NCBI RefSeq assembly: GCF_056712565.1 | Contig: NZ_CM160072.1 | Length of the DNA stretch: 64,000 bases | Strand: one strand, 5' to 3' | Shown here: piece after piece, positions 1-64,000 of the stretch | Numbering within the stretch: position 1 is the stretch's first letter | How the letters are laid out: every line of letters starts with the position of its first letter | Translations under genes and position numbers: made by a program | The notes under the pieces: model-generated | What the model was told of the DNA's origin: nothing | The model's database searches: none | Seen by the model: the letters and a program-made list of their open reading frames with translations, nothing else

Positions 1-10369: not shown

Positions 10370-11362
10370 TTATTCGCGGAACAGCGCTTCGATATTCAGC
10401 CCCTGCGTTTGCAGGATTTCGCGCAAACGGCGCAGGCCTTCAACCTGAATCTGGCGAACACGTTCACGGGTGAGGCCAATTTCACGACCTACATCTTCCA
10501 GTGTTGCCGCTTCGTACCCCAGCAAACCGAATCGACGTGCCAGTACTTCACGCTGTTTGGCGTTCAGCTCGAACAGCCATTTGACGATGCTCTGCTTCAT
10601 ATCGTCATCTTGCGTGGTATCTTCCGGACCATTCTCTTTTTCATCGGCCAGGATGTCCAGCAACGCTTTTTCGGAATCACCACCCAGCGGGGTGTCTACC
10701 GAGGTAATGCGCTCGTTAAGACGAAGCATACGGCTGACGTCATCAACTGGCTTATCCAGTTGCTCTGCGATCTCTTCCGCACTTGGTTCGTGGTCCAGCT
10801 TATGGGACAACTCACGTGCGGTTCGCAGGTAAACGTTCAGCTCCTTTACGATGTGAATCGGCAAACGAATAGTACGGGTTTGGTTCATAATCGCCCGTTC
10901 GATCGTCTGGCGAATCCACCAGGTTGCGTATGTTGAGAAGCGGAAACCACGTTCCGGGTCAAACTTCTCTACCGCGCGGATCAGCCCCAGGTTGCCCTCT
11001 TCGATCAGGTCCAGCAACGCCAGACCACGATTGCCATAACGGCGGGCAATTTTTACCACCAGACGCAAGTTACTCTCGATCATCCGGCGGCGAGAGGCGA
11101 CATCTCCACGCAGTGCGCGACGCGCAAAATAAACTTCTTCTTCGGCCGTTAACAGTGGTGAATAACCAATCTCACCAAGGTAAAGCTGAGTCGCGTCCAG
11201 CACACGCTGTGTGGCTCCCTGCGATAACAGTTCCTCTTCGGCCAAATCGTTATCACTGGGTTCCTCTTCTACTAAGGCCTTTTCGTCAAAAACCTCAACT
11301 CCGTTCTCATCAAATTCCGCATCTTCATTTAAATCATGAACTTTCAGCGTATTCTGACTCAT
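10370..11362 (-). CDS. rpoS: RNA polymerase sigma factor RpoS (sigma-38)
   Basis: Translation beginning [71 protein letters not shown] is RpoS; 330 aa from the internal ATG (the track ORF extends 12 codons upstream). Confidence 0.95.
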
Positions 11363-11930
11363 AAGGTGGCTCCTACCCGTGATCCCTTGACGGAACATTC
11401 AAGCAAAAGCCTGGTTCCGCCGATTTATCGCTGCGGCAAATAACGCAGCGGGTTTACGGATTTCCCCTTGTAACGAATTTCAAAATGCAAGCGTGTTGAA
11501 CTGGTTCCGGTGCTACCCATGGTTGCTATTTTTTGCCCCGCCTTCACTTCTTGTTGTTCCCGGACCAGCATTGTGTCGTTATGGGCGTAGGCACTCAGGT
11601 AATCATCATTATGTTTGATGATAATCAGATTACCGTAGCCGCGCAGCGCGTTACCGGCATAAACAACGCGGCCATCTGCGGTCGCGATAATTGCCTGTCC
11701 TTTGCTGCCTGCGATATCAATCCCCTTGTTGCCCCCCTCAGAAGCGCCAAAGGTTTCGATCACTTTGCCCTCAGTCGGCCAGCGCCAGGTGGAGATAGGC
11801 GTACTGGTTGATGTACTGCTGACAGTCGGCTCGGTTGTGCTTGCTGTTGGTACCGTTACAGGCGCTGTGACCGTGGTCGCAGTTGGCTTGTTGTTCGGCA
11901 ACATTTTGTTAGCACTCTGTTCACCCGAAG
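11363..11930 (-). promoter_or_regulatory. rpoS long 5' leader/promoter region embedded in nlpD (extent approximate)
   Basis: Established knowledge: the main rpoS promoter lies inside nlpD and yields a long (>500 nt) leader that is the target of sRNA regulation. Boundaries not determined from sequence. Confidence 0.45.
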
Positions 11931-12564
11931 ACTCAGAATACGTAATTGTCGGTTGCGACGCAACAGCAACGGTGGAATTTTGTGCAGGCTTGATCACAAC
12001 TCCTTGCTCTGCTGCGTCGGCCTGGGTAATGGCATTTCCGCCTGTGATTGGCGTACCGGAAGCATTACCCACCTGTAAGGTCTGACCGACGTTCAGCGCG
12101 TATGGTGCCTGAATATTGTTGCGCTGAGCAAGGTCACGGAAATCGTTGCCAGTAATCCAGGCGATATAGAAAAGCGTGTCGCCTTTTTTCACGGTGTATG
12201 TACTGCCGCTATAACTGCCTTTCGGAATGTTCCCATACTGACGGTTGTAGACGATTCGTCCGTTTTCCATCTGTACCGGCTGCTGAGCTACTGGCTGCAC
12301 TGGCTGGATTTGCGGTTGTTGAGTAGCCTGAATTTGTGGCTGCTGTACCGGCTGAATTTGCGGTTGCTGTGCTGTAGACGTCGTTCCCATTTTCGGCGGC
12401 GGCGTAATCAACATACCAGAATTGGTATTTGCAGGCGCATTGCCATTAACGGAGCTGACCGGTGCCGGTGGATTTGAAGTGTCAGAACAGCCTGCCAGCC
12501 ATAGCGAAACCAGTGACAATGCCGCAATGCGGCGAACGGTGAATTTTGGGCTTCCCGCGCTCAT
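11425..12564 (-). CDS. nlpD: Murein hydrolase activator lipoprotein NlpD (LysM + M23 peptidase domains)
   Basis: 379-aa ORF with lipoprotein signal (LWLAGCS), Q/P-rich repeat linker and C-terminal M23 peptidase domain; immediately upstream of rpoS. Confidence 0.93.
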
Positions 12565-12703
12565 TTATCCCCCAGGAAAAATTGGTTAATAACCAGTGAC
12601 ATAATTACCGTGCAAGGCACCATACTGAACACTGGAAAAGATGTTCACGATACGCTGACTTGCGGCAAAATAACCAGGAAAAATCCAGGTATTTCCTCAC
12701 GTT

Positions 12704-14065
<1,362 letters not shown>

Positions 14066-14085
<20 letters not shown>

Positions 14086-15115
14086 AATCACCTGTTGTGT
14101 TGATAAGTTCCCTGACAACGCTGGTTGCAAAACTTCCCGCCGGAAGCCAGAAATGGATTTCTACGGTGACGTCATCCCACCAGTTCCAGCTTAATTGTTG
14201 CGGATACAGCAGCATCGCTCTGCGCGCGGCTTCAACTTTTTCGCGCACCAGTAAGGTTTGTAATTCAGTTTCTTCGGCGACAGCTGCTTGTTCGAATGCC
14301 AGCGCTTCACGCTGAGTTCCCCATTCGCCACTGCCCGGCAATGCGGCGGTTATCATCAGCTCTTTATCGTTGACGCGACGCTGTAATTCCGCCAGTTCTT
14401 CGGTGGTTGCGACAAACCAGCTACCACGTCCGGCTAATTGTAGCGCATCGCCGTCAACAACTTGATTAACGTCTGCTTTTTTGAGGCGCTCAGCAACAAT
14501 CTGATTAAACAACGCACTGCGGGCTGCCGACAACCAAAAACTCCGTTTATTGCGATCGCGCACCGGAGTATTGGTTTGCGCCCAGCGCAGCGCACCCTGC
14601 AAGTTGCTACCGCCAATCCCAAAACGTTGGGCACCGAAGTAGTTCGGTACACCTTTTACGCAAATGTCGATCAGACGTTGTTCAACGTCATCGCGATTGC
14701 TCACTTCGCGTAGTACCAGGGTAAAGGCGTTACCTTTCAGCGCCCCTAAACGCAGCTTGCGCTTGTGCCGCGCATACTCCAGCACCTGGCAGCCTTCCAG
14801 TTGAAAGGCGCTCAGATCGGGCATCTCTTTGCCCGGCACGCGAGCGCATAACCACTGTTCCGTAACAGCATGTTTATCTTTTTGCCCAGCGAAGCTGACT
14901 TCACGGGCATGAATTTTCAGGAATTTCGCCAGTGCATCCGCCACAAAACGGGTATTGCAGCCGTTTTTGAGGATTCTAACCAGAATATGCTCACCTTCAC
15001 CATCAGGCTCAAAGCCCAAATCTTCCACCACCACAAAGTCTTCCGGATTGGCTTTCAGCAGCCCGGTGCCTTGCGGTTTACCGTGGAGGTAAGTGAGATT
15101 ATCAAACTCAATCAT
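14066..15115 (-). CDS. truD: tRNA pseudouridine(13) synthase TruD
   Basis: 349-aa [19 protein letters not shown]...; gene order surE-truD-ispF-ispD as in E. coli. Confidence 0.9.
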
Positions 15116-15591
15116 TTTGTTGCCTTAATGAGTAGCGCCACCGCTTCACAGGCAATCCCTTCCCCACGTCCGGTAAATCCCAGTTTTTCCGTAGTAGTGG
15201 CTTTCACGTTAACATCATCCATATGGCAGCCGAGATCTTCGGCAATAAACACGCGCATTTGTGGGATATGCGGCAGCATCCTCGGTGCCTGAGCGATGAT
15301 AGTGACATCGACGTTGCCGAGGGCATAACCTTTCGCCTGAATACGACGCCAGGCTTCGCGCAACAGCTCGCGGCTGTCGGCACCTTTAAATGTCGGATCG
15401 GTATCCGGGAACAGCTTGCCTATATCTCCCAGCGCCGCCGCGCCAAGCAATGCATCGGTCAACGCATGGAGCGCCACGTCGCCATCAGAATGCGCCAGCA
15501 GCCCTTTTTCGTAAGGAATGCGTACGCCACCAATGATAATTGGGCCTTCACCGCCAAAGGCGTGTACGTCAAAACCGTGTCCAATTCGCAT
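15112..15591 (-). CDS. ispF: 2-C-methyl-D-erythritol 2,4-cyclodiphosphate synthase
   Basis: 159-aa [47 protein letters not shown], the canonical IspF sequence. Confidence 0.95.
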
Positions 15592-16301
15592 TATGTATTC
15601 TCCTGATGGATGGTTCGGGTGAGGTAAAATTCGGCCAGCGCCAAATCCTCCGGGCGCGTTACCTTGATGTTATCCGCGCGGCCTTCAACAAGTTGCGGAT
15701 GAAAACCGCAATATTCCAGCGCCGAGGCTTCGTCGGTAATGGTAGCGCCTTCATTTAGAGCGCGCGTCAGGCAGTCATGTAACAGCTCACGAGGGAAAAA
15801 TTGCGGCGTCAGCGCGTGCCATAAGCCGTTGCGATCAACGGTATGAGCAATGGCATTTTTGCCCGGTTCGGCACGTTTCATCGTATCGCGCACCGGCGCA
15901 GCGAGGATCCCTCCCGTGCGGCTGGTTTCGCTCAACGCCAACAATCGCGCGAGGTCATCCTGATGCAGACAAGGACGAGCGGCGTCATGCACCAATACCC
16001 ACTGCGCGTCGCCAGCGGCTTTCAGACCTGCCAGCACGGAATCGGCACGCTCTTCACCACCATCAACAACCGTGATTCGTGGATGATTCGCCAGAGGAAG
16101 TTGTGCAAAGCGGCTATCGCCAGGACTTATGGCAATGACGACACGTTTCACCCTGGGATGCGCCAGCAGCGCATGCACCGAGTGTTCAAGAATGGTTTGA
16201 TTACCGATTGAGAGATATTGCTTAGGACATTCCGTTTGCATTCGGCGGCCAAATCCGGCCGCCGGAACCACGGCGCAAACATCCAAATGAGTGGTTGCCA
16301 T
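15591..16301 (-). CDS. ispD: 2-C-methyl-D-erythritol 4-phosphate cytidylyltransferase
   Basis: 236-aa ORF with IspD nucleotidyltransferase motif ([10 protein letters not shown]); start overlaps ispF region. Confidence 0.95.
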
Positions 16302-16319
16302 GTTAATTCCCGGGCTGAT

Positions 16320-16631
16320 TTATCGATTATTTTGCCCCGCAGACTGTGCGCGCTTTGACGCGTCAGGCACCAGACGATAAAACGTTTCGCCCGGCCTGGT
16401 CATGCTGAGTTCATTACGCGCACGCTCTTCGAGCGCCTCCTGGCCGCCATTGAGATCGTCAATTTCGGCAAAAAGCTGATCGTTTCGCGCTTTAAGTTTC
16501 GCGTTTGTAGCTTGCTGTGCCGCCACATCATTATTGACGCGAGTATAGTCATGTATACCGTTCTTACCGAACCACAGCGAATACTGTAGCCAGACCAGAA
16601 TAGCCAGCAACAGCAGCGTTAGTTTACCCAT
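16320..16631 (-). CDS. ftsB: Cell division protein FtsB
   Basis: 103-aa ORF with N-terminal TM helix and coiled coil ([25 protein letters not shown]). Confidence 0.9.
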
Positions 16632-16823
16632 CCTGCCCCCTGAAAAACGGCATCTTCATCCCATGCATCCGAAGACGACTCTACATCCTCTGTTGGGGAT
16701 ACCGCGACAACGCGGGCAAATGTACCACATTTGTCCATTGTTACGTATACCCAGGGCGTGCAGAACATAATCTCATTATTAGTTACGGATTGAATTATGA
16801 ACAGAATAGAGAGGAAAGAACAA

Positions 16824-17147
16824 TTAACCCAGTAGCCACATAAACAGCGCACCAAACATAATGCCAACCGTCGCCAGAGTGAAAACAATACTGTAGCGTA
16901 GCTTTCCGTCCATCAATGAATGCAGTGCAATCCCCACCACTACAGCGACGGGCATCAGCGCCAGAAAGAAAGGCCAGGTGTAGATAAAAAAGAGCAGCGT
17001 GTTAGAGCCATAAATCAACATCGGAATTGCCAACGCGCACAGCCACGATAAAAAACCAACCACAGCGCCAGGCAGCGACCATGTGGTGTCTTCAACCTCA
17101 GTAAGGCTGTCGTTATTTGTTAATGTAATGTTGTGGCTGTTACGCAT
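16824..17147 (-). CDS. ygbE: Inner membrane protein YgbE (DUF3561)
   Basis: 107-aa hydrophobic ORF between ftsB and cysC, matching the K-12 order. Confidence 0.75.
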   Translation of the reverse strand: MRNSHNITLTNNDSLTEVEDTTWSLPGAVVGFLSWLCALAIPMLIYGSNTLLFFIYTWPFFLALMPVAVVVGIALHSLMDGKLRYSIVFTLATVGIMFGALFMWLLG

Positions 17148-17196
17148 ATCTGATCCTGTTACTTTGACGAACCGGGCATGAAAACCCGGTGGTGTC

Positions 17197-17802
17197 TCAG
17201 GATCTGATAATATCGTTCTGTCTCAACAGATCTAATAATTGCTGTACCAAATTTGTTACTAATTGTTCACCATTGAGATGAATTTCTGCCGATTCAGGCG
17301 CTTCGTAAACGGAATCTATTCCCGTAAAGTTGCGCAGTTCACCGGCACGCGCTTTCTTATATAAACCTTTTGGATCGCGGGCTTCGCAAATCGCCAGCGG
17401 CGTATCGACAAACACTTCGATAAAGCGCCCTTCTCCTACGCGTTCGCGAACCATCTGGCGTTCGGCGCGGTGTGGCGAGATAAATGCGGTCAGCACCACC
17501 AGTCCGGCTTCAACCATCAAATTCGCCACTTCACCGACGCGACGGATATTCTCTTTACGGTCGGCATCGCTAAAACCGAGATCGCTGCATAATCCGTGGC
17601 GAACGTTGTCGCCATCCAGCAGATACGTACTGACGCCAAGTTTATGTAACGCCTCCTCCAGCGCCCCCGCGACGGTTGATTTACCGGAACCAGAGAGGCC
17701 GGTAAACCACAGCACAACACCACGATGACCGTGGTGCTGTTCGCGTTGTTGCGGAGTTACTGGGTGGCTATGCCAGACGACGTTTTCGTCATGCAGAGCC
17801 AT
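17197..17802 (-). CDS. cysC: Adenylyl-sulfate (APS) kinase
   Basis: 201-aa ORF with P-loop (GLSGSGKST), canonical CysC. Confidence 0.95.
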
Positions 17803-19229
17803 TATTTATCTCCCAGTAAATCGCGCGCACCCCAATGCGGGAAATGGCGGCGAACCAGGGCATTCAATTCCAGTTCGAATGCACTGAATTCAGATGGCGC
17901 AGCAGTTGCCTGGCTAACTGGTTCGTGCACCATACCGGCACCTACGGTCACATTACTCAGGCGATCGATAAAAATCAGCCCACCGGTAACCGGGTTTTGC
18001 TGATAACGATCTAACACCAGTGGCTCGTCAAAGGTGAGATCTACCAGGCCGATGCCGTTCAGCGGCAGGTTTTCAACTTCGCGTTGGGTAAGGTTATTGA
18101 TATCAACCTGATAATGAATGCCATCAACACGAGCACGCGTCTTCTTACCGGCAATTTTGATGTCGTAACTCTGGCCCGGGGAAAGCGGCTGTTCCGCCAT
18201 CCATACCACATCCACCGACGCGCTCTGCACAGCCGGTAACGCTTCGTCTGCCGCCAGCAGCAGATCGCCACGGCTGATGTCGATCTCATCCGTCAGCACC
18301 AGGGTGATCGCTTCTCCGGCAAAGGCTTCTTCGCGATCGCCATCAAAGGTCACGATCCGCGCGACGTTTGATTCCACACCAGAGGGCAGCACTTTGACAC
18401 GTTGCCCGACTTCCACACGACCGGATGCCAGCGTTCCGGCGTAGCCACGAAAATCGAGATTCGGACGGTTAACGTACTGCACCGGGAAGCGCATTGGCTG
18501 AGCATCCACCACTCGCTGGATCTCCACGGTTTCCAGCACTTCTAGCAGTGTCGGACCGCTGTACCACGGCATACTTTCACTTTGCGAAGCCACGTTGTCG
18601 CCTTCCAGTGCGGAGAGCGGCACAAAGCGGATATCCAGATTACCCGGCAGCTGCCCGGCAAAAGTCAGATAATCTTCACGAATACGGGTGAACGTCTCTT
18701 CACTGTAATCCACCAGATCCATTTTGTTGATCGCCACGACCAGATGTTTGATCCCCAACAGTGTGGAGATAAAACTGTGACGACGGGTTTGATCGAGCAC
18801 GCCTTTACGGGCATCGATCAGTAAGATCGCCAGTTCACATGTCGATGCGCCAGTCGCCATATTGCGGGTGTACTGCTCGTGCCCTGGGGTGTCGGCGATA
18901 ATAAATTTACGCTTCTCGGTAGAGAAATAGCGGTAGGCCACATCAATAGTGATGCCCTGTTCGCGCTCAGCTTGCAGGCCGTCCACCAGCAGTGCCAGAT
19001 CCAGCTTTTCGCCCTGGGTGCCGTGACGCTTACTGTCGTTATGCAGCGATGAGAGCTGATCTTCGTAGATTTGGCGGGTATCGTGCAGCAGGCGACCAAT
19101 CAGGGTACTTTTGCCGTCATCGACGCTACCACAGGTCAGAAAACGCAGCAGGCTTTTATGTTGTTGCGCAATCATCCAGGCTTCGACGCCGCCTTCATTG
19201 GCGATTTGTTGTGCAAGTGCGGTGTTCAT
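17802..19229 (-). CDS. cysN: Sulfate adenylyltransferase subunit 1 (GTPase)
   Basis: 475-aa ORF with EF-Tu-like GTPase motifs ([18 protein letters not shown]). Confidence 0.95.
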
Positions 19230-19230
19230 C

Positions 19231-20139
19231 TTAAAAATACCCCTGACGTTTTTTCAGCTCCATAGACCCCGCCTGGTCGCGGTCAATTACGCGGCCCTGA
19301 CGTTCACTGGTGGTGGAAACCAGCATCTCTTCGATGATCTCCGGCAGTGTTTGCGCATTTGACTCCACCGCGCCGGTCAGCGGCCAACAGCCCAGTGTGC
19401 GGAAACGCACCATCCGTTTTTTAATCACTTCGCCCGATTGCAGGTTGATACGGTTGTCATCAATCATCATCAGCATACCGTCGCGTTCCAGAACCGGACG
19501 TTCCGCAGCGAGATACAGCGGAACAATGTCGATATTTTCCAGCCAGATGTATTGCCAGATATCCTGCTCGGTCCAGTTTGAGAGCGGGAAGACGCGGATG
19601 CTTTCGCCTTTGTTAATTTGCCCGTTGTAGTTGTGCCACAGCTCCGGGCGCTGATTTTTCGGATCCCAGCGATGGAAGCGGTCACGGAAAGAGTAGATTC
19701 GCTCTTTAGCGCGGGATTTCTCTTCGTCACGGCGCGCACCACCGAAGGCGGCATCAAAACCGTATTTGTTCAGCGCCTGTTTCAGGCCTTCAGTTTTCAT
19801 AATATCGGTATGTTTCGCGCTGCCGTGTACGAATGGATTAATCCCCATCGCCACGCCTTCCGGGTTTTTATGCACCAGCAGCTCGCAGCCGTAGGCTTTC
19901 GCCGTACGATCGCGGAACTCATACATCTCGCGGAATTTCCAGCCGGTATCGACATGCAGCAACGGGAAAGGCAGCGTACCTGGATAAAACGCCTTGCGCG
20001 CCAGATGCAGCATGACGCTGGAATCTTTACCGATAGAGTAGAGCATCACCGGATTTGAGAATTCTGCAGCCACCTCGCGAATAATGTGGATGCTTTCCGC
20101 CTCCAGTTGCCGCAGGTGGGTAAGTCGTTTTTGATCCAT
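19231..20139 (-). CDS. cysD: Sulfate adenylyltransferase subunit 2
   Basis: 302-aa [30 protein letters not shown]..., PAPS-reductase-like fold; cysDNC operon order. Confidence 0.95.
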
Positions 20140-20390
20140 AACCGTTCCTTTGCAATACCGCTATTTTCTTGCCATCAGATGTTTCGACTATAGGGAGCGT
20201 AAGAGAACGAATGAAATTACCAATTAGAATGAGTAGTTCCTTAACGGAATAACGATTTGGCAAAGCTAATATCAAAAAGTGCTTAAGGCACCGGATTTCG
20301 GGCGTTTAGGAAGATTTGAAATTGTTTTAGCGCAGCAGCAGTTTCATACTATGGCGGTAAAAAAATTTGCATGGTATTTAAGGACTCACT

Positions 20391-21428
20391 ATGTTTTCCG
20401 CATTGCGCCACCGTACCGCTGCCCTGGCGCTCGGCGTATGCTTTATTCTCCCCGTACACGCCTCGTCACCTAAACCTGGCGATTTTGCTAATACCCAGGC
20501 ACGACATATTGCTACTTTCTTTCCGGGACGCATGACCGGAACTCCTGCAGAAATGTTATCTGCCGATTATATTCGCCAACAGTTTCAGCAAATGGGTTAT
20601 CGCAGTGATGTTCGGACATTTAATAGTCGGTATATTTATACCGCCCGCGATAATCGCAAGAGCTGGCATAACGTGACGGGAAGTACGGTGATTGCCGCTC
20701 ATGAAGGCAAAGCGCCGCAGCAGATCATCATTATGGCGCATCTGGATACTTACGCCCCGCTGAGCGATGCTGACGCCGATGCCAATCTCGGCGGGCTAAC
20801 GTTACAAGGAATGGATGATAACGCCGCAGGTTTAGGTGTCATGCTGGAACTGGCTGAACACCTGAAAAATACGCCTACCGAGTATGGTATTCGATTTGTG
20901 GCGACCAGCGGCGAAGAGGAAGGAAAATTAGGCGCTGAGAATTTACTCAAGCGGATGAGTGACACCGAAAAGAAAAATACGCTGCTGGTGATTAATCTCG
21001 ATAACTTAATTGTTGGCGATAAGCTGTATTTCAACAGTGGCGTAAACACACCTGAAGCAGTAAGGAAATTAACGCGCGACCGGGCGCTGGCAATTGCCCG
21101 CAGCCATGGAATTGCCGCCACCACAAATCCAGGTTTGAATAAAAACTATCCGAAAGGCACCGGGTGTTGTAATGACGCAGAAATATTCGACAAAGCCGGT
21201 ATTGCTGTACTTTCGGTGGAAGCGACTAACTGGAATCTTGGCAATAAGGATGGTTATCAGCAACGCGCAAAAACAGCCGCATTCCCTGCGGGAAATAGCT
21301 GGCATGACGTAAGACTGGATAATCAACAGCATATTGATAAGGCACTTCCTGGAAGAATAGAACGTCGCTGCCGTGATGTTATGCGGATAATGCTACCGTT
21401 GGTGAAGGAGCTGGCGAAGGCATCTTAA
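20391..21428 (+). CDS. iap: Alkaline phosphatase isozyme conversion aminopeptidase
   Basis: 345-aa ORF with signal peptide and M28-peptidase-like core; divergent from cysD as in E. coli. Confidence 0.9.
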   Translation: MFSALRHRTAALALGVCFILPVHASSPKPGDFANTQARHIATFFPGRMTGTPAEMLSADYIRQQFQQMGYRSDVRTFNSRYIYTARDNRKSWHNVTGSTVIAAHEGKAPQQIIIMAHLDTYAPLSDADADANLGGLTLQGMDDNAAGLGVMLELAEHLKNTPTEYGIRFVATSGEEEGKLGAENLLKRMSDTEKKNTLLVINLDNLIVGDKLYFNSGVNTPEAVRKLTRDRALAIARSHGIAATTNPGLNKNYPKGTGCCNDAEIFDKAGIAVLSVEATNWNLGNKDGYQQRAKTAAFPAGNSWHDVRLDNQQHIDKALPGRIERRCRDVMRIMLPLVKELAKAS

Positions 21429-21552
21429 TGGGTTTGAAATGATTACTCCCTTGCCTGCAGGAAATCAATGCCACCAGAAACAGAGTATAAAAAAGGGTGC
21501 AGGAGACCAAACCATCACAATTCAGTACGCGGGGTTTTACCCCGCGTGGTGG

Positions 21553-21705
21553 CTACTTCTTCGATTCGTAAGCGAGAACTGCCTTAAACTCCATACCACG
21601 TTCTCTGATACTCAACTCACACAACGAGTCGCCTACCATCAACGTGAATCCCAGTACTGTACAACACAGTACGATGATTGCCACAAGGGCATATTTTGTC
21701 AGCAT
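21553..21705 (-). CDS. Hok/Gef-family type I toxin (small membrane peptide), HokE-like
   Basis: Translated by hand from the minus strand: [50 protein letters not shown] (50 aa, ATG to TAG). Hok-family hallmarks: N-terminal TM helix, conserved SLCE motif and C-terminal AYE(S/P)K. GGGAGG Shine-Dalgarno 7 nt upstream. Below the 60-aa cutoff, so absent from the track. Confidence 0.8.
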
Positions 21706-21969
21706 GTCTTGCCTCCCTGCAAAGAAGAGACTAACATCCGAATTGCTTAGGTTCGAACGTAGGCCTCAGGTTGATAGAAATATCGCCTGGGGCTTTTGTC
21801 CATCTGGAACCTCGCGAATGCTTAACGCCAGACAGCCTCAAGCACCCAATGCCATTCTATACCTGTTAATTCTCCCTGCGACGTTCTCGTTTAAATGCCG
21901 GAATGCTGCTCGCAAAATAAAAACGCCCCCATCATTTCTGACAGAGGCGTTTAATTTATCCGGCAATAT

Positions 21970-22704
21970 TTACCCTTCGTGTAATCCACATTCCCTTTTT
22001 AAGCCAAAGAAACGCGTTTCTTCTTCCGCCATGCCGGGTTCCCATTTACGGGTTGTATGGGTATCGCCCACCGATAAATATCCTTCATCCCATAATGGGT
22101 GATATTTCAGGCCATGTTTTTGCAGGTACTGATAAATAGTTCGGTTATCCCAGTCGATAATCGGCAGCACTTTAAATACGCCACGCTGAATTGCCAGCAC
22201 CGGTAAATTGGCGCGGCTGCCGGATTGTTCACGGCGCAGGCCAGCAAACCAGGTTTGCACATTCAGTTCTTTCAGCGCCCGGTTCATCGGTTCGACTTTG
22301 TTGATGTCATTGTACTTTTCAATGCCTTCAACGCCCTGCTCCCACAGTTTGCCGTAGCGTGCTTCCTGCCAGGCGGCGCTTTCGGTAGCACGGTACACTT
22401 TCAGGTTGAGCTTGAGTTTATCCGTTAACTCGTCAATAAAGCGGTAGGTTTCCGGGAACAGATAGCCGGTATCGGTGAGGATCACTGGAATATCCGGGCG
22501 AATCTGATTCACCAGATGCAGACTCACCGCCGCCTGAATGCCAAAGCTGGAAGAAAGTACATATTCACCGGGCAGATTATCCAGCGCCCAGGCTACGCGG
22601 CCTTCAGCGTCCAGTTTTTCCAGTTGGGCGTTAGTTTCCGCCAGCGCCAGAATCCGGTCTACCTTTGGCAGTTCGTTCAGGGCGTTTAGATCGAGTTTGG
22701 ACAT
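21970..22704 (-). CDS. cysH: Phosphoadenosine phosphosulfate (PAPS) reductase
   Basis: Start placed at [23 protein letters not shown]... (244 aa); C-terminal ECGLH motif; followed by cysI and cysJ. Confidence 0.93.
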
Positions 22705-22723
22705 AAGTTCCTCACTGTTTGCC

Positions 22724-22765
22724 TTGCCTGATGCAACGCTTACACATCTTATCAGGCCTACAAGA
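22724..22765. repeat. REP-like palindromic element in the cysI–cysH spacer
   Basis: Sequence gcctgatgcaacgct...tcttatcaggcctacaag resembles E. coli REP units (compare the element near 29200..29270). Coordinates approximate. Confidence 0.45.
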
Positions 22766-22777
22766 CCGGGCTGATGG

Positions 22778-24490
22778 TTAATCCCACAAATCGCGCGCCG
22801 GATCGAGCACCGGGCGAATGATGCCCGCACGCACCGTAAAGTCGCCGAAGCCTTCACCCACTTCGCGCTCTTTCGCCCAGCGCCCTATCAGTTCATCAAG
22901 CGACGCCAGGATTTCCGGCTCGGTGATGTTTTCTTTATACATCCGTGGGATACGTGTCCCAATGCGGTTGCCGCCAAGATGCAGGTTGTAGCGACCCGGC
23001 GCTTTCCCCACCAGACCCACTTCCGCCAGCATCGCGCGACCACAACCGTTCGGGCAGCCTGTTACACGCATCACGATATGCTCATCGCTGACACCATGTT
23101 TCGCCATTAAATTATCGATGTTGTCGATAAAAGACGGCAGGAAACGCTCCGCTTCCGCCATCGCCAGCGGGCAAGTCGGGAATGACACGCAGGCCATTGA
23201 GTTTTCACGCTGCGGCGTGACGGCATTCATTAACCCGCTTTCTTTGGCGATCTTCTCGATCTTCGCTTTCTCGCTTTCCGGCACGCCGGCGATGATCAGA
23301 TTCTGGTTCGCCGTAATGCGGAAATCACCTTTGTGGATCTTCGCGATCTCCAGCAAGCCGGTTTTCAGCGGACGTCCCGGATAATCAAGAATGCGACCAT
23401 TTTCGATAAACAGCGTCAGGTGCCAGTTATCATCAATGCCCTTAACCCAGCCAATACGATCGCCGCGTCCGGTAAACTCATACGGGCGAATCGGCTCGAA
23501 TTTGATCCCCGCGCGACGTTCGACTTCCGCTTTAAATGTCTCAACCCCCACCCGCTCCAGCGTGTATTTGGTTTTGGCATTTTTACGATCGGTACGATTA
23601 CCCCAGTCGCGCTGAGTCGTCACAACGGCTTCCGCTACCGCCAGCGTATGTTCCAGCGGTAAATAACCAAACTCACTCGCCGTGCGGGCGTAGGTTTTCT
23701 TGTTGCCGTGTTCAATGGAAAGCCCACCGCCCACCAGCAGGTTAAAGCCCACCAGCTTGCCGTTTTCGGCGATCGCCACGAAGTTCATGTCGTTGGCGTG
23801 CAGATCGATATCGTTCTGCGGCGGGATCACTACCGTGGTTTTGAACTTACGCGGCAGGTAGGTCTGACCAAGGATCGGCTCTTCATCAGTAGTGGCGACT
23901 TTTTCCTGATCGAGCCAGATCTCCGCATACGCGCGGGTACGAGGCAGCAGATGTTCAGAAATTTTCTTCGCCCATTCATATGCTTCCGCGTGCAGCTGCG
24001 ACTCGTAAGGGTTCGAGGTGCAGAGTACGTTACGGTTCATGTCGTTGGCGGTCGCCAGCGCATCAAGACCGACCGAGTGCAGCATCTGGTGCACCGGTTT
24101 GACGTTCTTTTTCAGAATGCCGTGGAACTGAAACGTCTGGCGGTTGGTCAGGCGAATGCTGCCATAGATGGTGTTTTCACCGGCAAATTTGTCGATCGCC
24201 TGCCACTGTTTAGTGGTAATCACCCCACCCGGCAGACGACAGCGAAGCAGCATCGCGTGACGTGGTTCCAGCTTCTGTTCAGCACGTTCGGCGCGGATGT
24301 CGCGGTCATCCTGCTGATACATGCCGTGGAAGCGGATCAGCAGGAAGTTATCACCCTTAAAGCCGCCGGTCAGACCGTCGTTTAAATCTTCCGCAATGGT
24401 GCCGCGCAGGTAGTTGCTTTCAAGCTTCATGCGCTCGGCGTCTGTCAGTTTTCCTTCGACCACTAAAGGTCCTGGATGTTTTTCGCTCAT
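22778..24490 (-). CDS. cysI: Sulfite reductase hemoprotein beta subunit
   Basis: 570-aa [25 protein letters not shown]... with siroheme/4Fe-4S cysteine motifs. Confidence 0.95.
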
Positions 24491-26289
24491 TAGTAGACAT
24501 CTCGCTGATAACGGCGCTCTACGCGCAGCTCACTTAAAAATTCATCCGCCGCTTCGGTGTCCATGCCACCAAATTCGGCAATCACTTCCAGAAGTGCCTG
24601 CTCAACGTCTTTCGCCATGCGATTAGCGTCGCCGCAGACATAAATGTGGGCACCGTCATTGATCCAGCGCCACAGCTCTGCGCCCTGTTCGCGCAGTTTG
24701 TCTTGTACGTAAATTTTTTCTTTTTGATCGCGCGACCAGGCGAGATCGATGCGCGTCAGCACGCCTTCTTTGACGTAACGCTGCCATTCCACCTGGTAGA
24801 GGAAATCTTCCGTAAAGTGTGGGTTGCCAAAGAATAGCCAGTTTTTACCCGGCGCTTCGTCGGCAGCACGCTGCTGCATAAAGGCACGGAACGGCGCGAT
24901 GCCGGTGCCAGGGCCAATCATGATCACCGGGGTTTCCGGATTGGTTGGCAGGCGGAAGTTGTCGTTATGTTCGATAAAGACGCGGACTTCACCCTCTTCT
25001 TCCACACGATCCGCGAGGAAGCTGGAGGCACCACCGGCACGGGCGCGGCCTTCCACGTCGTAACGCACCACACCAACGGTAACGTGCACTTCGTTCTCGA
25101 CTTCCGCCTGCGAGGAGGCGATGGAATACAGGCGCGGGGTCAGCGGGCGCAGCAGATTAATCAGCGCTTCGGCATCCAGTTGCGCCGGAGAGAAACGCAC
25201 CATGTCGACAATCGGCGTCGTCGCGGCGTAATGCTGTAACTTCGCTTTATCGCCCACCAGCGGCAGCAGCGTTTCGCTGCGGGTAAGCGTGGCATAGTTC
25301 TCAACAATGTTGGCGGTGTTGACGGTCAGTTCGAAGTGCCACTGTAGCGCTTCGTTCAGAGGCAACGTTTTGCCCTCGACGGTGACAGGTTCATCGCCTT
25401 TCAGCCACAGCAGTTCGACAAGTTCTTTCACCAGTGCCGGATCGTTCTGATACCAGACGCCCAACGCGTCACCCGGCTGGTAACGCAGGCCAGAGTCACC
25501 TAAGTCAATTTCAATGTGACGAACGTCTTTTTCAGAGTTACGCCCGGTAATTTTCTGGTTAACCGAAAGGCTGGCCGCCAGCGGCGCGTCTTTGCTATAC
25601 GGGCTGGTGTGGATTTCATTTACCGTGCCAGTAGCGACGGATTGCGAAGGTGCCGCGACAGGCGCACGCGATTTAAGCGCATCAACCACGCGGGCGCGCC
25701 ACTCGCTGGCAGCAGCCTGGTATTCAACGTCGGCATCGACACGGTCGAGCAGGCGTTCACCGCCCAGTTCCGCCAGCTTACTGTCAAAATCTTTCCCGGA
25801 CTGGCAGAAAAATTCATAAGAGCTATCGCCGAGGCTAAACACGGCAAACGCGGTGTTTTCCAGCTTTGGCGCTTTTTTGGAGAACAGGAACTTATGCAGC
25901 GCGACGGCTTCTTCCGGCGGTTCCCCTTCCCCTTGCGTTGACGTCACCACGATAAGCAGTTTTTCGCTGGCGATTTGTTTGAATTTATAGTCACCCGCGT
26001 TCACCAGCTTAACGTTCAGTTTTGCCGCTAATAAATCATCGCGTAATGCTTCAGCAACCCGGCGCGCATTGCCGGTTTGCGAGGCGGAGATAATAGTTAT
26101 ACCCGGCATTTCTGCGGCGGGCGCTGGCGTCGCTGCAAGCGCAGCAGGCTGCTGGTTGAGCACGCCCCAGAAATAGCCAGAAACCCAGGCAAGCTGGGTA
26201 GGAGTTAAATCGGTCGTGGCCGCCTGAAGGCGTGCCAGTTGCTCCGGGTTCAACGGAAGCAACGCGGAAGGTGGGACCTGTGTCGTCAT
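24490..26289 (-). CDS. cysJ: Sulfite reductase flavoprotein alpha subunit
   Basis: 599-aa ORF with flavodoxin-like and FAD/NADPH-binding domains; overlaps cysI start. Confidence 0.95.
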
Positions 26290-26604
26290 GCGTCGTTATG
26301 TTCCAGTAAGCAAAGCTGTTTCTGCGCCCTGTCAGCGCCCATAAAACAGAAGAGAAGGTAAGGTTAACGGGGTGAACGGTGTGGATTAAAGACGGGATAG
26401 CGATAACTAATAACCAAATCGACTAACCTGTTTTAGCAATAGTCTTTAACAACAAAATAGATTAACCAACCCAATGAAAAACAAATGAATATTGCCCATC
26501 AATAAGATAAATCAGCGATTTTGCGCAACAAAGTCGTTTTAGATAATGCGAAAAAACAGCCTTTCCGGTACTCTACGGCGGTTTTATCGTCATGTAGAGA
26601 AATT

Positions 26605-26970
26605 ATGATGTCCACCACGTTATTTAAAGATTTCACCTTCGAAGCCGCTCACCGCTTGCCGCACGTCCCACAAGGGCATAAATGTGGTCGCCTGCACGGG
26701 CATTCCTTTATGGTGCGACTGGAAATTACCGGGGAAGTCGATCCGCATACGGGCTGGATTATCGATTTCGCTGAACTGAAAGCGGCGTTTAAACCAACTT
26801 ATGAGCGCCTCGATCACCATTATCTCAATGATATTCCTGGTCTGGAAAACCCAACCAGCGAAGTTTTAGCAAAATGGATTTGGGATCAGGTTAAACCCGT
26901 TGTGCCGCTGTTAAGTGCGGTGATGGTAAAAGAAACCTGCACCGCAGGTTGTATCTATCGCGGCGAATGA
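26605..26970 (+). CDS. queD: 6-carboxy-5,6,7,8-tetrahydropterin synthase
   Basis: Start set at [35 protein letters not shown]... (121 aa); the track ORF extends 28 codons further upstream. Confidence 0.9.
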
Positions 26971-27047
26971 TAAGAGTGTGTCGGCGGTCAATTTCCCTTA
27001 AGTAACGCTATGTTAGGGTGTTGTGTTCTGGATATCTGGGGCATGAC

Positions 27048-28319
27048 ATGGAAGACGACTGCGACATTATTATTATTGGTGCCGGTATTGCTGGCACCGC
27101 TTGCGCGTTACGCTGCGCGCGAGCGGGTTTATCCGTTCTGTTACTGGAACGAGCGGAGATTCCCGGCAGCAAAAATCTTTCCGGCGGGCGGCTATACACC
27201 CATGCGCTCGCGGAACTCCTCCCGCAATTTCACCTGACCGCGCCCCTTGAACGACGCATCACTCACGAAAGTCTTTCTCTGTTAACGCCAGATGGCGCAA
27301 CGACGTTTTCCAGCTTACAGCCCGGCGGTGAATCCTGGAGTGTATTACGTGCACGATTCGATCCGTGGCTGGTTGCCGAAGCCGAAAAAGAAGGTGTCGA
27401 ATGCATCCCCGGTGCGACGGTAGATGCACTGTATGAAGAAAACGGCAGGGTGTGTGGTGTCATTTGTGGTGACGATATTCTTCGCGCCCGTTATGTGGTG
27501 CTGGCAGAAGGTGCCAACAGCGTCCTCGCGGAACGCCACGGGTTAGTGACTCGTCCTGCTGGCGAAGCGATGGCATTGGGGATCAAAGAAGTGCTGACGC
27601 TGGAACCATCCGCTATTGAAGAACGTTTTCATCTGGAGAATAACGAAGGCGCAGCGTTGTTGTTCAGCGGCGGGATCTGTGATGACTTACCCGGCGGCGC
27701 ATTTCTTTATACTAATCAACAAACGCTCTCGTTAGGGATTGTTTGCCCGCTCTCCTCCCTTACGCAAAGTCGTGTTCCGGCAAGCGAGCTGCTGGCTCGC
27801 TTTAAAACGCATCCGGCAGTGCGCCCGCTTATCAAAAACACGGAATCACTGGAGTATGGTGCGCATCTGGTGCCAGAAGGTGGCCTGCGCAGTATGCCGG
27901 TGCAATACGCCGGTAACGGCTGGCTGCTGGTGGGCGATGCGTTGCGCAGTTGCGTCAATACCGGAATTTCCGTGCGCGGTATGGATATGGCGCTAACTGG
28001 CGCGCAGGCGGCGGCACAAACGCTGATAAGCGCCTGCCAGCACCGCGAGCCGCAAAATCTGTTTCCGCTTTATCATCACAACGTAGAGCGCAGCCTGCTG
28101 TGGGATGTTCTACAGCGTTATCAGCATGTTCCGGCGCTTTTGCAACGCCCTGGCTGGTATCGGGTGTGGTCTGGGTTAATGCAGGATATTTCCCGTGATT
28201 TATGGGATCAGGGGAATACACCTGTTCCACCGCTGCGCCAGTTGCTCTGGCGTCATTTACGTCGTCACGGCTTGTGGCATCTGACGGGCGATGTTATCAA
28301 GAGTCTGCGATGTCTGTAG
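27048..28319 (+). CDS. ygcN: FixC-like FAD-dependent oxidoreductase (electron-transfer flavoprotein-quinone oxidoreductase family)
   Basis: Start at MEDDCDIIIIGAGIAGTACALRCARAG (FAD dinucleotide-binding motif), 423 aa. Confidence 0.85.
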   Translation: MEDDCDIIIIGAGIAGTACALRCARAGLSVLLLERAEIPGSKNLSGGRLYTHALAELLPQFHLTAPLERRITHESLSLLTPDGATTFSSLQPGGESWSVLRARFDPWLVAEAEKEGVECIPGATVDALYEENGRVCGVICGDDILRARYVVLAEGANSVLAERHGLVTRPAGEAMALGIKEVLTLEPSAIEERFHLENNEGAALLFSGGICDDLPGGAFLYTNQQTLSLGIVCPLSSLTQSRVPASELLARFKTHPAVRPLIKNTESLEYGAHLVPEGGLRSMPVQYAGNGWLLVGDALRSCVNTGISVRGMDMALTGAQAAAQTLISACQHREPQNLFPLYHHNVERSLLWDVLQRYQHVPALLQRPGWYRVWSGLMQDISRDLWDQGNTPVPPLRQLLWRHLRRHGLWHLTGDVIKSLRCL

Positions 28320-28570
28320 CCCGTAATCTCTGGCGCGCTGCCGATGCGCCGCACATTGTTCCAGCTGACTCCGTTGAGCGCCAGACGGCACAACGGTTGA
28401 TTAACGCCTGTCCAGCAGGTCTTTTTTCGCTCACACCTGAAGGTGGCTTACGTGTTGATTATCACGGCTGCCTGGAGTGTGGCACCTGCCGTTTGCTGTG
28501 CGACGAATCAACACTACAACAGTGGCGCTATCCGCCTTCCGGATTCGGCATCACCTACCGCTTTGGATAA
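28310..28570 (+). CDS. ygcO: FixX-like ferredoxin
   Basis: 86-aa ORF beginning MSVARNLWRA with Cys cluster (CLECGTCRLLCDE); start overlaps ygcN stop. Confidence 0.8.
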   Translation: MSVARNLWRAADAPHIVPADSVERQTAQRLINACPAGLFSLTPEGGLRVDYHGCLECGTCRLLCDESTLQQWRYPPSGFGITYRFG

Positions 28571-28586
28571 ATAATAAGGATAATTT

Positions 28587-29162
28587 ATGCCCCTCTTACA
28601 CCTGCTCCGCCAGAATCCGGTGATTGCTGCCGTTAAAGATAATGCCAGCCTGCAACTGGCAATCGACTCTGAATGCCAGTTTATTTCCGTGTTGTACGGC
28701 AATATCTGCACCATTAGTAATATCGTTAAAAAGATTAAGAACGCCGGGAAATATGCTTTTATTCATGTTGATTTGCTGGAAGGCGCGTCAAATAAAGAAG
28801 TGGTGATTCAGTTTTTGAAACTGGTAACCGAGGCGGACGGAATTATCAGTACCAAAGCCTCAATGCTGAAAGCAGCAAGAGCGGAAGGTTTTTTCTGTAT
28901 TCATCGACTGTTTATTGTTGATTCGATTTCGTTTCACAACATTGATAAGCAAGTTGCGCAATCGAATCCGGATTGTATTGAGATCCTGCCAGGCTGCATG
29001 CCTAAAGTGCTGGGCTGGGTGACGGAGAAAATCCGCCAACCGCTGATTGCTGGCGGGCTGGTGTGCGATGAAGAAGATGCGCGTAATGCGATTAACGCGG
29101 GTGTTGTGGCGCTTTCCACCACGAATACTGGGGTCTGGACGTTAGCGAAAAAATTGCTTTGA
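28587..29162 (+). CDS. ygcP: GlpP-like putative RNA-binding antiterminator
   Basis: 191-aa ORF (MPLLHLLRQNPVIAAVKDNASLQLAIDSECQ...) matching the K-12 YgcP position; GlpP-family assignment is from memory of the annotation. Confidence 0.75.
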   Translation: MPLLHLLRQNPVIAAVKDNASLQLAIDSECQFISVLYGNICTISNIVKKIKNAGKYAFIHVDLLEGASNKEVVIQFLKLVTEADGIISTKASMLKAARAEGFFCIHRLFIVDSISFHNIDKQVAQSNPDCIEILPGCMPKVLGWVTEKIRQPLIAGGLVCDEEDARNAINAGVVALSTTNTGVWTLAKKLL

Positions 29163-29197
29163 CGGGATAATCGTAACAAGTTGAATTTGGTGTGATT

Positions 29198-29270
29198 TGT
29201 AGGCTGCACGCCACATCCGACATTCAGCGCCTGATGCGACGCTTGACGCGTCTTATCAGGCCTACAAGTC
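29198..29270. repeat. REP/BIME-type repetitive extragenic palindromic element(s)
   Basis: Characteristic E. coli REP sequence ...gcctgatgcgacgcttgacgcgtcttatcaggcctacaag between the convergent ygcP and ygcQ. Coordinates approximate. Confidence 0.6.
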
Positions 29271-29309
29271 CCCAGCCCAGAACCATCGGCAGGATCATCC
29301 GGCAGCACG

Positions 29310-30170
29310 TTATTGGCAATCTGCGTGAATGTTTGTCACCAGTGCCTCCAGCACCACTTTCCAGTCATCAACCACGCCAACATCTGCCTGTGAAAATACC
29401 GCTGCACTGGCGTCATGATTAATCGCCACCACAAACTTGCTATTGCGTACGCCCGCCATTAACGCTGCTGCGCCGGAAGCGCCAACAACAATACACACCT
29501 CAGGTGCCAGCAGATGTCCGGAAATACCAATCACTTTTTCGGCATCAACGCCACCGTTCATCACTCGTGCCCGACTGTAGCCCACTTCGGCTCCCATCTT
29601 TTCTGCCAGCATAGCGATTTCCTGGTTATCTGCCTCTCCGCCCTGCCCCACCACCAGCACCCGTCTGGCCTCAGCTAATGGGTCACGGGTAACATTTTTC
29701 AGGTTTTCGACGCTGATAAGCCAGTCTGGAAGCGCGCCGGGAACAATGTTCAGTTGCTGCATCCCAGAGGGCAACGTGGCGTTTTTATCTGCTCCCGCCT
29801 GACGTGCCAGCGAAAGGCATAGCGGGCGTTTTTCTGTTTGCAGCGTCGCCGTCAACGCATTTCCCCAGTGGGATTTGCGCACGCTTACGGTTGGAATATC
29901 TAACGAAGTCACCTGGCAGATGCTTGCACCATGTAAACGCCAGGCCAGCCGGGTCGACAGTTCATCGCCAAACGCGCCCGGAGGAAAAAGGACAACCTCC
30001 GCAGGCGTTCGTTGCCACTGTTCCACCAGCGCATCCAGCACCTGTTCCGCAACCATCGGCTGTGGTTCTATTTGCCAATGCGTTAGTGTGCTGCCGCTGA
30101 AATCCTGCGCCGCCAGCCAGCCCGCCATTGCGGCATGTTCCTGATTTATTGTCACAATTGCGATATTCAT
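29310..30170 (-). CDS. ygcQ: Electron transfer flavoprotein alpha-subunit homolog (FixB-like)
   Basis: Start at MNIAIVTINQEHAAMAGW... (286 aa); ETF-alpha-like C-terminal FAD-binding region. Confidence 0.85.
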   Translation of the reverse strand: MNIAIVTINQEHAAMAGWLAAQDFSGSTLTHWQIEPQPMVAEQVLDALVEQWQRTPAEVVLFPPGAFGDELSTRLAWRLHGASICQVTSLDIPTVSVRKSHWGNALTATLQTEKRPLCLSLARQAGADKNATLPSGMQQLNIVPGALPDWLISVENLKNVTRDPLAEARRVLVVGQGGEADNQEIAMLAEKMGAEVGYSRARVMNGGVDAEKVIGISGHLLAPEVCIVVGASGAAALMAGVRNSKFVVAINHDASAAVFSQADVGVVDDWKVVLEALVTNIHADCQ

Positions 30171-30946
30171 GGCTGCATCCTTTGGCGTAAATAGTCCTGC
30201 CATAGCTTTTGCGCTTTTTCTGCAACCGTTTGCCCATCAATCAGCGCCGCTCTGCGTCGTTGCTCTGGCCTTGCCAGTTGCAGGCACTGTATCGCTGGCG
30301 CTTCCGCGGCAACAGTTTCGCGGGTAATCTCCGCTTTCCCCGCCGCCATTCGCTGGCGCATTCCCGGTACTGGCAAGGCCACTTCACCACACTGACGCAC
30401 GGCAATCACCGCAGGCAAGCGAACCCGGCAACAGCGCACCCCATGTTCAGTACGCTGTTCGAGGGTGATAAACGGTGCGTCGAGAGTAAAGCGCTCCACC
30501 TGGGTGAAGCAGGGCCAGACCAGCATTTCCGCCAGCAAAAATGGCGTTTGCCCATTCTGCCCTTCGCTGCTTTGGCAGCCAGTAATTATCAGATCCAGCG
30601 GATTCTGGTACTGCCATTCGGCAATATGGAGAGCGACAAATTCCGGCGCAAAGCGCAGATCTGCCGCCGTCTCCAGCAATACAGCTTCCTCAAACCCAAG
30701 TGCCATGAGATAGCGCAGCCAGTGCAACGCCCGTTCATCCCCCATGCTCAACGCGGTTAAAGACATCGGCGTACCGTTTTTTCTCTGCGCCAACAGCAGC
30801 GCGGCGGCAGCCTGTTCATCGGCACCGAGTAAACTTCGCAGAAGCGAAACATCCGGTCCGATATTACCCTGAGCCGCCGCCAGCCACTCTTTTTCCGCCA
30901 GCATCCCGGCATCCGGTTCGGCTTTAAACGCTAACAGTATGTTCAT
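30167..30946 (-). CDS. ygcR: Electron transfer flavoprotein beta-subunit homolog (FixA-like)
   Basis: Start at MNILLAFKAEPDAGML... (259 aa); overlaps ygcQ start. Confidence 0.85.
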   Translation of the reverse strand: MNILLAFKAEPDAGMLAEKEWLAAAQGNIGPDVSLLRSLLGADEQAAAALLLAQRKNGTPMSLTALSMGDERALHWLRYLMALGFEEAVLLETAADLRFAPEFVALHIAEWQYQNPLDLIITGCQSSEGQNGQTPFLLAEMLVWPCFTQVERFTLDAPFITLEQRTEHGVRCCRVRLPAVIAVRQCGEVALPVPGMRQRMAAGKAEITRETVAAEAPAIQCLQLARPEQRRRAALIDGQTVAEKAQKLWQDYLRQRMQP

Positions 30947-32261
30947 TCGCACCTCCTGCATTTCCCGCCGCCACCAGCGGGAGTGCTTTGGTTTCTGGTG
31001 CCCATAGCCAGGTCACAACAAAACCAACCAACAACACTGCCGCCAGGAGCAATAAGGTGGCTTGCATTCCCCACTGTGCCAGCACCCACGGCAGCAGGCC
31101 AGTACTTACCGCCGCCCCCAACCGACTCATGGCGGTGGCAAAACCGACGCCCAGCGAGCGAATGTCAGTAGGAAAACTTTCCGCAGGCAAAATGCCCACC
31201 AGATTACTGACTGCCGAAATGGTGGTGCTGAAGAGAACAAAAAGCAGCAGCGTTAATGAACTGCCGGAAGGCAAACAGGCCATTACTACCAGCGTTGCCG
31301 TTAGCAGCAAAAAACTTCCCAGTAAAAATCTGCGATGCGCTAACAAGTGGGTCAACACTAACCCTAATAACGCGCCAACAATTAACAACGCATTAAGCAT
31401 CAGGCTGGCAGTCAGCGCATCTTCCAGACCAATAGTTTGGGCGATGGTCGGCAGCCAGGTATAAATCACAAACCATGGGATTACGAGGCAGACAAAGAAG
31501 ACGCTGTTAAACGCCGTGCGCCGCCAGTAGCGCGAAGAGAACAAGGTTTTGATGTGTTTATGGGTCGCCGTTGCCACTTCATCGCCCAGTAAAACATGGG
31601 GACCAAAGTAGCGATGCACGATAGCGTGAGCTTCTGCAAAACGCCCCTGGCGCAGTAGCCAGCGTGGCGATTCTGGCGTTCCCCAGCGTAATAACGTAAT
31701 CAACAACGCGGGCAGAGCTGCCGATGCCAGCAGCCAGCGCCAGGCCTCCGGGCTTTCGCTAATAAAGTGATGTCCGGCAATACTTGCCAACACATAGCCT
31801 ACGGTCCACACCACGCTGAACGCGCCCAGCAAAACACCGCGATGGCGGCGCGGAGAAAATTCAGCCAGCAAAGTGTGACCTACTGAGTAATCGCCTCCCA
31901 GACCAATGCCGATCAAAATGCGCAATCCAATAAGATGCTCTGGCGTGGTGGCAAAAAATTGCAAGAACGAAGCGAGCGTAATCAGCATAAAACTGAAGGT
32001 GAAGATTTTTTGCCGTCCGATATGGTCGGAGATCCACCCCAAAACCAGGCTGCCAAGAAACAAACCAAGTAACGCCGAGCCGCCGATCATCCCCGCCATA
32101 AACGGCGTCAGTTGCATGGCGGGCGTAAGCTGAATAATGGCGTAACCAATAACGCCGAGGACATAACCGTCGGTCAGGTGTGCGCCGAAAGTGAGCGCAG
32201 CAATTCGACAGTGAAAACGGTTAAGCGGTAAATCATCCATTCGCACCGGTGAAGTGTTCAT
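30924..32261 (-). CDS. ygcS: MFS-family transporter
   Basis: Start at MNTSPVRMDDLPLNRFHCRIAALTFGAH... (445 aa); 12-TM MFS-like hydrophobic profile. Confidence 0.85.
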   Translation of the reverse strand: MNTSPVRMDDLPLNRFHCRIAALTFGAHLTDGYVLGVIGYAIIQLTPAMQLTPFMAGMIGGSALLGLFLGSLVLGWISDHIGRQKIFTFSFMLITLASFLQFFATTPEHLIGLRILIGIGLGGDYSVGHTLLAEFSPRRHRGVLLGAFSVVWTVGYVLASIAGHHFISESPEAWRWLLASAALPALLITLLRWGTPESPRWLLRQGRFAEAHAIVHRYFGPHVLLGDEVATATHKHIKTLFSSRYWRRTAFNSVFFVCLVIPWFVIYTWLPTIAQTIGLEDALTASLMLNALLIVGALLGLVLTHLLAHRRFLLGSFLLLTATLVVMACLPSGSSLTLLLFVLFSTTISAVSNLVGILPAESFPTDIRSLGVGFATAMSRLGAAVSTGLLPWVLAQWGMQATLLLLAAVLLVGFVVTWLWAPETKALPLVAAGNAGGANEHTVSV

Positions 32262-32354
32262 CTTTACCCCTTCATTGTCCGGTAATAAGAACGGCTTCTC
32301 GCCTGAGAAGCCGAAAAGGCAACGCCCCGTCATCGCGGAACGCTGCCTGACACA

Positions 32355-33809
32355 TTATTTTTCAATCGGATAGATAGTACCCGTGTTCATAATGCCATTA
32401 GGATCGAACTGCTTTTTCAGCCCTTCCAGCAACGCCCACGCGCTGCCGTGTTCCAGTTTGCTCCAGTGAACGCGATGTTTACCGATACCGTGGTGGTGCA
32501 CCATCGAACCGCCGAGACGAATGGTTTCTTCGCAGATGATTTTGTTGAGCGGATTGTGGTACTTGTCGATTTCCTCTTCCGGCTTACAGTCAACGACGTT
32601 GTAGTCGTAGACGAAGTACATGTTGGTGCCGTTCTGATAGCTATGAGAGGAGTGACCGCCCAGCATGGTGATGTCGTCGGCGTGCGGGAACTCGGTACGA
32701 ATACGGTTAATAACGCTTTCGTAGATTTCGTGAATGCAGCTCCAGCAGCCGGACACTTCGGTGGTAAAGCCCATGTTGCCGGTTTTGAGGATCTGCACAC
32801 GTTCGGCAGCCACTTTATCCGGTCCCCAGTTCAGGTTGTTAAACCAGGTTTCGATCAGCTTGCTGTCCACGCGCTGGCACTGCGGGTAGCGCGCCACGAT
32901 TTCAGCAATCCCTTCACCCGTCGCCTTCGCAATGCGAGGGTTACCTTCAGCCATAAAGATCAGCACGCATTTGCCGTCGGCAAAATGGGTGAAGTGTTGG
33001 GTGCCATCTTCAGCATCATACAAACGAGCAATCGACGGACGATACCCTTCCACCATGATTTCACGCAGGATGTTGAAGCCGGTTTTCATGTCTTCCAGCA
33101 CATAGCCATAGAAGAGATTGTTTTCCGGCGTAAATTTGAAGATTTTCACTGTGACTTCAGTGATATAGCACAGTGCACCTTCGTTGCCGATGATGATATG
33201 ACGAATGTCCGGGCCAGCCGCGCGACGTGGCACGTTTTTAATGCGTGTGACGGTGCCATCTGCCAGCACCGCTTCCAGACCAACGACCATATCCTCGATT
33301 GCGCCGTAGAGTGTGGAAAACTGCCCGATACTGCGGGTCGCCACCAGGCCGCCCATCTGCGCCAGCGGCTTTGACTGCGGAGAATGCCCCGTGGTGTAAC
33401 CTTTTTCACGCAACGCGTTTTCCAGCACCTCCAGCGGAACGCCACATTGCGCCGTGGCCTGCATATTCTCAATATCAATATTAATGATTTGATTCATGGC
33501 GGAGCCGTCGAGCACCACCGAGTTTTCCACAACGGTTTCCAGCCCACCTTCGGTAGCGGAAGCACCGGTACGCGGCACACCATTAATTTTGTGCGCATTC
33601 ATAAAATTCAGCACACGGGATACTTGTTCTGTGGAACCGAGTTTTACGACCGCTGCCGGAATCGGCAAAGTATAAATGCCATGAATATCCGGAAATTTAC
33701 GAAAACGGTCAATACTGTTTTTCTTTAATACTGTTTCATCGGTAATTACGCGATCTGCACCAACAATTTCCTTTAGCTGGTCGACAATCGCTGCGCGAGA
33801 TAAAGACAT
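32355..33809 (-). CDS. ygcU: FAD-linked oxidoreductase (alkyl-DHAP-synthase/glycolate-oxidase-like FAD-binding PCMH domain)
   Basis: 484-aa ORF MSLSRAAIVDQLKEIVGADRVITDETVLKK... Confidence 0.85.
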   Translation of the reverse strand: MSLSRAAIVDQLKEIVGADRVITDETVLKKNSIDRFRKFPDIHGIYTLPIPAAVVKLGSTEQVSRVLNFMNAHKINGVPRTGASATEGGLETVVENSVVLDGSAMNQIINIDIENMQATAQCGVPLEVLENALREKGYTTGHSPQSKPLAQMGGLVATRSIGQFSTLYGAIEDMVVGLEAVLADGTVTRIKNVPRRAAGPDIRHIIIGNEGALCYITEVTVKIFKFTPENNLFYGYVLEDMKTGFNILREIMVEGYRPSIARLYDAEDGTQHFTHFADGKCVLIFMAEGNPRIAKATGEGIAEIVARYPQCQRVDSKLIETWFNNLNWGPDKVAAERVQILKTGNMGFTTEVSGCWSCIHEIYESVINRIRTEFPHADDITMLGGHSSHSYQNGTNMYFVYDYNVVDCKPEEEIDKYHNPLNKIICEETIRLGGSMVHHHGIGKHRVHWSKLEHGSAWALLEGLKKQFDPNGIMNTGTIYPIEK

Positions 33810-33878
33810 AGTAATTCCTTCCTGATAATAAAAATGGAATAATCATTAATAAGAGAAAACAGAAACCACCGTTATGGA

Positions 33879-34664
33879 TTAGCGCACTAAATAACCGCCA
33901 TCAACCACTAATAAATGTCCGTTGACATAATTCGATGCCGGACTTGCGAGGAATACGGCTGCGCCCATTAAATCCTGAGTATCGCCCCAACGGTTTGCCG
34001 GAATATAATCAAGAACGCGCTGGTTAGTTTCTGGATTACTACGGGTCGCCAGAGTGATATCGGTAGCGTAATATCCCGGGGAAATACCATTCACCTGAAT
34101 ATTATATTGACCTAATTCATCGCAATAGGCTTTGGTGAATCCGGCAAGAGCATGTTTAGTGGCAGAATAAGCCGGTGACCATTGACCACCTGAGTAAGAG
34201 AACAATGAACAGATATTAATGATTTTACCGCTTTTCTGCGGGATCATAATTTTTGCAGCTTCATAGCTTAACTCGAATGCGGCGGTAAGGTTCACGTCAA
34301 TCATCGGATCCCAGTCGGCACGCCCGAAGTCCAGCACCTTATTCAGCTTACATATACCGGCATTGTTAACCAGAATATCGACGGTACCGAAACGCTCACA
34401 GCAGGCAGCGATAATCTTCTGCGGTGCGCCTTCTGCGGTGATATCCACCTGCATGAAGTCCACTTCAACACCCTGTTTTTCAATCATTTCCTTTGTTTCG
34501 CCGTTATCTTTGACGAAACTTGGAATAAAGACATTTGCGCCAGCCTTGGCCAGCGCCATGGCAAATGCCTGGCCTAATCCGCTATTCCCGCCGGTAACAA
34601 TTGCTGTTTTACCTTTCAGGGAGAAAAAATCCATTGAGAACGCATTGAGAGATTCGATTGACAT
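33879..34664 (-). CDS. ygcW: Short-chain dehydrogenase/reductase
   Basis: Start at MSIESLNAFSMDFFSLKGKTAIVTGGNSGLGQ (TGxxxGxG SDR motif), 261 aa; GGAG RBS upstream. Confidence 0.85.
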   Translation of the reverse strand: MSIESLNAFSMDFFSLKGKTAIVTGGNSGLGQAFAMALAKAGANVFIPSFVKDNGETKEMIEKQGVEVDFMQVDITAEGAPQKIIAACCERFGTVDILVNNAGICKLNKVLDFGRADWDPMIDVNLTAAFELSYEAAKIMIPQKSGKIINICSLFSYSGGQWSPAYSATKHALAGFTKAYCDELGQYNIQVNGISPGYYATDITLATRSNPETNQRVLDYIPANRWGDTQDLMGAAVFLASPASNYVNGHLLVVDGGYLVR

Positions 34665-34688
34665 AGTTAGCTCCAATTTCCGTAAGGC

Positions 34689-34736
34689 AAAAAAAAAGAA
34701 AGGTAACTTCCCCCGCGAGAGGGAAGTTACCTTTCT
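34689..34736 (-). terminator. Intrinsic-terminator-like hairpin plus U9 tract in the ygcW leader (candidate attenuator)
   Basis: Perfect 14–16 bp inverted repeat (aaaggtaacttccc / gggaagttaccttt, 8-nt loop) preceded on the + strand by nine A residues, which gives a hairpin followed by U9 on the minus strand about 25 nt upstream of the ygcW start codon. Confidence 0.5.
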
Positions 34737-34910
34737 CATTATCTCTGGTAACTGGAGATAATTTTTAGCATAAGGGCATAACTGCTAATGTGATCGTAAT
34801 CACAGAGTGATGTTCGTATTATCAAATAGTTTTAAAAAGCAGAAGCGTGATTACTCTCACACAACACCTTTTCTTTCCATGTTATTTCTTATTGCAATTA
34901 CTAGAGACCT

Positions 34911-34958
34911 GAGAAAAGTAATCCACCTGAAAGGGCGGCTTACTTTTCTCTTTTTTTT
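34911..34958 (+). terminator. Intrinsic-terminator-like hairpin plus T8 tract in the yqcE leader (candidate attenuator)
   Basis: 11-bp inverted repeat (gagaaaagtaa ... ttacttttctc, 18-nt loop) followed by eight T residues on the + strand, ending about 25 nt before the yqcE ATG. Confidence 0.45.
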
Positions 34959-34982
34959 GTCTATTACAAATGGGAATACGAT

Positions 34983-36260
34983 ATGCAACACAACTCATAT
35001 CGCCGTTGGATAACCCTCGCGATAATTAGTTTTAGCGGCGGCGTTAGTTTCGACCTGGCTTATTTACGTTATATTTATCAAATTCCCATGGCAAAATTTA
35101 TGGGATTCAGCAATACCGAGATAGGTTTAATAATGAGTACCTTTGGTATTGCGGCCATTATTTTCTATGCCCCTAGCGGCGTTATTGCCGATAAATTTTC
35201 ACACCGCAAAATGATTACTTCCGCGATGATCATTACCGGATTACTGGGCCTGATAATGGCAACATATCCACCACTGTGGGTAATGCTCTGTATTCAGGTC
35301 GCCTTTGCGATAACGACGATTTTAATGCTGTGGTCGGTGTCGATTAAAGCCGCATCGTTGCTGGGCGATCATAGCGAGCAAGGGAAAATTATGGGCTGGA
35401 TGGAAGGGCTGCGCGGCGTCGGTGTAATGTCGCTGGCGGTGTTTACCATGTGGGTCTTTTCTCGCTTTGCACCGGATGACAGCGCCAGCCTGAAAACGGT
35501 CATTATTATCTATAGTGTGGTTTACATTCTGCTGGGCATTTTGTGTTGGTTTTTTGTTAGCGATAACAACAATCTGCGCAGTGCCAATAACGAAGAAAAA
35601 CAGTCATTCCAGCTTAGCGACATCCTGGCCGTTTTGCGCATCAGCACCACCTGGTATTGCAGCATGGTGATTTTTGGTGTCTTCACCATCTACGCCATTC
35701 TGAGTTACTCCACCAACTATCTGACCGAAATGTACGGCATGTCACTGGTGGCAGCGAGCTACATGGGGATTGTGATCAACAAAATCTTCCGCGCGTTATG
35801 CGGCCCACTTGGCGGCATTATCACCACCTACAGCAAAGTGAAATCCCCTACCCGCGTGGTCCAAATCCTTTCCATCATCGGTTTGCTGGCATTGACAGCC
35901 CTGCTCGTTACGAACTCTAACCCGCAATCGGTCGCGATGGGGATTGGCTTGATTTTATTACTGGGATTCACCTGTTACGCCTCACGCGGGCTGTATTGGG
36001 CCTGCCCTGGCGAAGCGAGAACACCGTCTTACATTATGGGCACCACGGTAGGTATTTGTTCGGTGATTGGATTCCTGCCGGATGTCTTCGTTTACCCGAT
36101 TATCGGCTACTGGCAAGACACCCTGCCCGCTGCAGAAGCCTACCGCAACATGTGGCTAATGGGCATGGCGGCGCTTGGCATGGTGATCATCTTTACCTTT
36201 TTGCTGTTCCAAAAAATTCGTACTGCTGATAGCGCCCCCGCAATGGCTAGCAGCAAGTAA
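34983..36260 (+). CDS. yqcE: MFS-family transporter
   Basis: 425-aa multi-TM ORF MQHNSYRRWITLAIISFSGGVSFDLAY... Confidence 0.85.
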   Translation: MQHNSYRRWITLAIISFSGGVSFDLAYLRYIYQIPMAKFMGFSNTEIGLIMSTFGIAAIIFYAPSGVIADKFSHRKMITSAMIITGLLGLIMATYPPLWVMLCIQVAFAITTILMLWSVSIKAASLLGDHSEQGKIMGWMEGLRGVGVMSLAVFTMWVFSRFAPDDSASLKTVIIIYSVVYILLGILCWFFVSDNNNLRSANNEEKQSFQLSDILAVLRISTTWYCSMVIFGVFTIYAILSYSTNYLTEMYGMSLVAASYMGIVINKIFRALCGPLGGIITTYSKVKSPTRVVQILSIIGLLALTALLVTNSNPQSVAMGIGLILLLGFTCYASRGLYWACPGEARTPSYIMGTTVGICSVIGFLPDVFVYPIIGYWQDTLPAAEAYRNMWLMGMAALGMVIIFTFLLFQKIRTADSAPAMASSK

Positions 36261-36286
36261 GCCAGGAAAATTACAGGAGAAAAATC

Positions 36287-37765
36287 ATGTCGAAAAAATA
36301 CATCATAGGGATTGATGGCGGAAGTCAGAGCACAAAAGTGGTGATGTACGATCTGGAAGGTAATGTGGTTTGCGAAGGCAAAGGCTTATTGCAGCCGATG
36401 CACACGCCAGATGCCGATACCGCAGAACATCCTGACGACGATTTATGGGCATCATTATGCTTTGCCGGCCACGATTTGATGAGCCAGTTTGCCGGGAATA
36501 AAGAAGATATTGTCGGCATTGGCCTGGGATCCATCCGTTGCTGCCGTGCGTTATTGAAAGCCGATGGCACGCCTGCTGCGCCGTTGATTAGCTGGCAGGA
36601 TGCACGCGTAACGCGTCCCTACGAACACACTAATCCTGACGTGGCATATGTCACCTCTTTTTCGGGTTATCTGACGCACCGTTTAACGGGCGAATTTAAA
36701 GATAATATCGCCAACTATTTTGGTCAGTGGCCGGTGGATTATAAGACCTGGGCATGGAGCGAAGATGCCGCGGTAATGGAAAAGTTTAATATCCCCCGCC
36801 AGATGCTTTTTGACGTGCAAATGCCGGGCACCATTCTTGGGCATATCACACCACAAGCTGCGCTGGCGACACATTTCCCGGCTGGGCTGCCGGTTGTTTG
36901 TACCACCAGTGATAAACCGGTAGAAGCTCTGGGAGCCGGGTTACTGGATGATGAAACGGCGGTAATTTCTCTTGGCACCTATATCGCGTTAATGATGAAC
37001 GGCAAAGCACTGCCGAAAGATCCGGTCGCGTACTGGCCGATTATGTCTTCTATTCCGCAAACATTGCTGTATGAAGGTTACGGTATTCGCAAAGGCATGT
37101 GGACGGTGAGCTGGCTGCGCGACATGTTAGGCGAGTCGTTAATTCAGGATGCCAAAGCACAGGATCTTTCACCGGAAGATTTGCTCAACAAAAAAGCGTC
37201 TTGCGTGCCACCTGGTTGTAATGGGCTGATGACGGTGCTGGACTGGCTGACCAATCCGTGGGAACCGTACAAACGCGGAATTATGATCGGCTTTGATTCC
37301 AGTATGGATTACGCATGGATATATCGTTCGATACTGGAAAGCGTGGCGCTGACGCTGAAGAATAATTACGACAATATGTGTCATGAAATGAATCACTTTG
37401 CAAAGCATGTGATCATTACTGGCGGCGGTTCGAACAGCGATCTGTTTATGCAGATTTTTGCCGACGTGTTCAACCTTCCGGCACGCCGTAACGCCATTAA
37501 CGGTTGTGCAAGTCTGGGGGCAGCGATTAATACGGCGGTAGGTCTGGGGCTATACCCGGATTACGCAACGGCTGTCGACAAAATGGTTCGCGTGAAAGAT
37601 ATCTTTATGCCTGTTGAGAACAATGCCAAACGCTACGACGCGATGAATAAAGGCATTTTCAAGGAGTTAACCAAACATACTGATGTAATCCTGAAAAAAT
37701 CGTATGAAGTGATGCATGGGGAATTGGGGAATGCGGATTCGATCCAGAGCTGGTCGAATGCGTAA
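36287..37765 (+). CDS. ygcE: FGGY-family carbohydrate kinase
   Basis: 492-aa ORF MSKKYIIGIDGGSQSTKVVMYDLEG... with FGGY kinase N-terminal motif. Confidence 0.85.
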   Translation: MSKKYIIGIDGGSQSTKVVMYDLEGNVVCEGKGLLQPMHTPDADTAEHPDDDLWASLCFAGHDLMSQFAGNKEDIVGIGLGSIRCCRALLKADGTPAAPLISWQDARVTRPYEHTNPDVAYVTSFSGYLTHRLTGEFKDNIANYFGQWPVDYKTWAWSEDAAVMEKFNIPRQMLFDVQMPGTILGHITPQAALATHFPAGLPVVCTTSDKPVEALGAGLLDDETAVISLGTYIALMMNGKALPKDPVAYWPIMSSIPQTLLYEGYGIRKGMWTVSWLRDMLGESLIQDAKAQDLSPEDLLNKKASCVPPGCNGLMTVLDWLTNPWEPYKRGIMIGFDSSMDYAWIYRSILESVALTLKNNYDNMCHEMNHFAKHVIITGGGSNSDLFMQIFADVFNLPARRNAINGCASLGAAINTAVGLGLYPDYATAVDKMVRVKDIFMPVENNAKRYDAMNKGIFKELTKHTDVILKKSYEVMHGELGNADSIQSWSNA

Positions 37766-37810
37766 GTGAGGAAGGCCGGGCGGGAAACTGCCCGGCATGA
37801 ACATACCTGA

Positions 37811-37900
37811 ATGGTTATCCCCGCTGACGCGGGGAACTCATATCCGGTTTTTGCTGGTGGGCCGCGCCGTTCGGTTTATCCCCGCTGGTGCGGGGAACTC
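37811..37900 (-). CRISPR. Minimal orphan type I-E CRISPR array: two repeats and one 32-nt spacer
   Basis: Repeat A at 37872..37900 (cggtttatccccgctggtgcggggaactc) is the reverse complement of the E. coli type I-E repeat GAGTTCCCCGCGCCAGCGGGGATAAACCG with one mismatch. Repeat B at 37811..37839 (atggttatccccgctgacgcggggaactc) is a degenerate copy with 4 mismatches, as expected for a terminal repeat. Spacer 37840..37871: atatccggtttttgctggtgggccgcgccgtt. Location between ygcE and queE matches the K-12 CRISPR-II position. Confidence 0.85.
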
Positions 37901-38230
37901 TCTAAACATAACCTATTATTAATTAATTATTTTTTAAGCCAGTCACAATCTACCAACTTTACAGTATCACACAAACAACACATCCATTATGTTAAAGAGC
38001 ACTTAATCCATTGATTAAAAAGATAAATATTTAAAATAACTCTATTCAAACTAAAATCTACCAAACTTTACCGCAATAATTTTCACTCCAGCGAAAAATT
38101 AACGCCACAGAATTTGTAGAGAATGATAATGATTAGTCCAGAATGGGCAAAATGGAGGTTTTTCAGAGGCGACAAAGAATATAAATGAGTAGAAGTCTTT
38201 ACAGATTCCACCCATTTATAACGCTTATAA
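37901..38230 (-). promoter_or_regulatory. AT-rich putative CRISPR leader adjacent to the less-degenerate repeat
   Basis: About 330 bp of very AT-rich non-coding sequence abutting repeat A, on the side where a type I-E leader is expected. Extent not defined from sequence. Confidence 0.5.
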
Positions 38231-38238
38231 ATGTTTAA

Positions 38239-38910
38239 TCAGGCAATATTCAAATATTTATGTGTCTGCATCGACAAACGCCAGTTGCGCGCAATGCAGG
38301 TATCGATACATAAACGCGTAGCATCTTCCTTCTGGCTAATTGGCTGAAGTGCAATGACTCGCGGTTTATCATCGGTCAGCGTCGCCAGCAATTCGTCCAG
38401 TGCTTCAATATCACGTACGCGTCCCACTGGATGCTTGATTTCGTTGGCTCGCTCCAGGGCTTGCGACAATACTTCATAGCCGCCGCGCATGTTCAGCTTT
38501 GGCGATACGGTAACCCAGGTATTCGGTGTGCAGCGTACCTCATGAGTACCACTGGTTTCGATCTGGCAGCTAAAACCGTTCTTTTCGAGCAGGTCAGTCA
38601 GTGGCAGCAAATCATGAATGCAAGGCTCACCACCCGTAATCACCACGTGACGCGCGGTGTATCCCTGACGGCCAATGACAGCCAGCAAATCTTCACTGCT
38701 CGCCGCCCCCCACTTATCACTCTCTTTGGTCTTCGCCAGAATGCTGAAAAGGGAGACTTCCCGATCCTCAAGCTTTTCCCAGGTGTGTTTGGTGTCGCAC
38801 CAGGCACAGCCAACCGGACATCCCTGTAAACGAATAAAAATGGCGGGGACGCCGGTAAAGTAACCCTCACCTTGCAGGGTCTGGAACATCTCGTTAATCG
38901 GGTACTGCAT
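38239..38910 (-). CDS. queE: 7-carboxy-7-deazaguanine synthase (radical SAM)
   Basis: 223-aa ORF MQYPINEMFQTLQGEGYFTGVPAIFIRLQGCPVGCAWCDTKHTW... with radical-SAM Cys motif. Confidence 0.9.
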   Translation of the reverse strand: MQYPINEMFQTLQGEGYFTGVPAIFIRLQGCPVGCAWCDTKHTWEKLEDREVSLFSILAKTKESDKWGAASSEDLLAVIGRQGYTARHVVITGGEPCIHDLLPLTDLLEKNGFSCQIETSGTHEVRCTPNTWVTVSPKLNMRGGYEVLSQALERANEIKHPVGRVRDIEALDELLATLTDDKPRVIALQPISQKEDATRLCIDTCIARNWRLSMQTHKYLNIA

Positions 38911-39082
38911 AGCATTCTCTGTGAAGTGGATAATTGTTAATTATTGCAGATCCTGCCACAACAATCATGTCTTATTAACATTCTGTTACAGGCAGGTTTG
39001 ATGCAAAAATTGGCTCAGATCATTAAGAATAAAATGAAGCGGCGTATTATGTTTTCAAGGATTAAATGAAAGGGATTTAAAC

Positions 39083-39691
39083 ATGTTTAGAATATTCATC
39101 GCGTTTATATTTATTTTCAATTTATCAGGTTGCGGTTATAACGATATTCAAACCTATGATGAACAGGTTAATGCCTCCTGGTCAGAAGTATTAAATCAAT
39201 ATCAACGTCGCACCGATCTTATTCCTAATCTTGTCGCTAGTATTAAAGGTTACTCCAGCCATGAACAAGAGGTACTAGAAGCCGTAACATTGGCACGTAG
39301 TCAGGCTAATCGCGCCAGTAGCGATCTTCAGAAAACTCCGGGAGATGAACAAAAATTACAAGCCTGGCAACAGGCGCAGGCGCAGGCGCAGGTGACTCGC
39401 ACTCTCGGGCAGTTAACGATTATTAGTGAGCGTTACCCTCAGTTAAAGGCTCAAGAGCTCTATCAAAACTTAATGGTACAGCTCGAAGGAAGTGAAAATA
39501 GAATTGCCGTTGCGCGAGGAAGATATATTAAAGCCATTGAACAATATAATGTCACTATCCGCAAATTCCCCGCTGTATTAACCGCAAAGGTCATGGATTA
39601 CACACCAAAGAAAAATTATTTGCCGGATGATGTCACCGCAGTAAGTAAAGCCCCAACAATAGATTTTAGCCAGAATGCTAATGCTCATTAA
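39083..39691 (+). CDS. lemA: LemA-family protein
   Basis: 202-aa ORF with N-terminal lipoprotein-type signal/anchor (FIFIFNLSGCGYN) and LemA-like helical domain; AT-rich codon usage. Confidence 0.8.
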   Translation: MFRIFIAFIFIFNLSGCGYNDIQTYDEQVNASWSEVLNQYQRRTDLIPNLVASIKGYSSHEQEVLEAVTLARSQANRASSDLQKTPGDEQKLQAWQQAQAQAQVTRTLGQLTIISERYPQLKAQELYQNLMVQLEGSENRIAVARGRYIKAIEQYNVTIRKFPAVLTAKVMDYTPKKNYLPDDVTAVSKAPTIDFSQNANAH

Positions 39692-39704
39692 GCGGGGACG
39701 TTCT

Positions 39705-40598
39705 ATGCGAAATTTTATCTTCCTTATGGCTTTCTTCTGTTCATCTGTGTTTGCTACACAAATTCCAGTACCTGAATCACCCAGGTATGTGAATGACTTA
39801 ACCGGCACATTAACAAACAGCGAAGTAAACACCCTGACCAACCAGATTAAAGCCCTGACGCAAAAAAACCACGCACAGTTGGTCGTGTTAGTGGTTGATA
39901 CAACAGGCGATGAAACCATTGAGCAGTACGCAACGCGGGTATTCGATAGCTGGAAACCGGGTGATAAAGACCGTGATGATGGCGTTCTACTGTTAGTCGC
40001 CTGGCAGGATCATACCGTGCGTATTGAAATCGGTTACGGGCTGGAAGGTATTATTACGGATGCACAGTCCGGGAAAATTATTCGCAACAGTATTATTCCG
40101 GCATTTAAAAAAGGCGACCTGGCTGGTGGTTTACAAAAGGGGATCAACGATATTGAAAGTCGCCTGACGGGGAATAATTCAGCAACGATAACACCGACCG
40201 ATCACCCTTTGTCCTTTAGCGGTTGGTGGGCTTTATTAGTCTGGGCGATAATACTGACGTTTATTTCTGCCAGAGGATATATCAAAACGTTGGGAGTAAT
40301 TTGCTTCGCAGCCATTGTACTGGCCTTTGTTTTACCTATAGCAGGTTTCAGCGGAAGCTGGGGAGTACTCACAACATTACTCTGCTTCGCCACACCGTTT
40401 CTGGCAGTTGCCATCGCTTTTACCCCCTTCGGCAAAAAGGTTCGGGATTCGATGCGTGATGCCAACCAGCCATCACGCCATACAAGAAGCAATTCTTCCT
40501 CCCACTATTCATCATCGTCATCCTCTTCATTCGACAATGACAATTTTAGCGGTGGTGGCGGTTCATCTGGTGGCGGTGGCGCTTCCGGGCGCTGGTAA
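39705..40598 (+). CDS. TPM-domain (DUF477/YgcG-like) membrane protein, paralog 1, with Gly/Ser-rich C-terminal tail
   Basis: Start chosen at MRNFIFLMAFFCSSVFA (signal peptide); alternative ATGs lie at 39675 and 39681. TPM domain (LVVLVVDTTGDETIEQYATRVFDSWKPGDKDRDDGVLLLVAWQDHTVRIEIGYGLEG), 2–3 TM helices, poly-Ser linker, C-terminus GGGGSSGGGGASGRW. Confidence 0.75.
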   Translation: MRNFIFLMAFFCSSVFATQIPVPESPRYVNDLTGTLTNSEVNTLTNQIKALTQKNHAQLVVLVVDTTGDETIEQYATRVFDSWKPGDKDRDDGVLLLVAWQDHTVRIEIGYGLEGIITDAQSGKIIRNSIIPAFKKGDLAGGLQKGINDIESRLTGNNSATITPTDHPLSFSGWWALLVWAIILTFISARGYIKTLGVICFAAIVLAFVLPIAGFSGSWGVLTTLLCFATPFLAVAIAFTPFGKKVRDSMRDANQPSRHTRSNSSSHYSSSSSSSFDNDNFSGGGGSSGGGGASGRW

Positions 40599-40612
40599 CA
40601 AAAGGAATTGAT

Positions 40613-41761
40613 ATGCGTATTTTTCTCTTACTTCTGATGCTATGCGGTTTTCAGGTATTCGCTGAACGATTGCCTTCAGTGACTGACTTAACCGGGACAT
40701 TAACGACAGAAGAACAAAGTGCTTTAAATCAACAATTACAGACTCTCGAGCAGCAAAACCACTTCCAGGTGGCCGTGTTGGTTACGCCGACAACAGGGGG
40801 CAAAAACATTAAACTTGCAGCCTCGCAGAGATACGGGGTATATCACTGGAAACCCGTTGGAGAGAAGCGATATGGCGAAGGTATTTTAATTCTCGTCGTT
40901 TGGCCGGAAGGGCTGGCGTCAATGAAGATTGGACATGGACTGGAACAGATGTTGCCGCCGGAACAAGCTGCGCAAATTGTTCGTTACCATATGCAGCCAG
41001 AATTCGAAAAAAACAATCTCTTTGCTGGATTAACGGGCGGAATTGAAAGCATCGCACAGTTTACCCATATCAAAGCGAACCTTAGCCCTTTGGATGCTTT
41101 AGCCAATCATCTGTTTGCTAATCCGCAACTTTCGCTGCCATGCCTTGCCTGGACAGTGCTGATGATCGTTGCCATCATTGTCCTCTGGCGATTTACCAGC
41201 CGTCCAGGACCTGGCATATGGATGATATCAATGATTACACCTACGGTCTGGTTTTTCTGCTTTCAGGACGATGTCATCATTCGGCGGGTGTCGGTCGTTT
41301 GTTTTAGTTTATTTTTCGCAGCAATCTGCTGGCAGCGTCTCGCAGTAGTTTTTAATATGTGCCGCGTATTTCCTATGATGCTGGCCCCAAAAAATAAAAA
41401 CGCGAAAGTGAAAAAACAAAAGAAGACTCCGCAAGTTCGTGAATCAGGACGAAATTCATTGTTTGTCGTGATGCTGATAATTATTGTGGGATGGTGCCTG
41501 GTGTTCGCCAGTAATAAAGATATTGCATTCATCTCAACAATTATTGGGTTAATTGATCATTTTATCGGCCCAATAACCATTGCTGGCATCGTTCTGCTGA
41601 TCATTGTGGCCAAATTTACTGGCAATCTTAAGCTGGGGTCAGGAGAAAAAAGCAACAGGAAAACGGGGAATCGTAATGCTCATTCTCGCTCTTCGTCGAG
41701 AAATTCTTTCCGCGGTGGTGGCGGTTCTTCAGGAGGCGGCGGTTCATCCGGCCGTTGGTGA
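40613..41761 (+). CDS. TPM-domain membrane protein, paralog 2 (more divergent, extended multi-TM region), same C-terminal tail
   Basis: 382-aa ORF with ATG start and AGGA RBS; signal peptide MRIFLLLLMLCGFQVFA; TPM-like N-terminal domain; long hydrophobic and lysine-rich middle region; C-terminus RGGGGSSGGGGSSGRW. Confidence 0.75.
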   Translation: MRIFLLLLMLCGFQVFAERLPSVTDLTGTLTTEEQSALNQQLQTLEQQNHFQVAVLVTPTTGGKNIKLAASQRYGVYHWKPVGEKRYGEGILILVVWPEGLASMKIGHGLEQMLPPEQAAQIVRYHMQPEFEKNNLFAGLTGGIESIAQFTHIKANLSPLDALANHLFANPQLSLPCLAWTVLMIVAIIVLWRFTSRPGPGIWMISMITPTVWFFCFQDDVIIRRVSVVCFSLFFAAICWQRLAVVFNMCRVFPMMLAPKNKNAKVKKQKKTPQVRESGRNSLFVVMLIIIVGWCLVFASNKDIAFISTIIGLIDHFIGPITIAGIVLLIIVAKFTGNLKLGSGEKSNRKTGNRNAHSRSSSRNSFRGGGGSSGGGGSSGRW

Positions 41762-41766
41762 TCGTA

Positions 41767-42660
41767 ATGCGCTTAATCTTTATTCTATTCACTTTGTGGT
41801 GCCTTCCTGGGCTTGCCCAGCAAATTGCTGTGCCGGAACTGCGCCAACAGGTGACCGATATTACTGGTACGTTAAGCACTTCTGAACAACAATCACTGAC
41901 ACAGCAACTGCAGGATATTACACATAAAACACGGGCGCAGGTCGCTGTATTAGTAGTGCCGTCCACCGGAGACGATTCCATTGAACAATATGCTACAAGG
42001 GTTTTTGATAGCTGGAAACTGGGAGATAAGCAGAGAAACGATGGTATTTTACTTCTGGTTGCCTGGGAGGATCATGCTGTTCGTATTGAGGTTGGCTACG
42101 GGCTGGAAGGGGTGGTTACCGACCTGCAAGCGGCGAAGATTATCAGGGATATATTGATCCCTGCCTTCAAAAGTGATGACCTGATGGGTGGATTAACACT
42201 GGCAAGCGAAAATATCGGCGCGCTTCTGTTGAATGGTGAATTACCGGAAGACAGGGGGGATTATTACAGTATCAATCCCCCTATTCCATTATCGCTTGCT
42301 GTAATTATATTGCTGGCGGTACTTTCATATTTTATTGTTTTTACCGATCCGTCGAATTTACCCTGGATCACTCTCACTGGCGCCATTTACGGGATGGTAT
42401 TCCTCTATGTTGCCGAGCCAGGACCATGGACCAATTTAATCGTTGCCTGCGGTATGTTAACGCCTTTTGCGATCGTACCACTGGTTGTTTTTTGGCTTAT
42501 CGTCAATAAAAAGCTACGCGCCAAATACAAAAAACTCAGTAAAGAAAGAGCTTCAAGAAAAGGTTCTTCTTCATCCTCTTCCGGTGGAGGCTCAAGTGGC
42601 GGCGGATTTAGCGGCGGGGGCGGTTCTTCTGGCGGTGGCGGCGCGTCCGGTCGCTGGTAA
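41767..42660 (+). CDS. ygcG: TPM-domain membrane protein, paralog 3 (probable ygcG ortholog), same C-terminal tail
   Basis: Start at MRLIFILFTLWCLPGLA (the track ORF begins 4 codons earlier at a TTG). TPM domain about 70% identical to paralog 1 by eye (VAVLVVPSTGDDSIEQYATRVFDSWKLGDKQRNDGILLLVAWEDHAVRIEVGYGLEG); C-terminus GGGSSGGGFSGGGGSSGGGGASGRW. Adjacent to eno as ygcG is in K-12 (from memory). Confidence 0.75.
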   Translation: MRLIFILFTLWCLPGLAQQIAVPELRQQVTDITGTLSTSEQQSLTQQLQDITHKTRAQVAVLVVPSTGDDSIEQYATRVFDSWKLGDKQRNDGILLLVAWEDHAVRIEVGYGLEGVVTDLQAAKIIRDILIPAFKSDDLMGGLTLASENIGALLLNGELPEDRGDYYSINPPIPLSLAVIILLAVLSYFIVFTDPSNLPWITLTGAIYGMVFLYVAEPGPWTNLIVACGMLTPFAIVPLVVFWLIVNKKLRAKYKKLSKERASRKGSSSSSSGGGSSGGGFSGGGGSSGGGGASGRW

Positions 42661-42670
42661 CTCAACCATA

Positions 42671-42700
42671 AAAAACGCCAGCCCGAAGGCTGGCATTTTT
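42671..42700. terminator. Bidirectional rho-independent terminator between the TPM operon and eno
   Basis: GC hairpin gccagcc-cgaa-ggctggc flanked by an A-run upstream and a T-run downstream on the + strand. Coordinates approximate. Confidence 0.6.
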
Positions 42701-42719
42701 AAATCAGATAAAGTCAGAC

Positions 42720-44033
<1,314 letters not shown>

Positions 44034-44105
44034 TCACTAGTTAAACTGAAACTCCAGACAAACAACGCGTACCCAGGGTACGCGTTGCCGTTCTAACTTT
44101 TTTAC

Positions 44106-45758
<1,653 letters not shown>

Positions 45759-45970
45759 TTAGGTTGAAAAGACGATGGAATAACCAGGACGGGAAAGCAG
45801 TATACCCGAACATGACCTGTGCCACAAACTTTCATTATCCCTCCTCTTCGCCAGCGCACTATTGAAATCAGGAGTGAGAAAATAGCCCCTTTGGGGTAAA
45901 TGTTTTTGACGCAAATCAAGCGCTTGTCATTTAAAAAATGACACAAATCGCGCTTGACCGCGTAATTCCC

Positions 45971-46762
45971 TTAGAGATCAATTTCCTGCCGTTTTACCTG
46001 TTGCCAGACTTCTTCCATTGTTTCGAGGTCAACACCTGTCATTTCCAGTCCACGCGCGGTAACAATACGCTCCACTTCGCGAAAACGACGCTCGAATTTT
46101 TCGTTCGCTTTTTGCAATGCGATTTCCGCTTTTGTCCCTAAATGACGAGCCAGATTGACCGTGGCAAACAGCAGGTCACCCATTTCCTCCTCCAGTTTAG
46201 CCTGGTCGACAACAGCCTGCCGCGCCTCGTACATCACCTCGTCGATCTCTTCGTAGACTTTATCTACTACCGGACCAAGCGTCGTCCAGTCGAAACCAAC
46301 GTTGGCGCAACGTTTCTGGATTTTTTGCGCACGCATTAAAGCCGGTAAACTACGAGGAATATCGTCCAGCGCCGAATGCTGCGCTTTCTGCGCGCGCTCT
46401 TCGGTTTTGATTTGCTCCCAACGGGCAAGCACTTCACTACTATTTTCGGCAGAACTGTCAGCAAAAACATGCGGATGGCGACGCTCTAATTTATCGCTAA
46501 TAGCAGCGCAAATATCATTAAAGTCAAAGCGCCCTTCTTCCTGAGCCATTTGTGCGTAAAACACCACCTGGAACAGCAGATCGCCCAGTTCACCGCGCAG
46601 ATCGTCAAAATCTTCACGGGCGATGGCGTCCAGCACCTCGTAGGTTTCTTCAAGGGTGTAAGGCGCAATGGTGGCAAATGTCTGCTCTTTATCCCACGGG
46701 CAGCCGTTTTCCGGGTCGCGCAGGCGCTGCATGATGGTGAGCAAACGGTCGATTTGATTCAT
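45971..46762 (-). CDS. mazG: Nucleoside triphosphate pyrophosphohydrolase MazG
   Basis: 263-aa ORF with tandem MazG domains, immediately downstream of mazEF. Confidence 0.9.
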   Translation of the reverse strand: MNQIDRLLTIMQRLRDPENGCPWDKEQTFATIAPYTLEETYEVLDAIAREDFDDLRGELGDLLFQVVFYAQMAQEEGRFDFNDICAAISDKLERRHPHVFADSSAENSSEVLARWEQIKTEERAQKAQHSALDDIPRSLPALMRAQKIQKRCANVGFDWTTLGPVVDKVYEEIDEVMYEARQAVVDQAKLEEEMGDLLFATVNLARHLGTKAEIALQKANEKFERRFREVERIVTARGLEMTGVDLETMEEVWQQVKRQEIDL

Positions 46763-46833
46763 TGAATTGTCCTGAAAATTGCGGGTCCGTCAGGTGTAAA
46801 CCTGTGACCAGAATAGAAGTGAGTTAGTAACAC

Positions 46834-47169
46834 CTACCCAATCAGCACGTTAATTTTGGCTTTAATGAGTTGTAATTCCTCTGGGGCAACTGTTCCTTTC
46901 TTCGTTGCTCCTCTTGCCCGCCAGGCGATACTTTTTACCTGATCAGCTAACGCTACGCCATCACGTTCCTGACCGGATAGAACAACTTCGAACGGATATC
47001 CTTTTGATTGCGTTGTACAAGGAACACACAGACACATACCTGTTTTGTTGTTGTACATGAACGGACTCAGGACAACAGCCGGACGATGTCCGGCTTGCTC
47101 GCTACCTTTTGTCGGGTCAAAATCAACCCAAATCAGATCGCCCGTATCGGGTACGTATCGGCTTACCAT
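46834..47169 (-). CDS. mazF: Type II toxin MazF (mRNA interferase)
   Basis: 111-aa [66 protein letters not shown] sequence (here [14 protein letters not shown]...). Confidence 0.9.
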   Translation of the reverse strand: MVSRYVPDTGDLIWVDFDPTKGSEQAGHRPAVVLSPFMYNNKTGMCLCVPCTTQSKGYPFEVVLSGQERDGVALADQVKSIAWRARGATKKGTVAPEELQLIKAKINVLIG

Positions 47170-47417
47170 TACCAGACTTCCTTATCTTTCGGCTCCCCCC
47201 AGTCGATATTCTCGTGGAGGTTTTCCGGCGTGATGTCGTTGACCAGTTCAGCAAGCGTAAATACGGGCTCTTTACGCACTGGCTCAATAATTAATTTGCC
47301 ATCCACCAGGTCAATCTTCACTTCATCATCAATATTCAGATTGAGCGCCTGCATTAACGTAGCCGGGATCCGCACCGCCGGTGAATTTCCCCAACGCTTT
47401 ACGCTACTGTGGATCAT
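47169..47417 (-). CDS. mazE: Type II antitoxin MazE
   Basis: 82-aa [50 protein letters not shown]...; stop overlaps mazF start. Confidence 0.9.
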
Positions 47418-47494
47418 AACCCTTTCCTCAAACCGCGATCATATGTAGATACAGTATATATCAATCTACATTGTAGATACGAGCAAGTTTCGGC

Positions 47495-49729
47495 CTAACT
47501 CCCGTGCAACCGACGCGCGTCGATAACATCCGGTACCTGGTTGAGTTTACCCAGCACGCGCCCCAGCACTTGCAGGTTGTAAATCTCAATGGTCATGTCG
47601 ATGGTCGCCAGTTGCTGTTTGGTGTCGCTACGGCTGGCAACGCCAAGTACGTTCACCTTCTCGTTGGCGAGAATGGTCGTGATATCACGTAACAACCCAC
47701 TACGATCATTAGCCACCACGCGGACCACCAGCGAATATCCGGCGGAGTAGCTCTCGCCCCATACCGCGTCAACAATGCGTTCTGGCGCATGGGAGCGCAG
47801 TTCCGCCAATTGTTCGCAATCGGCGCGGTGTACTGAAATACCGCGCCCCTGGGTAATGAAGCCGACAATCTCATCTCCAGGAATCGGCTGGCAGCAGCGC
47901 GCGATGTGGTGCATCAGGTTACCGACCCCTTCTACCACCACACGACCGTTATCTTTACTGCGGTTTTGCGGCGTGTAGCTTTTTTGCTGAAGCTGTTTCA
48001 GCGCGGCGGCGTCCTGCTCTTCGGCACTCGGCTTATTAAATTGCGATTGCAGGAAGTTCACCATCTGATTGAGACGGATATCCCCGCCACCAATCGCCGC
48101 CAGCAACTCGTCGACATCATTGAAGTTGTAACGCGGCAGCAGATGTTTTTCTGCTTCTTTCAGGCTGATCCCCAGATGTTCCAGCTCGTCGTCAAGAATT
48201 TGCCGCCCAGCCAGAATGTTTTTGTCACGGTCCTGTTTACGGAACCAGGCGTGAATTTTCGAACGCCCACGGCTGGTTGTGACGTAACCGAGGTTTGGGT
48301 TTAACCAGTCACGGCTGGGGTTCGGCTGTTTCTGGGTGATAATTTCAATCTGGTCGCCCATCTGCAGCTGGTAGGTGAACGGCACAATGCGCCCGCCAAT
48401 TTTTGCCCCGATGCAGCGGTGTCCGACATCACTGTGGATGTGGTAAGCGAAGTCCAGCGGCGTTGATCCCGCAGGCAAATCAACGACATCACCTTTCGGC
48501 GTAAAGACGTACACTCGGTCGTCAAAGACCTGACTACGTACTTCGTCGAGCATTTCGCCGGAATCAGCCATCTCTTCCTGCCACGCAATCAGTTTACGCA
48601 GCCAGGCAATCCGGTCTTCATGTCCCGAACGTGCGCCGCCAGCAGCCGCGCCCTCTTTATATTTCCAGTGCGCAGCAACACCCAACTCTGCATCTTCATG
48701 CATCTGTTTGGTGCGGATTTGGATCTCAACGGTTTTGCCACCCGGCCCCAGAACCACGGTATGAATGGACTGATAACCGTTTGGTTTCGGGTTAGCGACG
48801 TAATCGTCAAACTCATCCGGCAGGTGGCGATAGTGAGTGTGCACTATCCCCAGTGCGGCATAACAATCCTGTAAACGCTCGGCGACAATACGTACCGCAC
48901 GCACATCAAACAGCTCATCGAAGGCGAGGTTCTTTTTCTGCATTTTGCGCCAGATACTGTAGATGTGTTTCGGACGGCCATACACTTCAGCTTTAACGCC
49001 TTCAGCTTTCATCTCAGCGCGCAGATGGCCGACAAACTCTTCGATATAGTGTTCGCGGTCGAGACGGCGTTCATGCAGCAGTTTTGCGATGCGTTTGTAT
49101 TCGGTCGGGTGGAGATAACGGAAGCAGTAATCTTCCAGCTCCCATTTCAGTTGCCCAATCCCAAGACGGTTCGCCAACGGCGCGTAGATATTGGTGCACT
49201 CTTTTGCCGCCAGTACGCGTTCATCTTCCGGCGCATCTTTTACTTCGCGCAGGTGAGCAATACGCTCCGCCAGTTTGATGACCACGCAGCGAAAATCATC
49301 GACCATCGCCAATAACATCCGGCGAACGTTATCGACCTGTTCGGAGGAAACAGAATCAGTGTGCGTCGCTTTCAGCTGGCGGATCGCCGCCATATCACGC
49401 ACGCCGTGAATAAGGTTAACGACCGACTTACCGACGCTCTCACGCAGCACATCTTCGCTGACTACGTTGGCATCAGCCAGAGGGAACAGCAGCGCCGCCC
49501 GCAGCGTGTCAATGTCCATACTTAATGTCGAGAGGATCTCCACCATCTCAACACCACGCCACAATAACAGACTGGCATCCGGATGCCCCTGCGTCTGTTG
49601 CAGACAATACGCCCAGGTTTCGGCTAAGCACTCACACGACTTCTGGCTGGTAATACCCAGACTTGCGATCCATTTTTCCGGATCAAATTCACCAGCCTTA
49701 TTGATATGTGCACTTCTTACCGCAACCAT
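47495..49729 (-). CDS. relA: GTP pyrophosphokinase ((p)ppGpp synthetase I)
   Basis: 744-aa ORF MVAVRSAHINKAGEFDPEKWIASLGITSQKSCECLAETWAYCLQ..., canonical RelA. Confidence 0.95.
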   Translation of the reverse strand: MVAVRSAHINKAGEFDPEKWIASLGITSQKSCECLAETWAYCLQQTQGHPDASLLLWRGVEMVEILSTLSMDIDTLRAALLFPLADANVVSEDVLRESVGKSVVNLIHGVRDMAAIRQLKATHTDSVSSEQVDNVRRMLLAMVDDFRCVVIKLAERIAHLREVKDAPEDERVLAAKECTNIYAPLANRLGIGQLKWELEDYCFRYLHPTEYKRIAKLLHERRLDREHYIEEFVGHLRAEMKAEGVKAEVYGRPKHIYSIWRKMQKKNLAFDELFDVRAVRIVAERLQDCYAALGIVHTHYRHLPDEFDDYVANPKPNGYQSIHTVVLGPGGKTVEIQIRTKQMHEDAELGVAAHWKYKEGAAAGGARSGHEDRIAWLRKLIAWQEEMADSGEMLDEVRSQVFDDRVYVFTPKGDVVDLPAGSTPLDFAYHIHSDVGHRCIGAKIGGRIVPFTYQLQMGDQIEIITQKQPNPSRDWLNPNLGYVTTSRGRSKIHAWFRKQDRDKNILAGRQILDDELEHLGISLKEAEKHLLPRYNFNDVDELLAAIGGGDIRLNQMVNFLQSQFNKPSAEEQDAAALKQLQQKSYTPQNRSKDNGRVVVEGVGNLMHHIARCCQPIPGDEIVGFITQGRGISVHRADCEQLAELRSHAPERIVDAVWGESYSAGYSLVVRVVANDRSGLLRDITTILANEKVNVLGVASRSDTKQQLATIDMTIEIYNLQVLGRVLGKLNQVPDVIDARRLHGS

Positions 49730-49776
49730 CGTCCTCTCCTTTAGGGACCAGACCTGCCGAAATCGGCAAATCGTAA

Positions 49777-51078
49777 CTATTTAACGCGCGAGAAAAGTAC
49801 CATCGATTCCAGATGTCCCGTGTGTGGGAACATATCCAGCATCGCCAGTCGCGCAATGGTATATCCTGCTTTTAATAACGCTTCGCTATCCCGAGCCAGC
49901 GTTGCAGGGTTACAGGATACATAAACTATACGAATAGGTTCCAGTTTTATAATTTGCTGCATAACACCTGCGGCACCTGCTCGCGCCGGGTCCAGCAACA
50001 CTTTATCGAAGCCGTTTTTCGCCCACGGCTGCTTTGTGACATCTTCTTCAAGATTTTCGTGATAAAACGTCACATTCTGTAAGCCATTAAGACGCGCATT
50101 CTGCTGGCCTTTTTCCACCAGCGCCGGAACACCTTCTACACCCACCACACTGGCAGCTTGTGTCGCCAATGGCAGTGTAAAGTTGCCCATACCGCAGAAC
50201 AGATCCAGTACGCAATCTTCAGGTTCCACATCCAGCCATTCCAACGCACGCGCTACCATTTTCTGGTTCACACCCGCATTGACCTGAATAAAATCGCGCG
50301 GGCTAAAAGTTAAGCGCAACCCATTTGAGTCATACCAGGGCATCTCACCAGAGACGGTTTCGAGTATCTCACTATCGGGGGCGAGATACAGATCCAGGCC
50401 TTCAGAATGCGAAAAGCATTCCAGTTTTTCGCGATCTGCCGAACTTAGCGGTGCGGTATGGCGCAAAATCATTAGCGTGCCGCTGGTTGCCTGTACCAGT
50501 TCAACATGACCAAGATGGCGCATAGCTTGTAAGCTGCCCAGGCATGCCCTGACTTTGGGCAGCAATGCTTCAAGTTGGGGCACTAAAATGGGGCATTGTT
50601 TAACGTCGACAATGTCACTGGAGCCCGCTTTGCGAAACCCCATCTGAAGTTGCTGTGTTTTCGGTAAGTAGTTCAGACTTAAACGCGCGCGACGGCGATA
50701 GCCCCAGGGAACATCGGCGATCACTTCAGAGACTTCGTGTTTCATTAATCGGGCGAGTGCCGCACTTTTGCTTCGCTGCTGTAAATCCACACTGGCGTGT
50801 TGTTGCTGACAGCCGCCGCATACGCCAAAATGAGGACAGCGTGGCGTTTCGCGTTCCGGGCTATCGCTTAATCGGCGTACGACTTTAGCGCGGGCATACT
50901 GTTTTTTATCTTCAGTAACAGTAACTTCCGCGTTTTCCTGCGGCAATAATCCGGGGATAAATAATGTTTTGCCGTTATGTCGCGCCACACCCTGACCAAA
51001 AGAGTCGAGGTCGTTGACTGAAACGGTTATGATCTGACGCGTCGTCGTGCGTCGTTTTGCAGAGTAGAATTGCGCCAT
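49777..51078 (-). CDS. rlmD: 23S rRNA (uracil1939-C5)-methyltransferase RlmD (RumA)
   Basis: 433-aa [43 protein letters not shown]... with TRAM domain, Fe-S cysteines and SAM methyltransferase fold. Confidence 0.9.
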
Positions 51079-51134
51079 TGGCGAGACTTTCTCAATTTAA
51101 CAGTGTGACCTTAATTGTCCCATAACGGAACTCC

Positions 51135-53891
51135 ATGACCAACTACAGCCTGCGCGCACGCATGATGATTCTGATCCTGGCACCGACCGTCCTTATTGGT
51201 TTATTGCTGAGTATCTTTTTCGTCGTGCATCGCTATAACGACTTGCAGCGTCAACTGGAAGATGCCGGTGCCAGCATTATTGAGCCGCTTGCAGTTTCTA
51301 CTGAATATGGCATGAGTCTGCAAAATCGCGAATCTATCGGTCAGTTAATAAGCGTACTGCATCGTCGCCATTCTGATATTGTTCGCGCGATTTCGGTTTA
51401 TGATGAAAATAACCGACTCTTTGTCACCTCCAATTTTCATCTTGATCCCTCATCAATGCAGCTCGGCAGCAACGTGCCGTTTCCTCGCCAGCTCACTGTC
51501 ACTCGTGACGGCGATATAATGATCCTCCGCACGCCGATTATTTCTGAAAGTTACTCCCCCGACGAATCGCCCAGTAGCGATGCCAAAAATAGTCAAAATA
51601 TGCTGGGATATATTGCGCTGGAGCTGGATCTTAAATCGGTTCGCTTGCAGCAATATAAAGAGATCTTTATTTCCAGCGTGATGATGCTGTTTTGTATCGG
51701 TATTGCGCTTATTTTTGGCTGGCGCTTAATGCGCGATGTAACCGGTCCGATTCGCAACATGGTGAATACCGTCGACCGCATCCGTCGCGGGCAACTCGAC
51801 AGCCGGGTGGAAGGTTTTATGCTCGGCGAACTGGATATGCTGAAAAACGGTATCAACTCGATGGCAATGTCGCTGGCGGCTTATCACGAAGAGATGCAAC
51901 ACAATATCGACCAGGCGACGTCCGATCTGCGTGAGACGCTGGAGCAAATGGAGATTCAGAACGTTGAGTTGGATCTGGCGAAAAAGCGCGCCCAGGAAGC
52001 GGCGCGTATTAAATCCGAGTTTCTGGCAAATATGTCACACGAGCTGCGTACACCACTGAATGGTGTTATTGGCTTTACCCGCCTGACGCTGAAAACAGAA
52101 TTAACACCAACGCAGCGCGATCACCTGAATACGATTGAACGTTCGGCAAATAATTTGCTGGCAATTATTAATGATGTTCTCGACTTCTCGAAACTGGAAG
52201 CCGGTAAGCTGATTCTGGAAAGTATTCCATTCCCACTACGCAGCACGCTGGATGAAGTCGTTACCCTGCTGGCACATTCTTCTCACGATAAAGGGCTGGA
52301 ACTGACGCTCAATATTAAAAGCGACGTGCCTGATAACGTGATCGGCGACCCACTACGATTACAGCAAATCATCACTAACCTGGTAGGGAATGCAATTAAA
52401 TTCACCGAGAATGGCAACATTGATATTCTGGTAGAAAAACGTGCGCTGAGTAATACCAAAGTGCAAATTGAAGTGCAGATTCGGGATACCGGCATTGGTA
52501 TTCCTGAACGCGATCAATCGCGCTTATTCCAGGCCTTCAGACAGGCTGATGCCAGTATTTCCCGCCGTCATGGTGGCACCGGGCTGGGGCTGGTGATTAC
52601 ACAAAAACTGGTTAATGAAATGGGCGGCGATATTTCGTTCCATAGCCTGCCGAATCGTGGTTCAACTTTCTGGTTCCACATTAATCTCGATCTGAACCCG
52701 AACATTATTATCGAAGGGCCATCCACCCAGTGCCTCGCTGGTAAGCGCCTGGCCTATGTCGAACCAAACTCCGCAGCAGCACAATGCACGCTGGATATTT
52801 TAAGTGAAACGCCGCTGGAAGTGGTTTATAGCCCAACGTTCTCCGCGCTGCCTCCCGCGCATTACGACATGATGTTATTAGGCATAGCGGTGACCTTCCG
52901 CGAGCCGCTAACAATGCAACATGAGCGATTAGCGAAAGCAGTATCGATGACCGATTTCCTGATGCTGGCACTTCCTTGCCATGCACAAGTCAATGCTGAA
53001 AAACTTAAGCAAGATGGTATCGGCGCGTGTCTGCTGAAACCATTAACACCTACGCGCCTGTTGCCTGCCCTGACGGAATTTTGTCATCACAAACAAAACA
53101 CGCTTTTGCCTGTAACCGATGAAAGTAAGCTGGCAATGACAGTCATGGCGGTTGATGACAACCCCGCTAACCTGAAACTTATCGGCGCATTGCTGGAAGA
53201 TATGGTGCAACATGTGGAACTTTGCGATAGCGGGCATCAGGCGGTTGAACGGGCGAAACAGATGCCGTTCGATTTAATCTTAATGGATATTCAAATGCCG
53301 GACATGGACGGCATTCGGGCATGTGAGCTCATCCACCAGCTCCCGCATCAGCAGCAAACGCCGGTTATCGCGGTAACGGCGCATGCGATGGCCGGGCAAA
53401 AAGAGAAACTGCTTGGCGCGGGGATGAGTGATTATCTGGCCAAACCGATCGAAGAAGAGCGATTGCATAATTTGCTGTTGCGCTACAAGCCTGGCAGCGG
53501 TATTTCCTCTCGCGTCGTGACGCCCGAAGTCAACGAAATTGTGGTCAACCCGAATGCGACCCTCGACTGGCAACTGGCACTACGCCAGGCAGCAGGAAAA
53601 ACCGATTTAGCGCGCGATATGCTGCAAATGTTACTCGATTTCCTGCCTGAAGTTCGCAACAAAGTTGAGGAACAGCTGGTTGGAGAAAACCCGGAAGGCC
53701 TGGTTGATTTGATTCATAAACTGCATGGCAGTTGCGGCTATAGCGGTGTACCGCGTATGAAGAATCTCTGCCAACTGATCGAACAACAGCTACGTAGCGG
53801 TACTAAAGAAGAAGATTTAGAGCCGGAGCTGCTGGAACTGTTGGACGAGATGGATAATGTAGCGCGCGAAGCCAGCAAAATTCTCGGGTAA
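51135..53891 (+). CDS. barA: Hybrid sensor histidine kinase BarA
   Basis: 918-aa ORF with N-terminal TM/HAMP, HisKA ([14 protein letters not shown]), HATPase, receiver (VDDNPANL...[14 protein letters not shown]) and C-terminal HPt domains. Confidence 0.95.
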
Positions 53892-53964
53892 TGGACGTCT
53901 TGTCGAGTAGCAACCGGATTTTTATGACGCTGGTTTCAGATTGGTGACAAGTGCCTGTGTTTAT

Positions 53965-53998
53965 GCCGGATGCGGCGTTAACGCCTTATCCGGCCTGC
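53965..53998. repeat. REP element
   Basis: gccggatgcggcgttaacgccttatccggcctgc is the classic E. coli REP consensus. Coordinates approximate. Confidence 0.65.
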
Positions 53999-54083
53999 AA
54001 AACCAATTAAATTCAATGAATTAAAAAATGATGTAGCCCTGATACGTAGCGCAACAGGCAATTTTGCGTTTGGCATCAGTCTC

Positions 54084-54118
54084 AAACCGGCTCCAGATAG
54101 AGCCGGTTTTGGTTTTCT
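54084..54118. terminator. Hairpin plus T-rich tract between barA and gudD (probable terminator)
   Basis: aaaccggctc-cagatag-agccggttt followed by ttggttttctg on the + strand. Coordinates approximate. Confidence 0.5.
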
Positions 54119-54121
54119 GTC

Positions 54122-55462
54122 TTAACGCACCATGCACGGACGCTTGTTATCGAACGTCCAGCCGGGGATCAGGTACTGCATTCCCATCGCATCGTCACGC
54201 GCGCCAAGCCCGTGTTTCTGATACAGCTCGTGCGCTTTCATCACTTGATCCATATCGATTTCTACACCCAGCCCCGGTTTTTCTGGCACCTGAACCAGAC
54301 CGCCTTTGATCTCTAACGGTTCTTTGGTCAGGCGCTGATTACCTTCCTGCCAGATCCAGTGCGTATCAATCGCGGTGATTTTACCCGGTGCGGCAGCGGC
54401 AACATGGGTAAACATCGCCAGGGAAATATCGAAGTGGTTGTTGGAGTGTGAACCCCAGGTCAGGCCAAATTCATGACACATTTGCGCCACACGTACCGAA
54501 CCTTGCATCGTCCAGAAATGCGGATCCGCAAGCGGGATATCAACGGATTGCAACGAGAGCGTATGGCCCATCTGCCGCCAGTCGGTGGCGATCATATTGG
54601 TTGCGGTCGGCAGGCCAGTTGCGCGACGGAACTCTGCCATCACTTCACGCCCGGAGAAACCTTGCTCCGCACCACACGGATCTTCTGCATAAGCCAGCGA
54701 ACCTTTCAGGTATGTACCGATTTTAATCGCTTCTTTCAGCGACCAGGCACCGTTAGGATCGAGCGTAATACGCGCCTGCGGGAAACGTTGCGCCAGTGCC
54801 ACAATAGATTCGGCTTCTTCTTCCCCGGCCAGTACACCGCCTTTCAGTTTGAAATCGTTGAAGCCATATTTTTCATACGCCGCTTCCGCCAGGCGCACCA
54901 CCGCATCCGGCGTCATCGCTTCTTCATGACGCAGGCGATACCAGTCGCATGAGTCATCCGGCTGGCTTTGATACGGCAGCGGTGTAGCTTTGCGATTGCC
55001 GACGAAGAACAGATAACCGAGCATTTCGACTTCGCTACGCTGTTGACCATCGCCCAGCAGCGATGCCACGTTTACCCCCAGATGCTGCCCCAGCAGATCC
55101 AGCATTGCCGCTTCTATCCCGGTAACTACATGAATAGTGGTACGCAAATCAAATGTCTGCAAACCGCGCCCACCGGCATCACGATCGGCAAAAGTATTAC
55201 GCACCAGCGTCAGAACGTTTTTGTATTCACCCAGCGTTTTACCCACCACCAGCGGAATCGCATCTTCCAGCGTTTTACGGATTTTCTCGCCGCCGGGAAT
55301 TTCCCCTACGCCAGTGTGACCGGAATTATCTTTGATAATCACAATATTACGCGTGAAGAACGGTGCATGTGCACCACTCAGATTCATCAGCATACTGTCA
55401 TGACCCGCCACCGGGATGACCTGCATTTCAGTAACAACAGGCGTCGTAAATTGAGAACTCAT
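54122..55462 (-). CDS. gudD: Glucarate dehydratase
   Basis: Start at [32 protein letters not shown]... (446 aa), enolase superfamily. Confidence 0.9.
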
Positions 55463-55482
55463 ATTTATGTCCTTTTTCAGAA

Positions 55483-56823
55483 TCAATGACGGCCGAAAAC
55501 GGGACGTTTACGGTCAAAGGTCCAGCCGGGGATCAGGTACTGCATCGGGCCTGCGTCGTTACGCGCACCGCCAGGCAGACGTTTATAGGCCTCATGTGCC
55601 TTTTGTACCTGTTCCCAGTCCAGTTCCACGCCCAGACCGGGCGCATCAGGAACGGCAATTTTTCCGTTTTTAATCTCCAGCGGATTTTTGGTCAGACGAC
55701 AATCGCCCTCCTGCCAAATCCAGTGGGTATCGATAGCGGTAGGATTACCCGGTGCCGCCGCGCCCACATGGGTAAACATCGCCAGAGAGATATCAAAGTG
55801 GTTATTAGAATGGCAGCCCCAGGTCAGCCCCCAGTCGTCGCAAAGTTGCGCCACGCGGACTGCACCGGAAAGCGTCCAGAAGTGCGGATCGGCAAGTGGA
55901 ATATCTACCGCATTGAGCATCACCGCATGACCCATTTCGCGCCAGTTGGTGGCGATCATGTTGGTCGCGACGGGCAAGCCGGTCGCCCGTCGAAACTCCG
56001 CCATCACTTCACGACCGGAGAAACCCTGCTCAGCGCCGCACGGGTCTTCCGCATAGGTAAGGACATCATTCAGCCCTTTGCACAGAGAAATGGCTTCATC
56101 AAGCAGCCAGGCACCATTGGGATCAACGGTAATCCGCGCATCAGGGAAGCGTTTCTTCAATGCACGAACAGTGTCGATTTCTTGCTCGCCAGGTAACACG
56201 CCACCCTTAAGTTTGAAATCTTTAAAGCCATAGCGATCCTGTGAGGCTTCCGCCAGACGCACAACGGCTTCGCTGTTCATCGCTTTCTGATGCCGCAACT
56301 GATACCACTCATGGTTGCCCGGCGTATTTTCCAGATAAGGAAGATCGGTTTTGGTCCGATCACCGATATAAAACAGATAACCGAGAACGGTAATAGCATC
56401 ACGTTGCTTGCCTGGCCCTAACAGTTCGCAGACCGGAACATTCAGCGCCTGACCTAACAGGTCAAGCAAGGCGGCTTCCAGCGCCGCCACGGCATTAACG
56501 CGCAATTCAAAAGTCCAGGCACCTTTGCCGAAGGTATCAAAATCGGCTGCCTGATTACCTTTATGCACCTGCTGAACCACTTTATTCAGGCGCGCAACTT
56601 CCTGGCCCAGCACCATCGGAATAGCCTTGACCAGTGTTTGATAAATCACCTCTCCGCCCGGCGCTTCACCAATGCCGGTATGCCCGGCATTATCGGTGAG
56701 TACCACAATATTGCGGGTGAAATATGCGTTATGTGCACCACCAATATTAAGCAACATGCTGTCATGTCCGGCGACCGGAATGACTTTCATATCAGTAATA
56801 ACAGGACTGGATTGTGTCGTCAT
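55483..56823 (-). CDS. gudX: Glucarate-dehydratase-related protein
   Basis: 446-aa paralog of gudD ([31 protein letters not shown]...). Confidence 0.9.
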
Positions 56824-56824
56824 C

Positions 56825-58177
56825 TTATTGCCCCGCGACAGGTTTCAGCTCAATACGCTTGATATCGCCCACCAGCACCAGGTAGCTGAGTACCGCGATT
56901 AAGGCATGAACACCAACATAAATCAGCGCCCCATTAAAGGAGCCAGTCGTGCCAACGATATAACCAATTGCGATTGGCGTGACGATGCCAGAAATGTTAC
57001 CAAACATGTTAAACAGGCCACCGGAAAGACCGCTGATCTCTTTTGGCGCAGTATCAGCCATTACAGCCCAACCCAGCGCACCGATCCCCTTACCGAAGAA
57101 GGCCAGCGCCATAAAGCCGATGATCATCCACTCAACGTTGACGTAGTTGCAGAACACCATCACCATCGACAACAACATGCCCATCACGATCGGTGTTTTA
57201 CGCGCAATGTTCAGTGAACCCGTGCGACGCATCAGCCAGTCGGAAATAATCCCACCCAGCACACCGCCGATAAAACCGCAAACCGCCGGAACGGAAGCCA
57301 CAAAGCCCGCTTTCAGAATCGACATCCCGCGCGCCTGCACCAGATAAACCGGGAACCAGGTAATAAAAAAGTAAGTCAGGGCGTTGATACAGTACTGACC
57401 GATATAAACGCCGATCATCATCCGTGACCCGAGCAGCTGTTTGATCTGCCCCCACTTCACGCTAAACGGCACTTTAACTTTGGTGTTTTGCTGATCCATA
57501 TTGATCAGCGCGCCACCCGCGGCGATGTACTCCAGCTCTTTCTGATTTACGCCCGGATGTTGATTTGGCTCGTGGATGACTTTCAACCAGATAAAGCTGA
57601 TGACAATGCCCAGACCGCCCATAAAGAAAAAGACGTGTGACCAGCCCACTTCATGCGTCAGCCAGCCCATAATCGGCGCGAAGATAACCGTTGCGAAGTA
57701 TTGAGCGGAGTTAAAAATCGACACCGCCGTTCCCCTTTCCTGCGCCGGAAACCAGGCCGCAACAATGCGACTGTTGCCGGGGAAAGAGGGCGCTTCAGCA
57801 AGCCCGACCAGGAAGCGCAGCGTAAACAGGGCAACGATAATGCCGAATCCACTAAAGATATCGACGAAGCCTTGCAGCAAGGTAAACATCGACCAGATAA
57901 AGATCGACCAGAAGTAGACGCGTTTTGAACCAAAACGATCCAGCAACCAGCCACCAGGGATCTGCCCGATAACATACGCCCATGAGAAGGCAGAGAACAC
58001 ATAGCCCATTCCCACGGGATCAAGGCCGATATCTTTGGCCATTTCCGAACCGGCAATAGAAAGCGTAGCGCGGTCGCCGTAGTTGAAGGATGTGACGATA
58101 AACAACATCACCACTATCCAGTAACGAGCATTCGTGCGTTTTTCCACACTGCTCGCAGCCTGACTTAAAGAACTCAT
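56825..58177 (-). CDS. gudP: Glucarate/galactarate MFS transporter
   Basis: 450-aa 12-[48 protein letters not shown]... Confidence 0.9.
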
Positions 58178-58501
58178 TGTTGCACTCCTGAAAATTCGCG
58201 TTAGCCACGCTCACTCTGGACTGCGACATCGCCAGGAAATCAGAGGTGACGTAGGGTGTTTTTGCCGTTTTTATAGGTCGTTCACCGAATACGGCGCGTG
58301 TTTATATCTGGCAATAGCAGTATAAAAAGCGCGCCATAGCGGCTCACCGTGCAACAACACAACATTAATGCGTTCAATGAGGCCCGATTTTGGCATTAGC
58401 CCTGGACGGTGGAATCCACTTCACGGAAATGAAAACAAGAACAAGAAAGGAAGGGTTAAAACGAAGAAATAAAGAAGAGTATGAAATGGATCGCTTGACT
58501 C

Positions 58502-58558
58502 CAGGCAAACGCCAGTAAAAATCCGCGCTATGAAGCAGTTTTTACTGGCATTTGCCTG
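58502..58558. other. Long near-perfect inverted repeat (about 20-bp arms, 17-nt loop) in the yqcA–gudP intergenic region
   Basis: caggcaaacgccagtaaaaa ...17 nt... tttttactggcatttgcctg, one mismatch in the arms, no adjacent U-tract on either strand. Coordinates approximate (±2). Confidence 0.5.
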
Positions 58559-58610
58559 AAAAGATTCGATTCAGCACCGCTAAAACGGCATTTACCGCTC
58601 GCTGAACATA

Positions 58611-59060
58611 TCAGGACAACATCGTGCCCCAATGTTCAACCCACGGATTTGATTCCGTTTCCGGTTCCGGGTTCTCACTGGCGTCAATCAACAGCATTTC
58701 GCCAACCCGCTGAGCGCTCTGTTCCTGCAACAAGGCATCGAACTGTTTGCCGCCATTGCAGAAATTCACATAACTACTGTCGCCGAGCGCAATCACGCCA
58801 TAACGCAGATTCGGCTGGAAGCCCAGACTATCTTTGATTCCCTGAAAGAGTGGCACAATGCTATCAGGAAGGTCGCCCTGCCCGGTCGTGGACGTAACCA
58901 CCAGAACATACTTATCCTGATAGGGCAGCCAGTCGCTTAATTCAGGATCTTCAAATACCGTTGCTTTGTGGCCCTGCGCGGTCAGAATCGCTTCCGCTTC
59001 TTCGGCCACTAACAGTGAATTCCCGTACATGGTGCCGACAAAAATACCAATTTCCGCCAT
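58611..59060 (-). CDS. yqcA: Flavodoxin-like protein YqcA
   Basis: 149-aa [34 protein letters not shown]... with flavodoxin FMN-binding signature. Confidence 0.85.
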
Positions 59061-59077
59061 ACCGTTTTCTCCCTGGA

Positions 59078-59860
59078 TTAGGAACTTATCTCTCCATCCT
59101 GACCCGATGGCGCACTGAACTCAACCCTTTCATTTTCAGGAAGCAGACCCCGCCAGCCAAATTGTGATAACGCCTGCATCCAGGTGTCGTCCAGGCCCGC
59201 GTGAATAGTCAGCGGCTCGCCAGTAAAAGGATGCGTCAATGACAACTGACTAGCATGCAGCATTAACCGCTGAAGGCCAAAATGTTCAGCACCGCTGCGA
59301 TTCTGGCGTAAATCACCATGTTTGCTGTCGCCAATAATCGGGTGGCGCAAATGGGCAAGATGGCGACGGAGCTGGTGCTTACGTCCGGTTTTCGGCTCCA
59401 GTTCTACCAGGCCGTAGCGCGTGGTCGGGTAACGTCCGGTCGCTACCGGCATTTCTACGGTCGCCAGACCGCGATAATGCGTCACTGCTGGCTGCGGGCC
59501 TTTATCTTCGCGGGCAAATTTATCAGCGATTTTGTCCAGTTCTTCCACCAGTGGATAATCCAGCACCGCTTCTTCCATCAACCAGCCGCGCACAATCGCA
59601 TGGTAACGTTTCTGGATTTGGTGCTGTTCAAACTGTTGTGCCAGCAGCCGTCCGGCCTCGCTGGATAATCCCATCAACAACACACCAGAAGTGGGTCGGT
59701 CCAGACGATGAGCAGTAAACACATGCTGGCCTATCAGGTCACGCACGGTTTGCATGACCACTACTTTCTCGTCGCGATCCAGCCAGCTGCGGTGAACCAG
59801 CCAGCCGGAGGGTTTATTTACCGCAACCAGCCATTCATCCTGATAGAGTATTTCCAGCAT
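59078..59860 (-). CDS. truC: tRNA pseudouridine(65) synthase TruC
   Basis: 260-aa ORF with RluA-family catalytic motif ([12 protein letters not shown]). Confidence 0.9.
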
Positions 59861-60189
59861 TAGCTCGCATCATCCGCAAAAAGAGCATCCAGTTTTTCCA
59901 GCTCAGCCAGAATAAGCGCGCGTTGCGGATGATCAGTCGCCAGCGCCATTTCATAATAGGGCGCAACAGCAAAAGCGCCCGGTAACGGCTGGTTGTTATC
60001 TAACAAATCGTGCATCCGCGGAATCAGTACCCATTGCAACCACTCCAGTGGTTCCATGGTGTCCATAAAGAACGGCTGGGTACTCGCAAATTGATGCGGC
60101 AGGGGTTCATCGTTTCGCCAGTGCTGATGTTCACGCAGTAACGCTTCAAGCGCCTGCAACTGGAGACGAACGCGGTCATGAGTGGTCAT
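59860..60189 (-). CDS. yqcC: DUF446-family protein YqcC
   Basis: 109-aa ORF; position downstream of truC as in E. coli. Confidence 0.8.
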   Translation of the reverse strand: MTTHDRVRLQLQALEALLREHQHWRNDEPLPHQFASTQPFFMDTMEPLEWLQWVLIPRMHDLLDNNQPLPGAFAVAPYYEMALATDHPQRALILAELEKLDALFADDAS

Positions 60190-60231
60190 AAAGCAACCTC
60201 AATAAGAAAAACTGCCGCGAAGAATAGCAGG

Positions 60232-60600
60232 AATAAAAAAAGGGAGCACTGTATTCACAGTGCTCCCGGTTCGTTTCGCAGCATTCCGGCTACTTTTGTT
60301 GCTCCCTGCTCATCCTTGACAACTTTTCCTCTGGCCTTGCGGCCAATCGTTCATCCTGAACTATTGCTTCCTGCTCACACCACCCCGATGTGATACTTCA
60401 TCCTGAAGTGTTCCTGGCCTTCCTGACCCACCGAATCATCCTGACCGGTTCTCATTCTCCATCCTGGAGGTGTCCTTTAACGCGTCCTGCGTCATCCTCT
60501 TCGCTTCATCCAGAAGCCTTTCCCTGAAACACCATCCTGGTGTGTCCTTCAGAAGTGTCATCATCCTGATGTTCACTTCGTTGTCTGACTCCCTGTCGAC
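60232..60600 (-). ncRNA. csrB: CsrB small RNA (CsrA-sequestering)
   Basis: 369-nt span on the minus strand carrying about 20 CAGGA(U/A)G / AGGA motifs (seen as catcctg repeats on the + strand), 5' end GTCGACAGGGAGTCAGAC, and a 3' terminator hairpin (gggagcactgtattcacagtgctccc) followed by a U-tract. The length equals that of K-12 csrB. Confidence 0.88.
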
Positions 60601-60810
60601 GAAGATAGAATCGTCTTTTTCTCGAAGTCTTACAAGGCGCTTACAGACAATGCCTTAAGGATAATTTCATATGAAAGTTAAGAATTAACAAGCAACATTT
60701 TGTTTTTAAATGAAAATAACGATTCTTATCTTTTTAAGTATTCGCTTATTTCCTGGCGATCTCCTACAGAGTCTGTAAGAGATCTCTCACAACCAGATGG
60801 GGTATTTGGA

Positions 60811-61356
60811 TTACAGAAGAGGCTTAAGTTGATTAAGGAATTCCGCAAGATTTGAGGCTAAATGCGTCCGTTTACGTGTTCCCAGCGTCTCTTTGCACAC
60901 TTCACCGGAGAGATTACACACCGAGATGACCTCTAACTCTTCTTCCAGCGTCGCGATAAATAGCGTGGGCGGCAGTTTTAGCCTTTTCTGAGTCACCAGA
61001 TGACCAATCAGATTTTCCTGCACCCGACGGAAGTCGTCTTCACTCCAGGTTTGCAGCAATGTCAGTTTGATATCGCCAAACTGCGCGTGCATATCCCCGG
61101 CAAACTGAGTCGTATAAAAGGTATGAATCGTGGGTTGTATCACAATATCAAAAGCGCGTTCAACCGCGTTTACATTTTGTTCCCCGGTAAACGGCTGGGG
61201 TTGCCAGTATACGGCATCTTCGGTAGTTGAAATAATGCACGGTGAAGGAACGCCGTACAGTTCCTCACTTAACGGCCAGCTTTTATGCTCTTCATGCCAC
61301 GCATCGCAGTAGCGTGCAGTAAAATCTTTCAGGGCTTGTGCGGTCAAATCGTCCAC
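60811..61356 (-). CDS. syd: SecY-interacting protein Syd
   Basis: 181-aa [45 protein letters not shown]... Confidence 0.85.
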
Positions 61357-61423
61357 TAATTTCTCTCTTCACTTAAACCAGATACACTTGTCGTTTAGTT
61401 TATCTGGTTTATGACGGTGAAAC

Positions 61424-62272
61424 ATGTCTTCTTATGCAAACCATCAGGCACTTGCGGGCCTGACACTTGGAAAATCAACCGATTACCGGGATACCTATGA
61501 CGCCAGCCTACTGCAAGGCGTTCCACGCAGCCTGAATCGCGACCCGCTGGGTCTGAAAGCGGATAACCTGCCTTTTCACGGTACGGATATCTGGACGCTG
61601 TATGAACTTTCCTGGCTGAATGCGAAAGGTTTGCCGCAGGTCGCTGTCGGTCATGTTGAACTTGATTACACCAGCGTAAATCTGATTGAGTCGAAGAGTT
61701 TTAAGCTCTATCTCAACAGTTTTAACCAGACGCGTTTTAATAACTGGGATGAGGTGCGCCAGACGCTGGAGCGCGACTTAAGCACTTGCGCCCAGGGTAA
61801 GGTTAGCGTGGCGTTATATCGTCTTGATGAACTGGAAGGCCAGCCGATAGGTCATTTCAATGGCACCTGCATTGATGACCAGGATATCACTATCGATAAC
61901 TATGAATTCACTACTGACTATCTGGAGAATGCCACCAGCGGTGAAAAAGTAGTGGAAGAGACGCTTGTCAGCCACCTGCTGAAATCAAATTGCCTGATCA
62001 CCCATCAACCAGATTGGGGATCGATCCAAATTCAGTATCGTGGACGCCAAATTGACAGAGAAAAACTGCTGCGTTACCTGGTTTCTTTCCGTCATCACAA
62101 CGAGTTCCACGAACAGTGCGTGGAACGCATCTTTAATGACCTGTTACGCTTCTGCCAGCCAGAGAAATTGAGCGTTTACGCACGTTATACCCGTCGTGGC
62201 GGTCTGGACATTAACCCGTGGCGCAGTAATAGCGATTTTGTCCCATCGACCACAAGACTGGTTCGGCAATAA
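61424..62272 (+). CDS. queF: NADPH-dependent 7-cyano-7-deazaguanine reductase
   Basis: 282-aa ORF with QueF motifs (E(S/L)K(S/A)hK(L/Y)(Y/F/W) as [12 protein letters not shown]). Confidence 0.9.
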
Positions 62273-62383
62273 ATTTTTTCTCAATTTTGCGTGCTGGATT
62301 CACGCAGAAGGTTGTGAAAGGTCAGCAGGCAGGGCTATTGTAATCAAAGGGAATGACGATATTCGTCCCATAAGGAGTTTTTC

Positions 62384-63748
62384 TTGATTACACATATTAG
62401 CCCGCTTGGCTCCATGGATATGTTGTCGCAGCTGGAAGTGGATATGCTTAAACGCACCGCCAGCAGCGACCTCTATCAACTGTTTCGCAACTGTTCACTT
62501 GCCGTACTGAACTCCGGTAGTTTGACCGATAACAGCAAAGAATTGCTGTCTCGTTTTGAAAATTTCGATATTAACGTCCTGCGCCGTGAACGCGGCGTAA
62601 AGCTGGAACTGATAAATCCCCCGGAAGAGGCTTTTGTCGATGGGCGAATTATTCGCGCTTTGCAGGCCAACTTGTTCGCGGTTCTGCGTGACATTCTCTT
62701 CGTTTATGGGCAAATTCATAACACCGTTCGTTTTCCCAACCTGAATCTCGACAACTCCGTCCACATCACTAACCTGGTCTTTTCCATCTTGCGTAACGCT
62801 CGCGCGCTGCATGTCGGTGAAGCGCCAAATATGGTGGTCTGCTGGGGCGGTCACTCAATTAACGAAAACGAGTATTTGTATGCCCGTCGCGTCGGGAATC
62901 AGCTGGGCCTGCGTGAGCTGAATATCTGCACCGGCTGTGGTCCGGGAGCGATGGAAGCGCCGATGAAAGGTGCTGCGGTCGGACACGCGCAGCAGCGTTA
63001 CAAAGACAGTCGCTTTATTGGTATGACAGAGCCGTCGATTATCGCCGCTGAACCGCCTAACCCGCTGGTCAACGAATTGATCATCATGCCAGATATCGAA
63101 AAACGTCTGGAAGCGTTTGTCCGTATCGCTCACGGTATCATTATCTTCCCTGGCGGTGTGGGTACAGCAGAAGAGTTGCTGTATTTGCTGGGAATTTTAA
63201 TGAACCCGGCCAACAAAGATCAGGTTTTACCATTGATCCTCACCGGCCCGAAAGAGAGCGCCGACTACTTCCGCGTACTGGACGAGTTTGTCGTGCATAC
63301 GCTGGGTGAAAACGCGCGCCGCCATTACCGCATCATCATTGATGACGCCGCTGAAGTCGCTCGTCAGATGAAAAAATCGATGCCGCTGGTGAAAGAAAAT
63401 CGCCGCGACACTGGTGACGCTTACAGCTTTAACTGGTCAATGCGCATTGCGCCAGATTTGCAAATGCCGTTTGAGCCGTCTCACGAGAATATGGCTAATC
63501 TGAAGCTTTACCCGGATCAACCCGTTGAAGTGCTGGCTGCCGACCTGCGCCGTGCGTTCTCCGGTATTGTGGCGGGTAATGTAAAAGAAGTCGGTATTCG
63601 CGCCATTGAAGAGTTTGGTCCTTACAAAATCAACGGCGATAAAGAGATTATGCGTCGTATGGACGACCTGCTACAGGGTTTTGTTGCCCAGCATCGTATG
63701 AAGTTGCCAGGCTCAGCCTACATCCCTTGCTACGAAATCTGCACATAA
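62384..63748 (+). CDS. ppnN: Pyrimidine/purine nucleotide 5'-monophosphate nucleosidase (LOG-family)
   Basis: 454-aa ORF with LOG-family PGGxGTxxE motif ([11 protein letters not shown]). Confidence 0.88.
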
Positions 63749-64000
63749 TCTCCCCTCCCCCGGTGACGTTTGTTGCCGGGTTTTCTCGTTTTTGGTCACT
63801 TACTCATCAACTCATTTCATTTGTTATATGAATGTTTCTTACCACCCTCACGCGACAAATATCACCACAGTTAATATGTCATACAATTTATGTTGGAACG
63901 CAAACGTTTCCCTATTTTCATAAACCACATTTTATCGCCATGAAAAAGAAATTATCGCCATGATTAACTAAAAGTATTGATTTTTTCAGTTCAACCTACA

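Follow-up and report, generated by a model that had tools for sequence, protein, structure and literature searches.

The tryptophan-terminated glycine-rich tail of YgcG-type proteins co-varies with the TPM domain and probably caps it

Three tandem genes located downstream of lemA, between queE and eno of Escherichia coli, encode paralogous proteins (A, B and C) which end in nearly the same glycine-rich peptide closed by Gly-Arg-Trp. The question raised by this locus is why such an ending has been retained in three copies and what it does. The earlier note on this DNA took the terminal Arg-Trp, following a flexible Gly/Ser linker, for a docking or sorting signal. YgcG/TPM and LemA proteins belong to the most widely distributed envelope proteins of bacteria without known function. 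The window (the whole stretch of DNA that was analysed, 64,000 nucleotides) contains the cluster in the following arrangement:

39083..39691 (+): lemA, LemA-family lipoprotein gene, first of the cluster (RefSeq annotation of the identical locus)
39705..40598 (+): paralog A, 297 aa, RefSeq WP_001243495.1
40613..41761 (+): paralog B, 382 aa
41758..42660 (+): paralog C, RefSeq WP_001331608.1
42677..42694 (+): terminator-like GC hairpin, then a T run, 3′ of gene C and facing the convergent eno

The lemA product carries a lipobox L-S-G-C (ORF translation: MFRIFIAFIFIFNLSGC), matched the LemA HMM built in this study with E=4.5e-93 and is named ‘LemA family protein’ in RefSeq; the profile match and the adjacency to a TPM gene assign 39083-39691 to the LemA family. 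Its score with the MamQ equivalog model of NCBIfam (91.8) was below the cutoff of 250. The products of A, B and C are all labelled ‘TPM domain-containing protein’ in RefSeq, and NCBIfam offers no specific model for them, sub-threshold matches to its Psb32 and MamQ models being the only ones obtained in the cluster. All three belong to the YgcG family by their TPM domain: A matches the TPM_phosphatase profile (Pfam PF04536) with E=2.6e-41 over residues 39-161 of its longer ORF, B matches it with E=1.5e-21, and C was matched to TPM domains in the PDB by phmmer (7TBR, 1.1e-22; 5ANP, 1e-19). In A and C, a signal peptide is followed by the TPM domain, three hydrophobic helices (at 171-187, 196-212 and 221-237 in A), a Lys/Arg cluster, a linker (Ser-rich in A, Ser/Gly in C) and the tail. 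In B, a signal peptide precedes a divergent TPM domain, about five hydrophobic segments with a Lys-rich loop, and the tail; the alignment shows the TPM strand RIEVGYG changed to MKIGHG. A and C possess the conserved D31 and the motif R106-I-E108-V-G-Y-G, both of which have degenerated in B. Phosphatase or nucleotidase activity or metal binding has been reported for some members of the TPM family. The annotated GTG start of C overlaps the stop of B by 4 nt, and an ATG is found at 41767. C is the paralog closest to K-12 YgcG (P0122, K-12-like YgcG, 56% identical). With a signal peptide, a TPM domain, membrane helices and a Gly-rich C-terminus ending in W, A, B and C are YgcG-type (long-form) TPM-domain membrane proteins encoded in a lemA operon.

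The tails are encoded as follows:

40545..40595 (+): tail of A, FSGGGGSSGGGGASGRW, 17 codons; stop at 40596-40598
41708..41758 (+): tail of B, FRGGGGSSGGGGSSGRW
42607..42657 (+): tail of C, FSGGGGSSGGGGASGRW

The DNA strings and peptides quoted in the earlier note were all found in the window exactly as written, and none of the other ORFs of the 64-kb window has the same ending. The last 15 codons (40551-40595 in A, GGGGSSGGGGASGRW; 41714-41758 in B, …SSGRW; 42613-42657 in C, …ASGRW; a stop after each) encode the common form GGGGSSGGGG[A/S]SGRW. These 45-nt stretches differ pairwise in 8-10 nt, 8-9 of the differences lying at third codon positions (of 15), and in 0-1 amino acids. The Nei-Gojobori method gave pS 0.57-0.64, pN 0-0.032 and dN/dS 0-0.03 for the last 15 codons, with synonymous sites near saturation. 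The paralogs are 93-100% identical in the last 15 residues, 34-46% identical as whole proteins and only 23-26% identical in the adjacent TM/linker region. This codon-level comparison, suggested in the earlier note, bears out its view that an old duplication was followed by strong purifying selection on the tail, and the near-saturation of synonymous sites agrees with its exclusion of recent gene conversion.

If the tail were mere low complexity, with its likeness kept by composition or by gene conversion between the tandem paralogs, its repetitive, Gly/Ser-rich make-up would need no further explanation, and an E. albertii allele that is one GGGGSS unit short, as from replication slippage, would fit as well. 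The codon differences and the Nei-Gojobori values refute this explanation, as does the position-specific conservation of the tail in W-terminated representatives across phyla at <40% overall identity, and the adjoining low-complexity linker is not conserved; we leave it scarcely any probability. The family-wide form of the tail, found across many bacterial phyla, is [FWY]xGGGGx[SF]GGGG[AS]SGxW-COOH. The motif thus comprises 17 residues, more than first described, and begins with an aromatic residue at position −17 (F in A, B and C). A positional tally was made with 129 W-terminated representatives from 50%-identity clusters (of 150 tallied for the logo). Positions −13, −12, −8, −7 and −6 were Gly in 99-100% and position −4 was Ser in 98%, position −5 being occupied by Ala or Ser (86/13%). 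Position −2 varied (S 38, R 33, G 13, K 4%), with Arg constant only within enteric and some other lineages. The ‘strictly conserved Arg-Trp’ of the earlier note therefore holds for the fixed Trp but not for the Arg, which is one state of a variable position co-varying with TPM residue 104. The Gly runs are more than the flexible linker of that description, since their length and position are invariant.

The tail was retained at the exact C-terminus in orthologs and distant homologs. Among 144 newly retrieved representatives of 50%-identity clusters, 124 with the same long-form architecture ended in W; the others were mostly truncated or frameshifted fragments, and two had the motif plus 1-2 extra residues. 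In the full-length alignment, the tail columns are among the few invariant ones, along with the TPM core. A protein search with the 40-aa tail consensus alone provided nothing usable (367 candidates, 7 weak matches). A motif-first scan of species genomes with a degenerate DNA pattern detected at least 120 loci in many phyla, and all full-length motif-terminated ORFs among the matches listed had a TPM domain, the sole apparent exception being a frameshifted TPM gene. LemA was the upstream neighbour (within 3 kb) in 28 of the 30 loci for which both flanks were available, and in 64 of the 70 for which the upstream sequence was. The conservation of the tail is positional, not compositional, and the tail is a C-terminal signature of the whole YgcG/TPM family rather than a peculiarity of A, B and C. 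The search for the motif in other proteins, as proposed in the earlier note, thus met with it on TPM proteins only among the matches listed.

The extreme C-terminal position and the strong conservation might be expected of a sorting or secretion signal for a dedicated machinery (sortase-, exosortase- or rhombosortase-like, T9SS or T1SS). Known C-terminal sorting signals consist of a motif with a hydrophobic helix and a basic cluster behind it, or of a folded CTD. Here W is the last residue family-wide, so that the motif itself ends the protein with no TM segment or basic residues past it. Moreover, the protein has an N-terminal signal peptide and its own membrane anchor already. No sorting-enzyme gene recurred in the loci examined, where LemA and the short TPM protein described below were the recurring neighbours tested for. 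The sorting part of the earlier interpretation thus found no support, and we consider such a role highly improbable.

The co-variation within the protein was analysed by MI-APC in 207 sequences (Neff 200; 34,249 pairs). It coupled two tail positions with the TPM domain, and the corresponding codons in A and C are:

39942..39944 (+): Phe80 codon of A, a TPM helix residue; co-varies with tail −10 (Ser288, 40566-40568)
40014..40016 (+): Thr104 codon of A, where the RIEIGYG strand starts; co-varies with tail −2 (Arg296, 40590-40592)
42004..42006 (+): Phe80 codon of C; pairs with tail Ser288 (42628-42630)
42076..42078 (+): Ala104 codon of C; pairs with tail Arg296 (42652-42654)

Position −10 and HMM column 82 (Phe80) formed the top pair of all 34,249 (0.635; next 0.349). 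Ser at −10 occurred with Phe in 71 cases and Phe with Ala, Gly or Val in 120, whereas Phe with Phe never occurred. Of the 21-26 changes inferred, 19 fell on the same tree branch and all of these were compensatory, the chance expectation being 1.3. The possibility that the F/S and F/AGV combinations mark two ancient subfamilies was rejected, as both types occur intermingled in relatives that are 60-70% identical (151 cross-type pairs ≥60% identical). The pair of position −2 and column 106 (residue 104) ranked 15 of 34,249. Of the 59 sequences with Arg or Lys at −2, 52 had T/A/S/E at column 106; of the 148 with S/G/D, 126 had Lys or Arg there. In this pair, 20 co-located changes, all compensatory, were found where 4.8 were expected by chance. 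In the enteric set, the only proteins that end in GNW and GSW have R and K at column 106. These data indicate a coupling of the tail with TPM residues 80 and 104 at the level of sequence, and not a proof of contact. The tail is thereby newly described as an exact 17-residue signature that was confined to TPM proteins among the matches listed and co-evolves with two specific TPM residues.

An AlphaFold2 model of paralog C (103 sequences) showed residues 288-296 as a β-strand with pLDDT ~95, the mean for the last seven residues being 95. The TPM domain was modelled with pLDDT 92-98 over residues 21-150, with strands at 29-31, 58-64, 93-99 and 104-110; it has the four-stranded sheet flanked by helices which is typical of the TPM fold. 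Foldseek superimposed it on 5ANP with TM 0.89 and rmsd 1.5 Å, and it also matched 7TBR, 2KW7 and 3PVH. Since other strands of comparable length occur only in the TPM domain of the model, the predicted partner of the tail strand must be there. A distance of 8 residues separates the co-varying pairs on the tail, and one of about 8 on the strand 104-112, so both would fit one antiparallel register. The modelled strand and the co-variation are not independent, the same kind of alignment being behind both. Structures of isolated TPM domains lacking the tail have been determined, and the tail is therefore unnecessary for folding.

Starting from what was directly observed (the conservation of the tail, its restriction to TPM proteins among the matches listed, its linkage with LemA, the co-variation and the strand in the AlphaFold2 model), we consider it probable that the tail is a β-strand capping the TPM domain, its own or that of a sibling, and not a partner-docking or sorting signal. 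The tail would form a short β-hairpin and strand that fold back onto the TPM domain and pair antiparallel with its edge strand R-I-E-V-G-Y-G (residues 104-110). In the register proposed, the penultimate residue (Arg296) would lie beside residue 104 and residue −10 (Ser288) over a pocket next to the helix residue Phe80, with the terminal Trp as an anchor. The fixed Gly runs would span the large conserved side chains of the 104-110 strand, presumably for steric reasons, rather than act as a floppy spacer, and the variable Ser/Gly-rich stretch before the motif would be the tether returning from the membrane anchor. Docking might take place in cis or on a sibling subunit or paralog; trans docking is possible because all three E. 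coli tails suit the same ‘Phe80/neutral-104’ TPM surface. A Klebsiella paralog with a perfect tail has its own TPM domain deleted, so the function cannot be purely cis. Capping may stabilise or gate the conserved TPM face, or strap subunits together. The docking signal of the earlier note would thus be right in spirit, but with a TPM domain from a protein of its own kind as the partner, to judge from the strand modelled by AlphaFold2 and the co-variation with residues 80 and 104.

A different kind of docking also has to be weighed. A short cytoplasmic TPM protein, which lacks a signal peptide and terminates in NELPDxP, is encoded next to the long form in 100 of the 120 motif loci among the matches listed. 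This protein is a candidate receptor if, as in the tails of SSB and FtsZ, a flexible Gly/Ser tether offers the conserved G-x-W tip at the C-terminus to a partner in the cytoplasm. By hydrophobicity and the positive-inside rule the tail is cytoplasmic, as this explanation demands, and it persists both in the Klebsiella paralog lacking the TPM domain and in K-12 YgcG, next to which no LemA is encoded. However, no co-variation of the tail above background was found with the short TPM protein (at the equivalent strand and helix positions), and that with LemA gave background, clade-driven values only. When the tail was fused to the short TPM partner (40 paired sequences), AlphaFold2 left it disordered at pLDDT 44-48. 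The short TPM gene is absent from the E. coli locus and from the 64-kb window, although the tail is kept there; no co-variation within the protein is stronger than the one between the tail and the protein's own TPM domain, and an invariant length of the Gly runs would be unexpected for a mere tether. Docking in trans on the short TPM protein was therefore rejected as the main explanation, and a cytoplasmic docking peptide in general seems rather unlikely to us.

The main difficulty for the capping of the TPM domain by the tail is membrane topology. A, B and C have Sec-type signal peptides and 3, ~5 and 3 strongly hydrophobic segments, respectively, between the TPM domain and the tail, with dense Lys/Arg clusters after the last helix. 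A crude scan counted an odd number of such segments in 77% of the family. Because of the Sec-type signal peptide, the TPM domain is predicted to be periplasmic, as for TLP18.3/Psb32, whereas the signal peptide, the odd number of helices and the positive-inside rule together predict the tail to be cytoplasmic. Predicted locations on opposite sides of the membrane count against tail-TPM docking, while the co-variation and AlphaFold2 imply contact. The linkers of A and C include uncharged stretches of 14-15 residues, which would suit a Ser/Gly linker re-crossing the membrane; this was ruled out as a general answer, since the linkers of B and K-12 YgcG are charged throughout. We tentatively put forward, as a possibility with the odds against it, that the TPM domain of YgcG-type proteins is discontinuous, its last β-strand being supplied by the extreme C-terminus from beyond an apparently odd-span anchor. 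If the contact exists in the mature protein, this would require either an unconventional topology (a non-spanning hydrophobic helix, a periplasmic positive segment or a Gly/Ser-rich return across or through the membrane domain) or trans or conditional docking, in which a tail-on/tail-off switch could link both faces of the inner membrane in a LemA/TPM envelope-stress module.

The predicted cytoplasmic location of a free C-terminal tail of >20 aa would also suit a control of degradation, in which the terminal nonpolar residue engages a membrane AAA+ protease such as FtsH and slippery Gly tracts tune turnover. Gly-rich tracts impede AAA+ unfoldases. An ftsH gene adjoins one distant locus, probably by coincidence, and no protease gene was consistently linked in the loci examined. 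Since this would account neither for the exact motif spacing nor for a co-variation specific to TPM residues 80 and 104, we judge degradation control very unlikely.

With capping of the TPM domain as the preferred explanation, an apparently low-complexity tail becomes a structural element with testable residue pairs (F80/S288 and T104/R296), and the three old paralogs would keep the same tail because all share the same type of docking surface. If the topology conflict is real, it bears on how Gly-rich segments are treated under the topology rules for membrane proteins; should it dissolve, a very large family still gains a useful rule for annotation.

Among known systems, the YgcG tail resembles LPXTG, PEP-CTERM, GlyGly-CTERM and the T9SS CTD in being a conserved C-terminal motif on an envelope protein, but it has no TM helix or basic tail after the motif and no cognate sorting enzyme nearby. 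SSB has a disordered Gly-rich linker and a conserved aromatic C-terminal tip, and the likeness consists in a low-complexity Gly-rich tether with a conserved hydrophobic C-terminal residue; in the YgcG tail, however, the Gly positions are invariant and the tip co-varies with a domain of its own protein, not with partners. Psb32/TLP18.3 of photosystem II repair and assembly shares the TPM fold on the exoplasmic (lumenal) side and the anchoring by C-terminal helices, but it is devoid of the glycine-rich C-terminal extension; A and C scored 34.0 and 31.1 bits with the NCBIfam Psb32 equivalog (NF047379; cutoff 160 bits) and B gave no match. A glycine-rich extension in non-photosynthetic homologs and in a cyanobacterial Psb32-like protein is mentioned in passing in a preprint (10.1101/2025.05.08.652833); the literature searched held no functional or topological study of the tail, nor the motif string. 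The canonical module of lemA, long TPM and short TPM genes is matched by the E. coli locus in the LemA directly upstream and in the long TPM protein with the same tail, but here the short TPM gene is missing and the long form is triplicated instead. K-12 YgcG, whose locus lies behind a sigma-S-bound, envelope-stress-linked promoter region, has the same TPM domain, architecture and queE-eno site and ends in the identical GGFSGGGGSSGGGGASGRW. Paralog B departs from the YgcG family and K-12 YgcG by its degenerate TPM strand and its additional membrane segments, and where K-12 has yqcG and one gene, the present strain has lemA and three diverged paralogs.

The window is E. coli chromosome, and the stretch compared, 38900-42720, is 100% identical to strain Z0117EC0054 (NZ_CP098206). 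The interval from queE to the convergent eno and pyrG contains four co-oriented genes:

39083-39691, + strand: lemA, N-terminus of the product MFRIFIAFIFIFNLSGC with lipobox
39705-40598, + strand: A, 'TPM domain-containing protein' gene, 297 aa
40613-41761, + strand: B, 'TPM domain-containing protein' gene, 382 aa
41758-42660, + strand: C, 'TPM domain-containing protein' gene, annotated GTG start
42677-42694: terminator-like hairpin 3' of C

B and C overlap by 4 nt in GTGA, which contains the annotated GTG start of C (41758) and the TGA stop codon of B (41759-41761); an in-frame ATG lies at 41767, 9 nt 3' of this GTG. The overlap suggests that B and C may be translationally coupled, the true start of C being uncertain. 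The Pfam family PF04536 was matched by A (E=2.6e-41) and B (E=1.5e-21), and C matched the solved TPM domains 7TBR (1e-22) and 5ANP (1e-19), the TPM part of its AlphaFold2 model reaching TM 0.89 on 5ANP. All three proteins share a layout of Sec-type signal peptide, TPM domain, hydrophobic helices (three in A and in C, about five in B), Lys/Arg-rich stretch, Ser/Gly-rich low-complexity stretch and tail. They are unexceptional members of a known, uncharacterised family; according to the literature, no function is known for the YgcG family and no single one can be attributed to the TPM domain. A second family, PF25184, appears in precomputed annotations of some Escherichia orthologs of A and is absent from the Pfam-release result for A. 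For the window LemA (39083-39140), the lipobox LSGC with Gly at +2 predicts a lipoprotein, as for those of a Rhodocyclaceae member (L005) and Pelistega (L062); a Bacteroidota LemA (L004) has a long N-terminal extension instead.

The three DNA strings and peptides quoted in the earlier note for the gene ends match the window exactly. In pairwise comparisons the 45-nt tails differ at 8-10 positions, 8-9 of them third codon positions, with 0-1 amino-acid changes. The codon-level comparison of the last 15 codons (Nei-Gojobori) gave pS 0.57-0.64 versus pN 0-0.03, and paralog identity is 38-59% in the TPM domains and only 23-26% in the TM/linker region. These data bear out an old duplication with very strong purifying selection on the tail and without recent gene conversion, as had been proposed. 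No other ORF in the 64-kb window has the same ending.

The tail is not specific to these paralogs. K-12 YgcG, encoded at the same chromosomal site, ends in GGFSGGGGSSGGGGASGRW, and GRW endings were found in 94 of the best 120 matches to A, all enteric, the remainder being mostly truncated or frameshifted fragments. An exhaustive phmmer search with C yielded 22,463 proteins at E≤0.001; among the best 150 of these, 124 of the 144 newly retrieved representatives end in W. The logo of 129 W-ending representatives reads [FWY]-x-G-G-G-G-x-[SF]-G-G-G-G-[AS]-S-G-x-W. Counting the terminal Trp as -1, Gly reaches 99-100% at five positions, Ser 98% at -4 and Ala/Ser 86/13% at -5. Position -2 is variable (S 38, R 33, G 13, K 4%), so that the supposedly strict Arg-Trp does not hold. 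In a full-length alignment of 103 sequences, the invariant columns are those of the tail and a handful of TPM core residues only; the membrane region showed no conservation.

The motif was also searched for directly, by a degenerate DNA pattern for GGGGxxGGGGASGxW-stop in one genome per species. At least 120 loci were found, and the matches listed come from alpha-, beta-, gamma- and delta-proteobacteria, Bacteroidota, Chlorobi, Lentisphaeria, Planctomycetota, Nitrospirae, Acidobacteria, Cloacimonadota, Elusimicrobia, Spirochaetes and Gastranaerophilales. Every full-length motif-ending ORF among these carries a TPM domain; the single apparent non-TPM ORF proved to be a frameshifted TPM gene. 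In E. albertii homologs of A (P0021-P0025) the tail has a single unit, ...FDNDHFSGGGASGRW, one GGGGSS unit missing in frame; this form occurs in several clusters, one of them from a 644-kb contig. Such a loss would be expected from slippage between the two Gly runs.

Among the matches listed, LemA is encoded no more than 3 kb away in 28 of the 30 loci for which both flanks were available and in 64 of the 70 with sequence upstream. A short TPM-like protein, the third member of the canonical module, is also encoded in 100 of the 120 loci:

L004:5033-5689: short TPM-like gene
L006:3345-4004: short TPM-like gene
L032 and about 100 other loci: short TPM-like gene

This protein has no signal peptide and is therefore cytoplasmic. 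It ends in NELPDxP (NELPDxPxxL). Soluble forms have about 145-185 aa; the others, of about 205-230 aa, carry a two-helix membrane hairpin inside the domain. No such gene was found in the E. coli locus or the 64-kb window.

The queE-eno interval is polymorphic in E. coli. Most of the form with lemA and three TPM genes (match to at least 80% of the query) is present in about 1102 of 5426 complete genomes. An alternative form comprises lemA, one TPM gene and a 120-aa membrane ORF; in strain S51 its TPM gene is annotated as a pseudogene and the ORF lies at L002:5741-6103. Most of the matches listed, including K-12, have yqcG and ygcG. K-12 yqcG (L003:2650-2790), encoding a 46-aa small protein of envelope stress according to the literature, occupies the position of the window lemA (39083-39691). 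In K-12, sigma-S RNA polymerase binds between queE and ygcG; ygcG is dispensable, since DH10B has a nonsense mutation in it. Between ygcE and queE, S51 (L002:1630-3000) and K-12 (L003:1107-1500) have an annotated CRISPR array; none is annotated in the window-identical strain, where the gap is about 470 bp.

The AlphaFold2 model of C, based on the 103-sequence alignment, has a mean pLDDT of 84. The linker 261-281 is disordered (pLDDT <50) and a beta-strand is formed at 288-296, the last seven residues reaching a pLDDT of about 95. Besides a two-residue partner at 284-285, the model has further strands only in the TPM domain (29-31, 58-64, 93-99, 104-110), and from the DSSP string of this model the tail strand must therefore be predicted to pair with the TPM sheet. 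The tail fused to the short TPM partner was modelled as disordered (pLDDT 44-48); the own C-terminus of that protein folds as a short strand (163-165, AlphaFold2).

Co-variation was analysed in 207 long-form proteins (Neff 200) aligned to the family HMM, using mutual information with APC for 34,249 column pairs at least 6 apart. By a wide margin, the top pair was tail position -10 and column 82 (0.635; next 0.349). This column corresponds to Phe80 of A and C, within the helix RVF..W. Ser at -10 occurs with Phe in 71 cases and Phe with Ala, Gly or Val in 120; Phe at both positions never occurs, and Leu or Met is found with the intermediate Gly at -10. The tested columns were left out of the neighbour-joining tree, on which parsimony inferred 26 changes at -10 and 21 at column 82, with 19 sharing a branch, all compensatory (chance 1.3, maximum 6 in 2000 trials). 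A single old split is ruled out because the types are interleaved among relatives: for 22 of 206 sequences the nearest neighbour is of the opposite type, and identity is at least 60% in 151 cross-type pairs.

The second pair, at rank 15 of 34,249, joins tail position -2 to column 106 (residue 104, the x in D-R-x-h-R-I-E-V-G-Y-G). R/K at -2 occurs with T/A/S/E in 52 of 59 cases, and S/G/D with K/R in 126 of 148. Of the 40 and 49 inferred changes, 20 are co-located, all compensatory (chance 4.8). The sole GNW and GSW proteins among the enteric homologs have R and K, respectively, at column 106. The E. coli proteins obey both rules: A carries F80/S288 and T104/R296, C carries F80/S288 and A104/R296, and B carries L101/R381 but V76/S373. 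Nothing comparable was found between the tail and any column of LemA or the short TPM partner. The tail members of the two pairs (296 and 288) are 8 residues apart. On the TPM side, the partners are placed at either end of strand 104-112, as Phe80 is near the C-terminal end of the helix preceding the 93-99/104-110 hairpin; from this spacing and placement in the C model, we infer that both pairs would fit one antiparallel register with 296 opposite 104.

We propose that the tail would form a C-terminal hairpin and a strand docking on a TPM domain of its own kind, at the conserved edge strand. Packing against this strand would fix the Gly runs, the terminal Trp would act as anchor and the preceding Ser/Gly stretch as tether. 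Of the functions suggested earlier, docking is thus retained only in the sense of docking on the TPM domain itself, and the sorting signal is abandoned. Three old paralogs may have kept the same tail because they kept the same docking surface. Docking can probably also take place in trans, between subunits or paralogs, since the three E. coli tails are interchangeable in type, the docking strand of B is degenerate (MKIGHG), and a Klebsiella sp. B-like paralog (L128:5905-6690, 261 aa) has lost its TPM domain almost entirely and adjoins an intact A-like protein. It retains the signal peptide, membrane segments, Lys-rich loop and the ending FRGGGGSSGGGGASGRW. A 130-aa membrane protein resembling the S51 120-aa ORF is encoded 3' of it.

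This docking conflicts with the topology predicted by standard rules. The TPM domain would be periplasmic because of the cleavable signal peptide and the lumenal or exoplasmic location of homologs. MOLO-1 is exoplasmic. TPM homologs have been located in the lumen (10.1101/2025.05.08.652833). The tail should be cytoplasmic, since three, about five and three hydrophobic segments separate it from the domain in A, B and C, and the last helix is followed by as many as nine positive charges. In a crude family scan, 153 of 207 proteins had one or three hydrophobic segments; apparent two-segment cases mostly have three helices, the middle one weak and Gly/Ala-rich. In many proteobacterial members, positive charges beyond the last helix are few or absent and the middle helix is only marginally hydrophobic; members with one helix often show an Arg cluster and, after it, a second weak segment rich in Gly/Ala. 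These non-enteric features soften the conflict, which stands for A, B and C. Threading of an uncharged linker back across the membrane cannot be the general answer: it would fit A and C (14-15-residue uncharged stretches) but not B or K-12 YgcG, where charges are spread along the whole linker.

[quoted passage not shown] The tail motif string was not found in the searchable literature, where the exact motif, its restriction to TPM proteins, the coupling to residues 80 and 104 and the topology conflict are apparently undescribed. In a Foldseek search, the TPM domain of the C model (m438e5486e5a7) matched 6ADQ chain J, 8OVC chain V and 8HCR chain J (E 6e-3 to 1e-2), a subunit of the mycobacterial respiratory CIII2CIV2 supercomplex. 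Like this subunit, Psb32 on photosystem II is a TPM-fold protein on a membrane complex.

Follow-up and report, generated by a model that had tools for sequence, protein, structure and literature searches.

Intact mazEF and hok/sok toxin–antitoxin loci in a chromosomal segment closely related to the Escherichia coli type strain

We conclude with high confidence that the 64,000-nucleotide stretch analysed here (NCBI RefSeq assembly GCF_056712565.1, contig NZ_CM160072.1; hereafter the window) is chromosomal DNA from a phylogroup B2 E. coli close to the type strain, and that it carries two ordinary, separately inherited toxin–antitoxin loci. The window shares 99.98–99.99% identity with the chromosome of E. 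coli ATCC 11775 (= DSM 30083), a strain assigned to phylogroup B2 (PMC4334874). Its gene order runs mutS ... rpoS-nlpD-pcm ... cysCND-iap-[hok]-cysHIJ ... ygcE-queE ... eno-pyrG-mazG-mazF-mazE-relA-rlmD-barA ... csrB ... (Table 1). An earlier sequence-only reading had proposed that a type II system (mazEF) and a type I system (hok) are both found in the window, and both loci are indeed present and intact. It had further proposed that hok replaced a CRISPR-Cas locus, a claim that our results contradict. Both toxin–antitoxin loci, and their combination, are already known and annotated. Our analysis establishes that the genes are intact, that their products match characterised proteins and that regulatory sequences are conserved, and it documents the genomic context of the loci and their distribution across genomes; the biochemical activities of both loci we take from the literature. 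All sequence elements required by the mechanistic models for the two loci are present and conserved, with the exception of the mok frame.

Several other features of the window were observed in passing. In ygbN (ORF 6867..8051, plus strand), a one-base deletion at position 8031 relative to the ATCC 11775 assembly (ATC-GAT vs ATCCGAT) leaves a GntP-family transporter ORF of 394 aa, compared with 454 aa in the reference; either a genuine frameshift or an error in sequencing could account for this. The rpoS gene ends in a normal TAA stop (10370–10372, minus strand) after ...ALFRE, giving full-length RpoS in the window, whereas the ATCC 11775 assembly (CP033092.2) has GAA at the stop position and its rpoS is flagged incomplete by PGAP. 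Where K-12 carries yqcG and ygcG, the queE–eno interval of the window (39083–42660) contains three TPM-domain genes and one LemA-family gene, and positions 40000–42000 align neither to K-12 nor to the B2 strain AVS0754. A 6-bp indel of a CAGGCG repeat unit distinguishes the window from ATCC 11775 at 39371–39376. The small RNA CsrB (60232–60591, minus strand) gives a full-length Rfam match (381.7 bits) and lies, as usual, between yqcC and syd.

Table 1. Positions of the features discussed, in window coordinates
Feature	Position	Strand	Basis or description
mazG, nucleoside triphosphate pyrophosphohydrolase, 263 aa, third gene of the cluster	45971..46762	-	NCBIfam NF007113, 370 bits (cut-off 208), and TIGR00444; annotated in ATCC 11775
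mazF, type II toxin, endoribonuclease (predicted activity)	46834..47169	-	Uninterrupted ORF, 111 aa, M9T allele
mazE, type II antitoxin	47169..47417	-	Uninterrupted ORF, 82 aa
relA–mazE intergenic region, 77 bp, with mazEF promoter and presumed operator palindromes	47418..47494	-	Inverted repeats 47443-47450 / 47464-47471 and adjacent ATCTACATTGTAGAT
relA, GTP diphosphokinase, 744 aa, upstream gene	47495..49729	-	NCBIfam NF008124, 1678 bits; protein accession same as K-12
Position equivalent to K-12 antisense RNA aMEF (ameF, b4844)	47129..47528	+	Coordinates transferred from MG1655 RefSeq annotation
48-bp junction filler from the iap side to the hok locus, specific to the cas-less arrangement	21440..21487	.	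K-12 homology ends at 21439; cas-positive homology starts at 21488
Predicted full-length hok mRNA (5′ leader, hok ORF, 3′ fold-back element, then U-tract)	21488..21847	-	Rfam and folding
hok-family toxin ORF, 50 aa (HokG of O157:H7, 'hokX' of E. coli B)	21553..21705	-	Pfam PF01848
12-codon upstream ORF, TGA stop overlapping hok ATG	21699..21737	-	Direct sequence reading; candidate mok-like coupling frame
Candidate Sok promoter, TTGCCT-17 nt-TAACAT	21709..21737	+	Direct sequence reading
Sok antisense RNA, homologue of K-12 sokX	21745..21803	+	Alignment to annotated MG1655 sokX, 4 substitutions

The mazEF operon

The genes relA, mazE, mazF and mazG follow one another in the K-12 order, which bears out the proposal of a canonical arrangement downstream of relA. 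MazE is identical at 82 of 82 residues to the protein in PDB entries 1MVF and 1UB4 (E 4.8e-52), and MazF matches PDB 3NFC/5CK9 at 110 of 111 positions over residues 1–111 (E 1.5e-72), the single change being M9T. With only this residue altered, the catalytic and RNA-binding residues of MazF, which we take to be those given in the literature, are unchanged. The NCBIfam equivalog models for MazF, MazE, MazG and RelA are all covered end to end with scores well over their curated cut-offs (MazF, NF007386, 226.4 bits, cut-off 120; MazE, NF007312, 196 bits, cut-off 113), and the Pfam matches agree (PF02452, PemK_toxin, 85 bits, cut-off 23.1; PF04014, MazE_antitoxin, 52.9 bits, cut-off 24.7). The sequence-only reading had called mazEF intact and named premature stops or frameshifts as what would overturn this; alignment to the K-12 proteins revealed neither in mazE or mazF. 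The M9T allele is common in nature: an identical MazF(T9) sequence (UniProt E2QQM8) occurs on at least 1000 public contigs under the name MazF and is annotated as mazF (WP_000254750.1) in ATCC 11775.

At the DNA level, the 1.1-kb mazEF region is 98–99% identical to K-12. One synonymous change separates the two mazE genes. Of the six changes in mazF, five are synonymous and the sixth, ATG to ACG, is the non-synonymous M9T; this mostly synonymous pattern fits purifying selection. The window has the architecture of a type II operon, with mazE directly upstream of mazF, its stop codon overlapping the mazF ATG by 1 nt at 47169, and a predicted operator palindrome upstream. Compared with K-12, the palindrome block at 47443–47478, which is presumably the MazE/MazF operator, is unchanged, and the rest of the 77-bp relA–mazE spacer carries two substitutions; the mazF–mazG spacer has a 1-bp insertion and two substitutions. 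A simple promoter scan missed both the known mazEF promoter and the presumed sok promoter, which we treat as a limit of such a scan. In the MG1655 RefSeq annotation, a 400-nt antisense RNA, aMEF, runs opposite the whole of mazE and reaches into the 5′ end of mazF on one side and the 3′ end of relA on the other. The equivalent sequence in the window is approximately 99% identical to K-12, and an aMEF-like transcript may therefore be made here too.

The mechanisms of MazF, MazE and hok/Sok are well established. On the model for mazEF, MazF dimers would cleave single-stranded RNA at ACA, and the labile MazE would bind MazF through its acidic C-terminal tail and block the toxin. The MazE–MazF complex would in addition repress the promoter through the palindromic operator upstream of mazE. 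MazE would be turned over by cellular proteases, such that free MazF would appear whenever degradation ran faster than synthesis. The position of mazE upstream of mazF would go with translational linkage of the two genes, and the pair would also be transcribed by read-through from relA.

The hok/sok locus and the absence of CRISPR-Cas between iap and cysH

The second toxin is a small Hok-family peptide encoded beside cysH. Its ORF covers the full 42-position Pfam model PF01848 (HOK_GEF) at 39.1 bits (cut-off 22), and its exact sequence is that of UniProt HOKG_ECO57 and of WP_000956458.1 (Hok/Gef family protein), found on at least 1000 contigs. Two NCBIfam Hok models scored below their cut-offs (NF007290, 53 vs 89 bits; NF007279, 39.5 vs 73 bits). 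We considered HokA as the identity of this protein and rejected it on the sub-threshold scores of the NCBIfam HokA equivalog and Hok subfamily models; the same scores indicate that the window Hok is a paralogue of its own (HokG/HokX) in the Pfam family.

The regulatory RNAs of the locus can be traced in some detail. The Rfam 'sok' model RF01794, which has the orientation of the hok mRNA leader, matches at 21690–21847 on the minus strand with 112 bits (gathering cut-off 59). Minimum-energy and centroid folds of 21488–21847 pair the 5′ GGGUGC..GAGGCU with the 3′ GGUCUCCUGCACCC (z = -3.95, in silico), and this predicted 5′–3′ pairing is the fold-back (tac/fbi) arrangement known from hok mRNAs. 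The ORF list of the window contains no long mok frame overlapping the hok start, only a 12-codon ORF that ends on the hok start codon. This short ORF is a candidate coupling frame; we give a low probability to hokG/hokX translation being coupled through it instead of through a long mok frame. On the opposite strand, Sok is predicted to fold into a single-stranded 5′ tail, a terminator hairpin and a U-tract (z = -3.1), and 7 nt separate the end of the -10 element of its candidate promoter from the aligned 5′ end of sokX. According to the hok/Sok model, the stable, folded hok mRNA would be held inert by its 5′–3′ pairing, and trimming of its 3′ end would lead to refolding and translation unless Sok, a short cis-antisense RNA, paired with the leader and blocked translation. 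The 50-aa Hok peptide, once made, would damage the inner membrane.

The gap between iap and cysH measures 541 bp (iap stop, 21428; cysH stop, 21970) and contains the hok locus only. There is neither a cas gene nor a CRISPR repeat (up to three mismatches) between iap and cysH, the sole repeat match in the window lying at 37872, and no CRISPR remnant was found from iap to hok. The type I-E CRISPR-Cas system that K-12 carries at this site (CRISPR-I) is thus absent from the window. When K-12 is the only comparator, the hok ORF occupies the place of the K-12 segment from cas3 to the CRISPR array, and the iap–cysH site of K-12 is devoid of a hok ORF, an arrangement that invites the view that insertion of hok displaced the CRISPR-Cas locus. 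However, the identical Hok protein, in DNA that is 95–98% identical, lies between cas3 and cysH in cas-positive genomes. In strain LF4-1, which is cas-positive, hok (WP_000956458.1) lies 63 bp past the end of cas3, and in O157:H7 strain Z1834 the genes run casA-cas3-hok-cysH, Hok having the accession found in the window. Since hok and cas3 occur together at this site in other genomes, the proposed hok-for-cas replacement is refuted, and we give it almost no credence. We also considered whether the hok genes beside cas3 might be unrelated paralogues, an idea contradicted by the identical protein accessions and the level of DNA identity.

The wider comparison points the same way. In cas-positive genomes, homology to the window begins at 21488, where the hok transcript is predicted to have its 3′ end, and among the 5,426 complete E. 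coli genomes searched, the segment from 21488 onward (the hok locus and cysH) is found in most of those that have something between iap and hok. In a spread sample, approximately three quarters of such genomes keep the hok ORF. In K-12, by comparison, the stretch homologous to the window begins exactly at the hok ATG (21705/21703), so that the leader and sokX are kept and the toxin ORF is absent. It is this loss of the hok coding part from K-12 that makes a comparison with K-12 alone resemble a swap. A replacement would also be contrary to published surveys: Almendros et al. described nine iap–cysH arrangements, with hok-sok in all strains except those of the cas-E2 (K-12) type (PMC3903273), and a 2025 survey of urinary isolates found hok and sokX beside cysH in 90% of strains and sokX alone in the rest, with isolates lacking CRISPR belonging mostly to B2 (PMC12736100). 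Whether cas genes are present or not, hok is a resident locus beside cysH, and the missing CRISPR-Cas system at iap–cysH is a separate trait, typical of the B2 lineage. The earlier description of a Hok-family toxin at a former CRISPR-Cas site is accordingly right in that a Hok ORF lies in a cas-less iap–cysH gap, and needs amending in that hok is there only as a long-standing neighbour of that site.

Elsewhere in the window, at CRISPR-II (ygcE–queE), lies an orphan mini-array (37815–37900, minus strand). It comprises a pair of type I-E repeats together with a lone 32-nt spacer and a leader rich in AT; one repeat has a single mismatch to the consensus and the other is degenerate, and the window contains no I-E cas genes. 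A search of phage and plasmid collections with the lone spacer returned only partial matches at chance level. In some B2 genomes that lack mazEF, the ygcE–queE gap is occupied by a sucrose-utilisation cluster (AVS0754 L010 4646–11124, corresponding approximately to window 37770–38240). In AVS0754 this cluster encodes a kinase, a porin, a PTS IIBC component, a hydrolase and a LacI-type regulator, and the window has the CRISPR-II mini-array in its place. The same sucrose/CRISPR-II polymorphism has been described (PMC12736100).

Distribution and history of mazEF

We counted the two traits among 5,426 complete E. coli genomes. A 90-nt probe (21445–21534) for the cas-less iap–hok junction matched 1,120 genomes (~21%), and mazEF was present in 4,415 (~81%) at 4,421 places. 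When the junction probe was concatenated with mazEF into one query (E <= 1e-20; the two loci are 25.3 kb apart in the window), either trait was found in 5,109 genomes at 5,541 places. From the union and place counts it follows that 432 genomes (8%) carry both, as the window does, in agreement with the 431 genomes in which the junction shows at least 99% identity to that of the window. The remaining classes, similarly derived, are 688 genomes with the junction and no mazEF, about 3,989 with mazEF and no junction, and 317 with neither. Hence neither mazEF nor I-E CRISPR-Cas is fixed in E. coli. The frequency of mazEF is 39% among genomes with the cas-less junction vs about 93% among the others. 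We think it highly improbable that this depletion reflects an interplay between defence and stress modules and not shared B2 ancestry.

Where mazEF is missing, the site between relA and mazG has a defined structure. In one allele, shared by 1,007 of the 5,426 genomes, 58 bp that include a hairpin, GCTGGATA...TATCCAGC, lie between mazG and relA (AVS0754 L002 1600–1658; approximately window 46800–47490). This empty site is neither a ragged deletion nor a simple deletion scar. Examples include ST131 EC958, Nissle 1917, Ecol_AZ153 and AVS0754, and mazEF has likewise been reported absent from UTI89 and CFT073 (PMC7167474, PMC7232551). The filler also occurs at 94% identity in two representatives of other Escherichia GTDB species, E69 and MOD1-EC7003, whose relA and mazG are approximately 96% identical to those of the window, indicating that the empty state is old. 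These were the only two Escherichia genomes with the hairpin in a scan of species representatives that relied on exact matching, a method for which more distant outgroups are out of reach. The mazEF module may be an ancient insertion into relA–mazG, which is also how Fraikin et al. regard it (PMC7167474).

An old empty site raises the question of whether mazEF in the window was retained or regained, and several observations would suit its re-acquisition by homologous recombination into a B2 ancestor with an empty relA–mazG site. Most genomes with the cas-less junction (688/1120, 61%) have the empty site, the filler persists in the two other Escherichia species representatives, and the view of mazEF as an insertion is already published. 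Against this, the flanks are B2-like right up to mazEF, with 2–5 differences per 500–800 aligned bp from the mazEF-less B2 strain AVS0754, compared with 20–24 per kb from K-12. Within mazEF, divergence from K-12 is 1.2%, similar to that of the surrounding core genes, and divergence from the closest alleles in junction-less genomes is 0.7–1%. SNP densities measured against the mazEF-less B2 genome and K-12 reveal no imported recombination tract around mazEF, which fits vertical retention. We therefore regard re-acquisition as doubtful and vertical retention as plausible. It could also be argued that both loci are intact in sequence and yet functionally dead, neutral remnants, with MazF inactivated by M9T or hok silent. 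MazF does carry M9T, the only mok-like ORF is short, and chromosomal hok loci are often inactive; Pedersen and Gerdes reportedly found in 1999 that many of them are inactive in laboratory strains. However, substitutions in mazEF are mostly synonymous, MazE is 100% conserved, the MazF(T9) allele and the Hok sequence are each found on at least 1000 contigs, and the regulatory elements of both loci are conserved. We consider such decay improbable and favour the reading of two ordinary, intact loci with separate histories.

The outcome of this study is that the annotation of both loci is correct and that one misreading is mended, with hok now seen as a long-standing neighbour of cysH and no substitute for CRISPR-Cas. 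K-12 is atypical at the hok site, and comparisons made with K-12 only can mislead.

Comparison with known systems

Among characterised systems, the type II locus most resembles K-12 mazEF (chpA), with which it shares genes, order, strand, the 1-nt overlap, the promoter palindrome and the downstream mazG. It differs from K-12 in the M9T residue of MazF, in six synonymous changes and in the relA–mazE and mazF–mazG spacers. The type I locus corresponds to hokX/sokX, known from E. coli B and as a remnant in K-12, and to hokG of O157:H7; it lies beside cysH and its protein is identical to HOKG_ECO57, whereas the K-12 remnant is without the hok coding sequence. In O157:H7 and most other strains, cas3 lies immediately past the 3′ end of hok, whereas in the window iap follows after the 48-bp filler.

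The locus also shares several traits with hok/sok (parB) of plasmid R1, namely a small Hok/Gef peptide, a structured leader recognised by Rfam, a predicted 5′–3′ fold-back and an antisense Sok, encoded in cis, that has a 5′ tail and a hairpin. Unlike the R1 system, it is chromosomal, such that a role in plasmid maintenance does not apply, and it has the 12-codon ORF ending on the hok ATG in place of a long mok.

The combination of loci has close precedents among B2 strains. The AIEC strain NRG857c carries a classic mazEF near relA, with a MazF 99.1% identical to that of K-12, together with a hokX homologue (PMC7232551), and the cas-less iap–cysH arrangement with hok-sok has already been described (PMC3903273). 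We find no substantive difference between the window and AIEC NRG857c/LF82 or other B2 genomes with a cas-less CRISPR-I site. Many other B2 strains, including UTI89, CFT073, Nissle 1917 and ST131 EC958, differ from the window in lacking mazEF (PMC7167474, PMC7232551, this analysis).

Follow-up and report, generated by a model that had tools for sequence, protein, structure and literature searches.

Anatomy of the yqcA-gudP inverted repeat

Is a long palindrome between two genes a terminator, a protein-binding site, or another kind of structured element? The yqcA-gudP intergenic region of Escherichia coli raises this question, as it carries the longest inverted repeat (58502-58558) of the 64-kb stretch of DNA analyzed here (the window). 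The original prediction described arms of 20 bp with one mismatch and a 17-nt spacer, took the lack of a flanking T-run to set the repeat sharply apart from a terminator, and proposed either a protein-binding palindrome or a structured RNA. Upon rereading of the sequence, the arms, the spacer, and the location between the two genes were all confirmed. On the + strand, the left arm caggcaaacgccagtaaaaa (58502-58521) and the right arm tttttactggcatttgcctg (58539-58558) are complementary and flank the spacer tccgcgctatgaagcag (58522-58538). The sole noncomplementary position is a C.A mismatch on the + strand that becomes a G.U (U.G) wobble on the - strand. The latter is the sense strand for both yqcA and gudP, and on it the hairpin lies 52 nt past the yqcA stop codon. 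A repeat search extended the palindrome to imperfect 35-nt arms (58487-58521 / 58539-58573) with 77% complementarity. Within the window, the arm pattern with at most three mismatches was found in only two places, against an expectation of 0.01, and none of 100 shuffles reached two. The - strand RNA was predicted to fold at -58.3 kcal/mol over 136 nt (z = -6.4; none of 200 shuffles reached this value), compared with -43.4 (z = -3.7) for the + strand, and a 74-nt segment with the hairpin folded at -40.3 kcal/mol. The identical sequence occurs in K-12 at 2922426-2922482, and the K-12 RefSeq record has no feature annotated over the repeat.

In the yqcA/gudP sense, the stem reads CAGGCAAAUGCCAGU, AAAAA, CUGC, UUCAUAGC, GCGG, A, UUUUU, ACUGGCGUUUGCCUG. 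The order of A5, inner hairpin, and U5 is the layout of an intrinsic terminator with pairing A- and U-tracts. The claim that no T-run flanks the repeat holds outside the 20-bp stem, where the sense strand continues as GAGTCAAGCG without a U-tract and the sequence directly after the stem, GAGUCAAG, falls short of about five U in 8 nt. It fails inside, where T5 (58521-58517) and A5 (58543-58539) bracket the inner hairpin; this run (A-UUUUU-A) is U-rich enough for a terminator, but it sits within the long stem. The E. coli inner hairpin, with its four pairs, 8-nt loop, and stability of -3.9 kcal/mol, is weaker than the GC hairpin expected to abut a U-tract. A terminator scanner applied to 58100-58700 in E. 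coli returned no sites, including in the stretch from the yqcA stop codon to the hairpin.

Coordinates of the hairpin, its parts, and neighboring features are collected in Table 1. With regard to the wider gene context, the table of Adams et al. 2021 puts the CsrB terminator ~48 nt upstream of yqcC, and transcription passing through it could therefore supply the yqcC-truC-yqcA operon.

Table 1. Features of the yqcA-gudP region (window coordinates unless a comparison locus is named)
Feature	Coordinates	Strand	Remarks
gudP	56825..58177	-	Next gene, same orientation; conserved regulatory region ~58200-58430
Pyrimidine-rich, G-poor tract, candidate Rho-loading (rut) region	58431..58490	-	82-85% pyrimidine; C/G 3-11 in 40-nt windows
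Conserved box GTCAAGCGA	58491..58499	-	Lies 2 nt 3' of the stem; forms the upstream edge of the conserved gudP control region
Long hairpin, yqcA-sense RNA	58502..58558	-	5' arm 58558-58539, 3' arm 58521-58502; 20 pairs including one U.G wobble
U5 run directly 3' of inner hairpin	58517..58521	-	One bulged A between; hidden within the long stem after transcription of the 3' arm
Inner hairpin CUGC-UUCAUAGC-GCGG	58523..58538	-	4 pairs, ~-3.9 kcal/mol, weak; sequence varies freely between species
A5 tract, 5' side of inner hairpin	58539..58543	-	Pairs with U5; from sequence and fold
Remnant of 3'-UTR box	58559..58575	-	E. coli GCTGAATCGAATCTTTT; other genera ACTGAATCGWGTTAGCT; with 58487-58501 forms an imperfect stem extension
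Box ACTGAATCGTGTTAGCT, yqcA 3' UTR	L008 3021-3040; also L022, L023, L024, L025		In the window: remnant 58559-58575 (-), leader 58187-58206 (-)
yqcA (flavodoxin), last gene of yqcC-truC-yqcA	58611..59060	-	K-12 annotation
truC	59078-59860	-	
yqcC	59860-60189	-	
CsrB sRNA	60232-60591	-	Full-length Rfam match, 381.7 bits

Conservation and distribution of the hairpin

To place the repeat in a comparative context, we used 80 yqcA loci from different Enterobacteriaceae species, retrieved by a scan for YqcA relatives and cited below by locus number. The hairpin is conserved beyond E. coli: 19 of the 80 loci carry a clear copy and 7 more carry a degenerate one. A covariance model built on the 19 hairpin-bearing sequences matched this locus only, with one hit in the window and hits at 26 of the 80 yqcA loci. 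Clear copies occur in Escherichia, the Citrobacter koseri/amalonaticus/sedlakii group, Salmonella arizonae and diarizonae, Superficieibacter, and two misnamed isolates, and degenerate copies in Silvania, Kosakonia, and Phytobacter. At these loci, gudP as a rule follows yqcA in the same orientation, with a spacer of ~420-515 nt in genera with the element versus ~280-350 nt in those without it. Many genera that keep the gudP control region lack the hairpin block. In Enterobacter and the C. freundii group (L026-L046, L011, L013, L018, L019, and others), it is replaced by REP-type palindromes (GCCGGGTAAGGCG.AGCCGCCACCCGGC), seen within the first 100 nt after yqcA. Salmonella, Citrobacter, and Phytobacter have an extra GC-rich hairpin (CCCTCCC...GGGAGGG) right after the yqcA stop codon.

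Within E. coli, the yqcA-gudP spacer of the window, 100% identical to that of ATCC 11775, occurs in 5425 of 5426 complete genomes, and the stems are invariant in four aligned strains (the window, strain C, Ec40743, and 2014C-4135). The hairpin occupies one locus per genome in those 5425 genomes; the second match per genome most likely reflects the palindrome's own opposite strand. We rejected a REP/BIME or MITE repeat or a mobile element on the grounds that the hairpin is single-copy in E. coli genomes and at all loci. Rfam covariance models gave only chance-level matches (E > 3) in the E. coli intergenic region, with CsrB as the only match nearby. Rfam scans extended to five other genera likewise gave only CsrB nearby, with no match in the Salmonella, Citrobacter, Phytobacter, and Superficieibacter regions. 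In E. coli 2014C-4135 (L085), an IS66-family insertion, with an annotated accessory tnpA, lies 8 nt 3' of the hairpin after GAGTCAAG, equivalent to window position ~58493. In EC6563, only spacer query positions 277-433 match, which suggests a second rearrangement nearby. We also considered a target-site duplication flanking an inserted palindrome (CTGAATCGA versus GTCAAGCGA); the two match at only 6 of 9 positions, which we judged to be chance.

Selection on base pairing and the functional strand

Pairing was assessed with a hand-specified structure and the covariance model; RNAalifold on a wider MAFFT alignment, in which the inner hairpin was misaligned, gave no structure. Across the 19 orthologs, 75.6% of cells were paired in the specified structure, versus 34-50% when the partners were slid. 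The outer-stem pair 26-63 is A-U in seven of the aligned sequences, C-G in six, and U-A in three, and four pairs of the inner helix show change on both sides. Between Escherichia species, the loop differs at up to 11-12 of 17 positions and both arms are identical (L005 and L006). Unrelated hairpins of 5-7 bp (CCTTTC/GAAAGG and similar) replace the inner hairpin in Citrobacter, Superficieibacter, and others, and the distance between the conserved arm cores ranges from ~7 nt in Salmonella, which lacks the inner hairpin, to ~18 nt in Citrobacter and Escherichia. In this comparison, the covariation, the freedom of the inner sequence, and the variable spacing point to a selected, base-paired RNA stem and not to a protein site of fixed spacing.

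Several features bear on which strand is functional. G.U pairs fill 39 cells in the yqcA sense versus 22 in the opposite sense (27 versus 11 in the core helix), counts that are not phylogenetically independent and include a few positions favoring the other strand (L003 and Salmonella). The sense fold is better by 6-12 kcal/mol in five of six Escherichia sequences and by ~4 in L003. Further, a TAC to TAT change in the 3' arm between Escherichia species keeps the pairing only in the sense RNA. The functional strand is likely the yqcA-sense RNA; we stop short of certainty because the G.U counts are nonindependent and a few positions are contrary. Of the options in the original prediction, a structured RNA in the yqcC-truC-yqcA 3' UTR is the most likely one, as judged from the covariation, the G.U bias, and the stronger fold in the yqcA sense.

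Terminator ancestry and remodeling in Escherichia

The orthologs place the concealed terminator layout in an evolutionary setting. Of the 19 hairpin-bearing orthologs, 18 have a sense T-run of T4-T7 after the inner hairpin, the exception being L003 with only TTTC; the A-run is present in most, being degenerate in five to six. After the outer stem (GCCNGTAAAA ... TTTTTACN'GGC), most non-Escherichia copies carry a conserved G/A-TTTTCA-Y (GTTTTCA). The inner hairpins of L008, L010, L022, and L025 reach -6.8 to -8.8 and qualify as terminator GC hairpins, and a simple scanner scored the Citrobacter MGH106 copy as terminator-like on both strands. Two Escherichia lineages (L005 and L006) have no inner hairpin abutting the T-run and keep the full outer stem. 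The scanner misses L067 and E. coli most likely because it extends the stem through A:T pairs and thereby consumes the tail.

Escherichia differs from the other genera by a TTTTCA to TTTGCC change, which pairs with the conserved GGCAAA of the 5' arm. As a result, the stem is lengthened to 20 bp (plus 4 bp) and the external U-run is gone. By sequence comparison, the E. coli form is a remodeled terminator-type hairpin and not a different kind of element. The sharp contrast with a terminator that was drawn at first was therefore overstated, given the hidden A5/hairpin/U5, the T4-T7 and GTTTTCA of the orthologs, and the terminator-like Citrobacter copy. The locus offers a concrete case of intrinsic-terminator remodeling, in which two point changes turn a U-tract into extra stem.

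This ancestry raises the possibility that the hairpin still works as an intrinsic terminator in E. coli, with release at the internal U5 in the bidirectional style and the outer 15 bp formed only in read-through RNA. We consider this unlikely. Such an explanation would account for the A5/hairpin/U5 architecture, for the T-run of four to seven (three in L003) after the inner hairpin in the 19 orthologs, and for the Citrobacter copy that scores as terminator-like on both strands. As in bidirectional-type intrinsic terminators, A-tract, GC hairpin, and U-tract stand in the right order on the sense strand, and the Citrobacter, Superficieibacter, and other orthologs look canonical. In E. coli, however, the GC hairpin is 4 bp (~-3.9 kcal/mol), the U-tract is buried in a further 15-bp helix, and the outer-stem U-run of other genera has been mutated away. 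The inner hairpin is missing from the two Escherichia lineages that keep the outer stem, and the scanner finds no terminator in E. coli. Furthermore, the covarying pair 26-63 lies beyond U5 and would never form in an RNA ending there. The target of selection is therefore the long hairpin, a structure confined to RNA that extends past U5.

A transcript end at this position was also sought in published data. The curated Term-seq/Rho tables of Adams et al. 2021 contain no 3' end or Rho region near K-12 2922330-2922490, no 3' end with coordinates 29222xx-29225xx, and no yqcA/gudP entry, the nearest 3' end on this strand being that of csrB at 2924161. This counts against termination at U5 and equally against the explanation favored below, but weak expression of the operon is possibly the reason. 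Likewise, the TERMITe and iRIL-seq supplements have no yqcA/gudP 3'-end entry.

A putative protective hairpin at the 3' end of the yqcC-truC-yqcA mRNA

The sequence on the gudP side of the hairpin separates into conserved boxes and a tract of conserved composition. The box GTCAAGCGA is followed by N5 and then TTTCAYACTC (58477-58486) and was found in 32 genomes, including hairpin-less ones. Its distance to TTCCGTGAA (58420-58428) is fixed at 71-72 nt (61 nt in two genomes); the same distances separate GTCAAGCGA..TTTCAYACTC from TTTTCATTTCCGTGAAG, and a further 75 nt separate TTTTCATTTCCGTGAAG from TGCACGGTGAG. Three gudP upstream boxes thus stand at fixed distances across genera within 58343-58499 (-), and they are probably regulator sites, conceivably for CdaR. 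From their sequence and phasing, the boxes look like the gudP control region, with the hairpin where the two units meet. Between the first and the second box lie 62 nt that in E. coli are 84% pyrimidine, with a C/G ratio of 5.3. On the sense strand, C exceeds G in all 32 box-keeping genomes (mean C 19.2 versus G 7.3 per 62 nt), and among these genomes the composition of the tract is conserved and its sequence is not. The tract is richer in U than in C (C ~26%), a point against the Rho-dependent explanation given below.

In Rho-dependent E. coli transcripts, steady-state 3' ends have been located just after stable stem-loops without U-rich tails, with C-over-G enrichment and rut sites immediately downstream and with PNPase and RNase II trimming the RNA to the stem (Dar & Sorek 2018, PMC6061677). 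The yqcA hairpin matches this description in being a stable stem-loop downstream of a gene, with a tail (GAGUCAAGCG) that is not U-rich and C-over-G enrichment immediately downstream at 58431-58490. REP elements are the other known protective 3' structure, at other loci (PMC6061677), and such elements occupy the orthologous yqcA site in related genera. Two differences set the yqcA hairpin apart: it is unusually long (20 + 4 bp), and it contains an internal A5/U5, a relic of its intrinsic-terminator origin, whereas the published class is not associated with upstream A-tracts (PMC6061677). Like REP/BIME sequences, it is an extragenic imperfect palindrome at the 3' end of an operon; unlike them, it is single-copy in each E. 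coli genome, lacks the REP consensus, and has an AT-rich center. A REP-based version of protective 3' stem-loops in Rho-dependent transcripts was reportedly described by Peters et al. 2012.

The explanation that we favor, with somewhat more confidence than doubt, is that the hairpin marks and protects the 3' end of the yqcC-truC-yqcA mRNA, having once been an intrinsic terminator, with Rho-dependent release occurring downstream. From the observed structure, conservation, covariation, strand bias, position, and tract composition, we infer termination, Rho dependence, and trimming as follows. The ancestor would have been an enterobacterial intrinsic terminator made up of an A-tract, a variable GC hairpin, and a U-tract, together with a covarying outer stem followed by GUUUUCA. 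In the Escherichia lineage, the outer TTTTCA would have become TTTGCC and the inner GC hairpin would have decayed to 4 bp or fewer; the internal U5 would now support only weak intrinsic termination. Most polymerases would pass the hairpin and be released by Rho, which would load on the C-rich, G-poor tract just downstream. The RNA would then be trimmed by 3'-5' exonucleases to the base of the stable hairpin. In this manner, the hairpin would both set and protect the mRNA 3' end, and the gudP regulatory region would be shielded from upstream transcription.

The hairpin is a previously unannotated instance of a well-known type of element. For annotation of E. coli, the hairpin marks where the yqcC-truC-yqcA unit likely ends on its 3' side and how far the gudP control region reaches upstream. 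The product of the remodeling would be a U-less protective hairpin next to a putative Rho-loading tract, a combination that illustrates why scanners and readers overlook such sites.

Complementarity to the gudP leader and other candidate roles

In Citrobacter and Salmonella, a 17-nt box (ACUGAAUCGUGUUAGCU) directly 5' of the hairpin is complementary to positions -30 to -10 of the gudP leader, where its target abuts the gudP Shine-Dalgarno sequence. The predicted duplex has an energy of -17 to -22 kcal/mol (z = -2.8 to -4.6), and no site elsewhere in the respective 5.4-kb locus scores better; all of these cases come from one clade and therefore represent few independent events. In Silvania, Superficieibacter, and Phytobacter, little or no complementarity is seen; in Escherichia it has been lost, and the E. 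coli gudP leader still carries the target sequence. These observations allow a reading in which the hairpin is the terminator module of a conserved yqcA 3'-UTR regulatory RNA that controls gudP, which we regard as quite doubtful. Such an RNA might act in trans as a 3'-UTR sRNA, or read-through RNA might serve as a "translational insulator" that masks the gudP ribosome-binding site. The complementarity could also be merely an old inverted duplication. If the regulatory reading were true, Escherichia would be a lineage that lost the box and compensated with a stronger hairpin. Any wider interest of the locus is confined to this Salmonella/Citrobacter complementarity, and no major question is opened by it.

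Processing or protein binding of the duplex has to be weighed as well. About 24 nearly continuous pairs is the minimal size of an RNase III substrate, and the predicted fold of the hairpin reaches that number. The duplex might thus be a target of RNase III, or its 3' end might be bound by ProQ, with consequences for mRNA stability or for release of a 3'-UTR sRNA; we give this a slim chance. ProQ-specific terminators characteristically have an A-rich 5' flank that pairs with the U-tail, and binding by ProQ requires at least four residues of free 3' oligo-U (Stein et al. 2020, PMC7367173). Like the ProQ-type 3'-UTR terminators of cspE and malM (PMC7367173), the yqcA hairpin has an A-rich motif, with A5 pairing to U5, and the Citrobacter and Salmonella box 5' of the hairpin would offer an sRNA a target in the gudP leader. 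However, the long E. coli stem has a free oligo-U tail only if the RNA ends at the internal U5, and the complementarity between box and leader is lost in Escherichia.

The protein-binding palindrome of the original prediction fared poorly. A DNA site for a gudP regulator (e.g., CdaR) or for another dimeric protein would fit with the location of the repeat 2 nt from the conserved gudP upstream box, with arm sequences (GGCAAATGCC.GTAAAA) conserved beyond pairing needs, and with the resemblance of the arms to GGGCTAATGCC in the gudP control region. A palindromic operator is expected to hold its half-sites at fixed spacing without compensatory change, but here the spacing ranges from 7 to 18 nt between genera and the arms change on both sides, as at pair 26-63. 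The G.U asymmetry is unexpected at a DNA site, and most genera with the gudP boxes at fixed spacing lack the block. In addition, a comparison of the gudP upstream region with the spacer of the co-regulated garP-garD region found no shared (CdaR-type) motif. Taken with these points, a DNA-binding role is highly improbable.

We give equally little credence to a + strand RNA antisense to the yqcA 3' end, for which the hairpin would terminate a divergent transcript from the gudP region or the left arm would provide a promoter: a promoter-like TTGACT-16-AAAAAT (58495-58522), an A-run that reads as a T-run on the + strand, and a Phytobacter group that keeps the hairpin-then-T-run order in the + sense only speak in its favor, but the -10-like T is not conserved in other genera (the ground on which we rejected a sigma-70 promoter), the fold is weaker and its wobbles become C.A mismatches, the A-run is degenerate in five to six orthologs whereas the sense T-run has fewer than four T in L003 alone, and the small + strand ORFs are unconserved, with the ATG lost in E. 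coli.

With respect to coding potential, a 42-aa ORF on the + strand (58390-58518) has its stop codon inside the hairpin arm and corresponds to the hypothetical protein WP_001296328.1 in the RefSeq genome HS30-1. The ORF, probably spurious, covers the purine-rich strand opposite the unconserved tract. We rejected a small protein encoded on the + strand: the sequence under this E. coli ORF is not conserved from genus to genus, and the ATGAAAACGCC... ORF that other genera carry differs in both frame and length (10 to >50 codons) and has lost its ATG in E. coli. Elsewhere in the window, two further clean inverted repeats lie ~200 nt apart at 34697-34736 and 34911-34950, with arms of 16 nt that are perfectly complementary (AGAAAGGTAACTTCCC/GGGAAGTTACCTTTCT) and of 17 nt at 88% complementarity.

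Follow-up and report, generated by a model that had tools for sequence, protein, structure and literature searches.

Identity and boundaries of csrB

The minus strand of positions 60232 to 60600 is almost certainly csrB of Escherichia coli, the gene of a 369-nt untranslated RNA that sequesters CsrA; the strain is probably phylogroup-B2-like. The gene is already known, this copy is one of its normal alleles and nothing about it is novel. The analysis shows which gene this is and where it ends, together with its motif array, predicted hairpins, terminator, UvrY site and conservation. By the window we mean the whole stretch of 64,000 nucleotides that was analysed (contig NZ_CM160072.1 of assembly GCF_056712565.1).

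60232..60600, minus strand: csrB, non-coding RNA CsrB, from Rfam RF00018 and the alignment to K-12 b4408 (+1 at 60600, 3' end at 60232)

A first, sequence-only reading had named this stretch csrB and had proposed an Rfam covariance-model search as the check. This search of the window gave a full-length match to RF00018 (CsrB) at 60591..60232 on the minus strand, with 381.7 bits and E = 4.9e-111 against a gathering score of 71 bits. The match covers model positions 1-356 of 356, is not truncated and has zero non-standard pairs flagged. Where Rfam matches within one clan overlapped, the best family alone was retained. The csrB gene of K-12 MG1655 (b4408, NC_000913.3 2924156-2924524) aligns column for column with the window copy; both are 369 nt long and 365 of the 369 bases are identical (98.9%). 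The covariance-model match and this alignment confirm the csrB identity, and the earlier description as a known sRNA is right in that it is the same gene as K-12 b4408. That it is the E. coli csrB orthologue follows from its place between yqcC and syd and from how closely it matches the characterised K-12 gene.

The extent of exactly 369 nt (60232-60600) given in the sequence-only reading is also correct, as both ends coincide with the K-12 csrB annotation. The first 9 nt of the annotated csrB are not covered by the Rfam model, and +1 was therefore assigned from the K-12 annotation and its agreement with the promoter numbering in the literature. The distance to the UvrY palindrome (see section “Upstream control region”) fits a 5' end at 60600. 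The 3' end at 60232 is an annotation convention, and actual termination probably occurs within or just past the U-tract at 60235-60241.

The window contains, in this order, mutS, rpoS, cys genes, eno, pyrG, mazEFG, relA, barA, gud genes and ppnN. The 1.8 kb around csrB (truC, yqcC, syd) matches several E. coli chromosomes with 100% identity, among them that of the type strain ATCC 11775. The window is collinear with strain ZJ3920 except for SNPs and a one-base indel in the first 9 kb (placed near 7.9 kb). The SNPs are scattered up to position 49530, and 58100-62900 is identical. Base-level identity of the entire window with ZJ3920 was rejected because of the indel and the scattered SNPs. The best-matching strains suggest that the host strain is phylogroup B2-like.

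Elsewhere in the window, the minus strand at 21553-21847 carries a chromosomal hok/sok-type toxin-antisense RNA locus between iap and cysH. Its Rfam sok match (RF01794; 21690-21847, 112 bits, E 1.2e-24) overlaps an annotated Hok/Gef family CDS at 21553-21705. In K-12 the iap-cysH interval carries the type I-E CRISPR-Cas locus; in the interval of the window no cas genes are annotated. On the plus strand at 39705-40376, a TPM-domain gene lies beside a LemA-family gene. In the annotation of the matching strain it is a pseudogene without its C-terminus, and two intact TPM-domain genes come after it. It is unrelated to csrB.

GGA motif array and predicted fold

60264..60592, minus strand: array of 22 GGA motifs, candidate CsrA-binding sites 1-22 (motif count)

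Published CsrB is 369 nt long and has 22 numbered GGA sites, of which site 22 is within the terminator (PMC5027483). The window CsrB agrees with this numbering. Sites 1-11 are at RNA positions 9, 35, 54, 64, 78, 90, 104, 114, 126, 137 and 141, and sites 12-22 at positions 160, 178, 187, 198, 230, 245, 272, 286, 296, 314 and 335, the last of which is in the terminator stem. On the RNA strand there are 22 GGA, 15 AGGA, 10 CAGGA and 6 CAGGATG motifs, and CAGGA(A/U/C)G occurs nine times. Read on the plus strand of 60232-60600, this corresponds to 22 TCC, 15 TCCT, 10 TCCTG and 6 CATCCTG, with the CATCCTG strings included among the TCCTG.

The array had originally been described as about 20 evenly spaced CATCCTG or TCCTG elements. 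That number is right if GGA cores are counted (22), but too high for the strings as written (CATCCTG 6, TCCTG 10). The even spacing does not stand either: the gaps between successive GGA cores range from 4 to 32 nt (mainly 10-19), which makes the array dense but irregular. The density itself is well founded, since the window-wide density predicts 4.7 GGA, 0.85 AGGA and 0.06 CAGGATG per 369 nt per strand and the observed numbers are 22, 15 and 6.

The abundance of GGA on one strand, or of TCC on the other, might be explained by chance composition or by a generic intergenic repeat without specific function. The csrB RNA strand has 115 A and 121 G among its 369 nt and contains 22 GGA versus 2 UCC, and a purine bias of the strand, nothing more, is what this explanation draws on. 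In dinucleotide-preserving shuffles of the RNA, the GGA count of 22 was reached in 10 of 2000 cases. However, the AGGA, CAGGA and AGGATG counts were reached in none of the 2000, and the highest AGGA count among all other 369-nt stretches of the window is 6, versus 15 in csrB. Moreover, neither the covariance-model E-value of 4.9e-111 nor the near-universal presence of csrB in E. coli is in line with chance composition, and the probability that it accounts for the array is vanishingly small.

The predicted fold of csrB RNA is a row of short hairpins with GGA in their loops, followed by the terminator. At -117.7 kcal/mol it has a z-score of -3.49 relative to shuffles, none of which was equally stable. 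In the minimum-energy fold 13 of the 22 GGA are entirely within hairpin loops, and the predicted mean unpaired probability is at least 0.68 for 18 of the 22. At all 11 GGA-presenting hairpins of the Rfam consensus the window RNA has GGA in the loop, the twelfth helix being the terminator; cross-species covariation enters this comparison solely as built into the Rfam CsrB model.

Terminator and RNase E decay segment

60235..60267, minus strand: intrinsic terminator with an 11-bp stem and a 4-nt loop (60267..60242), then seven U (60241..60235; terminator scan)
60285..60305, minus strand: GGA sites 20 (60303-60305) and 21 (60285-60287), positions by count and role from PMC5027483
60269..60277, minus strand: unstructured segment GAAACGAAC with the RNase E cleavage site (A327 = 60274, A331 = 60270), identical to K-12

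A terminator hairpin had been noted as the boundary of the array, and the terminator scan recovered it on the minus strand. The stem has 7 G-C pairs among its 11 bp and is followed by TTTTTTT. It forms the last helix in both the Rfam consensus and the predicted fold.

The necessary RNase E cleavage site of CsrB is at A327/A331, in an unstructured segment directly before the terminator (PMC5027483). CsrA bound to GGA 20 and 21 shields CsrB from this cut (PMC5027483). In the window CsrB both RNA positions 327 and 331 are A, and GAAACGAAC is the same as in K-12. The elements for CsrD/RNase E decay, namely the cleavage segment and GGA 20 and 21, are thus present in the window csrB.

Upstream control region

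60774..60791, minus strand: UvrY~P binding site, the 18-nt inverted repeat TGTGAGAGATCTCTTACA (exact match, centred at -182/-183 from 60600)
60760..60768, minus strand: additional partial half-site for UvrY, TGTAGGAGA, located 5 bp from the palindrome on its downstream side (exact match)
60693..60705, minus strand: putative IHF site AAACAAAATGTTG at -105..-93, with one mismatch to WATCAANNNNTTR (pattern search)
60607..60635, minus strand: probable core promoter, TTGTAA at -35..-30 (60630-60635), a 17-nt spacer and GATTCT at -12..-7 (60607-60612), read off from +1

In the study by Zere et al. (PMC4682653), DNase I footprinting and ChIP-exo place the UvrY palindrome TGTGAGAGATCTCTTACA of csrB at a centre of -183/-182, and the half-site TGTAGGAGA is described near it. 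The palindrome has its sole exact match of the window at this distance from 60600, where the chance expectation is 0.01 even with 3 mismatches allowed.

The same study puts a putative IHF site of csrB between two UvrY crosslinking regions, at -142 to -56 (PMC4682653). Our IHF pattern search upstream of csrB gave one-mismatch matches alone, which overlap on both strands at -105..-90. The minus-strand match AAACAAAATGTTG at -105..-93 may be the IHF site of csrB; this putative site sits in a spacer of 66% A+T.

A scan of 60100-60900 for the sigma-70 consensus found no (strong) promoter. TTGTAA-N17-GATTCT, which sits where -35 and -10 hexamers would be expected relative to +1, is the probable core promoter of csrB. 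A promoter without a strong sigma-70 consensus would fit activator dependence. UvrY crosslinking in vivo is reported to extend from -56 to +25 of csrB (PMC4682653).

The inverted repeat GACGA-N8-TCGTC spans the csrB start (60598-60615, -15 to +3) and is the same in K-12. It was scored as terminator-like on the plus strand because a T-run comes after it, and the repeat may be due to chance. The gene for BarA, the sensor kinase that phosphorylates UvrY, is also in the window, at 51135-53891 on the plus strand and about 6.7 kb from csrB, which is the normal E. coli arrangement and no new linkage.

Relation to CsrC and the Rsm RNAs

GGA hairpins in several copies, together with a terminator, are also found in CsrC and in the Rsm RNAs, and the features described so far could therefore belong to another RNA of the Csr/Rsm clan, for instance the paralogue CsrC. 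Like CsrB, CsrC of E. coli (clan CL00106) sequesters CsrA with multiple GGA sites, is activated by UvrY and is degraded by way of CsrD/RNase E (PMC4682653, PMC7652899), and csrC likewise has a UvrY site (PMC4682653). However, csrC is a separate gene located elsewhere. Its UvrY palindrome is weaker and differs in sequence (TGTGAGACATTGCCGATA), and csrC does not need IHF (PMC4682653).

The results for the window side with CsrB. The clan-resolved best Rfam family is CsrB, full length and with 381.7 bits, and the CsrC model at its gathering score had no match anywhere in the window. The gene lies between yqcC and syd, where csrB belongs, and is 98.9% identical to K-12 csrB. CsrC is also shorter than CsrB, at about 245 nt, and has fewer sites. 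It is extremely unlikely that the RNA is a clan member other than CsrB, and an identity as CsrC was rejected on the grounds of the best clan member and the locus.

Similar RNAs are known from other genera. RsmB, RsmX, RsmY and RsmZ (Pectobacterium, Pseudomonas) are, like CsrB, protein-sequestering sRNAs with GGA hairpin loops, and the Rsm sRNAs are driven by GacS/GacA, the orthologues of BarA/UvrY (PMC7652899). Species without CsrD have stable Csr-type RNAs, which are protected by the CsrA homologue and not degraded via CsrD (PMC7652899). RsmX, RsmY and RsmZ are Rfam families other than CsrB. All three are much shorter than CsrB.

Open reading frames, annotation and distribution

60178-60393, plus strand: ORF of 71 aa (ORF list)
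60390-60527, plus strand: ORF of 45 aa (ORF list)
60470-60658, plus strand: ORF of 62 aa (ORF list)

In an ORF list, csrB appears as these three small ORFs on the plus strand, and the sequence-only reading had taken them for a misrendered non-coding feature. This view is supported, as all three run antisense to csrB and have no Pfam match. Two more ORFs, of 26 and 46 aa, overlap csrB on the minus strand, and none of the five matches Pfam at E <= 1.

Since ORFs of 26-71 aa are present on both strands, it could be argued that the locus encodes one or more small proteins, either from the 71-, 45- and 62-aa ORFs on the plus strand or from the 46-aa ORF on the minus strand, and that the RNA features are incidental. 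Besides the negative Pfam result, several points speak against this. The plus-strand ORFs are antisense to a transcript that has its own promoter elements and terminator, and the K-12 record for the locus is an ncRNA, with no CDS. ORFs of this size often arise by chance, and the 3 kb examined contains 47 that are 20 aa or longer. An A/G-rich strand would also be expected to leave long stop-free frames. That the region serves to encode small proteins is thus improbable in the extreme. The csrB region is non-coding: it has no Pfam match and K-12 annotates an ncRNA only.

The gene was found in 5,425 of 5,426 complete E. coli genomes at an identity of at least 95%, normally once per genome. One genome of this set had no csrB match, some had two csrB places, and one csrB-like place is on a plasmid record. 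In strain MARGA_3, a human isolate, an IS3-family transposase element lies inside csrB (NZ_CM170101.1, 2149-3778). Here nt 1-94 and nt 92-369 of csrB are about 1.26 kb apart and nt 92-94 are duplicated. This insertion would be a natural disruption of csrB.

K-12 annotates csrB, but a feature of that name is absent from all 13 inspected RefSeq records of non-K-12 strains, including ZJ3920. The gap between yqcC and syd in the window measures 621 bp (60190-60810). Since csrB is unannotated in the 13 inspected records, this gap looks empty, and it is filled with spurious ORFs when ORFs alone are viewed.

Differences from K-12 csrB

60549, minus strand: substitution C52A (K-12 to window; alignment)
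60412, minus strand: substitution G189A (K-12 to window; alignment)
60288, minus strand: substitution U313C (K-12 to window; alignment), directly 5' of GGA 21
60261, minus strand: substitution G340A (K-12 to window; alignment), in the terminator stem

The K-12 and window copies of csrB have the yqcC-syd location, the 22 GGA, the terminator and the RNase E cleavage segment in common, and also the UvrY palindrome at -183/-182 and its half-site TGTAGGAGA. The 210-bp region upstream of csrB has 4 substitutions relative to K-12, none of them within the UvrY palindrome. Within the RNA, G340A replaces a G.U pair of the K-12 terminator stem by an A-U pair, and the stem of the window allele is fully Watson-Crick.

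A functional difference between the two alleles is unlikely, and none is known or predicted. Still, since two of the four substitutions touch the decay and termination module, CsrB half-life or termination could conceivably shift. We consider it a long shot that U313C and G340A change either of these, and hence the CsrA set-point, in B2/extra-intestinal pathogenic strains.

Proposed mechanism and meaning

Since 1997 CsrB has served as the textbook case of a small RNA that sequesters a protein, and the mechanism of the Csr system, with BarA-UvrY activation, CsrA sequestration and CsrD/EIIA-Glc-dependent decay, has been reviewed (PMC7652899). For K-12 CsrB, CsrA binding and antagonism are established (PMC7652899, PMC5027483). 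CsrA binding, sequestration, UvrY/IHF activation and the decay pathway are carried over from these K-12 experiments to the window copy. Given its 98.9% identity to the K-12 RNA, the window CsrB would be expected to bind multiple CsrA dimers and to antagonise CsrA.

The proposed sequence of events is as follows. BarA would phosphorylate UvrY, and UvrY~P bound to the palindrome at -183 would turn on csrB, assisted by IHF, which may bend the A+T-rich spacer. Transcription would then proceed from right to left, from +1 at 60600 to the intrinsic terminator ending near 60232. In the transcript, most GGA motifs would be displayed either in the loop of a short hairpin or in a linker that is single-stranded. 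A CsrA dimer has two RNA-binding surfaces and would bridge two GGA sites, so that one CsrB molecule could hold many dimers. In this way CsrB would keep CsrA from its lower-affinity mRNAs and relieve CsrA control of carbon metabolism, biofilm, motility and virulence genes. Removal of CsrB would start with the RNase E cut in GAAACGAAC, which CsrA at GGA 20/21 would block. When glucose is available, CsrD and unphosphorylated EIIA-Glc would override this block and CsrB would be degraded.

Finding csrB in the window adds nothing to this biology. Its use is for annotation, in which csrB is to be masked as a known ncRNA together with its upstream control region of roughly 200 bp.
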